DNA from: Ramazzottius varieornatus
Taxonomy: Eukaryota; Animalia; Tardigrada
Length of the DNA stretch: 64,000 nucleotides
Assembly (NCBI GenBank): GCA_001949185.1
Contig: BDGG01000003.1
Coordinates: forward strand, 1,524,725-1,588,724
Direction of reading: 5' to 3'
A model generated the notes under the pieces. It saw only the letters and a program-made list of their open reading frames with translations. It did no database searches and was not told the origin of the DNA. The position numbers and the translations under genes were made by a program. Positions 1 through 64,000 of the stretch are shown here, one piece after another; the first letter of the stretch is position 1; every line of letters starts with the position of its first letter.

Positions 1-416
1 GGGAAGTGCTACAAGGAAATTAATCATGGTAAATGTTTTTTAGAGCACGTAGAGCAGGTTTTCGAAGTCGAGATCGACAAAGGCCAGTTCATGGCGAGGA
101 TGAATAGCAAATTATATCGCCTTCGAAACAAACTGCGGAAACAGTCGACGGATGATCCATCAATCTTCCCAATTTAGGTTTTTCGTTAACCTTTTATAAG
201 AACGAAGTTGATTGTTGGTTTTCGACACTTACTGCTCGGTACTTTGAGCCCGTGACACTGTATTCGGGGCTTCGGCAAAATGAAACAACATCATCACAGA
301 CGTACACAACCATATATTCCCATTCTGTCAATGTTGATTAATCCGCGGTGTCTTCCGAAAATGGCTGAGACGACTCTTCTACAACTTGCTTCAGTGGGTG
401 TTCATGGTTGAACTTG

Positions 417-965
417 TTATATGGCGCATTCAACCTCGTATAATACTCGGCAACATCTTGGGTGATCAGGTCCATCCAGTCTGTCTTTTAGATCCTTGAA
501 TGTCGCACTGGCCGTTTCTGCGCTCAAGACCCAGCAGTCCCCCATCAGATCATACCTGGAAATACGTGACGATACGACACTCTTGCACTCAAAGGAATTT
601 TGGCGCGATCGACAAGACTTACAGATCGGTCGAGCAGTATTCAGGTTCCGCCAAGCGCAGTCCTCTCTGCAAGATTTCCTGCACGAACGTGTCGACATTT
701 TCTGCAATCTTTCGCTGTCCATAAGGAATCTTACCCAGCGAGAACATTTCCATAACAAGATCCCGTAGGACCAAACATCGCTACTCTCGTTGAAAGTCGA
801 ACTGAGGAATGCGCTGGGCGACATCCATGGGATGGGCAGCGCAATGCGAACCAGAATGTTCCGCGCTGCCAGATCTCGGTGCACAGTGGGTCGAGAAGCC
901 AACAATGGGTCGAGAATACCGCGAGCTACGTGGTACGCGAAGTTCATCAGGTCCTTCGTTGACAG
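417..965 (-). pseudogene. Receptor tyrosine kinase catalytic-domain relic (PVR/FGFR-like)
   Basis: Reads KDLMNFAYHVARG..VHRDLAARNILV directly followed by LPIPWMSP..SDVWSYGILLW. The DFG/activation segment is missing, there is a frameshift after ILLW, and no N-lobe is seen. Confidence 0.75.
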
Positions 966-1324
966 TAGAGCTTGATCTCAGGTTTCAGCTGCCAGCTCTC
1001 CGTACTGATCATTGCTTTCCTTCTCGCATGCCACTCTGTTGAGAGGCAAGAGGTGTCCGTCCTGATCAACGCGCTAGGACAGTCCATTCTTTGAGAAAAG
1101 ACTTGTCCGCGTCGGAGTTTTCTTGACTTCAGGGAATAAAGTTTTTACGTACGAGTACTCCTGTGCACGTGCACGTGCACGAACTACCTGGCAAAGAGCG
1201 GATACTGATTGGTTGATTTGCGATGGCTTATCGATAGCACAAAAGTCATTCCGTTACGTATAGCGCCGATCGTTTCGACTTTTCGTGGTCTTATTTCACA
1301 AGCTGCGATCGAGTATCTTGCATA

Positions 1325-4300
1325 ATGGACGGCGAACATGGAGTCGACGAGCACTGTGCTGAATCGGTTTACAGTTCGCCGTTATCGCTGGACTTCCGAC
1401 GGCTGTGCCTTATCTTGGATCCGACGGAATCAAAGACGCCATCCTCCTGGCACAACATCGTCGACAGAAAAGCCCGCACAGTCACATTCTTGCAAGCCGA
1501 TTTTGACCTTACTAAGCCATTCGTATCAAGGTGTGTTCGCCTTTCCTGTAACACATCTGCTGGTCATCATGAGATGCTGGAACCCATCGTACTTCTCGAC
1601 GACCAGGAGCAGCCGACCTCTTTTGTGCGTTCAATCTTGGGGAGAAGCCATATTGACTCTGTGGAGGAGCTGACTACGCTTCTCAAGGCTGTTGAGACTG
1701 TGGATGTGTTCTCAGGCACTGACGAAATAGTCAGGAACGCAGTGGACGACTTTGATGCCAGGTATGAACGCGCTGAACAGAATATCGTGTGTAGCGTTTC
1801 GTGGAAGTGTGACGTCAGTGTAGAGTACGCCTTGTCGTTCGGTTCTGTGGGTCAGTTTGACCGAAGTTGTGACGTCGTAGGATCCACTGTGCCGATTAAC
1901 GTGTGCTTGTCTCTAGTTGTAGGCTTCAGTTGGATCCTGCAGTGCGGAAGCTGTTTGCTGCTTTGGATAAAGACAAATACCCATCGAAGAATCCATCAAC
2001 AGTAAAACATTCAACGAACACAGACTACATGAATTATCTGTCACCACGTAAGAAGACCTCTCGTAGAGCTAGGGAATGGGCCTGTGCGCAACAAGTGGAC
2101 GAACCTGAGACACCTGCTCAACCTTCCCCAGCCATCTCCGAGGAACCTGCTGATGTCGAGCCGGTATCCGAAGAACCTGAGATCTACACGATAAATGAAA
2201 GTGACGACGACGATTGGTTGCCTCCTGGGAAGAGAAAAAGTGATGGGTCAGCTGTGATGCGAGGATCTCCGCTCGCTGCGAGGTTGTCGAGAAACAGTAA
2301 GTTCGGTCATATCAATATCAGTACGTTTTTCGTCCATTTATATCGCACAATGTTGTTTAGTTTCAGGCTATCAGGAGAAGAAACTGCCAGCATTGCTGCC
2401 GAAAAGAAACCCAAATTTACCGACAGGGAGGTTCGATAAGGTCGGCGTTCCCGAACAGCCCAGTGTGCGCGTCTCGTTTCCGCGGACTACCCCTTCCCCT
2501 ACCCAAAAGCCCAGCTCAGTACCAACCAAACATGTAAAATATGGTATCAGCTCCGTGTTTGCTTCAATCCGAATGCGTCACACCTTTTCGAACGTCGTCG
2601 CTGATAAGCTTGTGGGTAAAAGTAATTCCCCAGAAGACTCAGCGAGGCTCAATCAGGCACTTCGTGGACCCATCGCGAGCTCTATTCAGAGCATACCAAA
2701 ACCACACAAGGTGCCTGTCGGTACGAGTGTGACTGTATCCGTGACGGACATTCTGGCGCAGATGCCGTCGGTAGCGACAGTGGCTGGAACCGGTGCGGGT
2801 ATTGCGAGTTGATGGAGAAGTGCTACTGGAACACTCCCGGAGAAGGACAGATGCTCCTCATGCCAGGATCTCACATCCATATATACGCCTCAGTCCTCGA
2901 GGACCTGAAAAGCCGATACGGTCCCGCGAGGGAGCGGAAGGGTTAGAAATACCACCATCATTTGTTTCATCATCTCGCTGGTGGTTGGGACAAAGTCGTT
3001 AGATTCAAGAAGGAACTTATAGGGGTCGATTGGATACTGGGTCGAAAGTTCCTTGACGCTTTAGCAGGTATAACTCATTTCAATAATATTACACTGTGTG
3101 TTGTATTTTCAGCCGTAGCTGTTTTTGTTGTTTGTTGGTGTACCATAACAGTCAACAGCCAGAATTTGAAGATCTAAGATATTGGGTAAGATACTCGTAC
3201 TCGTATTGCGTGTTTGATGGGAGACTGTTCTTAGATCATGTGGACGCCTTGTTCACCAGCAAGATGAACAGAGCCGAAACCAGGAGAATATTGAACAGAT
3301 CCTTGCTGACATCTCAACGAGAAATGAAACCTGGAAAACGCAAGAGAGAGTCCACATCTGTGGGGAAGACCCGGAGCACGCATCAGACGGACGCGGAAGT
3401 GAGCGTAGACGATGATGAGGCTCAGCACGGTCCGCACAAGGAAGCCTCAGGCGTCTGACGACGGGCTCACAGAAGACTCTGAAGTTATCGCAAAGAGAAA
3501 AGGTATATGCGGTAACTTCTGTCTCGGTTTGGTGTTTAGAACGCTAACTGGTTTCATAACTGCGAGTTTTGAAGGGTTTTTGTCGACTTGCTACTGGACT
3601 ACACCAGGGGATGGTAAAGTTCAGCTGTGTCCTGGTTTTGATGTCTATGTCTACCAGCAAAGCTTGACAGATTTCCGGCAGCAGTTCGGTCCTCTTGGCG
3701 CTCGTGGGGCTGCGTCGGCTTCTTGCTGGAGTAAATACTCCGCCACTCTGCTTGCATACCTCAGTGGGGGATGGGACGTTGTCATCAAGGACAGAAGGCC
3801 ATCGCAGGGACACAGGGCCATACTAGGTCCCGATGTCTTTCGAGCTGTGGCAGGTGGGCTGAGAGCTACAGTTTTATGACCATACGTTGCTGTTGATGCT
3901 CTCTTCTCGCACAGTGTGATGTTGTTTTGTGCTTTTCGCTGTTTGCTACGGGCATTTTATTTTTGTAAAACTTTTTCAGGCCACATCAAAGAGCTGTTCG
4001 GCGTCGAGAATGACATGGAGCATCCTGTTAACAGAGTGCGTTTGGCCTGGAGCAACTCCGTGTCACAAGTGAGGCCCAAGACCAAATCCTGCCTTGCCGA
4101 CTCTCACGCAGAGAAGAGCCAAGTGTTTTCAGGTGCGTTTGAAATTTTCAGTACGCGAATCAGGACACCCAAGTGGACGTTTCACTGGTCTTTCCAACAC
4201 AGAATATTTGGCGACCTGTTACTGGAAGACGCCAGGTGCAGACAAAATTCCCCTGCACCCGGGCTTTGAAATCTATGTCTACCCGGCAATCCTGGAAGAC

Positions 4301-5484
4301 CTCAAAACTCACTACGGACCCGGAACACCCCATTACGGCAAGGATGGGTGGGGTAGATATGCGTCTCGTCTATTCGTAAACCTCGTCGGTGGATGGGACA
4401 ACCTGATGAAGTATGAACGGCCCAACGTTAGCATCGGTAGAATGATGGAGGGCGACTTTTTCTACGCTATGCTTGGTATGAATTCCACTTTTTCAGTGTA
4501 CACGCAGTAAGAGAAAGTGCGAAGACACGCCTTGCTGACTGCTGTCTAACTTGCCCTTTAGGGCATTTGCGCGAGCTCTTCAAAACCAAGATGACAAAGC
4601 GAGAGTTTGCGGCGACGTTGGAGGGCATCTTTATGCATTTCCGCCGGTACCAATACCTTCCCGAACCACGGGCTGAAGCTGAGACCGAAGCTCAAGTTGA
4701 TGATTGCCGCCAACCTGAGACTCAACGTAGACAGTCTGTCGCGAATACCGAACCTGCCAACGTTTCCCCGAACAAAGGGAGCGCGCTCTCTCTTTTAGAA
4801 CCCATTGGTAAGAGCTAAATTATAGTATTACTGAGCAGGGGTAAAAACTTAAGTGTAGGAAATGACAGGAAAAGTTTCACGTTATAGGTATGTACGAAGG
4901 ACCATGCGGAGACCGGGGTGGGGGTTAGGACAAGTATTATTGGTCATCTCCGGCCGATGATAGGGTACCTGGTGCCCCGGATACGGAATCTATGTGTACC
5001 GGAGAGTTCTCGAGGAGCTTGTGAAGGAGTTCGGCCCCAAACATTATGGTAAAACCCAGTGGAAGCGGTATGCGTTTCGTCTTCTGAATCACCTTATTGG
5101 CGGCTGGCAGAGCTTTCTGAAAGACATGCCTGTAGCTATCCGTAGAACGAATAGCACGATAAGTTTATGGAAGGTTCTAGGGTTGGATTTCGGCCGCGCC
5201 CTATCAGGTATTGACACAACGAAAATTATTACACGTCCACGACTATTGGTGACAGCTACAGTGGTGCTCAATGAATATTATGGGTTTTTGCAGAACATAT
5301 CCAAACGGTTTTTGATATCGAGCTCGCGAGGAGCGAGGTTGTCGCGCAACTGAATTTCAGGTTGCATCAAAAACTTGGGAGCATGCGAAAGAAAGGGAAG
5401 AAACAGAAGAACATTGCGCTAGAGGATGCTCATTCACCGGAAGATAGTGAGGAGAGGAGCGGTCTTCCGAGTGTGGTGGCGTAA
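1325..5484 (+). pseudogene. Paralog A: unassigned N-terminal domain + 4 BEN-like repeats; probably disabled
   Basis: Exon 1 1325-1761. Repeats (YW.TPG..K.PL.PG..YVY...L....GP...W..Y...L...L.GGW) start at ~2812, 3575, 4203 and 4930. In-frame TAG at 2944-2946, 1-nt frameshift near 4970, stop at 5482-5484. Confidence 0.7.
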
Positions 5485-6052
5485 AACGAGAATTCCATTT
5501 TTGGTCCAGCTGTTGGACTCTGACCATCTTTTACCGTCGTTTCTTTTGCTCCACTGAGTAACATTGTAGGAACTCGTCTTTTCCGAACCTCGGTGGATTT
5601 TAGACCGAACGCATCAACCTTTGCTCAATTGTCAATACAGTATTGTCCTAATAATGTTGATTCTACTGGAATTATCGGTTATTTGATAGAACTGTAGATT
5701 TCACGTGCCTTAACAGACTAGCCTTCAGTCCTTCACCGTACTACATGATATGTATTGCTCGAACTGGCTGGATGTTTTCGTAACAACGTCCGAATGCATG
5801 CGGAAGTCCCACGCCATTTGGAGTCAGGACGGTGGTCAGTGACATTGCCAGAAAACTGGTCCAGTGATGAGTGATCGACTGAAACTGCTGGCCTGCGCTG
5901 AATGTCTGATCGGTCTCTTTTTTTCTATACTGCATAGTGCTTACTGCTTAGCGCTTACTGCTGCGCATACATCCAGAATCTGACATCCATGCTTATCTTC
6001 TTGTATCATTCAAGAGTAAGCCCAATATTTTACGTCCACTGATCGCCAGAAG

Positions 6053-7957
6053 ATGGAGGATGGATACGGTAGCCATGAGCGCGTTGATGATACAGCAGAC
6101 GGACCGTCATCTTCGTTTGACTTTAACCATGTTTGCAAGCTGCTAGATCCGAAAGACACCCCAACGAAACTATGGCATCGAATCATCGACAAAGTGGCAC
6201 GCGTCATTCTGTTCTACCAAGTGGAATACGAGTTCACAAAGCCGAAGATATCCCGATGTATTCGCCTTACCGTAGCCCTGACGAGAGACGGAACGAACAG
6301 CCTGTGCACAGTGGTGAAGCCAACAGTGTTCCTGAACGATCGTGAGCTACCTGTCTCCTTCGTCGAGTCTAAAATCCATCGGCATTACCTCAAATCCGCC
6401 GATGAACTGACGGGGCTTATCAATGCAGTGGAAGTTGAACCCGTGGAAGCCTACACGGACGAGCTGGACAGCCAACCGGACAGCAGGTGCGAAGTTTAAA
6501 ATTCATAGCTTACTAAATAAGCGGCGCATAGCGTCATGGAATTTGCGTTTGATGCTGCTGTATTATCTGACACCATGCGCGAATCGCCAGGGTGCGTCTC
6601 TTGATGCAGCATTGTGGTGTCAGTAACTTCGTGTGAATTTCCAGACTTGAGCCGGACCCGGCAGCTGAAAAGCTACAAGCCATCCTTCGAAGAACAAAGA
6701 ATCAATCCATTCGTGCCATCGCCGCAAGAGCTGCAGGGAAGGTGGATGGCCAAAACTCGCCGGTACAGCGGAGAAAGAATTCGCGCAGAGTCAAAGAACT
6801 ATCATGCGCGCAGCCAGCATCTGTTGACGAGCCGCAAGCCGCTTTGCCCCAGATCAGCGACGAACATAGTGAAGAGTCTCAGATTGCCACACCGAAAGTC
6901 ATACTGGCCACACCAACGACCGAACGCAGGATCCGGCCGAAACCGTCCGCGGGAACGAGAAAGTCTGGTGATGTCGAACGTGTCAGGCTGAGCCGGTTAA
7001 CTGACTCGGGTATTAAGTCAGTCTTCCAGACTGCGATGTCCTCCGTGAGACTCAAGGCAGCTTCTCCTCCTGAAACTTATACCCGTAAGCTTGTCTTTTT
7101 CTTGGATGACTGTCGCGTAAGACGACTATTAATCATTTTTTTAGGTTCCTTGAGACCGAGTACCCTGAAGAAGACCCAGAAGAAAGGCACGAACGAGGAC
7201 TCTGATGTCGAATCTGACACTGACAGTCCTCCATCATACTCTAGGAAAGGCAGTCCGGAACTGTATGGACCAGCCTACAAGAAAAGTAAGTTATGACACT
7301 CGAGACTGAAAGCTCGGGAGCTCGGCAAATAAACTTGACCAGATCGCTTTCCCAAGTGGCGCACGGTTCTAGCCAGTATCACCGAAATCTTGCGTCATTT
7401 GGGAAAACGATCTGGTAGAATTTGTTTGCCGAGCTCCCTAGTATGATTTGCTTTACTTTCAAAGATTCCCTGTAAGCCGAACGAAAAGTCTGTCGAACCA
7501 ACGCTTTCTTCTCGTGTTTAGAAAAGGTAGCGAAGTACAGTTGGTCGACTCCCAGCCAAGGCAGGGTTCCTCTTCATAGTGGGCATGACGTCTACATCCA
7601 TCATAATACGCTCCAAACGCTATCGAAGCGATGCGATCTTACAAAGACAAAGGAGTGGCCCAAATACGCGTTTCTCCTGCTTGAGCACCTCAGCGGGGGA
7701 TGGGCCGACTATTTTAAGAGAAAGAGCATAGGACCCGAAACTAAGTTCGGAATAGTACAAGCGTTTGGAGACGACTTGTGTGAGGCTCTAGTTGGTATGG
7801 AACTTATCATGAATGCCGGACTCTCTGGAATTCATCAATATGTAAAGAGTCTCGTTTTACAGGACATGTGGAGAAGGTCTTTCAAGCTCTGATTCCAAAG
7901 AGCGTGTTTGTGGATACTATGAACTCTGCGATAGCTGAGTACCGCGCGAACCCGTAA
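6053..7957 (+). CDS. Paralog B: unassigned N-terminal domain + 1 BEN-like domain
   Basis: FDFNHVCKLLDPKDTPTKLWHRIIDK; exon 2 starts RLEPDPAAEKLQAIL; BEN-like exon ~7522-7794 (KYSWSTPSQGRVPLHSGHDVYI..WPKYAFLLLEHLSGGW); last exon 7863-7957. Confidence 0.8.
7316..7438. mobile_element. 123-bp palindromic MITE-like element (family X), best-preserved copy
   Basis: GGGAGCTCGGCAAA...TTTGCCGAGCTCCC termini; inner CCCAAGTGGCGCAC-N25-TTGCGTCATTTGGG; intronic. Confidence 0.8.
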
Positions 7958-8116
7958 AACACATCGAAAGCTTGATAAATGAATATGCGGAACTAATGGA
8001 AGTACAAACGACAGATGTTTCTTATCCGAATTCCTAAACTCTAAATAATTGCCCCATTATCGAGAGCTTGACATGTTAGAGGATATATAAGAAAGAGCGA
8101 ATCGAGCACGAGAGTT

Positions 8117-8530
8117 TCACCTGGTGCTCCAGCGGGCTAGAGCGTCGAACATTTCTCGAGTCAGTTTCTTGTCTGCGTCCCACAGCTGCTCAACCTGGCC
8201 AGATTCTTTCAGAGCTTTCACTTTTACAGTGACATAGTGAAGCGCAGCAGTTTTCAAAACAGGTGCCGCGACCTTGTCAGCGAGTAAGACTGTGTCAGCC
8301 AACCGGAATGAGTATCAGTAGACGTGGACGGTCGCGGTTTCCGGAAGGTTGGGCACATAGAGATGTTCCAACCTGACGTTCCGATGACGGTTCTTTCCGA
8401 CCGCAGCAAAGAATGCTTCATCTTCAGAGCTGAGAAATTGGGAATAGTCCAGTCGATGGTGAGCTTGATATGTTCGTCAAAACATGAGACAGTCTCCGTT
8501 TTAGCCATCGCGGCGGAAACAGCCATCGTG
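8117..8530 (-). pseudogene. SPOP/roadkill-like MATH-BTB relic with internal deletion
   Basis: MATH start (LTIDWTIPNFSALK..GWNISMCP) is joined out of frame to a BACK-like tail (ADTVLLADKVAAPVLKTAALHYV..LTREMFDALA). The BTB core is absent. Confidence 0.65.
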
Positions 8531-8971
8531 CAGTAATCAGGGCAACACTTGTCGACAAGCAACAGCAAGAACGGTGATTTTTCGACGGAGTGGATCTGCG
8601 AAGAGCTGGAAGCAACGAGCAGAGGACCGTGCCGGATTCTCCCGCGCTGTTGGAGATCGAAATGCAAACTGTGGACATACGGCACAATGGCAGTAGGTCG
8701 ACTGACCAATGGTCAGCCGTGGCGGAACCATACAGCCCGCCAGACTCGAACTAACTGGCTCAGCGGGATACGGGTCACTCCTAGGGTTTAGACAACCCAA
8801 AGGGTTGCAGTAGTAGACACTTTGCAGCTGGCTTGATTCTTGATTGCCGAGCTCGCTGAAACAAAATGAATTTTCATTTTGATAATTTCGAGAACGGGGC
8901 AAAGTACTCCTGCCACTTCTGGTTCCAGTTTTGATTCTGCCATTGCTGTAACGACGCTACCTCGCGAAAAG

Positions 8972-11900
8972 ATGAACGATGAATCTGAGAGCGACGACTA
9001 CATGGATGGACTCGTCAACGAGTCTCCCAAACGGATCAGCTTCGACTATCTCTGCAGACTACTGGATCCCAAACAGTCAGAAACGCCGTTGTGGTACAAA
9101 ATCATCGACAGGACTGCTGGCATCCTACTCTTCTTCCAGATCGACTACGAGTCTCGCAAGCCTACAGTATCGAGATGCGTTCGCCTCACCAGAGAGAATT
9201 TGTCCAACTTGCGCGAGTTCTTGGAGGTAGCCATATTCCTTAATGGTCGTGAGTTGTCCCCTTCCGTTGTGGTGTCTCTTCTTGGTCGGAGTTACATTAA
9301 CACAACGGAAGAACTGACAAAAGTCCTTGATGAGTTCGAATCCGTGGACCTCTCGGAGCTCGTTGAGGACGATGAAGACAATACATTCGATGAATCCAGC
9401 AGCAGGTGCGAAAAAATGCAGACTCAATAGCATATAGATACCATGACGTCATGTGCGTCTTTCGTGGTAATGACTACGATCGCATTTCATTGTATAGCTA
9501 TCGTGACGTCGTGCATCGACTCGATCGAAAGTTAGTTAAAATTGTTTTACAGCGTTTCGATGTTTTAGGCTACAGTCGGATCCCGCGGTTCGGAAATTAA
9601 GAGCTGTTCTTGGAGAAGCTTCGACCGTTCAGCCAGCGTTATCAAAAAATGTCTCGAACAACCACGGAGACGACAGTCAGTCTGCACAGCGGAAGAATGA
9701 TCGTCGTGGTCTGAGAGAGCCTTCGCCGAAGCAACAGGTGGAAACGGACCAAACGGTTATTCCGGAGCTGGATATCCCGGACGTCGCTCTAGGTCTACCA
9801 CAGCTTAGCGATGACGAGGACGATAGGTATTCCGACAGGGGAAGTGTTGGAGCGCCTGCCCACGTGGGAGCAGAAACTTCCATAACGCAAGAGTCGTTGA
9901 AGCCACTGCTGTTTCCGGTCAAGAGGAAGCAAGATGAGACTGCAGTCAACGCTCCTCCCGAGCTGAATCTGGGAGTCGTGCAAGCGCTCATACCTTTACC
10001 GATCCTTTCAGCAGCTTCCGTGCTCCTGGACGTCGAAGAAACCTGTCCGGAACCTTCGCGGAACATGTCCAAAGCGAATAGTGAGCAAATCGGTGAGCAA
10101 TTTCTTTTTTTTATTTGAGTTATCTGATAATATCCGAATATAATTCTTAGTTCCTTCCGAAACGTACTACTGGAGTGCTCCGGGTGAGAACAAAGTACCT
10201 CTGCATCCAGGCTTCCTGATCTACGTTTATCGGAATATCCTGGAGGACCTCAAAGACCAGTTTGGTCCTGGAAAGCGAAGTCACTGGTCGAAATACGCGC
10301 ATCGCCTGGCTGTTCATCTTTTAGGTGGATGGGGGAAGATTCTCAAGAACGACAAGTGCCGGAATGGCTTTGAAGCAATGCTGGGAAGCGAATTCTTCAA
10401 AGCTCTGGCAGGTATAAAACTGACTACAGCTCGGCGGAGTAAATTGCGCTTGTATTGCATAGACCAGCGTACTCGTCGGTACATCGAATATACCGTATCA
10501 GTGTATGCAGGTCCAGTTGAACGCCCGCAATTTGTCATCCGAACTCCCTTTTTTGTCATTTCGTTTCCGGAATATCAGTCATTTATTTTATCATGTAGGA
10601 CATGTCCATCAGCTGTTCAGTACAGAAGTAACTAAAGAAGAGCTCCTGAAGAGGTTGGACAAGACTCTGAAGACATGTTTAGAAAGACATACAATCCGGA
10701 AACCTGCGCGTCCGAGACCGAAACCGAACCCGCCTTCTGCTTCTCCCATAGTAATGCTGAAAGCGGTCCCTGATAAACCGGTACATCCTACGACCAAAAG
10801 AAGGAGTACATCTCCCGTACCCTGCAAAGTGGTCCACGAGAAACCCACGCGAAGTCTACGTTCGCCGACTAAACGGATCTTTTCATACGACGTTGAACAA
10901 GACACACATAATTCTGACCGCGATCCCGAATATGATCCTGATCACTCCAGCGACGACGGCTCTGAAAATTCATACGAACCTGTCAAATCCAAGGTTCCTC
11001 GAAGCGCTAAAAAAACACATCAAACAAAGCGAGTCGCACCTCCAGTGGCCATTCATCTCGATCCCGAAGTGCGTCACTCTAAAGAGGCTTCAGCGGAACC
11101 TACAGAGAAAACCTCAACCAAGAGAAGTAGATTTGTTCTTTAACCCATTCTGTCTTTTGTTACTTCTGCCTAACGTTCTTTTAAATTCGCAGAGAAGTAC
11201 TACTGGATGAATCCAGGTGATGACACAGTGCCTGTTCGCGCCGGGTACAACGTTCATGTGTACCGCGGTATCCTCGAAGACCTGCAAAGTCAATACGGAC
11301 CTGGAAAAAATCCGTGGTACACCTACGCCCAAAAGTTGATCGTCCATCTCATCGGCGGGTGGGAGAACTACATCAGCGATACGGGCGTCATTCGAAGTCC
11401 TCTGTTCGACAAATATCTTGGCTCCGCATTTTGTCTGGCCATAATCGGTGCGTCTCTTACAGTATGTTTGCTTGTTGCTTTCGTTCATGTATATCTTTTC
11501 TGTTTTAGGCCATGTCCAGGAATTTTTCAACGTGAAGATCACGAAAGAAAATCTTTTGACGAAGCTGGCAGGCTCCGTCAGTACCTGCCGACAGAAAATG
11601 AAGCGACATCAGCTGAAGAGGCAAGGGGCCAAAAACCAAGTGATGGAACTCTTGGATATTAGCGAAACAACAGATGAAGCTCACAATGAACATTTAGCAA
11701 AGGATTATGACGCGGGTAATTTAACCGGAAAGTCCGACACGATGGTAGATTAAATTCCGACCTAGGCCAACCAACTCGACAAGATCGCGTATTCCCGTGG
11801 CGCATGACCACAGGTAATGACACCGGAAACGTGCGCCACTTGGGAAAAGGAGTTTATCGAGTTTGCTTGCCGAGCTCACCAGTTGTCTGAAGACTAAGGT

Positions 11901-12372
11901 TCCTTCCTCAGGTTACCCCGTACAGAGGTACGAGGGGGAGTGTCTGGAGAAATATTACTGGTCAATTCCCGGGGACGACAAAGTACCGTTGTGTCCCGGG
12001 TATAACGTCTACGTCAACGAGAAAATCCTTGAAGAGATCGGAAAGCTTTTTGGTCCCCCAAAGACTGACTGGAGTAGGTACATGCATCGCCTGATCAAAC
12101 ACCTTCTGGGTGGCTGGGAGAACTTCCTCAAAGACAAGAAGCCTGGAACAGGCCTGGTCTCCTCACTGGGGGACGACTTTTTTGTGGCGTTGGCAGGTAG
12201 ATTGCGGTGTCTTGGTTTCCGCAATTGGCACTGGTGACGAATGTGTGTTGCAGGTCATCTGCGAGAGCTCTTCAGGATTACAGTCACCAGGAACCTCGTG
12301 GTCGAGAAACTGAAGGGTTCCATGGCGCAGTATCAGCGCAAAATGCGGCTCAAGGAAAAAGCGCCATCCTAA
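8972..12372 (+). CDS. Paralog C: unassigned N-terminal domain + 3 BEN-like repeats
   Basis: ISFDYLCRLLDPKQSETPLWYKIIDR; exon 2 RLQSDPAVRKLRAVL; repeat exons ~10151-10411, 11193-11447 and 11911-12196, each completed by a GH(V/L)..LF exon; TAA at 12370-12372. Confidence 0.8.
11757..11879. mobile_element. Family X palindromic element
   Basis: GTGGCGCAT(11797)-N25-GTGCGCCAC(11831), ending TTGCCGAGCTC; lies in the intron before the last BEN exon of paralog C. Confidence 0.75.
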
Positions 12373-12854
12373 TGTTCAGTTCTTCGCAGGCACAATCTTG
12401 TGAGCTTCTTTTCATTGTTCGTCTGTCTTTGCGCCAGCCGCTAGTACGTAGGACTACTCTGAAAAATAACGGTTGCTTTTTCTCTTTGCAATGATGTTAC
12501 GATGACTCATGAAAGCGGCTGTGCTTCTGATACACGTAATGTTTCAACATGAAGTGAAGACAACTTTCTGGTATCAGCGTATACAGTAAACTGACTAAAG
12601 CTGCTCTCGCAAAACAATTAGGACTTGAGAAGGGAATTATGATTTCTGACAGACCCGGACCGTCATGGACGTCACCTCGGTGACCTCGCTCTCCGTACCC
12701 GCGGGGCCGCTGGGCTGGTGTTCACGCTGAACTTTGAACTTGAATTCTGATTCTTTGGCATTAGAACTTAGAATCACGCACGACTCTAGAGCTTCGTTTT
12801 CTAGGTGGAACTACAGTATATGAGTGCGAAACCTCGCATTCGACGATCGGGCAG

Positions 12855-14675
12855 ATGACTGACGGGTACGAGAGTGAAGAATGGGCCGCCGAACGGACAA
12901 ACGGGGAACCGAAACCTTCAGCAGTGGACTTCAGTCATCTTTGCAGAGTGCTGGATCCGACGGAATCAGAAACGACGTTATGGCACAAGATTGTCGATCG
13001 TAAAACCCACATAGTCCTGTTCTTCCAAGTACAATATCTATCCTGCAAGCCAAGAATATCCAAGTCCGTGCAAATTACGCGTGGAAAGCTACCTGGCATT
13101 CGAGAGGTGCTCAAGCCAGTAGTTTACCTTGGCGACCACGAGTTACCTGCCTCCTTTGTCGAATCCACCTTCGGACGCTGTTACCTCCTTTCGCTCGATG
13201 AAATCTCTGAACTACTCAAGTTGGTCGAATGCGCGGATGTGTCGCAGTTTGAGGACCAAGATGGAGACGGTGGCTCCGGGCAGTCGCGCAGCAAGTAAGT
13301 CGAAATAGTTTTTGGCTACCATTTGGACCAAGTTCGCAGTGAATAACACGTGATGTCATATTATTCGAGGAGGCGTAGCAAAGTATATTGCCAAGGGGGA
13401 GTATAATAATCATGACGTTACTTTGCCGTGACGTCGACGTCTGTATTTGGTATTGTGTCACACAAAACAATGACGTGTCCAGAACGCAAAAATTAATAGT
13501 TTCCCCATGATTTCCCAGGTTTGAATTGGACCCAGCTGCACAACGACTGACCGCTATTCTGTCACAGCCAAGTGATGCGTCGAGCTCTGTCAGAAAAAGA
13601 GCTACAAAGAGAGCTGGAAGCTCGTCTGACTACCGGTCCAGCGACGATGGTTTCGGCATGCTTCCGCAGACCAGCGACGGGGAGGAATTTCTCGACGAAA
13701 AGTCGGTCCAATCTGAAGCACAGGAAGAGGGCGATGGAGACAAGTTCGAAGTCATTCCGCAGCTCCAGTCAAAGCAGAGGTTCGATTATGTCCGATCCAA
13801 ACGTGGGAAAAGTGCGCTGAGGAAAATCACTGACAAGAAGAGACCCCGGATAGGAGAAGTCAAACTACCTTTCTCGAAGAATCCACCTGCTGACCTCTTC
13901 GTACTATCCTCGAGTTTTCTGAGTGAGTAAAGCTTTTGGGAGTTGAACGAGTGACATGAAGCACATCGTTTCCGCCAGTCGCGCACGGTCCACGCTAAGA
14001 GCAACGAGAACGTGCGCCACTTGAGGTGACGACTTGGTTCGTCTCCTTTGTCTAGCTCTCACATCACGATGAGGTAGTGAGTGTGGCTGTTTCGTGAAAA
14101 CCAGATGTGATACTTGCAGAAGGCGGAACGAACTACTGGACGCAGCCCGGAGAAGGTCGGATACAATTACGTCCGGGCTACGATGTTTATGTTCACCAGA
14201 ACGTACGAGGAGTCCTTTTTATTTCGTACATTTTCTTCTCATCTTAGTCTACTAGTTTTCTTTTTAGGTGCTGGAAGACTTGAAATCGTGTTATGGTCCA
14301 CAGAAGAAAAAGTGGAGTGTATACGCCACGCATTTGGTTGGGCATCTGATCGGTGGTTACGATAGCTACTTCCGGACGAAAAAGCCCAAGGAGGGGGTCG
14401 CTCAAGCTCTGGGCCACGATGCCTTGAACGCGCTTTGCGGTATGAATATCCACGCTCTAGAAAATATTACCTGTTAAACCATACACGTACAATACTTGGT
14501 TTCAGGTCACGTTACTGAAGTCTTCAATCGGGAGATATGCAAATCAGACATCCTCAGGGTAGGGAACAGAGCTCTCTCGGGCCGTGCGGGTAGGTCTCGC
14601 ACGGTGCAAATCCAGGAAACAAGAGAACCCGAAGATCGCTCTGCTGAAAACCATGAAGAGCCCGACGAGACATGA
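12855..14675 (+). CDS. Paralog D: unassigned N-terminal domain + 1 BEN-like domain
   Basis: VDFSHLCRVLDPTESETTLWHKIVDRK; exon 2 FELDPAAQRLTAIL; NYWTQPGEGRIQLRPGYDVYVHQN|VLEDLKSCYGP..WSVYATHLVGHLIGGY; TGA at 14673-14675. Confidence 0.8.
13938..14060. mobile_element. Family X palindromic element (degenerate)
   Basis: GGGAGTTG...GTCGCGCAC(13978)-N25-GTGCGCCAC...AGCTCTC, 123 bp; lies in the intron before the BEN exon of paralog D. Confidence 0.7.
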
Positions 14676-16056
14676 GTCTCTGCTTTTCTGATAGTTTCTG
14701 ACGGACCGACTTTACGATGATATTGAAGTATTATTTCTACCTGCACCTTCTTTGCCTAAAAATACAGCACCTATCAGTTGATCAAAATTACGATTCGCGC
14801 GTGGTTCTGTCCTTGATCGCTGTGGAAGACGCACACGCGCAAGAGCGTTAGACGGAAAGTGCTATGGGAGGGGTGTAGCGACGCATCAGCATCTAGCATT
14901 TTCGAACACTGAATTCGCAACAACAGGAAACGTTAAACTTTGCGTGCGGCATACCGGAACAGCGGCTCTTGACAAGGGACGCAGGGATCTGAGAAGGTCC
15001 GAAAGGGCAAAAAAATTGTGGGCCTTTAGGCTTTGACGCGCTCGGACTCTGAGTAAACCTATTTGTTTTAAGGTTTAGTTCTGGTTAGTTCTGGTTTCTC
15101 TACGTACAGTTTTCCACCGAAAACGCGTGGTCGTAACTCTTTTACTTGTCTCAGTTTCTAATAAAGTAGCAGCAAAATTTTCGGGCAAATGAAGCGAATG
15201 TAATGATTCTCCGTGGCCGTCGCTGGTCGATGCTGCGAGATCGAAAGGGTTGGGTTGAAGAATAAGGGCCAGGCTTGGTAATTTCATTGGTTGAGTTGCC
15301 GTTCGTGGTGCACGCCATAATGGGCGCGCATGAGCTAGACAGTCACGCACTACACAACATGCCACAGTGTTCTGTTAACCAGATTTACGCCCGTTATGCA
15401 AGACAAAGCACCATACTTCGTGCCCAGTAACTTCTTTCGACTCCACCCACAAGCTCACATGATTGGCCCTCCCGATTTCACTGCCTCGGCCTCGGAGAAG
15501 CGGCCATTTGCCCAACAGTTTTAGTCTGCAGGGTCTGATAGAAACTCGGTGTTCTGTTGAAGAGAAATGCGCAGCCGACCAGACATCGGGAAACAAACGT
15601 CTGGGAGACGAAGTCCGAAGTCCTCTTCGCGCGAAGCTCAGAATTCCGGCATCACCTGGTGACCTGGACATCCATCGCTCTGGACCTTGATCATCTTCCC
15701 ATCGGAATGTCGTATGTCCCCAGCTCGTCCACCATGAGCAGTAAGTTTACTGCGCTCTCGAAATATCACGCTTTGCCACGGAATAAATCAATCTTTCTAG
15801 TTATGGGAAGAGTGCTGCTCCGCAAGATTTTTCAACCGACTTTCCTTACGGTCCCTTCTCGAAGTAGCTCATGTAGGTAGATCCACTGTGACTTTTATGT
15901 GCTCTGTCCAAAGTTTTGTACGACTCGGAGACGTCTAAAGTCCACGGTAGAATTGCTGACGACTGTCCGATCCGAACTGATTTTATCAGCGTGAGGCAGC
16001 ACTTCTTCCACATAGATTCTTAGCAAAATTCTCCCTCGTCGTAAACACCAGTCAGA

Positions 16057-17406
16057 ATGTCTACCCTCCAAACGCTGAGTATCGTGCTGTATTTTATCAT
16101 GGTTTTGGTTACAGCTCTTCCACCGGATTATCAGGACCTCACCGCGGACGAGAAGCAGCGCTTGCTCTGGAAAAATGTCGTTTCGAACCCGTATTCCCTG
16201 TCCAACCTGCCCACCAATCAACCCAGCGCTCTTTGGGTCACTCAGCTCCTAAACCCGATCTACGATAGACCCAGCTTCGTCACCGAATCGGATGAAATGC
16301 CGGAAGGTCGTGTGAAAATTATCCATACGTACGGCAGTGTCGCCAAAGTGGAGCTGCGCATCACGCAGAACTCTTCCTTCACTGGCATCTTTCGTTCCGG
16401 TGGGATAGGCCTTGCTCGACTTTCCTTAGCTCGGCAGAACGACGCTAACTTTATTCCAGGTCAGTCAGAGCTTTTTCGTACATTGTATCGGCAGTGGAAT
16501 TTTCTTTAGGTCGGGCAACGGAACGCAGTCACTTTCATTTACCTGGACACCAACAGTCTCTATTTTAATACGGTACGCGAGTATGCAGGTAACTGAAGCG
16601 CGTTTACCGTCATTCACCTCTATACTGTACAGTAATCTCGGTGATAATGTGCTCCGTCAGTGTGCAGGTGTTCGAGAGGGTTACTGCGTTGTTTGGCCGA
16701 CGTTTTGTTGATGGCTGGCCTTCCGACATGAAATTTCATTGCAATGTTCGTGGTTCGTAAAATGTTTGTTATTCTTCTGCAGCGATGGCATTGAAGGTTC
16801 TGGTCGATGGAAGACGCTCGCAAAACTTTCACGTGATGAACGCTTTGCAAGGCCAGGGACTCGACCGAAACTTTTTCTCGAAGGACTTCTACAACGTGGT
16901 GGACGATACCAACTCATTTGCCGTCAACGCTTTCATCAAAAGCTCTTCAGGACCAATTGCCCTGCTTCCTGGCAGCAGGCAGGACAAACCAGAAGACCTG
17001 GGTAATCTGGGCCTGGTGGAAGAAGCAGCTGTGACGTCAGAAGGCGCAGTCGTCGAGGTACGTAACTTGAAATCAAATCGGAAGTGCAATGTTCTCCCAG
17101 GCGGAGAAAAACGTTTTTGGATCTGTTGAATCGTGTGTCCTATTCCAGAATATCTTAGCGCCGTACAAGGTAACCTTCGTCCCGAATGGTTCTATCGGCT
17201 GGGATCCGCACACCAAGGAGGATCTTCGCGTTCACTTGGACAGGATACCGGAAGGAACGGTACTGTATACGGTCTGTGCTCGACGAACCAGGACGTCGCA
17301 CGATGAATTACTTGGAGAGTTAGTCCTCCAAAGTAAATTTGTGGCGTCGCCGTATGGAGATGAGGTGCTCTTCTTCCAACATGCTAGCAAACGCTGGCAT
17401 CCGTAG
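16057..17406 (+). CDS. Secreted catalase-like (heme-catalase fold) protein, 3 exons
   Basis: Signal peptide MSTLQTLSIVLYFIMVLVTA; motifs RVKIIHTYG, GLARLS, MALKV, NFHVMN are colinear with catalase RxxHxxG, RFS, GFAVK and the distal Asn. Exons 16057-16459, 16783-17057, 17149-17406. Confidence 0.65.
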
Positions 17407-17754
17407 GAAAGTTTTGAGCCACTTTCCTCGTGTTCTCAATTTTACTTCTGTTGTCTTTTTACTCAAATTTCATCATGCTGTGATTTTTCAATGGATTTCG
17501 CCTCTGTCTCTTTTTGATCCTTTCATCAGATTCTGTAATTCCTTAGTTCTTGTTTTACTCTGATAATTTATACATCATACTTCCGGGTTCGGTTACATTG
17601 CAAGAATTTGTCCGCAGTCTACCAGAGGAAAAACGTAAAAGAACATTGGTCCCAACCATTAAATACCAGAACTGCATCGATACAATCAGGAACTTGAATA
17701 AGTTATTAAGTTTTATCTCGAAGGAATGAGTGAAAAGGCACCGTATTCAGATGT

Positions 17755-20505
17755 TTATTCGTCGTCGGAATCGGCCGCGGTCATTTTCAGCTTGGCTATT
17801 TCCTCTTCCAAATCAGCGACTCTCGGTTTAGTTGCCCCCTCCTTCTCTTCTTTCATAGCCAGATAGGCCGCCGCTTCCGTTTCTTCCAAATCCAATTTTA
17901 ACTGGTCCTTCTCGACCTTGACCTTAGCGACTTCCCTCGTCAAGAAGTCCGCCACTTCTTTCTCATCGATATTCTGTATCCAGACACAATAGCTGATAAT
18001 ATATAGATCATTTAGAATATAGCGATTCTCTTGGGTGGACCCGAACATCTTGCGGATAGCCAGCAGGCACTTCAACAGTGCCCATCGACCAAGACCGAAG
18101 ATTGCCTGGACATCTTTCACCACTAACGTCGCCAGCTCAAAGTTACGGTACAGCGGAAAGCAAAGACTTCGGCGAAAGCAGGACAGCAAAGCGGCTTCAG
18201 CTGAGGGGAGCGAGTCCAGGCAGGACAAGGCAGGAGACAGTTTGGCCACGGTCCAGGAAGATTCCACCTGTAAAACTGAAGACATTCCCGAAAATTGGAC
18301 AAAAAGCGAGGTGTTTCACCGAATCGAAACCACGATCTCCACCTCGGCGTCGTGAGAAACCGCTCTACTGTCCGGCATGATACAACAGTTTTGAAATTCT
18401 CCTGTTTAATTACTAGAGAGGTTGATACGGAACTCTAGCAGCGCCAGAAATCCGAGTAGCGCAAGACTTTGGCCCCTCCCATTTCTTACTGTAATCGGCT
18501 GAGGTTGAGACCCGCTACGCGATCCAGCCGACTAGCGTAACTTCTCCGGAAGGTTTTGCAAAACCTCCATCAATTTTCGTAATTAATGACTTTTTGGTAA
18601 AATACGATGTCGAATCACACGAAGCTTCCACTTCTAATACAGCAACGGAAAAAGTATGTTCAGTTCCGACTGCTTAAAGCTCAAGTGAATCTTGATACGA
18701 AAAGAAGCATTTGAAGGCAAAGAAATATCCAGAAAGTGGCAAATGCCATAGTTAGAGACACAGTTCTTATTATGGCAAGAGTCACAGTTGAAGTTGCAGT
18801 CTCATCGAATTTTCGGAAGCCACAGTTACACCCGCAGTCAAACTGAGATTTTCGTTGTTTTCTAGGTTGACAAAGTCAGTCAAGCGTGCAGTCGTTGCTA
18901 CAGTTTGACGAATAATTAATAATCGACGTTAAACCCTGAAAGATGCAGATAGAGGGGCAGTTAGCACCTCGGTGGGACGTCTTGAAAACAAATCTGAGGT
19001 TTTGAAAAACTTTTGGGAAGAAATACACACAGAAAAGCTTAGTTGGAACGTTACTCGGATTTCTTACGCACTCCAGTAACGGCTCATATGCCTTACTCGG
19101 GAATTCAGCACCGAGCACATTAGTGGGTTCAGTCGGTTCGGCTCCGCCCACGTGCTCCCTTTCAATTGGCTCATTCCTACGCTAATCCGATTTCTTGCTC
19201 TGCTCGAGCGCCCTATCAACCTCTGAACTGTACTTTACATTTATGTGGCCACCAGCATGCACTGCGCTTACCGTTGGCTCGCCAAGGGTGATGCGGTGAT
19301 CGTACGCGAAGCTGAAGACTAATTCCGCCAGCGTGTTCCATGTTGCCCGTAAATTTTCAGGATGGACATGTAGGTGCTGTCGAGGTAACTCTTTCAGAAT
19401 ATCGAGCTCTTCTTCCGTGTATCGCCCATGCAGAGCGACGTCGACGGGCGAAGTGGGCTGGTCCTTCCACCACGGCTTGTAATCCATTACCTCGTGGATT
19501 TCCTCATTACAAAACATATCTGCCCTGCATCCAGAAATACCCGAATTAACTGAAAAATCAAGAGAACAATACAGTTATCTTTTTACAAATAATGGTCTGG
19601 GTCGAAGGCTTCCAGTTCAATTTTTTCTCGAATTGCGTGGACTTCTTCGGAAGACAGACTATCGACGTCTTTGATGTCGATCACCATGCGTAACTCTTCG
19701 GTTAGTCCGTGGAAGACTCCGGACTGTTGTAAACCGAAGCCATATTTATGTGGAACGTGGACAGGTGCGGAGGTGGGAGGCTGAACAGTTCCACCGTCTG
19801 TTTCTAAAGCTGGAGGAATGGTTTGCGGGTAATGCCAGTCGAACCCAGCGGCGATACTCGCCACGCTTTCCTTCGTCGGGTCGTAGTTTTCGGTGACAGG
19901 AGTGACGAAAGCAGCGTCCAGCTCTTCGATGGTCTTAATTCTCCATGAGCCTGGTGGAGTGAGGAGCTTTGTGATCATTTCCAGGTCTGGGAAGTGAGTG
20001 CCAGGAGCTTTCTTGCGCATTCGAATGTCGAACGTGGCTGAGAAAATGAAAATCAGGTTTTTATTTGACCCAATCAACTTATATGATAAGCGTACCTTCT
20101 GCTGCTTGATAATCCGTTTCGACATCCTCTTCCACCACATCACCCGTTAGGTACAGCCTGTCAACGTGAAAATGGTGCGTCAGTTTTAATACACGAAAAT
20201 ATCCACTTTCGGTGGATATCAAACTATCGCTTCACCGTACCTCAGATGATACGGCTTGGAGTAGAAATACAGCTCGTTGCTGACGACCTCAACTTCCGTC
20301 TCGGATATCTGCAAAACCAATCATAGCATTGGATCATGGAAGAATACTGCAACGTTGGCTTTGGCATCGAATTTCTCCGACAGTTGCTGCGACTTCCGGC
20401 GCAGCGGCACACGAACACGAGTCGATTTACCTTAGCAAAAGGAACACGGATGTGCACGATTAGGTGCCTTTCATTCTGGCTCAAGGTGAATCTCGGGGTT
20501 AACAT
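17755..20505 (-). CDS. SHQ1: H/ACA RNP assembly factor SHQ1
   Basis: MLTPRFTLSQ.., FDPDHYL, AYDHRITLGEPTVESSWTVAKLSP, RRSLCFPLYRNF, YILNDLYI. Confidence 0.93.
18416..19225. mobile_element. Old ~810-bp TIR element in SHQ1 intron
   Basis: ~50-bp imperfect inverted ends AGAGGTTGATA..AGCAG..AGAAATC..TAGCG; no TSD found. Confidence 0.55.
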
Positions 20506-22220
20506 CCTGTGAGAATGAGGAATCAAACTGGATCACGGGAAGATCCCGGTGGGAAAGATGGGCGGTCAGGGGACGGGATAAAATTTCGGAACGAGAATAT
20601 TTATTCTCGGAATTCGAGCGTTCCCAAAACCACAACAATCACTGTTCGGTCTGCTCGTGCGTTCCTTATGGCGCTCCGTTGAGGGAATCCGCCAGCATTC
20701 CGCATCCGACGCAGTGTTCCGCAGGTAAACCCTTGTTGAAGTACCGAACGCCTTGCCATGACACCCGGTCTCTTGGTGCGGCGAGCGGTGCCCAAACGTT
20801 TTGCGAGAGCTCCGCCCAAAAGACCGGCCTTCCAGCGGAGCTTCAGAGAGAATCATAGACCCCTTGAGTCATCGTAGAAAGCTGTTCAGGCATTCCAAAG
20901 CCCTTAAACTGGGGCAAACTATGGCAAGCCTGAGCTTATGGCGGAAGATCAAAGAGAAATCTCTTGGCACCGAAAGTTGTCTCTACCATTAGTCATCTGC
21001 TGTACGGACAGGCATAGTGCATTATTATAGCCTGTTGATCGTGCAGTGCCGTCAAGTGATACTATCAACAGGGTCATCAATTCCGTATTAATCAATACGC
21101 CAAAATCTTTGAATGATTAGTACAGAATTGATTGATCCAATGCGAAATCATGACTCATCAAAATCTTGGAAAACTTCGCCAAAAAAATTAGAAAAATCAG
21201 AAAATTTCGGGGAATCATCCTAAGTAAAGGATCGTGCTGACTACAGCTCGAGCTTCTTCTGATAAGATTGCGATTCAAAATCCCTTGGGTATGCTTGGTA
21301 ATTTCAGGCTAAATTCAGCACTCAGCAGTGAGCAGCACCGTAAGCAATTGTGTCAGAGAGTACGAGGTGAGCGACATAATTCGGGTTCGGATGTAAAGTG
21401 CATGCACTCGTTCAACGAGCACGATGGCACGCACATGCCAGAGCACGGAATCTGGCCGCATGCGCTGTACTGCACTGCAGCTGTGCTGTGCTGCAGCGCA
21501 TGAACTGACGAAATTTGTGCATACAGCAGAAAGCCATAGACCACCGCGCAGATGCACCTACCGAAACCTGACAAAAATTAAAGTTTTTGGGCATTCGAAC
21601 GTCAGCCGTTTAAGCTTTGCCGTACTTTAGGGCAACGTTCTCCAGGTTGACTACCAATTTCACTGACTGAATTACAAACCAACTCAATACATTGGCGTTC
21701 CGCGCAGTTGCACCAGGTCAACGTGCATCTGCAGCACTGCTGCTTAGCCACTGGGCATGAAAGTTGTGCAGCACAGCGCAGCGTACAGCGCCCTGGTAAT
21801 GTGCGCAGCACAGTTGCAGCGTACTTTCGGACCTGCGGCCCAGTGCCCTAGCACATCCAAGCTGTCAGCTGTTTATGCAATGGAACTTGGTGAGCAGGCC
21901 GTTTTGTGATCATGTTCCAGCCTAACCTCGTGCGTTTTCGAGCAAGTTCAGAAACCCTCTCTTGCTAGAGACAATCTTGTCTTGTCCAGCCGAAGATAGA
22001 CCAGTTCTTCAGGATTACTTTAGTGTATTGGCTGGGTTGACCCGAAACCCAAAGATGAGATATGGCGCGAACACAGTTCGCCAAAATGGCCGAGCCTGAG
22101 AGCGAGTTGGGCTCAATCAGACAATCAGTGCTGGCCAAACATGCCAGAACGACAAATTCGAAAGCGCTCTGTTTTGTACTATACGGCCTGTCTTGGTCCA
22201 GGCATCGTTCCGTGACAGAC

Positions 22221-22276
22221 TGACGTCATACGGCTGATTGGTGGTTGTAGAGCGTTCGCCCCTGTACATGACGTCA
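22221..22276. promoter_or_regulatory. Paired CRE-like TGACGTCA sites flanking an inverted CCAAT, upstream of POLR2F
   Basis: TGACGTCA at 22221 and 22269 with ATTGG between them. Confidence 0.45.
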
Positions 22277-22397
22277 TGTCGCTGGCTAATCGTGCCAAGG
22301 CCGTGCAGCCAATATAATGCGCTGCCTCTTCGTATAGCTATATCCCGGATATCTTTCCTACCTTTTGTCCTGTGCTAGTACTCTTAAGTCTCAAGTC

Positions 22398-22874
22398 ATG
22401 GATGATGATTACGAAGCCGGAGATGACTTTGGAGGAGATGATTACGAGCCAGCTGACGAGGACATCGAGCCAGACGTGCAGCAGGACGACCAACAGGATC
22501 CTGTCGAGGTAATCTCACCAGTACCAGCCTGGTATTCCGGAATACCTGGGGGGGTTAACAGAACTATATGGCAACTTGGTTTTGCCGATTTTCAGGTGGT
22601 TACCAGTGGTGTTGTCCATCCTACTCCCAAAGAAAAGCGCATCACGACACCCTACATGACCAAGTACGAAAGAGCGCGCGTGTTAGGGACGCGTGCACTG
22701 CAAATTGCCATGAATGCCCCCATCATGGTCGAAATCAAGAACGAGACGGACCCTCTAGAAATCGCCAAGAAGGAGCTAAAGGTCGGGAAGATCCCCATGA
22801 TTGTTCGACGATACCTTCCAGACGGCACATTCGAAGACTGGAGCGTCGAAGAGTTGATTGTTACCGACAACTGA
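22398..22874 (+). CDS. POLR2F: RNA polymerase I/II/III subunit RPB6
   Basis: [40 protein letters not shown]; intron 22509-22595. Confidence 0.97.
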
Positions 22875-23693
22875 ACGACGGAGGGCGTTCAGTCTTCTCT
22901 TTGTCAGTTTTCTTTCTTCTGGTTCTCTCCCCATAGAGCCAGAGACAATAAGTGACTCTGGACTGCTTCTGCGAGATAGCGGACATGGATTGTGGACTTA
23001 TGGTACGGATTTGACAAGTTTTTTTTCATTTGTGTTGTAGGAGGCTTTTTTCCGGCCACTTTGCTCTCACAACTCGGAACTCTTCGAAATCTCGATCTTT
23101 CGTGTTTCCGCTGATTAGAGAACTACACGGGGTCTCTTGTGCCTCTGAATTTTCACCTCGACTAGTAATAATATCTTTGGAGAAATAACTGTATGCTGAA
23201 AGAATGCACTTCCGGTTACAATCGTTTGGCGTCTTAACGGTCTTATGGTGTGGCAGGCTTGTTCTCATATGGAGTCAGCTATCAATCAAGACAGGTGGGT
23301 AAGTCATCAATTGCTAATCAACCGAAGTGTCTGTCTACTGTTGCAACCCTTTTTATCCCACTCGTATCCCACTGTAAATTAACCAAGACTCCAAGAGCAA
23401 GTCGGAAGTTGAACGGAAAAGTTGCAACTTGCCAGAGCTCTTCTTGGAACTTACGGCAGCGTATCAGACAAAACTCTTTTACCGCCAACTAAAAACGGAC
23501 TAAGGGGAAGAAGAAAGGATCCTAGACAAGCAGGAGATATCTACGTAAAAGAGAAACAGAAAGTACAGTGTGGTCTAATTATTTCAGCATAAATAAGGAG
23601 AATACGTTCATCAACGCAGTAAAGATGTCAAGGTTATCTTCTAAAAAACTGGTAGTTGTGAAGCGATAAACGGCCTCTTCAATAGAAAATGTG

Positions 23694-24167
23694 TCAGACA
23701 TCATCGACGTCTACTTCGTCCTGTTCATCCGAGCTTTCGTCCGATTCTGAGCCTCCACCAGCCGCGTCATCGAACATGATACCATCATCCATTCCTTCTT
23801 CCACAAAGGTGGTGTTTTCGTTAATCTTGGCTGACTCGGGAATTTCACCGTATGACTTGAGGAGACGCGCTTCTTCGGGGAAGTATTTCATGATGACATC
23901 AGCTTTGCCGTCTTGGAAGTCACGCAAGCCAACGAGGATGATATCACCTTGATTTATCCAGACTTTCTTTCGCAGCTTCCCACGAATGTGACATAGTCGT
24001 TTCGTCCCGTCAAAACATACCGCCTCCACACGACCATTTCCCAGCATCTTAATGACCTGTGCGTACTCCTGACCATCTTCCTTGAAGACCAACTCGCGCT
24101 TGTCGTTTTCATTCTCGTTCTTTCCACGGCGACGATTCTTTCCTCCCTTTCCTTTATTCTTCGGCAT
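23694..24167 (-). CDS. EIF1A: Translation initiation factor eIF1A (intronless CDS)
   Basis: [33 protein letters not shown]. Confidence 0.98.
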
Positions 24168-25067
24168 GATAGATCCTTCGAAGACAACCGTTCAACAAGC
24201 TTCTTTCTCGAAGTCGTCTTCTACAACTATTGAACACAGAAACAAAACCAGTCACCAGCCAGGAATCTCCGACAGTTACACAGCAAGAAACAGATCAGAT
24301 CGATGGAGGAGAAGGTCTTCAAGAGAACGTCAGCTGGAAAATGTCGAAATGAAATTAATTTATTTTTGAATCAACGCGACGCGTATCGATAACGACACGA
24401 ATATCGGCTCGACCACGCAGAGTTGACAGCGACGAGTCGACCTCGACTTGTCATCGATCACTTGATTGATTGGTTTATTGACTTGGTTACGGCGCATGAT
24501 TCTCACCAAACAGGTGGCGCCAGGCGGTGCAACAGCAGCTCGCAACAGGAGATTCAGGAAGAAACTCTCATCCGACTGCATATACAGAGGGTCCAAAGGT
24601 AGGATTCTTGAGCTTTCGACCACGCACATTGAACTGCAGTTTTTCTTGCTGATTGGGATTGTACCCAGTTTTCTACATGGCACTTGGTACAAAAGTGGAC
24701 CTGGTGGAGAACTCGACGATGGCGCGGCCTACGATTCCACTGCAAATACTGTACCGAGTTGCAGTTGGACTTCGGATGTTCCCGGGGTGAAAGTACGAAC
24801 CTCAAGCCAAAAAACTCAGGGAAGCTACTTCGACGAGTAGGAAGTCAGGTGAATAATCTGACCGTGAAATCAGAAAAGGACTGACCGGATGAGATTTCAA
24901 ACTGCAGATACCGTGAGATGTATCACCGATTCACACCGAAGGCGATTTCCTGCAGTTCGCATCGTTCAAGTGTGGGACGTTCGTTCGGCAAGATTGACAG
25001 GACGTCAAGCCTTCTTAGTCTCTAGACTATCCCCTTCTAACTGATTTTAGAATTCTTCGGGACTGGG

Positions 25068-26518
25068 ATGGCGTCTTCTGTCAATGTCGAACCCGTCCGT
25101 GCTGATATCGTCATTGAGCGGACGGAGAACCGTGGTCCCCAAAAGGACTCTTGGACGTCGTCCCATGCGGAATATTCCTACTGGCCTACGGATTTCTATC
25201 GCCGATTGAATAATAACATTTATTCAAACACTGGTGAGCACCTTTGCTTTTTTTCTTATTCCTTTGTTGCAGACATGAGCAAACTGTACCATTCAGATCC
25301 CCGAGGAAGAGGATGGCCCCTCACGGAAAGGTTTGATCTAATTCTCCTGCTGGGAGTGGGATATCTCGCCATGGTTTACTATGGACCACGATACATGAAA
25401 CATCGGAAACCGATGGAACTAAAGGGCTTAATGGCAGCTTACAACGTCGTTATGGTTGTTACATCCTTGTGGATGTTTCTGGAGGTAAGTGTACGTGGAG
25501 CCTATTGGACGAACTCGTTCAAACTCTTCTGATTGACATAAAGTTCTGAATTTCCATTTTTCATTTTAGTTTGTTATCAACAGTCGAAGTGTCTTGGAAT
25601 ATTTCCTTTGCATATGCCAACCTCATCGAATTTCATACGAACCGTCAGAATTGCGAGTAAGTTCGATCTGGCATCCTGGTAGGACTTGCTTTTTGAAGTC
25701 TTTCTTCTTTAAATCTGCAGATTGTAACGGCGTTTTATGTCTACTTCCTGAGCAAACCAGTCGAATTCTTGGATACCGCTTTCATGATCCTGAAGAAGAA
25801 AAACAGCCAAATCACTTTTCTTCATATCTTCCATCATTTCAGCATGCTGTTTATCGTACGTAACTTCCACTGCCAAGGCTTAGACTTCTCGCGGAATCCT
25901 CGTATCTGTGATCTTGTTTTCTTCTTCTTTTCACAGACATTCGCCACCATGCTCCATGCCCCTTCCGACCAAGGTAACCAACGCTCGACCCGGAAGGATC
26001 TACTGGGAAATGCTAGGTCGTGTCCGGAAGTTACTGCACGACATAAATATTGACTTCTTTTGCAGCCATCTACGGACCCATCATAAACACTTTTGTCCAC
26101 GTAGTCATGTATAGCTACTACCTCCTGTCCATGTTTCCGGCATTGCAGCCGTACCTCTGGTGGAAAAAGTATCTCACCCAGTTGCAACTGGTGAGTCGGG
26201 CCTCGTTGCTCTCGGAAAGCCTTTACAACAGGTCCTTTCCGGCTGTTTTAGGTGCAGTTTCTTCTGATATTGTCAGCGACCATTGTCAACCTGGCACGAG
26301 AAGACTGCAAATACCCAAGATGGCTCGGATACATCCAGCTCTGGTTCCTCCTAGCTTTGGTCGTTCTCTTCAGTAACTTTTACGTTCAGTCCTACCTGAA
26401 GGACAGAAACAAGCGAAGAGAGAACAAAGAACAATCAAAGACTAAAAGTGACACCAGAAACGGAGTTCACAACACCACCACGCCCAAGGGTCGAAAAACA
26501 CACGAGAAAGACCTCTAA
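25068..26518 (+). CDS. ELOVL: Very-long-chain fatty acid elongase (ELO family)
   Basis: [74 protein letters not shown]. Confidence 0.93.
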
Positions 26519-26799
26519 CAGCTGAAAACAGCTGATATTTAAAAGCGAGAAGAATATGTCATAATATTCAAAACTGATCCCCGTTGATTATCTTCTTTTT
26601 TTAATAGTAAAAAATATTCTACAACGTCGAAACCAGCAGTTATCGAAGAGATAAAAATGATAAGAGAGGCCTTGTACCTCAATACAATTGAAACCGTGCA
26701 CTGCTATTGACACAAGAACTAAGAAATAAAAGCTGATCATAAAAGTCGTTAAAACTACAAAACGCCATCTATAAGATATAAACCGAAAACAGTAACCGA

Positions 26800-29493
26800 C
26801 TATGTCAGCGTAGTACCAGGTTTCAAAGAGACAAAGGGTTTGCGTATGGGTAACGGATGCGCTTCCGTATTAAAAACATACCCATCTAACGGTAACAAGA
26901 CCCTCTCATCATCAAACAACAAAAACAAATATTTGAACGTTTCCGCCAACAAAAAGCTCTCCATATGGTCCCTATGCCTGACCTTCTCTGCTTCATTCAC
27001 ATTCTCGATACTGGCATACCCGCCACTCTGCACTTTGGCGTACTTCTCAATGGCCAGAAAAACGTCCCATCCCCATTCCTGGTATGTGCTATTCTTGGTC
27101 AACCGGTACAAGTAAAACAAACTCTCGACATACTCTGGTCTCAACAACGCATGTGCATCGTTGGTCTTGATGTACATATCGACAGTATCGGCGGGTGTGT
27201 CAGAGTTCCCTATGTTGAAATGGCCGATCTCCGGACCGAGACCTGTGGCTGTTCGGACGTACATCTGCCTACATGTGTAAGCGAGGTTCTGTGCGAGAGT
27301 TAAGTGATCCTCTGGCATACCGTTCATGTAGCCTAAGGCTAAAGTGCCTGGGAGGAAACATGCTAAGACGTCCATCTTAGATGAAAAGCGCGGACCGTGG
27401 AGTTCGCCGAGGAAGACAAGGTGATTGGGCAAGGAGGAACGCATGAGGTGCTTTTGGGCACCGGTGATGGCTTGGACATAGTCGTCACGCAGCCAGTCGG
27501 AGCGCTTGCCGTCCTGCAACCATTGTTTGAGCAAGTATTCGTAGTAGGAGTCACCACGGGCTCCGAAGGAGATGACCGCGGATTGGCGGAAGTGACCAGT
27601 GACGGCGTTGATAAAGATGGGAACGAGACCATCTTTCTTGGGGAGCTTGTGGACGATTTCCGCAACATTGAAAGACTTCGTCTAAGAGTGAACATAGATA
27701 TATTGATGCCTTTTCAAAACATACTATTGGAAGTGCTCGATATTTTTCCAAAATGGTTCGACTTGTGCGGGAGCTTAACAAATAAATTTGCGAAGATTAC
27801 TTCCCAAGTGGCGCACGCTGTTGGTTTTGTTGGACGAAAGCGTGCGCCACGTAAGGCAACAATCTTGCCGAGTTTGTCTGCCGAGCTCCCCATTTTCTGA
27901 AACTTCGTAAAAGGTGTGAGAAGATTTTCACGGGTTTTAACGGCTGCTGTGAGATGAGCCACAATTTCAGATTTCAATTTATTAGTCTGGAATGTATTGG
28001 TGGACCATTCTTACAGCGAATTTTGGGTCGCCCGTCACGAAAGACAAATCGTTAAATTCAAGCTGGATGGTCGTCACTTCCGCCGTGGAACTATCGGGTC
28101 CCCACGAAGGCGCATGCGAAGTCTTCTTCTGCAAGTTCACATCGGAGTGAGGTACTCCGGACTCTGTCTCGAACGCTACAAGCAGCCGTTCACCCAGGTC
28201 GAGTGATTTCTCCTTGAACACATCGTCACCCGACAGATGATAAGCGCTCAGAAGACCGCCGAGCACTCGAATGGTAATCTCGAACAGGTTCACGTCGACA
28301 TTCTTGTCGAACGTTAAAGACTCTGTCACCCACTTTTGCGCTTCAGCAAACTCTGTAAAGTACGACCATGTTAGATGGGACGAGGGTAAATGAAGCGAAC
28401 CAGTGCGTCATACTAAGTAGCGCATGTTCTCAGTTTTGCTGGGTGAGAGTGTGCGCCACTTGGGACAGCAATTCGCCTTCCCGCTTACCTTTGGTGAGAC
28501 CCATGATGTACATGGTATCCAGAGAATCCACCAACGTCAAACCGACCTTAAACCACTCCTTGTAGCTCTTTGACATCGGTTTCAGCTCGTCATGTCCCCA
28601 CGCGTACTTCTTGTACGCGTCATAGGCCCATTGAAAAGCCTCGACGACTTGTTTCTGCCGGTAGTTCGCCGCACCAGCGAAAATCCGCGGTTTGGGCACC
28701 ACCATGTTCTCCTGAACTTGTTCGAAGGCTGGTTTGATGGTTGACAGTCTAGCCGAGGTCGACATCCGAGCCTTCTTGCGAGCAAGAGGCCGAGTGTCCA
28801 CTTCGGCACCGTTGCCACCGCCGACCGAGTCGTTGCCGTTCTCTTGGTCGATGTCCAACGGTTCGACCCCTTCTGGGAGGTTCTCTTCGGCTGCTGTCTG
28901 ATCTTTTCCAGTACGTTCTTGTTCAAGTTTGAGTTCTTCGTTGCGCCGAGCATCTAAATATCGCTGGTGCTTACCCTACAAAACACAGTCAGGCGAAGAA
29001 AAAATCATTCGTCGACTGACATGACTGCACGACCGTGCAGGATGTATGACATGACAAGATGACGGGTAATTCGACACGTCATACTGCCGCATGACGTCAA
29101 GAAAACACGGATAACCGCATGACTGTGCCCATGACACTCTGACAGCGCTTCGGACGTCAGGGCTTTTCCAGGTGGAATACTATTCGACAAAAATTAACAT
29201 ACCAAATCTTCGGTCTCGATGGGTTTCTGCACCCGTTGTCGCGCGATGTGCAACCTGCCATCACTGTCGACATCAATCTTCATGTCTTCCCCATATTTCT
29301 GGAATTTCGTGACGGCGAGGAGAGTCAAGAGAAGGACAGCGCAATAGAGTACATATCGTTGAAATTTTGAAAGACGATTCCATGTCCGCCAGAAAGGGAA
29401 GCGCCGTCGCTGACGGCTGGCGATGTAGTTGTCCGACACCATAGAGCCTGTTGGGAGTAAGACGGAGGTGTGAGCGTACGACATGGTAATCAT
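26800..29493 (-). CDS. MAN1B1: ER alpha-1,2-mannosidase (GH47)
   Basis: Type II TM segment, [79 protein letters not shown]. Confidence 0.93.
27768..27890. mobile_element. Family X palindromic element
   Basis: GTGGCGCAC(27808)-N25-GTGCGCCAC; MAN1B1 intron. Confidence 0.78.
28377..28488. mobile_element. Family X element (degenerate)
   Basis: GTAGCGCAT(28417)-N25-GTGCGCCACTTGGGA; MAN1B1 intron. Confidence 0.6.
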
Positions 29494-30054
29494 AAACGGT
29501 AATCGCTGTCGGGCTGGGAAAAAGTACTGGTTGAGCCGCGGTCCATGCTCTCTCATCGACGACACATTCTGCAAAAACACAAACACCCAGTAACGGGCCA
29601 AGAGTCAGCGGCTGCCACTATGCTCGACATTCGGAACAACTTCCGAACCTCGGGAAGAATGTAGTGTTTGCATAGTGTCCATGTGGTACAGATTAAAAGT
29701 TTAAAAATCAAAATAATCAGAAACAAAGGCGTGACTAATCAACAATCAATGCATCTGAGCACGTTTCACCCAGTTTTGATTTGACTGGTGACCCGAACCA
29801 CAAGTCTGTCTTTGAGGGGCGGATTTTTTGCTCTTGCTATGCTATGTTTTTGCTCGAATTTCTGTTTTATTTCTGTTTACATATCGGAGAGCGAACTTCT
29901 CCGCGCATGAATCATTCCGTAACGATCTAGAAGAAGAAGAATATCCTGGTTATGCTGCTCGATATGTTTCAGGTACGCACCTAGTGAAACAGTTAGCCAC
30001 CCGCGAATCAAGACAGCGACTGGACGTGGATGTCTTCTCTTGGACAAGAAGGAA

Positions 30055-31709
30055 ATGAACGATGAAGAAGCACTATGTACTGACAATACTCCGCTGAATA
30101 TCTGCATGGTCTCGGATTTCTTCTATCCTAACATCGGAGGCATCGAAAGCCATATCTACCAGCTGTCTTACTGTCTACGGAAACGCGGACACAATGTGGT
30201 CATCGTCACACACGCGTATGTACCACTCGCGCGTGGCGTCACCTGCTGGTCGCTATTTCCATCGGGCTCCACGTTGTCATGCGTCACTTGATATGATAAC
30301 TGTGAATTTGGTTCAATTCACGTCCGCACTCTCATTTCGTCTTGTTTTCATTAGGTATGGACCACGAGTGGGCGTCCGGTACATCACGGGTAACATCAAG
30401 GTCTACTACCTGCCAATTCCACCCTTCCACGAGCAGTGCATCTTCCCTACGATGCTGGTCACAGCCCCGTTCCTCCGGGCCGTCTTCCTTCGCAACGACA
30501 TCAATGTCGTGCACGGCCACTCGGCTTTCTCGCCCCTAGCTCACGAAGCTCTCTTTCACGCAAAGCTAATGGGTATACACACGGTCTTCACCGATCACTC
30601 GCTCTTCGGATTCGCGGACGTCAGCTCCATCATAACGAACCAACTGTTGTGCATGACGTTGGCGACCTGCGATCATGTCATCTGCGTCTCGCATATGAGC
30701 AAGGAAAACACGGTGTTGCGAGCGAGATTCCCTGATCCCTGGTCCGTATCGGTCATTCCTAACGCTGTGGATGCGACAAAGTTCCCGGCGAAGAAGACTG
30801 AGGTGGTCGCGGAGAAACAGAATGGAAAGAAGAGGGTGGGAGAAGAAGTGAACGTCGTCATAATGAGTCGGCTGGTTTACCGACGCGGGATCGACCTCCT
30901 CGCTGGAGTTATTCCTAATATCTGTGATAAGTATCCTGGTGTGAATTTCCTAATCGGTGGCGATGGTCCAAAGAGAATCGTCCTGGAAGAAATGAGGGAA
31001 AAGCATTGTTTGCAGGTAATGGTTCCGGTATGTCATATTACCTTACTAGGTTACATATTGTGTCATGTCATGTTACATGGTTGGACTGGCCATTCAGTTG
31101 ATAGTTGTTTGACTTCATTACTCGTTGCAGGAAAGAGTGATTCTTCTCGGACGGATTGACCACGACCAAGTTCCTGAGTTCCTGCATAAAGGTTCCATAT
31201 ACCTCAACACATCGCTCACCGAAGCCTTTTGTATTTCAATAATCGAGGCAGCTGCCGTCGGGCTCTTAGTGGTGTCAACCAAAGTCGGAGGTGTTCCTGA
31301 GGTACTTCCGCCCGACATGATGCGTTTGGCCGAGCCCGACGCTCGGTCTGTCGAAGTCTGTCTGGACCAAGCAATCCGCGACGTCTACCTTCAAAACCCC
31401 GACATCCTCCCCCCTGAAGTGTGCCACGAACGTATTAAAAAAATGTACAGTTGGGAGAATGTGGCTATGCGGACGGAAGTAGTGTATCGACGTGCCTTTG
31501 CCAAAGAGATGCCAACGGTAGGTGATCTCGCTGTGTCTTCCTATGACCACTGCGGCTTTTTTAGCCGCCTCTTGATGGTCACCTTGTTGTTGTTAGACTT
31601 GATAATGTTTACTGTTTGTGAATTNNNNNNNNNNNNNNNNNNNNNNNNNNNNNNNNNNNNNNNNNNNNNNNNNNCCAGCCGAAGAGCTACGGAAATCCGG
31701 CTCGAATAA
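30055..31709 (+). CDS. PIGA: GPI-GlcNAc transferase catalytic subunit PIG-A (3' end crosses an N gap)
   Basis: [53 protein letters not shown]. Confidence 0.95.
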
Positions 31710-31882
31710 TTTAAAGAAACAAGAAGTAATTGTGCCAAAAACAAAGCATAAAAGACGACATAAAAGTCATGACCAGAAACTGATTTTCTAATAAAATTCC
31801 CGCTGCAGAACATACGCGTCCCCTGCTTCCACAAAAGAGATGAAACGTTAAAGAGGAGATCGATGAAAATTGACGGAGGAGA

Positions 31883-32284
31883 TTAGTTTATTCGCATTCG
31901 AGAACTCGAAGGTCCGTCTTGATTCGGTTGTGGTCTTTTTCTGGATGATCCAACGTTGTTCAGAGGGGCTCCTGCACCTCCTCCCTGAGTGAATCCAGTA
32001 TCTTTCCGTTCTCGAGCTGACAGGTTGTTCAAGTTGTAGTCGACTTGGCCCAAGAGTTCCCGAATGAGAATTTTGGCGAAAGCAACGTGGCGCTTCATTT
32101 GCTCAGTGGCCGTCTTGTTTCCCGTGTGTGCAGGCCGAATTTGCTTGCCTATTTCTTCGATGGTGGCGAGAAGCAGGGGGTACTTCTGCTGGTTGGCCAC
32201 GGGAACATTGGCGAACTGCGCAGCTGCAGCGTTGAGACCAGCCAACGCGGGATGGATAGAAGAGGAATTCTGATCCGAATTCAT
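31883..32284 (-). CDS. CDK2AP1: CDK2-associated protein 1/2 (DOC-1) homolog
   Basis: KYPLLLATIEEIGKQIRPAHTGNKTATEQMKR matches the KY..LL..IEE.GKEIRPTYAGSK motif. Confidence 0.8.
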   Translation of the reverse strand: MNSDQNSSSIHPALAGLNAAAAQFANVPVANQQKYPLLLATIEEIGKQIRPAHTGNKTATEQMKRHVAFAKILIRELLGQVDYNLNNLSARERKDTGFTQGGGAGAPLNNVGSSRKRPQPNQDGPSSSRMRIN

Positions 32285-33182
32285 CGTGGCAGCTCCGATC
32301 GCTTTCTTGGGAAAAGGTTAGGGACCGCCTGGTTACGGTTCCTACATGGACTTTCTTCGATCCTGCAGTCCTGTAACCATATCTTCCGCGGATCCCCAGC
32401 TGAAAACAAGAAGCCCAAGTCGAGAGCTGGAAAGTGGAGGACGAAAAAGCAGCAACAACTTCTTGAAAATCTATCTCAAAAAGATTTTTCAGACCAGGTC
32501 ATCCCGCATCGTCAAATTGTCATTTGTCAGGCGCTGTCTTGTTATTTCCCGGGGCTACCGGGGTGAGAATTTCTCTCCCCCCGAGATTGATTGATTTTTG
32601 CACTGCTATTGGGTTGTTCAATGGATTTCGATTTTGCAATGGTCCTGCGGGAAACTGCTGTCGACCACTGATGTGCTGCTGAAGCGCGCGTCTGTCGAAG
32701 CATGGTAAGGCAAAACGAGCAACATTAAAATGGTAGGCCATAAATTTACCGGAGCCAAGTCTCGTATGTAAGAAACCTTGGCGTCGAATCCCGGTAGAAG
32801 TGCTTTTTCGAATATTGAGCTAACAGGTGCAGTCAATCGATCGAAGTGTGGTTTTGTTTCTTTTTTATACCCAAGCTGCGGTGGAGGTTGATTGAATGAT
32901 CTTACTTTTCGGTCAGATTAACAATCTTGTACGTCACAGATTACGCCATGACAAAATCTGCCCCGCATTATGCTTTGACGCACGACATCAAGGATACTTC
33001 ACGGCGTCCTTCCTGCCAGCAACGCGCGCTTCAGCAGCACATCAGTACTATCGACAGGTATTCGATCTTTATTCCTCTTTCATCGACGTTTTTTGGAGTG
33101 GTAGGCGGGCTGATACGGCTTGGTTACTGTGCAGTGTGCACTTATATCTTTACATATGATGGTCATACGTCCAGGAGGATAG

Positions 33183-34194
33183 ATGCATGTGCGTGGCACA
33201 GTTCTGATGCTCAAAACCACTCAACACGTTCCGCGGCTTGTCAGTCGTGCCTCATCAACTGTCATGTCCGTTTACTCTGCTCCCACGCCGATCACCACTA
33301 ATTTCCACGTACCCAGTGCTGGAATGGCAACTGCAGCAGTGGCTAGGGTCGTCGAGAAGACGCCTCGTCCAGTGGTTCTGTCGGGACCGAGCGGCTGTGG
33401 AAAATCCACCCTGATCAACCGGCTGATTAACGAGATTGGCAAGGATAAACTGGGCTTCTCTGTCTCGCACACCACCCGTGGGCCGCGTCCTGGAGAGAAG
33501 GATACGGTGGACTATCACTTCGTTACACGGGAAGAATTTGAAAAAGCTATCGAAGACAAAGAATTTGTAGAGCACGCGATATTTTCAGGTGAGCACTTTA
33601 TTTGAGACGTGGGGAAATGAGAACTGGAGCCAGATTGTTATCCTGAGTGGCGCACGTTTTCGTTGTTAGACGCAGGTGGTGTGCGCCACTTGGGAGCACA
33701 ACCTGGTTTAGAGTTCGAACCACGTTTTATTTCTGGCCCTAATGGGCTGCTATGATCTTGGACAATTTACTGGCATTCGGCGGGCTCTTTGGTTAATTTG
33801 GGTCTTGCTTGTGTTGCCAGGAAACCGTTACGGAACCAGTAAGAAAGCCATCCTGGACGTTCTGCAGCACGGCAAGCTTTGCCTTCTCGACATCGATTCT
33901 CAAGGTGTCAAGAGTATCAAAGGTACAGATCTGAATCCCGTTCTCGTATTTATCAAGCCCCCTTCGCTGGAAGTCCTCGAGATGCGCCTGCGATCTCGTG
34001 GAACTGAGACGGAAGAAGCCATTCAGAAACGTTTGGCTACAGCCGGAACAGAGATGGAGTTTGGCAACACGCCGGGCGTATATGATCACATCATCATTAA
34101 CGATGATCTAGAGGTGGCATACAAGCAGCTGAAATCGATAATAGACCAGGTTATGCGAGATAACTCGGCCTCAATAAAGGAAGGTTCCTCCTGA
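33183..34194 (+). CDS. GUK1: Guanylate kinase
   Basis: [37 protein letters not shown]; one intron at ~33588-33820. Confidence 0.96.
33610..33725. mobile_element. Family X palindromic element
   Basis: GTGGCGCAC(33647)-N25-GTGCGCCACTTGGGA; GUK1 intron. Confidence 0.72.
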
Positions 34195-34822
34195 CACGTT
34201 CCTTTCTCCCCTTCTCTCCACTAGAGAAAGAACCTCACAAAAAGATAATACTGGTCCCTTTATTCTCCCGGCATTTCCCCTATAGAGAATTATATTGGTT
34301 TTTCCTGTATCCGAGTTCGCGAATTATTTACTTGGAGTGTGTTTCATTTCGATCAGGAAATTCCGGTTGTTCTTTATCGATCTGTCCGTTATCCTCTGTG
34401 AGTACATTTTTGTGTTTCAAGGATCAGTTCATCCGTTCTTTTTTTCTCTTGCCTATCTCGGGAGCACTTTTGTTTCGGTGCACTGTGTGGTGGTGGTTGA
34501 AGAATATTGATCCGGAAGCGAAGCCACATAGAAGCGATACGAATGACATGTTTTTCACATCACAGACCGATGAATGCACATGTTATACGGGATAAAAAAT
34601 CGATAAAATTTTACAGAGACCAGACAGAACTAAATCACGAAAACAGTGAAGACTAGAATATCCAGTGAGTGCAAATTCACCGACGAAACACAACAGGTGA
34701 GCTAACATTCTGAAAACCGGAACGGCTGACGATGCTACGATTATTACAACAGCTGCCAGATACTACTTTGAGAATGATCAACTCAATTCTGACGATGAGT
34801 TTTGCAAAGGTGTCGCGATTAA

Positions 34823-37747
34823 TTAATCTTCATCGGAGTCGTTGGGTTCCTCAACGTGAGGTCTGTCCCGCATCGCCTGTTCGCGCCATTCCATCACGTT
34901 TTCGACGGTACGCGGCTTCCCGTCCACACCGATTGTCACCGGTTTCAGCACTCCAGTTCTACAAAAATCGATATTCGATCAGAAAGAAGTAGCCGTCCAT
35001 TATCGGCTTACAAAATGGGCAACCGAATTCAGAGCAACCGAAGCCATAATTTATCGATCAATAATGGTCCTGCGGTATCAACCTACGTACCGTAAAACCC
35101 TGTCCATGCTGTTGACGAGATCCATCGCGAGCTGTTCCTTCTGCTCATCCGTCATACCAGCCATCGGGTCAGGACGATCTTCCCTTACAACTCCAGTCAC
35201 CGGTTCTATCCTGTAAAAACACAGCATCCTGAGAAAAACCTTGTTTATTCCGTGAGCCACGTCAGGCTGATACTTGTTTAACCGGAAGTGCGCACTTCCA
35301 GTCGGACAAGAATGGTAGCAACTTTCTCACTTGTTCTTATGTTCGAGATATTCTTCCGTGTCACTAAAGTCTGACTCGTCTTCGTCGTTCTCCATGGAAG
35401 AAGGTTCAGGTTGAGGAAGACCCATCAGGCCTTTCTCCGCCAACCATCCAGCCGCGTTACCGTAGCCCGTATACTTAATCAACCTTCGCACTACAATTCC
35501 AGAGATGATTATTTGCAGGCCATTGTGCCATTGTGCCACGCCATCAGCCAGTCTAGGGTCTAGACCAGACCAGACATAAGAACTCAGCAGCTATCAAGTC
35601 CTCACCATTTTGTCTGCATAGTGCATAAAGCAGGTCGCCAGCGTTATCGCGAACACTGCTCACCGCACTTGTCAGCAGACGACACAGCTTGTTCCTCATA
35701 GTGTCACCTACCTGGAAACAACCAAAAGATAACCAAACGAGCCCACCGGAAACAAAAGCTGACCGTTGGAACCTATGCAAAAAACTCGGCCAGATCGCTT
35801 TCCCAAGTGGCGCACACTACCAGCCGATAACAGTGGAAACGTGCGCCACCTGGTTCCAGTGCCGAGCGTTACTTCATCATATAGCGCAAGTTCCCGAAGA
35901 CGTTGCCTCGCAGCGTATGCCACTTGGGAAAACAGCCTGGACACGTTGGTTTTCTGAATTCCCAGCTACACCACGTACTTCCGGTCTGGTATGGACGTCC
36001 GTCAGGGGCGGAAGTATCATCATCTTCAGGTACTTCCTGATAGTAGGTACAGCTTTCGATGCGTTGGTCAGAGCGCACAGGACCGGCGCAAGATTGTCAT
36101 CGGGACGAAACTTGGAATCACTGCTGAGGGCAAGTTTGGCGTCCAGGAACTCCAGTACCGAGTCGATGGCGCGCATGTCCATTCCTTCAAAGCACGAAGC
36201 CAGAGGTTGTGACTTCCCTTCTTTGTCGGTGACCGGCACGGAGACGAGGAGCTGACTGTATCCGTGCTTCTTGACGACGGTGAGAAGGTTGATGACGTGC
36301 TTCTTTACTTCGTCGGAAGGACTGCAGAGAAGAAGTTCGCGGCAGACTTGTCCCATGTTGACCAAATCCAATTCTTCGCCCTGAAAACACCGGAAAATTT
36401 CATCACAATGTCTGGGACGCGGCGAACGAATTGAACCCATCGTTCACCCCAGTGGCGCCTACTCTCGGCTACAAAAGACGAGACCGTGCGCCTGTTGAAA
36501 TACCGATCTCGTTCAACTTAATCCATCACTTCACGTTCAATTCTGCCAACACTATGCTACAGAAGAGCTTCGGCTACGCTTCTAGTAAGGCAGCCGTGGA
36601 AGTTAGTCACGCGGACAAAGAAAGAAGAGTTTACCATGGTCAGATGCTCCTGTCTCAAATTATACACGAGATTAAAGAGCGTCTTCAATATTTCGCACAG
36701 GACATTCTCCACATGGTTATGCTGGCGTTTGTCGATAAGACAAGTGGCATAGATGCATAAGTCTTGGATTGCTCGACAAGTTTGTCGGAGAGGCGAACGA
36801 ACGTCAGCGCAGAGGATGGTCAGGATGAAAAGAAGCTTAGTGTCCAGATGCTGGTTCTCCATGGGCCATCTTTCCGTATCTTTATTCGCGCTGATCCGTG
36901 CCATCAGACCTTCGACGATCTCTTCGCGACTGAAGTAACGCTGAGCAGACTTGCTATTGAAGACCAGGTTACAGAGAACCTTCTGCGCTTCCGTCGTGAC
37001 TGCAAATGATGTAACGGATGAATAATCGAAAACACCGTTCATGGCAGGCCGTAGAGCCAGTCCACACGGGGCACTCCGGAAAAAGCGGCCTGGACCGAAA
37101 CACAGCCAAGCTTACCAAATATCGAAATATTATTCTAATCTATTTACCCAATAACTCCTCGTCATGTGGAAAAGTTCGATGCGCTTCCTTTCCCAGTCTA
37201 GCTCTCTGCAAGATTACGGCGTATAATTCTTCGCTAGCCAGCGACTCGACGTTCGCCTTGTCTCGAGCAACAATGCGGACAGCTTCCAGGGCAAGAGCAT
37301 GAAGTCCGGCGAGTGAACAGTTGGAGAGGATCTTCGTGGCCGCATTTCCGATCTTCTACAACCATAAAAACCACGCTTGACGTTACCCGGTAAGCTAGCG
37401 GACTTTCCTCATACTGTAGTATTCACAGCCGAAAACATTCTACTACCTTTCTCGCACTCCAATTGAGGTCTGGGAAAGATGTTGGCAAAGAATTCTGCCA
37501 AGAAAAGAAATCCCCCATAACGATGACGCAATGAGGAAAATCACCAGGCAGCATCCAAAGCCTCTCTGCTTGTCTTGAAGATAAGCACAGAGAGTTTGAA
37601 TGCAGTCCAGATAATAACAAGATAGAATCTTCAATCCCGACTTCTCGTCGCTTGTGACAATACCTTTTGCGTAAACGACCGGAGGGATCGTTCGACAGCG
37701 GCAGCATCCTCGTTTTCCAGATCGTCAACGGTAAAAGGAACTTCCAT
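34823..37747 (-). CDS. RIC8: Synembryn / RIC-8 G-alpha GEF and chaperone
   Basis: EAQKVLCNLVFNS, LPPLTDVHTRPE, LIKYTGYGNAAGWLA, IEPVTG..MAGMTDEQKE; final exon ends NDSDED*. Confidence 0.92.
35767..35963. mobile_element. Family X dimer (two cores)
   Basis: Cores at 35807/35841 and 35881/35915, each with a 25-nt spacer; RIC8 intron. Confidence 0.7.
36412..36530. mobile_element. Family X element (degenerate)
   Basis: GTGGCGCCT(36452)-N25-GTGCGCCTG; RIC8 intron. Confidence 0.55.
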
Positions 37748-38663
37748 GATGGCGTCCACGGATCCGGGATTCGCGTGGAGAGTACGTCTATCTCAACCAA
37801 CGTCACGGAAAAGAGTCACCACACCAGAACATCTCTTCTGATCGGCGATTAATCAAGTTATAGACCATCAACGATGTGTCTCGATAGCTATGAGAAAATT
37901 CCAGGAAAAGCTGAAAATAAAGAGATCGATATTTCTCCCGTTCCTCATCCAGAGATCCCGACTGAGCAACTGAGCATCTGAATTGTGATCTACTTTGGTA
38001 GTAGAACGATCTTCAAGATGCACCAGTCTACTCGCGCGGCTTGGGGCGTCAAACAGCATATTAATGCGCGAGTAGAGCGGGGAGGAAATAACAAAGAAGA
38101 GTGAAACGCTCACGCAGGGGAGTTTCCGTTTCGTCCGATTCTATAATAGAACTTTCCTTGATTTATTGGAGCCTCCCCTTTCGGGAGGCGGGAGCCCCCC
38201 GGTTCCTCGAAACATCAGGTTTTTCTTGGCTGGCTTGCCAGGCTTCGTCAATCAGAGGTTGTAGACCCAAATTTTCAAATCTCTCGTACTGGGTTAACCC
38301 AAAAACACCTGTCGGATCTCCGACGAAAAGTGGATTCCCGAAGGATCGAATCCTAAATCGTAATAATGGACACAGTCCAGCATCATATTGACGGTATCAT
38401 CTGTTGGTGAAACGTTGACAGCCTTAGAACCGCGCAATCTTGGGTCCGAAACAGAAGACCCAATTTCACAGCAAGATTTCGGAAAAAATGCTTCTCAATT
38501 GCAAAACCATATAGAACTATGAATATCAGAGCTTGGAATACCCAGAAGAAGAAAAAACACAATCGATTTGGAATAATGTAGGGAAGAAGTACGTAACACC
38601 GAATGTACGAGTACTGACATTCCGCCGGGAAGACCGTATCCTTCATGGCCAGTAGATCAACAT

Positions 38664-39781
38664 TTACTTCTTGCCTTTTGGTTTACCCTTCGCGGCCTTG
38701 CTGGCACCACTTTTGCCTTTTTCTTTCACTAGATCTTCTGGCTTCGGATGGAAGGTCTTTACGCGAAACCTCAGCTCGGCAGCTTCGCGAATGGCAGTGA
38801 TCAAACTCCCAACCGGGAAGTTCCGGTACTTGACGGTCTGCATATCCTCGACCTTCTCATCGCATCCGGCTCGATACTTATCGATATCTTCCTGGCTGAA
38901 CACTGCAGGTTCTTTCTGTGGCACCGCTTTGTCCAGGTGTTTAGCCAGGTTGTGCAAGAGCAACACGTACTTCTGCCGCAGAGCGACCCAGTAGTAGAAG
39001 TCGAGAACTTCCGCTCGCTGGTAGCGTCGAGCCAGATCCTGCGCTGTCTCCTTCCCGAGGCTTGTCGAAACGGTTGGCTCACCTCCGTGCTTCATATAAT
39101 GATCATGAAATACTAGAGCGCACAAACCGAAAGTTAGAGGGATAACCATCGAAACAGACAAACGGCAAAAGGAAGGAAATTCGGTCCTGGGTCAGTAAAC
39201 TTCGCCTTGAAGTGACGCATGCAATCTTGACGGCCTTGAGCCGATACTGCATTAGTACATGTAGCCTGTGTACACTGTATATAACCCCGCTGACGTCATG
39301 TGTGACTTGCGTCTGTTTGCACTGGATTACTCAGAGAACACAGCAGCAGCTTTCTACCGTAGTTCTTACGTTCGACAAGGTCAACTTGGCCCCAAATGGC
39401 AGCCAGATGTATGGCCGAATATCCATTCCAAACAGCCAGTTCATAAAACTTTTGCTCGCCAACAGACACCAGCATGTATTCTACGATGGCTCGAGCTCCG
39501 CGAACCACGGCGATCTTGATGATGTCGTTCTGCCCGAAGTCAGCCTTGTGATGTTGGTACAGGTGTGCGAGATTGTTGGGGGGGACGATGGACTTGAGGA
39601 AACTACGGAAAGCTCCGACATCATCGGTCATAATGGCGTGTACCGTCGCATTGTACCAGCCATCTTTGGTTTCTTTGGGATGTTCAGGCAAGTGCGAGGC
39701 GGCGACCCAGTCAACGCGCGGTGTGTCGTCAGCCGGTTCTGCAGGCCCTTTGTCTTTCTTGTTGTCCTTCTTAGGTGGCAT
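38664..39781 (-). CDS. ANKRD45: Ankyrin-repeat protein, ANKRD45-like
   Basis: GYSAIHLAAIWGQVDLV..ETAQDLARRYQRAEVLDFYYW..EDIDKYRAGCDEK, with MPPKK and K-rich termini. Confidence 0.65.
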
Positions 39782-40108
39782 ACTACCGATCTATCAAACT
39801 AAGCCCAGAAAACTTTTCGACGAGGACTATTGCCTGGAGATTCTGGTCAAACCACCGACCAAACCTCATTGTGCTGATGAGAGAAAAGTCACTGTTGTTC
39901 GATTGGTAATTCATTTCGAAAAATCTGATTAATCTTCCCCACCTCGAACTATACAAAAGAAAATGGTTAGTTGTTGACACATTATCGCCATGTGTCTCTC
40001 CAATCACAGCAAATGATGGAGATAGATTGGCGAAGTCAGCTAACAAAGAAGAAGGAATATTCACTGGTTTTGTCATAAGGGAAAGTTTTGTCTTATTGAG
40101 TTTTGATT

Positions 40109-42589
40109 TCAGATTTCGATTAGGCGGTCTTCGTCCGTTAATGTATCGTTGGCAAATTTCGCTGCAAGAGAAAAAGTTTTATAAACACCAAATCGAGAGC
40201 CATAATCGGAAAGTCTGTTCATAACAAGGTCCTGAGGAAACTAAGAACTCACATCCTTCTGACACTTCATAGCCTTGTCCGACCAAACAGTCCTTCAACT
40301 CCGCATTTAGTTTGATGTGCGCCTGACTGCAGATTATCGAACCCTGAATGTGACAGCTAAAAGCAGAAAAGACAGTGGGACAAAAAAGCACTGCCACAGT
40401 AAGCTGAAAGTGAAAAATTACCCTTCACCGATGACGACATCATCCATGATGACAGACATGGTAATCTTGCTTCTTTCCCCAATCGTGCAGTTTCTGCCGA
40501 TGACGGACCTCTTCACTGACACCTTCTCCCCAATCTTTGTCATCTCACCGATAAGACTATCTTGTCCGACCAACGCTTTTCCGTGGACATTCGCACTCGT
40601 ATAAATTTGACTCAGCGTCTGCTTCGTCTCGCCTGGTTTGGCCGGATGAAGCTGCTGGAGAATCTTTGAAGCCTAGAAAACACACACGACAAAGTATTTA
40701 AAATATCTGGGAGCTCAGCGAACCCAACGAGACAGCTTTTTCCCATGTGGCGCACGTTACCAGTATTTTTGGCTTAGAACGTGCGCCACTCGGGAACAAA
40801 CGAAATCGACAAGCTCGTTCGCCACGCGGCGCACCTGCTCGGTATTATTGGCTGAACGCGTGCGCCACTCAGAAGAAAGAGACGATCTCGTCGATTTTGT
40901 CCGAAATCCAAATCGGCTCGAGTTTAGAAATTATTCTCAATCTTTTCGTACTTGTCGATTCACTTCGCAAAACGACGCGACGCTTTTCACTCTTAAACAT
41001 GTGCTTTCATCCGGCGCGACGTAGGCGAAGCATCGAATGCTGTTCCCAAAGTAGGGGTCTTCCATGTCCCCGTTATGGTCTGTGAAGAAGGACATTTCGC
41101 GGGCGAGAACGTCGAGGTTGTCTTCGGCCGCGATACGGTTGAGGTGGTCTGTGTCAGCGTGATGGCCTTGCTCGCTGGGAGCGAAGCGACCATTACTCAG
41201 CTCGAAGTCGATGCTGCGAGACTGGTGCTGCTTCTTGATGAGCTTGGGAATGAGCTCGGAACGAACGGTACCGATGTTGGGATCTGCGAGGAGATAATCG
41301 AGAACCCATTTCTTCAGAAGATAGATGTGGCAGTCTTCCAGCGACGCCCGTAAACTAATTCTCGGATACCTGCAAATACAATTAGAGGTTTAAATAAGCA
41401 TTTCAGCCATAGATGGAGTCTGTCAAACAACAGCGACCAGATCTTCTTCCGAGTGGCGCACGCTTACAGCCAATTTCACCGGCAACGGGCGCCACTATGA
41501 AAACGATCTGGCCGAGTTCATTAGCCGAGCTCTCAATTACACTAAATACGATTCCAAATACTGCATTCAGATTGTTGATTACCTGGTTAGAAGGTACCGG
41601 CGAATTTCCAAATATTCGTCGATATCAGCTTCGGAGGTGGAGAGGATGAGACGGTTAGAGACGGGTTCTAAGCCGATAATTTCGCGGTCTGTAAACATGA
41701 ATGAGTTCCTCTACCACCAAGGTATTCTCGCATGTATTTATAGACAGAAATACGATATAAGGTATAAGATTTGGTACCATGTTGTTTTTTGGTTTTGGTT
41801 CCAGGAATGACATTTTCGTTGCTCATGGTCTTGTGGTATACTGCGGCGAGAGAAGCATCGTGTATCCTGAAGACATTAGCGACGTCTTGTAAGTTCAGGT
41901 CACAGATGATATCACAAGGGATAATCAAAAGATCGCTCTGCAAAGAGCGCGGAAACTCGGTAAAATATTTAGGTACAAACGAGACGTGGAGCTCTACGCA
42001 CGTGCAGTTTCTGTTTGTTGTGGAGCGTTCGAATCGAGTCCGCCGTTCCAAAGTCGTCATCGTCCGGAACGGTAACGTAATCTATCTCTATATCGATCTC
42101 AGAGGTGGCGGACACAGCGACGCTAATCTCTTGATGAGTGGATTCCGAAACGACGAGAAGGACGCCTGAAAAAGAGATAAATTACATGAGCAAGTTCGTC
42201 AGCGCTGTGCAGTTCAACCTTCATGGAACACTTTTGAGCTGACTGTTCCCGTTGACCACAGTACTACACAATCCATCCAGAACAAAAAAGTTCTGCAAAA
42301 CATGCAAGCCAAGCCAATAGGTACGACTGAGCGACGGACGGACTTGTAGCGAGTCTACTAGCGACCATCAGCTGATGAAATTACGGAATAACGGAAACGA
42401 CAAAGAGCACAAGCTTTACTCACGTCTGAATCCATTGTTCTGCAGCCATTTCAGTGGATAATATATCAGGGGATATCTGCCTACAGACAGTAGCGATTTC
42501 GGTGTAGAAATCAGCTCTTCCAGCGGCGAAGATGCTCCAGCAGCAAGGACGACGGCTTGCAGTTCTTCCACCTTGTCGAAGGCCATCAT
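40109..42589 (-). CDS. EIF2B3: eIF2B gamma subunit
   Basis: LQAVVLAAG..PKSLLSVGRYPLIYYPLKWL, GTVTVSATSEI, IIPCDII, C-terminal hexapeptide repeats (IGEKVSVKRSVIGRNC). Confidence 0.9.
40709..40908. mobile_element. Family X dimer (two cores)
   Basis: Cores at 40747/40781 and 40826/40860, each with a 25-nt spacer; EIF2B3 intron. Confidence 0.75.
41414..41534. mobile_element. Family X palindromic element
   Basis: GTGGCGCAC(41453)-N25-GGGCGCCAC..GCCGAGCTCTC; EIF2B3 intron. Confidence 0.75.
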
Positions 42590-43042
42590 GAATCTTCTGC
42601 ACACCAGTCACCAGTTCACAACAGGCTGCGCTTCGGAAGCCTTAGGTGATCGTGCGGTCCTGAAATATGAGTGTACTCGTACCAGAGAGATAATCTTACA
42701 GAGAAATCCGAAGGATTCACATCAGAATGAGCGAATATCAGATACAGTAGTGAGATAGATCAGAATCAGTCAATCAGAAGCGCTCCGTCCTTTGGGCTTT
42801 GACTCCGTCAGGAGTCTGGACACAGGAGCAACCAAAACCAATCAAGAATCAACAGGGCTGCTCAAACGAAACCAAGTGGCTTGACTTTCTCTACAGCGAA
42901 AGACACACAACAGTAGCTGGGTCCAGCGCGAATACCCTCCAGTTCCGCGGCTCCAGTTAACCGCACTACCGGGTTCGTTTCCGTCGTCAGATTTTACAAC
43001 AAGACCGCCTCAAACATCATTTCCATCTCATTAGTTATAATT

Positions 43043-44145
43043 CTAAGTTCGCACCACATAGTGCGGAACGAGATCAGTCAAATACTCCACAAACGAGCAC
43101 TCAGTTCTATCCAGAATATTCATCAGTTTCTCAGAGGCTTCATAAGTCCTCGACATATCCTTCCCGGTCACCGCCAGCACAAAATCTTTTAGCTTCAAAA
43201 ATTCCACCGGTGATAAAAAAGACACGAAAGTTTGCGGACCAGTCGCTCCTTCCGCCTTCAGTTCTGCCAAGTCCTCTTTCAAATACCACTCCATCATCTG
43301 CTTATGGAACGGCGACATCTTTGCAGGCATGGGTTCCACGATCAGCAAAATCAACACCTGCCGTATCTCGCACTGTCTCGCTAGTTCTCTGTACCAGCCT
43401 ATCACCTTCGCTGGTCCATGCTTTAGGACACCAGAGACCATGATGATCTCCTCGTAGGTGAGAAGCGCGTCGACGAGAAGGCCAGCTTGGGTCTGGACGT
43501 CTGCGAGGGTACGAAGAACCACCAGACGCTCTCTTGTCCCGTTCTGTGTCTTATTCAGCTCCAAAGCTTTGTGGAGAGTCTTTACAGCATCTTCAGGTCT
43601 TGCAAGATGTAGCATGGCTTCCGAGAGACGAACTAGAGCGGTGACTGCTTGATGGGTCGCACAATTCTGCTCGTAGATGTCTATAAAGCAAAAACAGCTT
43701 GAGTTTGACCTGATTAATAACGAAGCTTTCAATACCGCAATGCTGCAGTGGGTTACGATATATGAGAAGAAATCCAGTTATTGAACAAATTTTAATTAGT
43801 ACCAGCAGCTTTATTCGTAGCGTCGATGGCAAAGTAGAGCGAGTCCCAGAGCGTAGGTAAGTTCAGGTTGTAAGCTTCCTTCTCTTCGTCGAGATGGAGC
43901 CGAGCGGAACGCATATAGGCTTCGGCTTCGGAGATGGAGTTTTCAGCGGCACTTTCGCAGGCGGCAACACCTTCGGAGCAGGTAGCAGCAAAGACACGGA
44001 GATCGTCATTTTCCAGCTGGCGTGACAGGGCGGTCAGCTCCGCCGCTGCTTCTCCTGCTGCAGGCCGCTGTGTCAGACGTTGACGGAGACGCTCGGGTAT
44101 GGTGAAACGAAGGAGGCTTTCCGTGATTCCTGCAACATGATCCAT
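43043..44145 (-). CDS. F8A1: HAP40 / factor VIII intron 22 protein homolog
   Basis: RLRQRLTQRPAAGEA..FAATCSEGVAACE..EAEAYMRSARLHL and CEIRQVLILLI follow the HAP40 pattern; one intron at ~43681-43801. Confidence 0.72.
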
Positions 44146-44280
44146 TGCATGGAGAGTCCTGACTTCACAGAGAAGAAAAGTGAATGAAAATATCCAACTT
44201 TCAAATACCGTAGAAATTCAGATGTCACGGGTAAAATTCCCTGTTGTTGAGAGATTACGGCAAGCGGTGTTTAGCTACAG

Positions 44281-44351
44281 TGACGTCATTGTTAGTAGTT
44301 GTATTGGTCATACTCGGCTCCGAAACTACGGCTAGTGAAAGAATGACGTCA
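44281..44351. promoter_or_regulatory. Paired TGACGTCA sites in the HAP40/NRBF2 bidirectional promoter
   Basis: TGACGTCA at 44281 and 44344 with ATTGG between them; CACGTG at ~44402. Confidence 0.45.
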
Positions 44352-44558
44352 ACTGCCCAGCCCAGGCTGGCTCGCAATTTCTCCGCTATAGAGAAACTGA
44401 CCACGTGACATCTGAGTTACTTTGCCCACTGCTCAATTAAATTAATTAGTCTTTCAGTGTTTCTCCATTGTGGATAGTCCTCCACCCATGTCTCTTTGTT
44501 TCAGAATTCAGATGCCCCAATATAAAGTAACGACTGCACCAGCTTCAATCGATGCGAC

Positions 44559-45495
44559 ATGGAAGAAATCAGCAAGGCACCTCTGAACCAGGTAACCTTT
44601 TCTCTCATGCATGGGCTGTCAGTCTGTTACATAAGGCTCAAACTGTATAAGTATAACCGTGTGTTTTCCTCCTTCATAGGCTCACTTCCTTGATCGCAAA
44701 GCGGACTATTACACCCGGAAGAACCTTCTTGAGAAAGCTATCCAGTGCCGTCAACGAGCAGTCGGTAGGGATTGGATTCTGATTCTAAGTTCACGGTTGA
44801 TAAAAATCCAGCGTGATTGTACAGATTGTCTGGAAGCTGTTCGCACTTTATCCCTCAGCGACGACTGCATCCTTTCCCTCAACTCACAAGTATCCACTCA
44901 TCTTCTCCAGATTCACATCTTGAAGGAACAGCTCTGTCAGAAGAGCAGCAAGATGCCCGCAGTCTCGCAAGTGGCTCTACAAGCCAACAAGTCCACTCCA
45001 CCCTCCGTCAAACCTCCCAAATCAACCTACTCCTCTGAAATCGAAGCAGCCATCAAGAAAGAAATACTCAAAGGCGACCAGTTGCTAGAATCTCTCGTAT
45101 CCCAGCAGATCAAGGAGCGCGATGAAAAGAACGACGCCATGATCAGCTCGGCCGTCAAACGGCCCAAACCAGTCGAAGAAGTCTTGGAAGAACTGCGCGA
45201 TCACAACTTGCAGCTGAAGTCCCTGATAGGTGGCTTGTTCGAAGAAGTGGATACTCTGAAAACAGAGAATAATGAACTGAGAGCGAAACTGGCAGAGTTC
45301 GAAAGACAGTCAGACTTGAAAGATGCGTCGGTTGATGTGAAGAGTGCTTCGATGGAAGCGACTTCCCCGTCCATGCCTGAGCTACCTCCCCTGGAACCCT
45401 TAGATTTTCCTTCCTTCGATTCGATTCCGATCAGTTTGAAGCCTAGAGTTAGAGTGCCAAGACCAAATCGTTCTTCCGAAACATCGCAGACTTAA
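44559..45495 (+). CDS. NRBF2: NRBF2/Atg38 (MIT domain + coiled coil)
   Basis: Spliced N-terminus MEEISKAPLNQ|AHFLDRKAD..AIQCRQRA; C-terminal LEELR..LKTEN..ELPPLEP. Confidence 0.8.
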
Positions 45496-45533
45496 AATAG
45501 CTGCGTTCAGTCTACTCTGAACGTGCGCGAATA

Positions 45534-45726
45534 CACGCAGGACGAGATATTATGGTACAGTAAAAATTAGGGAACAGGCCGAAAGGACAGCAAGATGGAA
45601 ATTCGACCGTCGAAAAGCGTCGAAAAATGTATTACTGTGAATCGGTCGCGTACGTGCTCCCGTACCGCTGTAGCAAAAAGGACTGTCCCATAATATTTAC
45701 TGTACCCTAACTTCTCGTCCTGCGTG
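45534..45726. mobile_element. 193-bp MITE with TA TSD (Tc1/mariner-type)
   Basis: TA|CACGCAGGACGAGA..GGTACAGTAAA / TTTACTGTACC..TCTCGTCCTGCGTG|TA. Confidence 0.8.
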
Positions 45727-45965
45727 TACGGATGTCCTATGTAGTGTCATCAGTCATGTCCTGTCAGTAGTGCTGATGTGTGATGTCATTTGGAATTTCG
45801 CACCGTGGTTCTGTCGACGACAGTTCTCGCTTTACTCAGCAATTTTCGTCTTGTGTGGCTTCGTTCTTGTAAAATGTAAATTGCGGTTTCAAGCACGATG
45901 ACAAAATATATGCAGGAAAACTTTCGCGAAGAGAAACTATGAACACAGCGTGACTAAATACATTA

Positions 45966-47493
45966 TTATTTCGCATCTTTGTTGGCTTCTTCCTTCTTAT
46001 CCCCGGTCGCCTTGTCCTTCTCTCCCTCCTTTTTATCCTTTTCCTTCAGTTTATCCACCTTCTCCTGGACTTTCTTCTCCACCTCAGACTTGCTTCTCAG
46101 CTTGTTGTCGATCAGGTTATGCATGGAGAGGATGGAGCGGACCATGGTGGACAAGTACACCACCAGCAACTGATCGTTAGTCTGTGTCGTCATGGACTCG
46201 GTGAAGACCGGCGAGTTGATGTTGGGCAGAAGGTTGAAAATGTCTTGAAGATTATTGATCACGTCCGTATTGACAGGAAGCTCTTTGTTCTGCACTTTCT
46301 GAAGGTAGCTGACGATGTGGTTCAACTGAGTGCGAAGACCCTTCAAGCCAGAGAGTTGGTTCGAAACCAGCTGCGAAAGGGATCCGACGGACGTGTCTTT
46401 GATATCTCTGGAAGAACAAAGAAAACTTAACTATTGAAGATCTGACTTCAAGCGTTTCGAAAAATTCTGACTGTCTGACAGATCACTAAGGTGGAAACTT
46501 CCGTCGCCCAAAAACCTGCATACAGCTAGGCATGCGGAACAAGTGAAGCGGAAGTATGCAGGTGCTCAAAATTCCAGAATCCTGTTCGTCGAACTTCCTT
46601 CAGGGGTTGGCGGGAAGGGCGGAAATGGCTGATTGTTTGATCTATTTCGAATCGAAGGAAAACACGTACCGAAGTAGATGCTCGACACCGACTTCTTCGG
46701 CTTCCTCCGCGCCCATCGAGCTGGGGACATGTTCGAAGGATGTACGCACCGGAGTTCCGTCTTCGCGGATTTCCTCAACAGCAATGTAGGCTTCTGTCGG
46801 CAGATCGTTCTTGTCCGGACTCACTTCGATGATGCACAACACCTGCACACAAAGCGCTTGGCCTTCAAACATGACTTCGGAGCCACAAATAACAACGGAT
46901 GAATCGAAGAAAAGCTCACGGAGTTTGGGTTGTATTTGCGGATGAGCTCGTTAATTTCCAAGTCGTTGGCGTTCAGCTTCGGCCCCGTGTGATACCACCC
47001 GACAATCTTTTCTCTCGCTAGAAAAAGAACAATAATTAGATATGAATCACAGTGGAAAGTCGACACGCCATTTTCCCTCTCAGACTAAAAGCATTTTGTA
47101 CTCTGCAGGATAACTTCCGTTTTGCTGACCCACCATTTACTTTCTTGAACATGGTATACATGTTTTCCAGATATTCGTGGTCCAGAAACCAAACTGATTT
47201 GTTCTTTTCATCTTCATCGAAGGGAACTAAAAGATGAGACAGGGTGCACAAAATAAACCGCGATATTCGAATCGTAGGACAGAAAAAAATGAATTTCCAT
47301 CTGACTTACTCGCGAAGCTGTTTGAAACGTCCAGTTCCCCTGTAGAATGTGAGAGGCTTCCCAAAAGAAGTCCAACAACACGCCGAGCATTCCCCACACT
47401 CTTCATGCGGTTGAAGTGATCGACGACGCTGAGGAGCACCAATGGATGAACTACCACGCGCTTCACGGGAATCTCTCCAGACAGGACAGGCAT
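45966..47493 (-). CDS. PSMD7: 26S proteasome lid subunit Rpn8
   Basis: [54 protein letters not shown]. Confidence 0.97.
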
Positions 47494-48032
47494 GGCGGCT
47501 TCGGTATCCTCCCAACCTTAACTTCCTCCTACCGTCAAGTGAACTTATCTAGGTTGGGCGGATCAGATCCTCCGTCAATCGCGTTAAGACAAAGCCGCAG
47601 TAGGAATTCACTTGAAGCACCCTCCTCGAAGAGAACATAGAAATTCTTTTGCAAGGAAATCGGCGATCAATCAAGAATTTTGATTGTTTGAATGACGAAA
47701 AACGTCGAATCACTTCACTGATTTACTCTCCCTTGTCTTTCGAGGGGAAAACCGTTTGCCCGGAGCAGAGCTGACTGCAGGTGTTGGGTTCTTGCTTGAC
47801 TTGCAATTTGGTTCTTTCTCAGTTTTTTTACGAAGTTTTCATTGGATTATCAGTCGGGGTCGTGCCGGGCAGGGACCTGACAAACAACTTCGCAGAAAAA
47901 AGGGTCAAACTACGGACCTTTTTAAAACATTCTGTAACCTCCAGCCGCTTCTGCCCCTGAGCAAGTGACCTCTCCAGCTGTTGTCGACCTTTGAGTGCTT
48001 AGCGTTTGAGTAACTTTCGTGTTTGTTTTGAT

Positions 48033-48450
48033 CACTGATGAGCTGCTGTACCTCGCCTTGCCGGAGAGTGGGCAGGCTTGAACTGTTGATTGATTGTACT
48101 GTGAGAATATCGAGGCGGAGCGAATGTTCGTTACGTCACTGACCATGCAACCAAACGAATAAATGAATAACATCAATTGAACAAACTTTTCCGTCGGACT
48201 CTCACGAGTAAGCACCGGAAGCATTTTTCGAATGTTTTAGAGCTCTGAAATCTGAGAATAACGCCTTCCGTGATGCGGATCAGAGCATTTTCTGTAATTT
48301 GTGGCTCGTATAAAGTCAGTTCATGACTTGATTCCCCGACTTTCGATGTGTGTTGATGGGTGTTTATCCTCTATCTGCGGCGTCTGCGAGTCAGTCCGCA
48401 TTTTGGCACGCCATAGTTTGCAAACGGCGAGGTACTGCAGCTCTACAGTG
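48033..48450. mobile_element. 418-bp non-autonomous TIR element (CA..TG ends, 8-bp TSD; hAT/P-like), copy 1
   Basis: 25-bp TIR CACTG(AT/TA)GAGCTGC.GTACCTCGCC; TSD GTTTTGAT/GTTCTGAT. Confidence 0.85.
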
Positions 48451-48643
48451 GTTCTGATTTTTTGTTCCCGATTTGATTCATTTGAATTCCAGATCCTTGG
48501 GCTCTCAACTCCTCCTGGGTCGTTCCGGAAATACTGTGCGTTGACATCTGAGCTTAGGGTATACGTACGTTTCCTTACGACTAAGGAATTCCGGACTGAT
48601 GAACGTCTGTTCAAAGCTCGTCTGATATTCTCGAATATCAACC

Positions 48644-49284
48644 ATGGCCGCAGTGCCGAGAGGAGAAGTATTGATGTTGTATAAAAATCTACTCCGCGCT
48701 TCGCAGGAATTTTCGAACTATAATTTCCGGTGAGAAGGATGTGTCAAATTACCATACGGATGTGAAGCTTTAAGGAAGCTTCTGTCGGAAGAAATTTAGA
48801 AACTACGCTTCACTTATTGGGTCTGTGCCGTCAGATTATGTGGTCTTTTTGCAGATCATATGCCAATCGCACAGTCAAGGAAGCTTTCAGCGAGTACAAA
48901 GTGGAGAAAAACCCACAAAGAATTCAAGAGCTCATGGCGAAAGGAGAGAAGAATCTTGAGATCATAAGACGGCAGGTAAACACAAAGCATTTTCCACTTA
49001 CCAGAAGAGTGGGGTCAAGGCCGTGTTGCAGAAACGTGCGGCACGGCCTTGACACTCCGGAAGTAACGGCTTATCTACAAAGACAAAGTCTTTGGAAAAG
49101 CCCTGCTTCTCGCATCTCCGCGATTTTGTTTCGTTTGGAATTGCATGTTTAAAGAATACATCACGAATTTTATAAATTCCAGGCGCGGCTCGGAAACCTT
49201 TACTCTTCGGACAAGCTTGTCATTGAAACGACGGGAAACCTTCCGCAAGCACCCGAGAGGTCTTCGGCAACAGCGACCTCTTGA
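48644..49284 (+). CDS. LYRM4: ISD11 / LYR motif protein 4
   Basis: Exons 48644-48729, 48855-48975, 49183-49284: VLMLYKNLLRASQEFSNYNFRSYA..LEIIRRQARLGNLYSSDKLVIE. Confidence 0.93.
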
Positions 49285-50055
49285 ACGATGGTTCCTGCTA
49301 GCTTTAAGGTTTTCTTTGCGAGTGTGATACTTGACTTTGCCAACCGAAAGGTCCAGGTCGCTCCTTTTATGTTTACAAGGACAGAAGCAGCATAAGAAGA
49401 TTCTCCTTTCAGAAGCAACTATAGCTGCAGTTTTCGTTGTACAGACGCTCCACCAACCATCGTGATGTGTGATGTTTCTTATTACGCTTGGTTTTATTTT
49501 GGTTGTATACAATATAGATCGAGACTTCTGCCGTACTGTCAACCGAAGTCTCGGAGCGCAGCTCATGTTACCTCTCGAACTTTAGAGCCGAATACTTGTC
49601 ATACCTCAGAGTGAAGCTTACCGTACCTATGACAAGCGAACGCCAGGAACCCTGCGCCCTTCTCTACGGAAGTTCCTCGTTCGATCACGAAGACAAAGGT
49701 GCAAGAAAGTGAGGAAACACGCTACTTTAATCGGTTGTTCAAATGTGTACAGAAACCGGTACACAGTTGTTATACCTCTGACTTCGCGGCGATCTTGATA
49801 ACGTCAGCGCAGGACCCCTACGTACTTACCAGTGTCCAGTCGGTTAACGATCTAACGTAGTTCGAAGTTTATTCGCGTGTATATTGTTACTTGTTGGCAG
49901 AAGAACCGCCTACGGTTATGTGCGACTAGCGAGCCGTACTGGCAGCAATATCTCAGTATCAAAGTCTGATACGAGCCAACGAAGAAGCTGTCAGCTGTGC
50001 ATGTTTGCTCTGTATTTTTAGCAGGCTGTTAACCACGCCACGCTGGCTCGAAACG

Positions 50056-51380
50056 CGAAACGCAAAACGAGGAACCTTAGTTTTAATACCTTGCAACATT
50101 AGACTTCTAATCTGGCTTTAAATTTAGCATCAACTCCTGCCGTCAAAGAGCATGACTGGGGCAGGACGTTTCCCAAGGCAGCAGGTCCGCAGAATTTTCC
50201 GGTTTGAGGCCATGTATAAGTTTACTGCGCGACTGCTCGTAACATCTTCTTATCGTCGGCCAAGTCTGCCACAACGATCATGATATCGTCGAGTTTTACT
50301 GCGCCCTATTCGCAGAAACTCGCCCGACTAGAAGTCTAACATCAAAGAACGTTTATTAATCGGTCTCTCGTCTCGGTCATCAGCATCTTCCTGATTTACA
50401 GTCACTGTCATGAATCAGCGCCACCCCGTGATCTTGGGTTATAATTTCTTCAGAGCCCGTTGTCCGCTTCCAGAAATCTAAACGTCATTGCGTATTACCA
50501 GTAAAAACCGATGTTTCTGCTAACTTTTGGCCGTTCAGGCTTCCCCAAAAACCTGCCACGTGACGTGTGAGCAGAAGTCAAAACTGACCCTTATTTTCGT
50601 GTCCGAGCCACCAGCGCTCGTTGGCTGAGTAACTAAAAGGGCAACACGTCGGTCACGTGAGCCAGAAGTCGAAGGTCTCTTCTACGCAATGACGTTTAGA
50701 TTTCTGGAAGCGGACAACGGGCTCTGAAGAAATTATAACCCAAGATCACGGGGTGGCGCTGATTCATGACAGTGACTGTAAATCCGGAAGATGTTGATGG
50801 CCGAGACGAGAGACCGATTAATAAACGTTCTTTGATGTTAGACTTCTAGTCGGGCGAGTTTCTGCGAATAGGGCGCAGTAAAACTCGACGATATCATGAT
50901 CGTTGTGGCAGACTTGGCCGACGATAAGAAGATGTTACGAGCAGTCGCGCAGTAAACTTATACGTGGCCTCAAACCGGAAAATTCTGCAGATCTGCTGCC
51001 GTGGGAAACGTCCTGCCCCAGTCATGCTCTTTGACGGCAGGAGTTGATGCTGAATCTAGAGCCAGATTACAGTCCGGTCGCTCGAAATCTGGACGAAATT
51101 TTCCGATTGCAGAAGAGGAAAACCATACGAAGTCAACCGTACAGCTCGCCATGCCCACACAGCCGATTATCTGCCCACTTGATCAGTTGATTACACGAGT
51201 TACAGCACGGTGTAATGTGTGTTTTATGTATTAGTGGGCCTTGGCTTAGTATGCCGTGTGGTGAGTGTATGGCGGGCCTCAAACTGAAACTGGAAAATTT
51301 CGTCCAGATTTCGAGCGACCAGACTGTATAAGTCTAATGTTGCAAGGTATGAAAACTAGGGTTCCTCGTTCTGCGTTTCG
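50056..51380. repeat. Long inverted repeat (foldback) with ~440-bp arms and nested MITEs
   Basis: 50056-50494 is the near-perfect reverse complement of 50683-51380 once 51070-51326 is removed. Confidence 0.9.
51070..51326. mobile_element. 257-bp MITE inserted at TA in the right arm of the foldback
   Basis: 35-bp TIR CAGTC.GGTCGCTCGAAATCTGGACGAAATTTTCC; TA duplicated; the left arm shows the empty site. Confidence 0.9.
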
Positions 51381-52262
51381 ACGGCGATACAGTCACTGTC
51401 ATGTGGCGATGCTCCATGACTGTGACTGTGACTGCGACCTCCGGCTTGACGCCGTTTCGAAATTTGAACTCTGTTCGACCTTGGTGTACCCGTGCACGCC
51501 ATCGTAAAGCATGATGCTGTATCTGCAACTTCAGTACAGTACGGGTAGGCAGTAGTACCCAGTGTACCAAAAAATTAACCGTCGATAATGGGCGTGACAG
51601 CCCAACTGGAACTTGATTATCGTGCAACCAGTAACAACACTGGTTCGTTCCATGCGCAAATCTCATTCGTCACCTCCATCTGGCTCCATCCAACACTCAT
51701 TTTCGACGGTTATTTTTTTTTGGGACAGTTGTGGTACGCACCAGCTCGTCGCTCAAGAAACCCCAACAAGTTTGCTGGGGTTTCTTGCGACCGTGTGGGG
51801 ATTATTGATTTTTTCACTCGAGCACATCGAAATCCTTAAACCCACACAGAACTACAAGTAAGCAAGTTGTGTTTTCATGGTCAGTATTGTTGACCTAGTG
51901 TTCTTTCTGAAGCCTGATCCTGCGGAAATTTTCGTCCACTGTGTTCGAGTTCGCAAAATTTTGCTCCCATATAGTTGTAGGAATATCAACTGCGTCTGAT
52001 GAATAATGAACATGAAAGTCTGAAACGGGTGTGTCGTTGTAAGAACCTGATCCTGCTCTCCCTGCATCCTTGGGAGCCATTCAGGTCGAACTATAAAGCA
52101 GCAAGTCTTGACCAGTGGACGGACGAACCGGAGTCTGACGTCGTCGAGCAGTGGCTAACGGTGGTGGGGCGGAGTCTGTTCTAACGCGGAAAATTATTTG
52201 ATGAGGCGGTTTTCAATCGCCTGATCGCTTGCCTTCGAATGTTTGTTGTGCCTTTCTCCAGA

Positions 52263-53793
52263 ATGGGACTCCCCGAAGGGGCTTCTGACAGTTCCGTTTC
52301 ATTCCAACAAGAGTCAATATCTCCTCGAGCCTCACAGTCAAGTGCTTCATCGAACGACGAGTGGAAAGAAGTGCCGGAGGAGCAGATTGAGAAGGACGGG
52401 AAGGATGCGCTACGGAAGGAGCCACACCATTCAATCCTCAAATCAATCAACCATGACTACGATGAAGATGATGATCATACGGACGAGGTGGACCAACTTG
52501 CTGATCGCTTGAAGAAATCAACATCCATTGATGGCATCGTGCAACCCAAAGACATCGAAGGGAGGGGAGATGTCCTGCCCACTGCTACTTCACTTTCCGA
52601 AGGAGTTAACTTGCTGGGGACGTCGCCTGGATCGAATACCTTGCAAGACTTGTATCGCCTTTGGACCGACGCCACAGATGAGCAAGCGGATGGCAATTCT
52701 GATTACGTTGTGCCACCCAAAGCAAGGCGCGCTGCATCTCTCAAGACGAAGAAGACACCTCCAGGTACCTCTAGTAGAATACTGTATTCCCTCGATCGTT
52801 CTGCGCAATCACGAGACACACCCGTAAATATTACCCGGCGGGAACAGAAAATATGTGTGCCTTCGATCCAAGACTACTCGCCAATCAAGTGTGAGTGGGC
52901 GGGTGTAGTTTACTGGCATGATGACATACTGCGCAGAACCATCGAGGGAATCTGTTCGACGGTGGAATACTTTTCTGGAAGCAGAACTGGCTGCAAGAGT
53001 GCGAAAAGAGAGAATTATTTTTGGCTACTGTCACGTGACTTGTCTAGCTCGAGCTATGAGCCACGTGGTGTCAAACTGGCGTTCGGGCAACACACTGACA
53101 AGCCTTGCTGCGTAGCGCTCTTTCCGGTCGACTGAACGGACGATTTACGGTTTGATTGAGTTGTATCGTTTCCGCCTTTCAGGAACTCCCAGCCCCAAAA
53201 AGATGGTTCGTTTCGCTGACGCGATGGGCTTGGACCTCGAGAAGGTCCGTCATTTTCTGCAAGACCAATTGCCCAACACACCATCCAGTACACAGACCGA
53301 CGTGGCAGTAGCCACTCTCACAAACGAGCTCAACCGCCACGTTACAGGCAAATACCTAACACCATCGTTTCCCCAGCCCTGTCTGGCCGGAAACTTCTTA
53401 GAACGTATCCGTACACAGAAAGTCTGCCTAGACTCAGTGCAGACCTCAGACTTCCATGTTAGTGGTTTTGTCAGAGTGCTGAACGTAGCTTTCGAGAAAT
53501 CGTTAGTGGTACGATACACGTTCGACAACTGGAAGACTAGCTTGGACTTGGCTGCACAATATGTGCCCAACTCCAACGACAACTTCTCAGACAGGTTCCA
53601 GTTTTCGCTCTATGCTCCCTCGTACTTTGATACGGGGAATGTCCTGCAGTTTTGTCTGTGCTACAAGGCTGGCGGTCAGGAATACTGGGACAGCAACTAC
53701 GGACAGAATTACTGCTTGACGTGCTGCAGTGGAGGCGGAATTCCCGGATTCAACGCCCTTCCTTATTCACCCTCAACCAGCGCCTTCCTGTAG
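52263..53793 (+). CDS. Glycogen-targeting PP1 regulatory subunit (CBM21; Gbs-76A/PPP1R3-like); true start uncertain
   Basis: SLKTKKTPPG|TPSPKKMVRFADAMGLDL (RVxF-type), VRVLNVAFEK, YWDSNYGQNY; intron 52765-53182. Confidence 0.88.
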
Positions 53794-54219
53794 GCGCACA
53801 ATCTCATCCTGCACCGCAGTATGAAAGAAGAAGATTCATTATCGATTTTACTAAATTGTCAACATCGGTTTCGTTGAAACTGTGATATGCTAAAAAGTTT
53901 TTATCAGTAGTCAGTATGCCGAGTGTTTTGAGATTTTATGGTCTGTTATAATTCGCGTAGGGTTTTTGAGTAAGTGGTGCTTTCAAGGTGGACGATATAC
54001 CGAGACTTTTATTGCTAAATATATTTTCGTTTGATCGATGGCTTGTGTTAATCGTATAAAATCTCTCGTGACAAGGAAGTGTATCTTACAGCATATCTTC
54101 GAAAAGTTGCTGCGCGACTTGAGAGAAGTCTGTCACACCTCGGACATGTCGGCATCAGGCAATGTATATGGTTTTGTGTGAAAGTTCCTCTCTGTATCTC
54201 TGAACAAAAGTTGGTTGAA

Positions 54220-56013
54220 ATGAAAAGGGCATTAGAACTGGACTATGGGCAGGACGTCGAGATGGCCGAGAGATCTCACGCTGGAGAACCAACGTTCGGA
54301 ATCAATCAGCTTCCTTATGAGGTGCTCATCGCCATCTTCGCGCACCTTGATTGCAGCACTCGCTATAGGGTCCGCAGGTAAGTCTGAATATTTTCTCAAG
54401 TTGCAATCTTGAATCAGAAAACTGATGGTGGTTTGTAGAGTTTGCGGTTTCTGGAATTCGCTACTGAGCTTTGAGTTTCCAATTATGAACGTCCAATTTC
54501 CACATCGGACTACACCCGGACAGGCTTTCGAAAGCTTGGTGGACCAACACCAGTCTGCACTGGCCAGCTTCACAACTTCATCGAGTGCTGGGATTGGAGA
54601 CATGACTTCAAAGCCCCCTCTAACGGCTGTCCGGTCGATAGTTATTTCCTCTGTGTCAGCCAACAATCTGCAAAACCTGCTAGATAACCGTGTGGTAGCT
54701 TTCCTCTTGATTTCCTTCCGGAAACTAAGGGATATTGTATTCGTGGGCGGAAAAGTCAACTTCTGGCTTCTTATGGATCTCCCACTGGGGATGATGGAGA
54801 TACACTTCAAAAATGTTACTCTGGATCACATCAGCAGCATTGACTACTTGCGTGAGCGCCAAACTGAGGAACTCCCTTTATCGTTCGAACTGATGCTCAA
54901 GAAAGCCTTGGTCGTACTTCCGGGTTCTCCGAGAGGGCAAAGCGGATATGATATCTTTGAACTGAAGCTCAAGCAAAGTCTTTAGAAGCTCGTGGACATC
55001 AATGTTCCCGTCTACCCAGCCGGCCAGAAGCAACTAATCGGTTTGGACATCAAGAAACTTCCTCGCGTGACACAACAACCCATCCTGCGCATCATTCGAC
55101 AGTAAGAACCTCCTTGATATGCTGGTGTAATGTTATAATCCTCACTGTTCTTCCATCTTTCAGGTAGTAATGTTCTAATATAGTAATATTATATTAAAGT
55201 AGATGATAGATGTTTCGAGCATCTACTATATTTAGTAATATTTAGTAAACAGAATTGGGCACCGCATTCCAATATTTATATTTTAGTAGCTTGAAACCGG
55301 AAGTGCCATATTTTATTATTATTAAGTTGTCCATCATCCATTGTAAAATAAATTTTAATACGGGTTAACGTTACCGCTGATTCGAAAAACTGGTTGATTT
55401 GCTGAGTTCTGATGCGCGTGCGTTGGCTTCTCGATGTGCGACCACGCCTTATAAAGTGCGCCACACCATGATGATGCCTCTACAGTACAGTAGGGCTACT
55501 GCAGAATAAATACCCTTGAACATCGTGCACCTGCATACAGTCTGACACTTCAATCGGCCATGTTACAGTGTGCAGGTGCAGGGTGCAGGCTGTACTACAG
55601 TATTTTTGCTGATCTGATGGTTGTGATTCTGAATCTTTAGATCTTCCGTCGAGCTTTCCGATATTAAAATATATTTTAATAACAAACCCCCGAAAGTTCT
55701 ACTATAGTAATATTTTATTAAATCAGGTAGACGTTTTACTATAGTAGTGGTCACTTATTAGAACTTTGATGGACGGCGGATATTTGTTTTTATTATATTA
55801 GATCTCATTAACCCATATTAGAACATCACTACTTTCAGGCAGGAGAAGAATCTGAGCACGATAAATGTCTCGGACGTTCAAGACATTGACTTCGGTCTCT
55901 TTCGCAACTCAACCTTACGCGAACTTGAACTTTACATACCCAAGTCATACGATTCTTACAGTCACTGGCAGAACTTGGACAGGTTCAGTTCCTCCAAGTT
56001 ATTCCGGACATGA
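54220..56013 (+). CDS. F-box protein (possibly disrupted)
   Basis: INQLPYEVLIAIFAHLDCSTRYRVRR|VCGFW. In-frame TAG at 54983-54985 is either a stop or a short-intron acceptor. Last exon 55839-56013. Confidence 0.6.
55165..55831. mobile_element. 667-bp hAT-type non-autonomous element
   Basis: TIR TAGT(A/G)ATGTTCTAATAT; perfect 8-bp TSD CTTTCAGG at 55157-55164 and 55832-55839; AT-rich interior. Confidence 0.9.
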
Positions 56014-56115
56014 ACTCAGACCAAACCGAATGATTCTACCCTGACAAAGCTGTCTGCATCACACTGTACTCACACACAAACAGAAAGCATCGCATCAAAG
56101 CATTTTCTATTCTTC

Positions 56116-57463
56116 TCAATCATCAAAAGCTCCACCGAGCATCCCGCCAGCTGCGGCTGGAGGAAGCACGAACCCAATCGCTCCAGCTAACTTCGCCACT
56201 TTAGCTGCTACTCCACTCTTGACTACCTTCTCGTCGTCGGGCATCATCTTGTCCGCGACGTGCTTGTAGACCAAGCCGTCAATATCTACGTAAAACGTAC
56301 TGAAACCATCAATGTACTGCCTCATGCCTGCGCGGCCAGCTTTCGTCAGGAACTTCCAAAAGGTAATATATGGCAGGACGCCTCCCACCGTCGTGATGCG
56401 CCACCTGACTCGCACTGTACTGTCTTCCGGGTGTTCCGTTATTTTAAGAACGTCCATTTTGACGTACGAGTGGAGCAAGTGACCCATTGTTTTATACTTC
56501 GAAAGCTGCAGGGAGTATCCGTTGATGCCTGTTGTGGTGATGTTGCGTATCCGGTTCTCGAAAATTATGTCCTTTCTGTATATCCTATAGTCGTGCATCT
56601 TGGTGAAAAACGTCGGAAGACCAGCGCTTAAACGTTCAGCAATTGCGGCCAGCTGTTCTTCCTTTGACTTTTGGGGATCCTTTGAAGAGTCTGCAAGAAG
56701 AAATCCAACCAGGAAATTAAACAACATAATCCGTCAAGGTATTTGAGCTGATTGACTTTCGGTCCAGCAGAACACTAGACTGCCATTATTACGAAACAAG
56801 CTAGTTGATTGAAAGTACAGCTTGATTGAGCATGGGAATTTGTCCGAAGTTGGGAAGAGTTTCTTGCCTGATTTGCTGGCGGAAGACGGTAGACTACTGC
56901 TTGCGCTTTCAGCTTCCGGGGATATTTTAGCAGCAGGTTGAGCTCTGTAGATCGTATCACTGTGCCATTTCTGATAGGAAAGGCTCTGCAGCGTCTCCCA
57001 GTCACGCGTCTGATACAGTCCGACGATCTCCTTTTCCGTCGGCTGGATCAGACTGTAGTACGACTCGAGAAACAAACTCGGTCCCTTGTTCTGCTGCTTC
57101 TGGATGAACCTGTCAAAATTGTAGAGTGTGCCAGAAGAAAAGGCTGGCATGAAATGGCTTTGGTAGTGGCTTAGGTCCGCGGTGAACGTTCCGGTCCTCG
57201 TCGGAACTGAAAGCGACCTGAACTCCCTGCAAAGAGGCCTGTCTCGGTTACTGCATAGATTCATTCAAACGTTCTCGCGCAGCTTACAGTGAGTTCCATG
57301 AAGCACGTCGCCTGCTGTTTAAGTTGCGTCTGTATAAACGGAGAAGCCGAGGGGAGTTGCGAGCAGCCATGAGGAGGCGAGGAGAGGGCAGCATTCGTAA
57401 GCCGCGATGACGGCCGAATTTGAGGACTTCTTCGGCAGTCCTTCCAGATGATACTCTTGGCAT
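56116..57463 (-). CDS. C6orf136: C6orf136-like (DUF2358) protein, probably mitochondrial
   Basis: LPTFFTKMHDYRIY..FENRI..DVLKITEHPEDSTVRVRWRI..DGFSTFYV..HVADKMMPD; R-rich N-terminus. Confidence 0.82.
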
Positions 57464-57958
57464 GAGATGCAAAACCTGTGGGACTTAGATATGCACGGTC
57501 AATGCAGGCCAGCCACCTCTATGGTCCATGGATTTGTCATTTGTGCAACGAAAGATAAAAGAGGAGTGGAGGAGCAGGATCTTCCAGAAAATAAGAGAAA
57601 ATTCGCTCGGCGACGGAAATATCCATCCTGCGTTAATACAGAGGCGAAGCGAAACGTGGCTGGGCTGGAGAAAGTCACAGTAAATATCCGCCTCATATCG
57701 CTCAACTTCCGTGTCCGATTGGTGACAGGCTGACAGCTAGAGTTGTTTATTGTTTAATGGTTATCAATTATTAACTTGTTTTTGTTTTACGATTTCCTCC
57801 GTTTTCTTTCCGAAAATCCCTGAAGTAGAAACCTGCCGCGGACTGTACTGTAGTGATTCGGGATAGTTGCAGCAACACATCAGTGCTTCCTAGGGGAGCG
57901 AGAGGCTGTGGAGATCTGCGAGCTCGGTAAGAATATTCTCTGCGAACTGCGATGTAGC

Positions 57959-58390
57959 CACTGTAGAGCTCCAGTACCGTACCGTTTGCAAACAACGGCG
58001 TGCCAAAATGCAGACTGATTCAGCAGTCGCCGTAGATAGAGGATAAACACCCATCAACATTTGCATCTAAGGTCGTTTAATCAAGTCATGAGCTGACTTT
58101 TTACGAACTATAAATTGCAGAAATACTCTGATCCGCATCGCGGAAGGCATTATTCTCAGATTTCAGAGCTCTAAAACATTAAAAAAATGCTTACCGGTGT
58201 AATGGCTTACTCATGAGAGTCCGACGGAAAAGTTTGTTTAATTGATTTTATTCATTTTGTTCGTTTGGTTGCATGGTCAGTGACGTAACGAACATCCGCT
58301 CCGGCTCGATATTCTCACAACACAATCAATCAACCGTTTGAGCCTGTGTCCCACTCTCCGGCAAAGGCGACGTACAGCAGCTCATCAGTG
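57959..58390. mobile_element. Copy 2 (inverted) of the 48033-48450 element
   Basis: Colinear reverse-complement similarity; CACTG..CAGTG ends; perfect TSD GATGTAGC; lies in the predicted TBP 5'UTR intron 57927-58450. Confidence 0.88.
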
Positions 58391-58499
58391 GATGTAGCAT
58401 TGTTGCATGCACGAGTAATTTTGCAATTGGTTTTCCTCTTCGCTTTTCAGATTGCAACGGGATCGGAAACTCCACTGGTTGTTTTGAGCAGTGAGAGTT

Positions 58500-59744
58500 A
58501 TGGACTCTCACAACATCGATCTGCCGAGCCCTGCGTTCTCGGCCAGCGATCATTACGGCAGTTATCCTGGTAGCACTCCTCGTCGTCTCGATCGCTTCCC
58601 TTCCTATGCTGCACAAACGCCAGGCGGCGCAGATGATCATCACCATGTCGGACCTCCTTCAGTGTTACCTTCTTATGGTGCCCAGACACCGAGTGGGGCG
58701 GAGGATAGACATGGCGGACCGCTGTCCGTCTCGTCCAGCGCAATCCCTGCGCCCATCCACCATAAATTCGCTGCGCCAATGACTCCGTCTGGCTCGGGCA
58801 ATCAACCTGATACTCCTCGCGCCATACCTTCTGCAGGTGCTTTAAGAACGCAGCACTCCATGCTAGCTCCTGCTACACCCTTCAACCCAATGACCCCTCA
58901 GACACCTGCACAAATGGAAAGTGGAATCACCCCGCAGCTCCAGTAAGAATGACTCTGTATCGTTGCACCGGGCATTGATTTGCCGGAAATTGATTGGTCG
59001 TATTATCAGCTATTCAAAACATTTACAGTTAGTGAAACATGTCAAGTCGCGTTTGTCTTGATTAGTTATGCGGACAGCACGGCACCATGTGAAAACCGTT
59101 ATCTGGGCAGTAATGTAGTTGTTGATTCAATCAAGCGAAGCTGGACTCGATATTTTCGGCATACTGTTATTTGCGCTGATTGATTTGTCGAATAATAGTT
59201 TTGATTGCCGCTTGCTTGCAGGAACATCGTTGCGACGATCAACCTAGGTTGCAAACTGGATCTGAAGAAGATCGCCCAACATGCTCGTAACGCAGAATAC
59301 AATCCCAAACGATTTGCAGCAGTTATCATGAGGATTCGAGAACCGCGAACCACTGCGTTGATCTTCAGTTCGGGTAAGATGGTCTGCACAGGAGCGAAAA
59401 GCGAGGACGCATCGAAGCTCGCCGCCCGGAAGTACGCTCGCATCATTCAGAAACTGGACTTCCAGACCAAGTTCACAGACTTCAAAATTCAGAACATGGT
59501 CGGCAGTTGCGATGTTAAATTCAACATTCGGCTGGAAGGCCTTGTCCTTCAGCACTCACAGTTTTGTAGCTACGAACCCGAGCTTTTCCCTGGCTTAATC
59601 TACCGTATGGTCCGACCTAGGGTGGTGCTCCTGATCTTTGTCTCGGGCAAGGTGGTCCTGACAGGTGCGAAAGTCCGAGAAGAAATCTACGAAGCCTTTG
59701 AAAGTATATTCCCCATTCTAAAGAGTTTCAAGAAAGCAAACTGA
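58500..59744 (+). CDS. TBP: TATA-binding protein
   Basis: PMTP repeats, GITPQLQ|[54 protein letters not shown]. Confidence 0.97.
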
Positions 59745-61874
59745 TTTGGAGTTTTTTCCGCGTACAGTTAAGTTGTCTCACCACCTCTGTTTCAGTATTT
59801 ACGATCATGGTGGTACCTCGATTTGCCATTACTATTTGTTGTACATCGAAGACTTGTTTTACTACAGCTGTTTTCCATAAGATTCTGAAGATATCTGGTG
59901 TCGTTTTACACTAGTTTCTAAAAATTCTATAAACTGCGTTGACAACGGTCCTGTGAAAATGGCTGGTTTCCAGTCTGTGTGTTATAGCGCGAACGAATTA
60001 CAGACCATCTGTGCTAACGACTTCCCACTTTTGGCACAAATCTGTTCCATGCAATTTCGAAAAGCATCTGGATGCCGGGAGATAGGAAGTCAAGTATCAG
60101 AGTTAACCGGAAACGTCCAGAGCGAAGCAGGACACTGATGTACCGTCGTTACAAATTTGACTGATGAGAATGGATGGATAAAGCTGTGACGAATGGTCAA
60201 TAATGATCCGGTCGATGCGATACCCCACGGACACTGGCACTTGCCAGTCGGGATGACTGATGCACGCTCCGCTGCCCAGACTGGACTTCATGAATTGTAT
60301 CCTATTCCTCGGGGGAAATAGCCGGGTACAGTCAGTAGCTGGGTCATGCCATTACCAGTCAGCGTGTGATTGATATTGATTAGCTCTGCATTGGACCGGC
60401 GGCTACTGCTCCATCATAAACAAATCCCTTTCTTCCACGAGACTGCTCCATAATATTTTCTGGATGAGAAAATTGAATAAAGGCAACTTGTTCAAATTTT
60501 GCTGAGTAAATAAAGGCATTGTGAAGAGCAATTCGGATGGAAGATGAAATCGAATGAAGCTGGATCTTCGAAAGGGATGTAATTTGAACTTACTTTGACG
60601 CCTCTAACTGCTGTGCTCCTTCGGGAATAACCCTCGTGAGCGAACGAAGCTGTCTGTTGCTGATAGGGTCAATGTGTTTACGACGTGCGGAGTCTGTTTT
60701 GCTCACGCACACACGGCGAGCCGAAAACTTTGAAAATATCCTTAAATTCAAACAGAAAAGGGTACTTCCGTGTTGGCTTGATTTGAAAGTTGAGCCATTC
60801 GCTGCGCCTGTTTTGAGACCTGCGGCTGGATGAGAGTTCAGTGGTATATTTTGTTCTTTTATATTTACTCGAATTTCGGTACCGGTAAGAGTAAGCGTTT
60901 TTGGTGCGCAACTCGAGGAGATGAACCATATCTTTTCTACATCTCGGCTTTTGCAGCTGCACCCGAGAGACGCTAAGTTCCTCGTTCCTCAATCGCTCAA
61001 TGTCGCACGAAGTGTACGGTACAGAAAACATTTACTTTTAAGACGTGTAGTAGATACCGCCGTCTATCGCATCTACAGTATGTATCACAACGTAAAGATT
61101 CATGGAAAGGAAAGGCGAGGTGAGCATTATTAGCTCTTCCAGGAAACATGTTATTCAGTTCAACGCCTTGCCATTCCTCAACCTTAATACATCTTTAATC
61201 GCACACATCACGGGACATGCTTGTAGACTCCAGTCTAGTCATCCTTCACGCAGGCACTGGGTTCCATCTAGTCTAATTTGGGACTCTCTTCCCGTATGCG
61301 TAATGACGGAACTGACGCCGCCCATTAAAGCCCACAAACTATCCGTTACGGGAGAAGCACTGACCAACGCGCAACAGGGATTAAGGATACTTCCCTTGTA
61401 CATGATCCCGAAAGTTACTCCACGCTCTCTGCCGTGTATCCGCCCACATCTTAATGCGCCATAACAGATCCCTCAACCGCCGCACAGTCAACACGTAGTC
61501 AGGCCATTCGATTCCCATTTATCAAGCTGCCTCTCATCAGGTTTCCCGCATACGACAGTAACCCGTAAAGGCCATTTGTATACTTTTACGATCGTGCAGT
61601 CGTTGCGAACAGAAGCTGGTGATTCTTGATGAAGACGACCGTTTTCTTCCTCGATTTTCCCAAAAGAAGATTTCACCTTCCAAGTTCAACACGAATGTTT
61701 TTTCTTTTTTCGCTAAGAATGACTGCCTTTATATCGTTGATTTTCGAAACTCACTTTGATGCTTGAAGGTTTCGATTGTGATCAGATCGGTCATCAAAGC
61801 CCGTTCAATTGGTCAGCTTTGCGTAACGTATCGATCGAGACCGTGTTTGTCCGGAAACTATGCTCAAACGGAAC

Positions 61875-63917
61875 ATGCGAAATCGTGTCAACTTGTCGAT
61901 ATTCGACGTCAGACTTATTGAAGTGCCTCTCAGCATCGTCTTCTGGATTAGCCGCTTCTGTATGATTAATGTGCTGGCCGACAAAACAATGTACTGTAAG
62001 TGAAACCGGACATACGCTGAAGTTGTGCAACAAGATTAGTTTTATGAATGAAGCAGCAATCTCGAACAGAATCTATGGAAGTTTGAATAGTCCATCTAAA
62101 TTTATTGCAGGCCCCAAACATACACTGCCTACAAGAAAAAACCGACAACCTATTTTTGGAGCANNNNNNNNNNNNNNNNNNNNNNNNNNNNNNNNNNNNN
62201 NNNNNNNNNNNNNAAGAAAAAACCGACCCCCCTAATCCTTCGCTCAAAAATTCATAACTTTAGACCGGACATTCTGATGTCTGATCTTCAAAGCGACCCT
62301 TGATGCTCAGTGTTTGTTCAACGCGATCACGTGACTTTCCGAAAAGAGAATCAACGAATCAACCGGTATGATAAAGTTCGCCAACATCGAAAAACAACCT
62401 ATTTTTGGAGCAGCGTAGCACGGTCAGTCCATCGCGAAACCTTGACGCATTGCTGTCCAAAAATGCAACAAGCATTGGGCTACCAGGTGGAAAAAAATCA
62501 AGGCAGTCAAAGGTTTCGTCGAGGATGGACTTGTAGCGACCTATGCGCTATTTTCGATGGAGATTACACGTGCACTCTGCAGTTTTCAGCAAATCTTCCG
62601 CCAAATAGAAAGTTATGTCGAATTTGCTGCTGTTTTTTGCGCAAAAAGTTTGAGGCTACACAAGCCACACAAAGTTGTCCAGCTAAACATAAAAATACGG
62701 CCCTTCATAGTTTTTGGATCGAAAATCAACGCCAGGATGGCGCGAAGGTCGCTGCGAGTTGCTCCTTGACGAAACCTTCGACTGCCTTGATTTTTTCTTC
62801 ACCTGGTAGCCCAATGCTTGTTGCATTTTTTGACAGCAAAGCGTCAAGGTTTTGCGATGGACTGACCGTGCTACGCTGCTCCAAAAAAGGGTTTTTTCGA
62901 TGGTGGCGAACTTTATCATACCGGTTGATTCGTTGATTCTCTTTTCGGGAAGTCACGTGATCGCGTTGAACAAACATTGAGCATTAAGGATCGCTTTGAA
63001 GGTTAGACATCAGAATGTCCAGTCTAAAGTTATGAATTTTTGAGCGAAGGATTAGGGGGGTCGGTTTTTTCTTGTAGGCAGTGTAGTAGTAAGCTTAAAC
63101 GTCTGGCTGTGAAAACCCGAACCGATAGTAACCAAGAATCCTAAGTAGTGTTTGGATATTGATAAGGAAGTAGAAATAACGACGGACCTAGTTTCATTTT
63201 GCCGGTCGAGAACCACCTCTACAGAGAAACGAATATTTTCGACAGGGTGTGGTCACTGTGAGAAAGTCGCATGAATATGATTAGTTTTGTTGGTCACTTA
63301 AATTCAGTCAAGTTTTTATTGCAGACCAAACATCGCCTTGTCCTAACTACTCCCCGTGGAAAAAAGCAATCGCTATAAGCGGCGCCGTCTTGAGGAGTAG
63401 TGGTGAATTCCACGGAGACTGCCGAATAACTTTCCAAGTGCCATATCCCGATCGACAACGCTTCCTCTTGAGATTCGAGTCTGTCGGCATACAAGAATGT
63501 CACGATCGGTTGGTGATCTATGATTCGGATGACTTGGTCGACGCAGTGCGGGTAAGTTTTGTTTATAAATTGGTATCCCTCGTATTCAACAAGGTCTTTG
63601 ATCGGATCGGACGATATCAAGATCGGATGGGTTTTTGTCCATGCTACGGAAAGGTTTCTTCCGCTTGAAATCCTTTCGTAGCCTCAGTTACAGTGCGGTT
63701 GAGAAGCGTTTGTGTTAAGCGAACGGTTGATGCTTTCTTCCAGCTGGAAGAGATTTCCTGTCGGAGCCAAGTGGATCCCACACGTTTCATGTACACTTCC
63801 AACAAGGGCGGATATGTCACCATCCGATACTACACTTATAATAAGGGGGAACACGCCAGTGAATTCCGTCTGGTCCTCACGGCTATCAACAAGCTCCACA
63901 GGCTAGGCAAGTTCTGA
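61875..63917 (+). CDS. Secreted/membrane CUB-domain protein (probably continues beyond the window)
   Basis: Exon 1 hydrophobic leader 61875-~61996; exon 2 63325-63551 DCRITFQV..RFLLRFESVGIQECHDRLVIYD; exon 3 63744-~63906 GYVTIRY..FRLVLTA. Confidence 0.68.
62123..63083. mobile_element. Foldback-type MITE with ~340-bp arms, TA TSD, spanning an N gap
   Basis: TA|CACTGCCTACAAGAAAAAACCGAC...GTCGGTTTTTTCTTGTAGGCAGTG|TA; 62214-~62555 mirrors ~62735-63073. Confidence 0.85.
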
Positions 63918-64000
63918 CTGTTGCCAAAATGTCTGACTGTTGCTCAGTTCTTAATCCACCTGTACAAAAGGATCACACACCGCTTTGAAGTTTTTGAGAC

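What the first reader, a model, noticed from the sequence alone, without database searches (positions are those of the whole stretch)
1325..14675. Tandem family of four genes: unassigned N-terminal domain + variable-number divergent BEN-like domains (4/1/3/1)
Seen: four same-strand paralogs share a ~120-aa N-domain (F..LC..LDP......W..I.D+....F.Q......P.+S+C+.+...P.+.L...E.P.SFV....R.Y+....EL..L+..+E), a DPA..KL.AIL helix and a low-complexity linker with basic patches. They carry nine copies in total of a ~105-aa module (YW..PG..K+PL.PG..+YV...LE.L...+GP...W..YA..L+..L.GGW......LG.+F..AL.GH+..+F). Known: BEN domains (e.g. NAC1 KLELVTGTNVYI..L..LLRRLL..LD..LHAV) have the same hairpin-then-helices layout, and BEN proteins (Insensitive, Elba, BANP, BEND3) are sequence-specific DNA binders and insulators. 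Inference: this is a lineage-specific, rapidly diversifying family of modular DNA readers with a signature YWxxPG/GGW variant that I do not recognise from described BEN proteins.
Basis: partly seen in the sequence, partly recalled or inferred. Interest (0 to 1): 0.85.

Follow-up and report, generated by a model that had tools for sequence, protein, structure and literature searches.

The report
Tardigrade-specific divergent BEN-domain gene cluster
Four neighbouring genes of the tardigrade Ramazzottius varieornatus each join an orphan N-terminal domain to one to four copies of a very divergent BEN DNA-binding fold; they belong to a large unnamed tardigrade-only family, and one of the four is broken in the reference strain.

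Summary
The window is Ramazzottius varieornatus contig 3. It carries four same-strand paralogs, each built as N-domain, DPA helix, disordered charged linker, then 4, 1, 3 or 1 two-exon modules. A fifth member (RvY_06952, four modules) ends at window 1-174.

The BEN reading is supported by fold, not by sequence. An AlphaFold2 model of gene 2 (RvY_06955) gives a module at pLDDT about 96. Its three best matches among 48,161 PDB chains are BEN domains: BANP Z 9.0, NACC1 Z 9.0, Bsg25A Z 8.6. The nearest ESM Atlas clusters are BEN too. The Pfam BEN model never hits.

The module profile finds 31 proteins in 1.84 billion; every named one checked is from a tardigrade (3 species). The genome holds at least 45 module copies. 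The N-domain is an orphan alpha/beta domain, RWD-like at best (Z about 7).

Genes 1 and 2 are transcribed and spliced. Gene 1 is a transcribed pseudogene in the reference strain: a 1-nt loss, a TAG at the conserved Trp and a 2-nt loss, all absent from a 1-2% divergent strain.

The module core is under purifying selection (dN/dS about 0.13). The helix-5 exon diverges about twice as fast. DNA binding is inferred, not shown.

Other first-stage notes of this scan flag BEN-like families elsewhere in this genome; none is marked as checked.

The parts
1..174 (+). Last exon (exon B of module 4) of the upstream cluster member RvY_06952 (P0001, 1172 aa, four modules).
1325..5484 (+). Gene 1: N-domain, linker and four BEN-like modules. 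It is a transcribed pseudogene in the reference strain. GenBank model RvY_06954 (P0002) covers only M2 and M3.
1325..1730 (+). Gene 1 N-domain (end approximate).
2361..3067 (+). Gene 1 exon holding the end of the linker and M1 exon A (about 2815-3067). The linker frame stops at 2810; the divergent strain has +C after 2804. The TAG at 2944-2946 replaces the conserved Trp (TGG in the divergent strain).
3235..3502 (+). Gene 1 M1 exon B plus linker. The frame breaks near 3448; the divergent strain has +AG there.
3575..3853 (+). Gene 1 M2 exon A.
3980..4132 (+). Gene 1 M2 exon B.
4203..4475 (+). Gene 1 M3 exon A.
4562..4807 (+). Gene 1 M3 exon B plus linker.
4888..5207 (+). Gene 1 M4 exon A, with an in-frame TAG at 4926-4928 and a 1-nt frameshift in the C-run near 4968-4975. 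The frameshift is also present in the divergent strain, which shows no indel there.
5294..5484 (+). Gene 1 M4 exon B and stop.
6053..7957 (+). Gene 2 = RvY_06955 (P0006, 460 aa). Exons are 6053-6486 (N-domain), 6645-7084 and 7145-7285 (DPA helix and disordered linker), 7522-7794 (module exon A) and 7863-7957 (exon B). All four introns are seen as GT..AG joints in four runs.
8972..12372 (+). Gene 3 = RvY_06957-1 (P0032, 870 aa; isoform -2 = P0003, 587 aa, retains the intron after 11125). N-domain is 8972-~9406 and linker ~9570-10091. M1 is 10150-10413 / 10600-11125, M2 is ~11192-11443 / 11508-11717, M3 is ~11911-12196 / 12253-12372. Exon ends are read from frames, not from reads.
12855..14675 (+). 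Gene 4. N-domain is 12855-~13280 and DPA helix plus linker ~13520-13905. Module exon A is split 14118-14202 | 14267-14445; exon B is ~14505-14675. No protein model was recovered and no reads were laid on it.
7313..7441 (.). Palindromic MITE-like dispersed repeat in the intron before the module of gene 2. Related copies lie at 11826-11887 (gene 3) and about 13960-14030 (gene 4). It is not part of the protein family.

Best explanation
This is a tandem cluster of the tardigrade Ramazzottius varieornatus. Four genes lie in the finding; six N-domain genes lie in the wider cluster on this contig. The proteins are very probably nuclear.

Shown: each protein has an orphan alpha/beta N-terminal domain, then a short helix (DPA..+L.A.L), then a 150-300-residue disordered linker with basic and acidic patches, then one to four copies of a ~115-residue module. 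The module has the BEN fold: an N-terminal beta-hairpin packed on a five-helix bundle. Genes 1 and 2 are transcribed and spliced. The family is restricted to tardigrades as far as sequence searches can see.

Inferred: each module binds DNA as solved BEN domains do, by placing its C-terminal helix 5 in the major groove. Helix 5 is encoded by exon B, is the most variable part and is net basic. The conserved YW..PG / GP / W.KYA / HL.GGW / LG..F..ALAG-H..+F residues would then form the hydrophobic core. Arrays of modules with fixed positional identity would read composite sites, or would divide labour between DNA binding and protein binding. The N-domain would recruit partners or mediate oligomerisation. 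The basic patches in the linker would serve as nuclear localisation signals.

History: a two-exon module flanked by phase-1 introns was amplified to four copies, and the whole gene was then duplicated (gene 1 versus RvY_06952). Both copies stayed under purifying selection. Gene 1 decayed only recently, in the reference strain's lineage.
For: Identity of the genome and gene models.

Architecture.

AlphaFold2 model of RvY_06955: N-domain pLDDT about 90, linker below 50, module about 96, with strands 353-355 and 363-365 followed by helices 366-375, 381-395, 399-405, 416-436 and 442-458.

[quoted passage not shown] Rank 2 is NACC1 BEN bound to DNA (Z 9.0). Rank 3 is Bsg25A BEN bound to DNA (Z 8.6, rmsd 2.6). 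BEND3 BD1 (Z 6.9) and BEND6 BEN (Z 6.5) are also in the top eight. The next unrelated match to the module scores 6.2.

ESM Atlas: the nearest named clusters by features carry PF10523 (score 0.92, 192-193 of 256 features shared). By structure, the nearest are BEN (TM 0.70), 'putative BEN domain-containing' (0.70) and NAC1 (0.68).

Exon B, which encodes helix 5, is net positive in 9 of 10 modules and more variable than exon A (2.14 against 1.46 bits). Its dN is 0.48 against 0.26 for exon A.

Spliced contigs from four studies cover all introns laid of gene 1 (from 2001 on) and all four of gene 2.

Restriction to tardigrades: 31 hits in 1.84 billion proteins; the 14 of the 20 clusters looked up that carry a name are all Ramazzottius, Hypsibius or Paramacrobiotus.

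The N-domain plus module architecture is conserved in Hypsibius exemplaris and Paramacrobiotus metropolitanus (hhalign E 1.9e-17 and 1.8e-13).

Module tree: g1 M1-M4 pair one-to-one with RvY_06952 M1-M4, with support 97-100.
Against: The Pfam BEN HMM does not hit any module, whole protein or genomic exon at E <= 1. Homology to BEN therefore rests on fold and language-model features only.

Foldseek against the PDB listed no BEN entry among its 50 best rows.

For mostly helical models, Z about 9 lies in the range the tool warns can reflect a common arrangement.

DNA binding, nuclear localisation and any role of the N-domain are untested. Helix 5 of gene 2's single module is not basic (net 0). 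At least one solved BEN domain (BEND3 BD1, 5jno) was solved bound to a protein partner (PICH) rather than to DNA.
Confidence: 0.65

Rival explanations
1. The modules have the BEN fold but act as protein-protein adaptors rather than DNA readers, as BEND3 BD1 binds the PICH TPR domain. The proteins would then be scaffolds.
For: BEND3 BD1 in complex with PICH (5jno_A) is among the structural matches, at Z 6.9. Helix 5 of gene 2's module is not basic. Some exon-A cores are neutral or acidic.
Against: The three best matches are BEN domains solved with DNA. Nine of ten helix-5 regions are net positive. The linkers carry basic patches typical of nuclear proteins. One Paramacrobiotus member has a weak, sub-threshold match to a C2H2-type finger model.
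Confidence: 0.2
2. The cluster is transposon- or virus-derived selfish DNA, since BEN domains occur in viral and mobile-element proteins, rather than host regulatory genes.
For: The genes are tandemly amplified. MITE-like palindromes sit in three of the introns. Another first-stage note in this genome reports a BEN domain next to a transposase-like module (unchecked).
Against: No transposase, integrase or viral domain was found in any member. The genes are multi-exon and spliced. The architecture is conserved in three species of two superfamilies. Old paralogs show dN/dS of about 0.13. The palindrome is a genome-wide repeat with 645 candidate copies, not specific to this family.
Confidence: 0.07
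3. The resemblance to BEN is only a generic small helical bundle, and the module is an unrelated tardigrade invention.
For: There is no sequence-level link. Z is about 9 for a mostly helical domain. Foldseek found nothing at E <= 0.001.
Against: Five different BEN entries are in the top eight of 48,161 chains, with full-domain coverage including the beta-hairpin. Language-model features, which do not use my model, and the ESM Atlas's own structure also point to BEN. The tool counts its two searches as one source.
Confidence: 0.06

Closest known systems
BANP / NACC1 (NAC1) / Drosophila Bsg25A (Elba1) BEN domains (PDB 7yuk, 8yzs, 4x0g)
   Same: Same fold: an N-terminal beta-hairpin plus a five-helix bundle of about 100-115 residues, superposed over 90-102 residues at Z 8.6-9.0. 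The C-terminal helix is basic in most copies.
   Different: Only 10-15% identity in the structural alignment. The Pfam BEN model does not detect the modules. Their own signature (YWxxPG, W.KYA, HL.GGW, ALAG-H..+F) is not seen in the described BEN proteins I could compare. A phase-1 intron splits every module before helix 5.
BEND3 (four BEN domains) and other multi-BEN proteins
   Same: Arrays of up to four BEN domains in one protein, separated by disordered linkers. The individual positions are not interchangeable; here positional orthology is conserved between paralogs and between species.
   Different: No sequence similarity. A different N-terminal part. Restricted to tardigrades. The copy number varies (1, 3 or 4) among neighbouring paralogs.
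BTB-BEN proteins (NAC1/NACC2, mod(mdg4) isoform)
   Same: The same logic: an N-terminal globular protein-interaction domain, a disordered linker and C-terminal BEN. A BTB-containing arthropod cluster and NAC1 are among the nearest ESM Atlas structures.
   Different: The N-domain here is not BTB. It is an orphan alpha-beta4-alpha2 domain whose best structural matches are Med17 C-terminal and kinetochore or classical RWD domains at Z 5-7. No Pfam or Atlas relative was found.
RWD / UBC-like alpha+beta domains (Ctf19/CENP-P, Spc24/25, RNF25 RWD, Med17 C-terminal domain)
   Same: The same order of secondary-structure elements: helix, four-stranded antiparallel sheet, two helices. Foldseek's best hit is Ctf19 (E 0.013, probability 1.0).
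   Different: Z never reaches 8. There is no sequence similarity. The homodimer prediction gave no verdict.

Membership tests
BEN domain (Pfam PF10523 / InterPro IPR018379) | Matches the family's profile HMM above its gathering score (23.2 bits). | tested here: not met
   There is no PF10523 hit at E <= 1 for exon translations, at E <= 0.1 for ten family proteins or at E <= 1 for nine more. A six-frame scan of the whole genome gave one unrelated 17.7-bit match on contig 4.
BEN domain (Pfam PF10523 / InterPro IPR018379) | [quoted passage not shown] | tested here: met
   The AF2 module has pLDDT about 96 and exactly this element order. Ranks 1-3 of 48,161 PDB chains are BEN domains at Z 9.0, 9.0 and 8.6, and two more BEN entries are in the top eight. 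The ESM Atlas structure rows give BEN and NAC1 at TM 0.68-0.70.
BEN domain (Pfam PF10523 / InterPro IPR018379) | Sequence-derived features nearest to BEN families. | tested here: met
   In the ESM Atlas feature search, the top named clusters carry PF10523, with score 0.92 and 192-193 of 256 features shared. Nineteen of 30 hits share that family set. The tool's caveat is that this was not calibrated for parts of proteins.
BEN domain (Pfam PF10523 / InterPro IPR018379) | A positively charged C-terminal helix 5 that can enter the major groove. | tested here: inconclusive
   The helix-5 region (exon B) has net charge +2 to +7 in nine of ten modules and 0 in gene 2's module. No electrostatic surface or DNA docking was computed.
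BEN domain (Pfam PF10523 / InterPro IPR018379) | Sequence-specific DNA binding. | not testable with these tools
   This needs EMSA, PBM or DAP-seq.
RWD-like domain (for the N-domain) | Alpha-beta4-alpha2 sandwich superposable on RWD or UBC-like domains with a clear score. | tested here: inconclusive
   The topology fits. The best Z values are 7.1 (Med17 C-terminal), 6.1 (KMN junction), 5.8 (Ctf19) and 5.3-5.4 (RNF25 and C21orf6 RWD). These lie within the range the tool calls a common arrangement. The Atlas search was blank.

The most novel reading that the evidence does not exclude
Tardigrades may have built a large private superfamily of BEN-derived chromatin proteins. It has at least 45 modules and roughly 20 loci in R. 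varieornatus, is invisible to Pfam, and is partnered with an orphan N-domain. Part of this family may belong to the tardigrade DNA-damage or anhydrobiosis response. In the source data of eLife 2024 (PMC11233135), the Paramacrobiotus fairbanksi homologue of BV898_17718 (N-domain plus one module) is flagged tardigrade-specific and is induced by ionising radiation (log2FC 2.36, padj 9e-36). The window's genes could then be regulators or DNA-associated effectors of stress tolerance rather than ordinary developmental transcription factors.
Probability: 0.12. Interest if true: 0.75.

Novelty: new variant of a known kind. Interest (0 to 1): 0.5.

Why it matters
In the protein records I looked up, every named family member is called only 'hypothetical' or 'uncharacterized' protein. 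Recognising the modules as BEN folds turns dozens of orphan tardigrade genes into candidate sequence-specific chromatin or transcription factors. It also gives concrete constructs for DAP-seq or PBM.

The case shows how far a DNA-binding domain can drift beyond profile-HMM detection while keeping its fold. It also documents module amplification by symmetric (phase-1) exon pairs.

The orphan N-domain is conserved across Parachela and is a new, confidently folded domain without a clear relative. The strain-specific decay of gene 1 is a natural knockout that could be used to look for a phenotype.

Tried and rejected
- Pfam on exon translations and on 19 family proteins gave nothing relevant.
- The PDB sequence search with the exon-A profile gave chance hits only.
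- Foldseek against the PDB listed no BEN row among its top 50 and no hit at E <= 0.001.
- Foldseek against BFVD viral models was uninformative.
- The search for homologous proteins on the N-domain region found only the query itself, because of the word prefilter and the length window.
- The homodimer prediction for N-domain plus DPA helix (residues 18-178, two copies) scored 0.00, which is no verdict either way.
- Literature searches by 'tardigrade' plus 'BEN domain' and by locus tags found no paper on the family. The supplement of PMC9145152 has no entry for these genes.
- The idea that the intron palindrome is the family's own binding site was rejected. It is a dispersed repeat with 645 candidate copies genome-wide.
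- The weak PF10523 hit on contig 4 (L012) showed no recognisable BEN ORF.
Coordinates were then derived from frame tables instead.
- Joined steps were left out. I did not splice the exons of genes 1 and 4 into joined proteins. Full-length analyses used only GenBank models returned by the search tools (P0001, P0002, P0006, P0032). Window-only modules entered alignments and the tree as single-exon pieces.
Full report
**Where we are.** The window is G000 contig 3, positions 1524725-1588724, of a 55.8-Mb genome in 200 contigs. Proteins retrieved with the module profile are GenBank entries of Ramazzottius varieornatus: RvY_06952, RvY_06954, RvY_06955 and RvY_06957-1/-2, all named 'hypothetical protein'. 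The genes have short GT..AG introns.

**Check of the observation.** Stop-to-stop frame tables, the ORF list and alignments confirm four same-strand paralogs.
- Each starts with an N-domain of about 120 aa, 36-46% identical to the others.
- Each continues, after an intron, with a 'DPA..+L.A.L' helix and a long charged, low-complexity linker.
- Each ends with 4, 1, 3 or 1 modules.
- Every module has two exons. Exon A runs from YW..PG to ..ALAG. Exon B starts H+..+F and encodes a further helix.
- The intron between them is phase 1, inside the Gly codon.
- The exon-A profile (A1) scores the nine copies at E 1e-19 to 3e-38 in the genome search.

- (a) The cluster is larger. A fifth member with four modules (RvY_06952, 1172 aa) ends at window 1-174. 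A sixth N-domain gene lies further upstream.
- (b) The genome holds at least 11 N-domain copies and at least 45 exon-A copies on more than nine contigs.
- (c) N-domain genes on contig 1 end in a still more divergent module that lacks YW and GGW (hhalign E 0.0016 over 77 columns).
- (d) A member on contig 3 near 3.44 Mb has a divergent N-domain, a linker with repeated Cys/His motifs, and at least three modules.

**Gene 1 is broken in the reference strain.**
- The linker frame stops at 2810, just before M1, which lies in another frame.
- The conserved Trp codon of M1 is TAG (2944-2946).
- The frame breaks again near 3448.
- An in-frame TAG lies at 4926-4928.
- M4 has a 1-nt frameshift in a C-run near 4970.
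- GenBank accordingly annotates only a 360-aa remnant, covering M2 and M3 (P0002).

Contigs of four public runs from four studies were laid on 2001-8000. A contig of the 2016 run is identical to the reference, TAG included. A run whose contigs differ from the reference by 1-2% throughout has G at 2945 (TGG, Trp), an extra C after 2804 and an extra AG after 3448. By frame arithmetic, each of these changes restores continuity between the conserved frames. That run shows no indel at the M4 frameshift.

So at least three lesions are specific to the reference strain's lineage. M4 appears disabled in both strains. Whether TAG 4926 is changed in the divergent strain was not listed.

**Transcription.** The same contigs join all predicted exons of genes 1 and 2 across GT..AG introns.
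- Eight joints fall in gene 1 and four in gene 2.
- The gene 2 joints appear in all four runs and match model P0006 exactly.
- The run kinds are only guessed to be RNA, but spliced contigs cannot come from genomic DNA.
Gene 3 has two GenBank isoform models; no model was recovered for gene 4.

**Fold of the module.** I aligned RvY_06955 (P0006) with 27 family sequences (A3) and predicted its structure with AlphaFold2.
- The N-domain has pLDDT about 90, the linker below 50, and the module (345-460) about 96.
- The module has a beta-hairpin (353-355 and 363-365) followed by helices 366-375, 381-395, 399-405, 416-436 and 442-458.

An all-against-all structural search of 48,161 PDB representatives ranked these first:
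- BANP BEN bound to DNA (7yuk_A): Z 9.0, rmsd 3.3, 101 of 116 residues, model 347-460.
- NACC1 BEN bound to DNA (8yzs_A): Z 9.0.
- Bsg25A/Elba1 BEN bound to DNA (4x0g_A): Z 8.6, rmsd 2.6.
- BEND3 BD1 (Z 6.9) and BEND6 BEN (Z 6.5) are also in the top eight.
- The next non-BEN match to the module scores 6.2.

[quoted passage not shown] It states that all solved BEN domains insert helix 5 into the major groove (PMC10206803).

Independently of my model, the ESM Atlas puts the module nearest to clusters carrying PF10523 by language-model features (0.92, 192-193 of 256 shared). By its own predicted structure it puts the module nearest to BEN, 'putative BEN domain-containing' and NAC1 clusters (TM 0.68-0.70).

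Against this, the Pfam BEN HMM never hits, and Foldseek listed no BEN chain in its top 50. My conclusion is that the module has the BEN fold and is very likely a far-diverged BEN domain. By the Pfam criterion it is not a member.

**Fold of the N-domain.**
- Alone, with an 11-row alignment (A4), it folds at pLDDT 77.5 into helix, four strands, two helices.
- The best structural matches are the Med17 C-terminal domain (Z 6.9-7.1), kinetochore RWD domains (KMN junction 6.1, Ctf19 5.8, Spc24/25 5.3) and classical RWD domains (5.3-5.4).
- Foldseek's best PDB hit is Ctf19 (E 0.013).
- All of this lies within the range the tool calls a common arrangement. The Atlas search gave nothing.
- I therefore call it an orphan domain with RWD-like topology.
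- It is present, followed by modules, in Hypsibius exemplaris BV898_17718 (hhalign E 1.9e-17) and in Paramacrobiotus metropolitanus LOC129594334 (E 1.8e-13). The architecture therefore predates the split of Hypsibioidea and Macrobiotoidea.
- A homodimer prediction gave no verdict.

**Distribution.**
- hmmsearch of the exon-A profile against 1.84 billion representative proteins found 31 proteins at E <= 0.001.
- I looked up 20 of those clusters. The 14 that carry a name are all R. varieornatus, H. exemplaris or P. metropolitanus. The other six are unnamed ENA or Logan assemblies.

**Evolution.** An IQ-TREE tree of 32 modules pairs gene 1's M1-M4 one-to-one with M1-M4 of RvY_06952, with support 97/98, 98/99, 100/100 and 99/93. 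The four-module array therefore existed before the gene was duplicated. Positional pairs also link R. varieornatus and H. exemplaris modules in another subfamily.

| Region compared (gene 1 vs RvY_06952, Nei-Gojobori) | Codons | dN | dS | dN/dS |
|---|---|---|---|---|
| Exon A (module core) | 325 | 0.26 | about 1.9 (saturated) | about 0.13 |
| Exon B (end of helix 4 plus helix 5) | 131 | 0.48 | about 1.0 | about 0.46 |

The exon B estimate is noisy, and the M1 alignment there is weak.

- Exon B is also more variable across the ten copies (2.14 against 1.46 bits) and is net positive in nine of ten.
- The core is thus conserved and the putative recognition helix evolves about twice as fast.
- That fits diversification of specificity but is not evidence of positive selection. 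'Rapidly diversifying' is too strong.

**Mechanism.**
- Shown: the BEN fold, the domain order, splicing, and purifying selection.
- Inferred: DNA binding through helix 5; nuclear localisation through the basic patches in the linkers; multi-module reading of composite sites, or a division of labour among positions; partner recruitment or oligomerisation through the N-domain.
- The main rival is that some or all modules bind proteins, as BEND3 BD1 does.

**Literature.**
- No paper links tardigrades to this family.
- The 2017 comparative-genomics supplement lists a single InterPro BEN orthogroup with one gene per species. Canonical BEN is therefore nearly absent, while this divergent family is large.
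- In the source data of the 2024 eLife radiation study, the P. fairbanksi homologue of BV898_17718 is tagged tardigrade-specific and is induced by ionising radiation (log2FC 2.36, padj 9e-36). Its R. varieornatus best hit is RvY_18390 on another contig, not a gene of this window. This is a lead for the family only.

**Related notes of this scan.** Several first-stage notes flag BEN-like repeat genes elsewhere in this genome, and two cover the upstream genes. None is marked as checked. One sibling note (s1-795203) proposes that the intron palindrome is the family's binding site. I found that it is a dispersed repeat with 645 candidate copies genome-wide, which argues against that reading.

**Limits.**
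Spliced models for genes 1 and 4 were left out, and full-length work used only database proteins.
- Contigs cannot give expression levels.
- The module was searched as part of a 460-residue model, and both structure-prediction jobs are spent.

**Verdict.** This is a new, strongly diverged, tardigrade-restricted variant of a known DNA-binding domain family, combined with an orphan N-domain. One of the four genes is a recently decayed, still transcribed pseudogene in the reference strain.

Noticed in passing
window 7313-7441; also 11826-11887 and about 13960-14030: A palindromic element of about 125 bp (arms 56 nt, 82% complementary) sits in the intron before a module exon in genes 2, 3 and 4. 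It is a dispersed MITE-like repeat: 645 first-look candidates genome-wide, and the 40 scored are 69-83% identical on many contigs. A family-specific binding site is therefore unlikely (this bears on note s1-795203).
   Followed up: yes
window 2001-8000, run X10: One public run labelled with the same organism differs from the reference by 1-2% at many sites in genes 1 and 2. It carries the intact states at three lesion sites of gene 1. A second strain or population therefore exists in public data.
   Followed up: partly
window 5291-6483: A 5768-nt contig of run X1 runs without a break from the last exon of gene 1 through the intergenic region into gene 2. This could be read-through transcription or an assembly merger; contigs cannot tell which.
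   Followed up: no
L008:1438-2583:+ and L009:784-1980:- (G000 contig 1, about 4.93 Mb and 6.59 Mb): Single-exon ORFs of 381 and 398 aa combine the same N-domain with a C-terminal module variant (PGPGK..L ... YL.K..D.L.G ... LL.E.FL..L) that lacks the YW and GGW signature. hhalign against the exon-A profile gives E 0.0016.
   Followed up: partly
L013:3250-5503:- (G000 contig 3, about 3.44 Mb): Another family member has a divergent N-domain. Its long linker holds three copies of a Cys/His motif (C-x7-C-x4-H-x-C), which may bind zinc. At least three modules follow.
   Followed up: no
P0027 (Paramacrobiotus metropolitanus LOC129594334), residues 424-488: After its N-domain and module, this homologue has a weak match to a C2H2-type finger model (PF17017, E 2e-4, below the cut-off).
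   Followed up: no
PMC11233135, supplementary file 13: The Paramacrobiotus fairbanksi gene rb_79889, whose best H. exemplaris hit is BV898_17718 (N-domain plus one module), is flagged tardigrade-specific and is induced by ionising radiation (log2FC 2.36, padj 9e-36). Its R. varieornatus best hit is RvY_18390 on another contig.
   Followed up: partly
window 417-947 (-): An ORF of 176 aa looks to me like part of a protein tyrosine kinase catalytic domain, probably an exon of a neighbouring gene. No search was run on it.
   Followed up: no
G000 contig 3, 1512240-1512599 (L003): The most upstream N-domain gene of the cluster has no exon-A profile match between it and the next gene. It may carry no module or only a very divergent one.
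   Followed up: no
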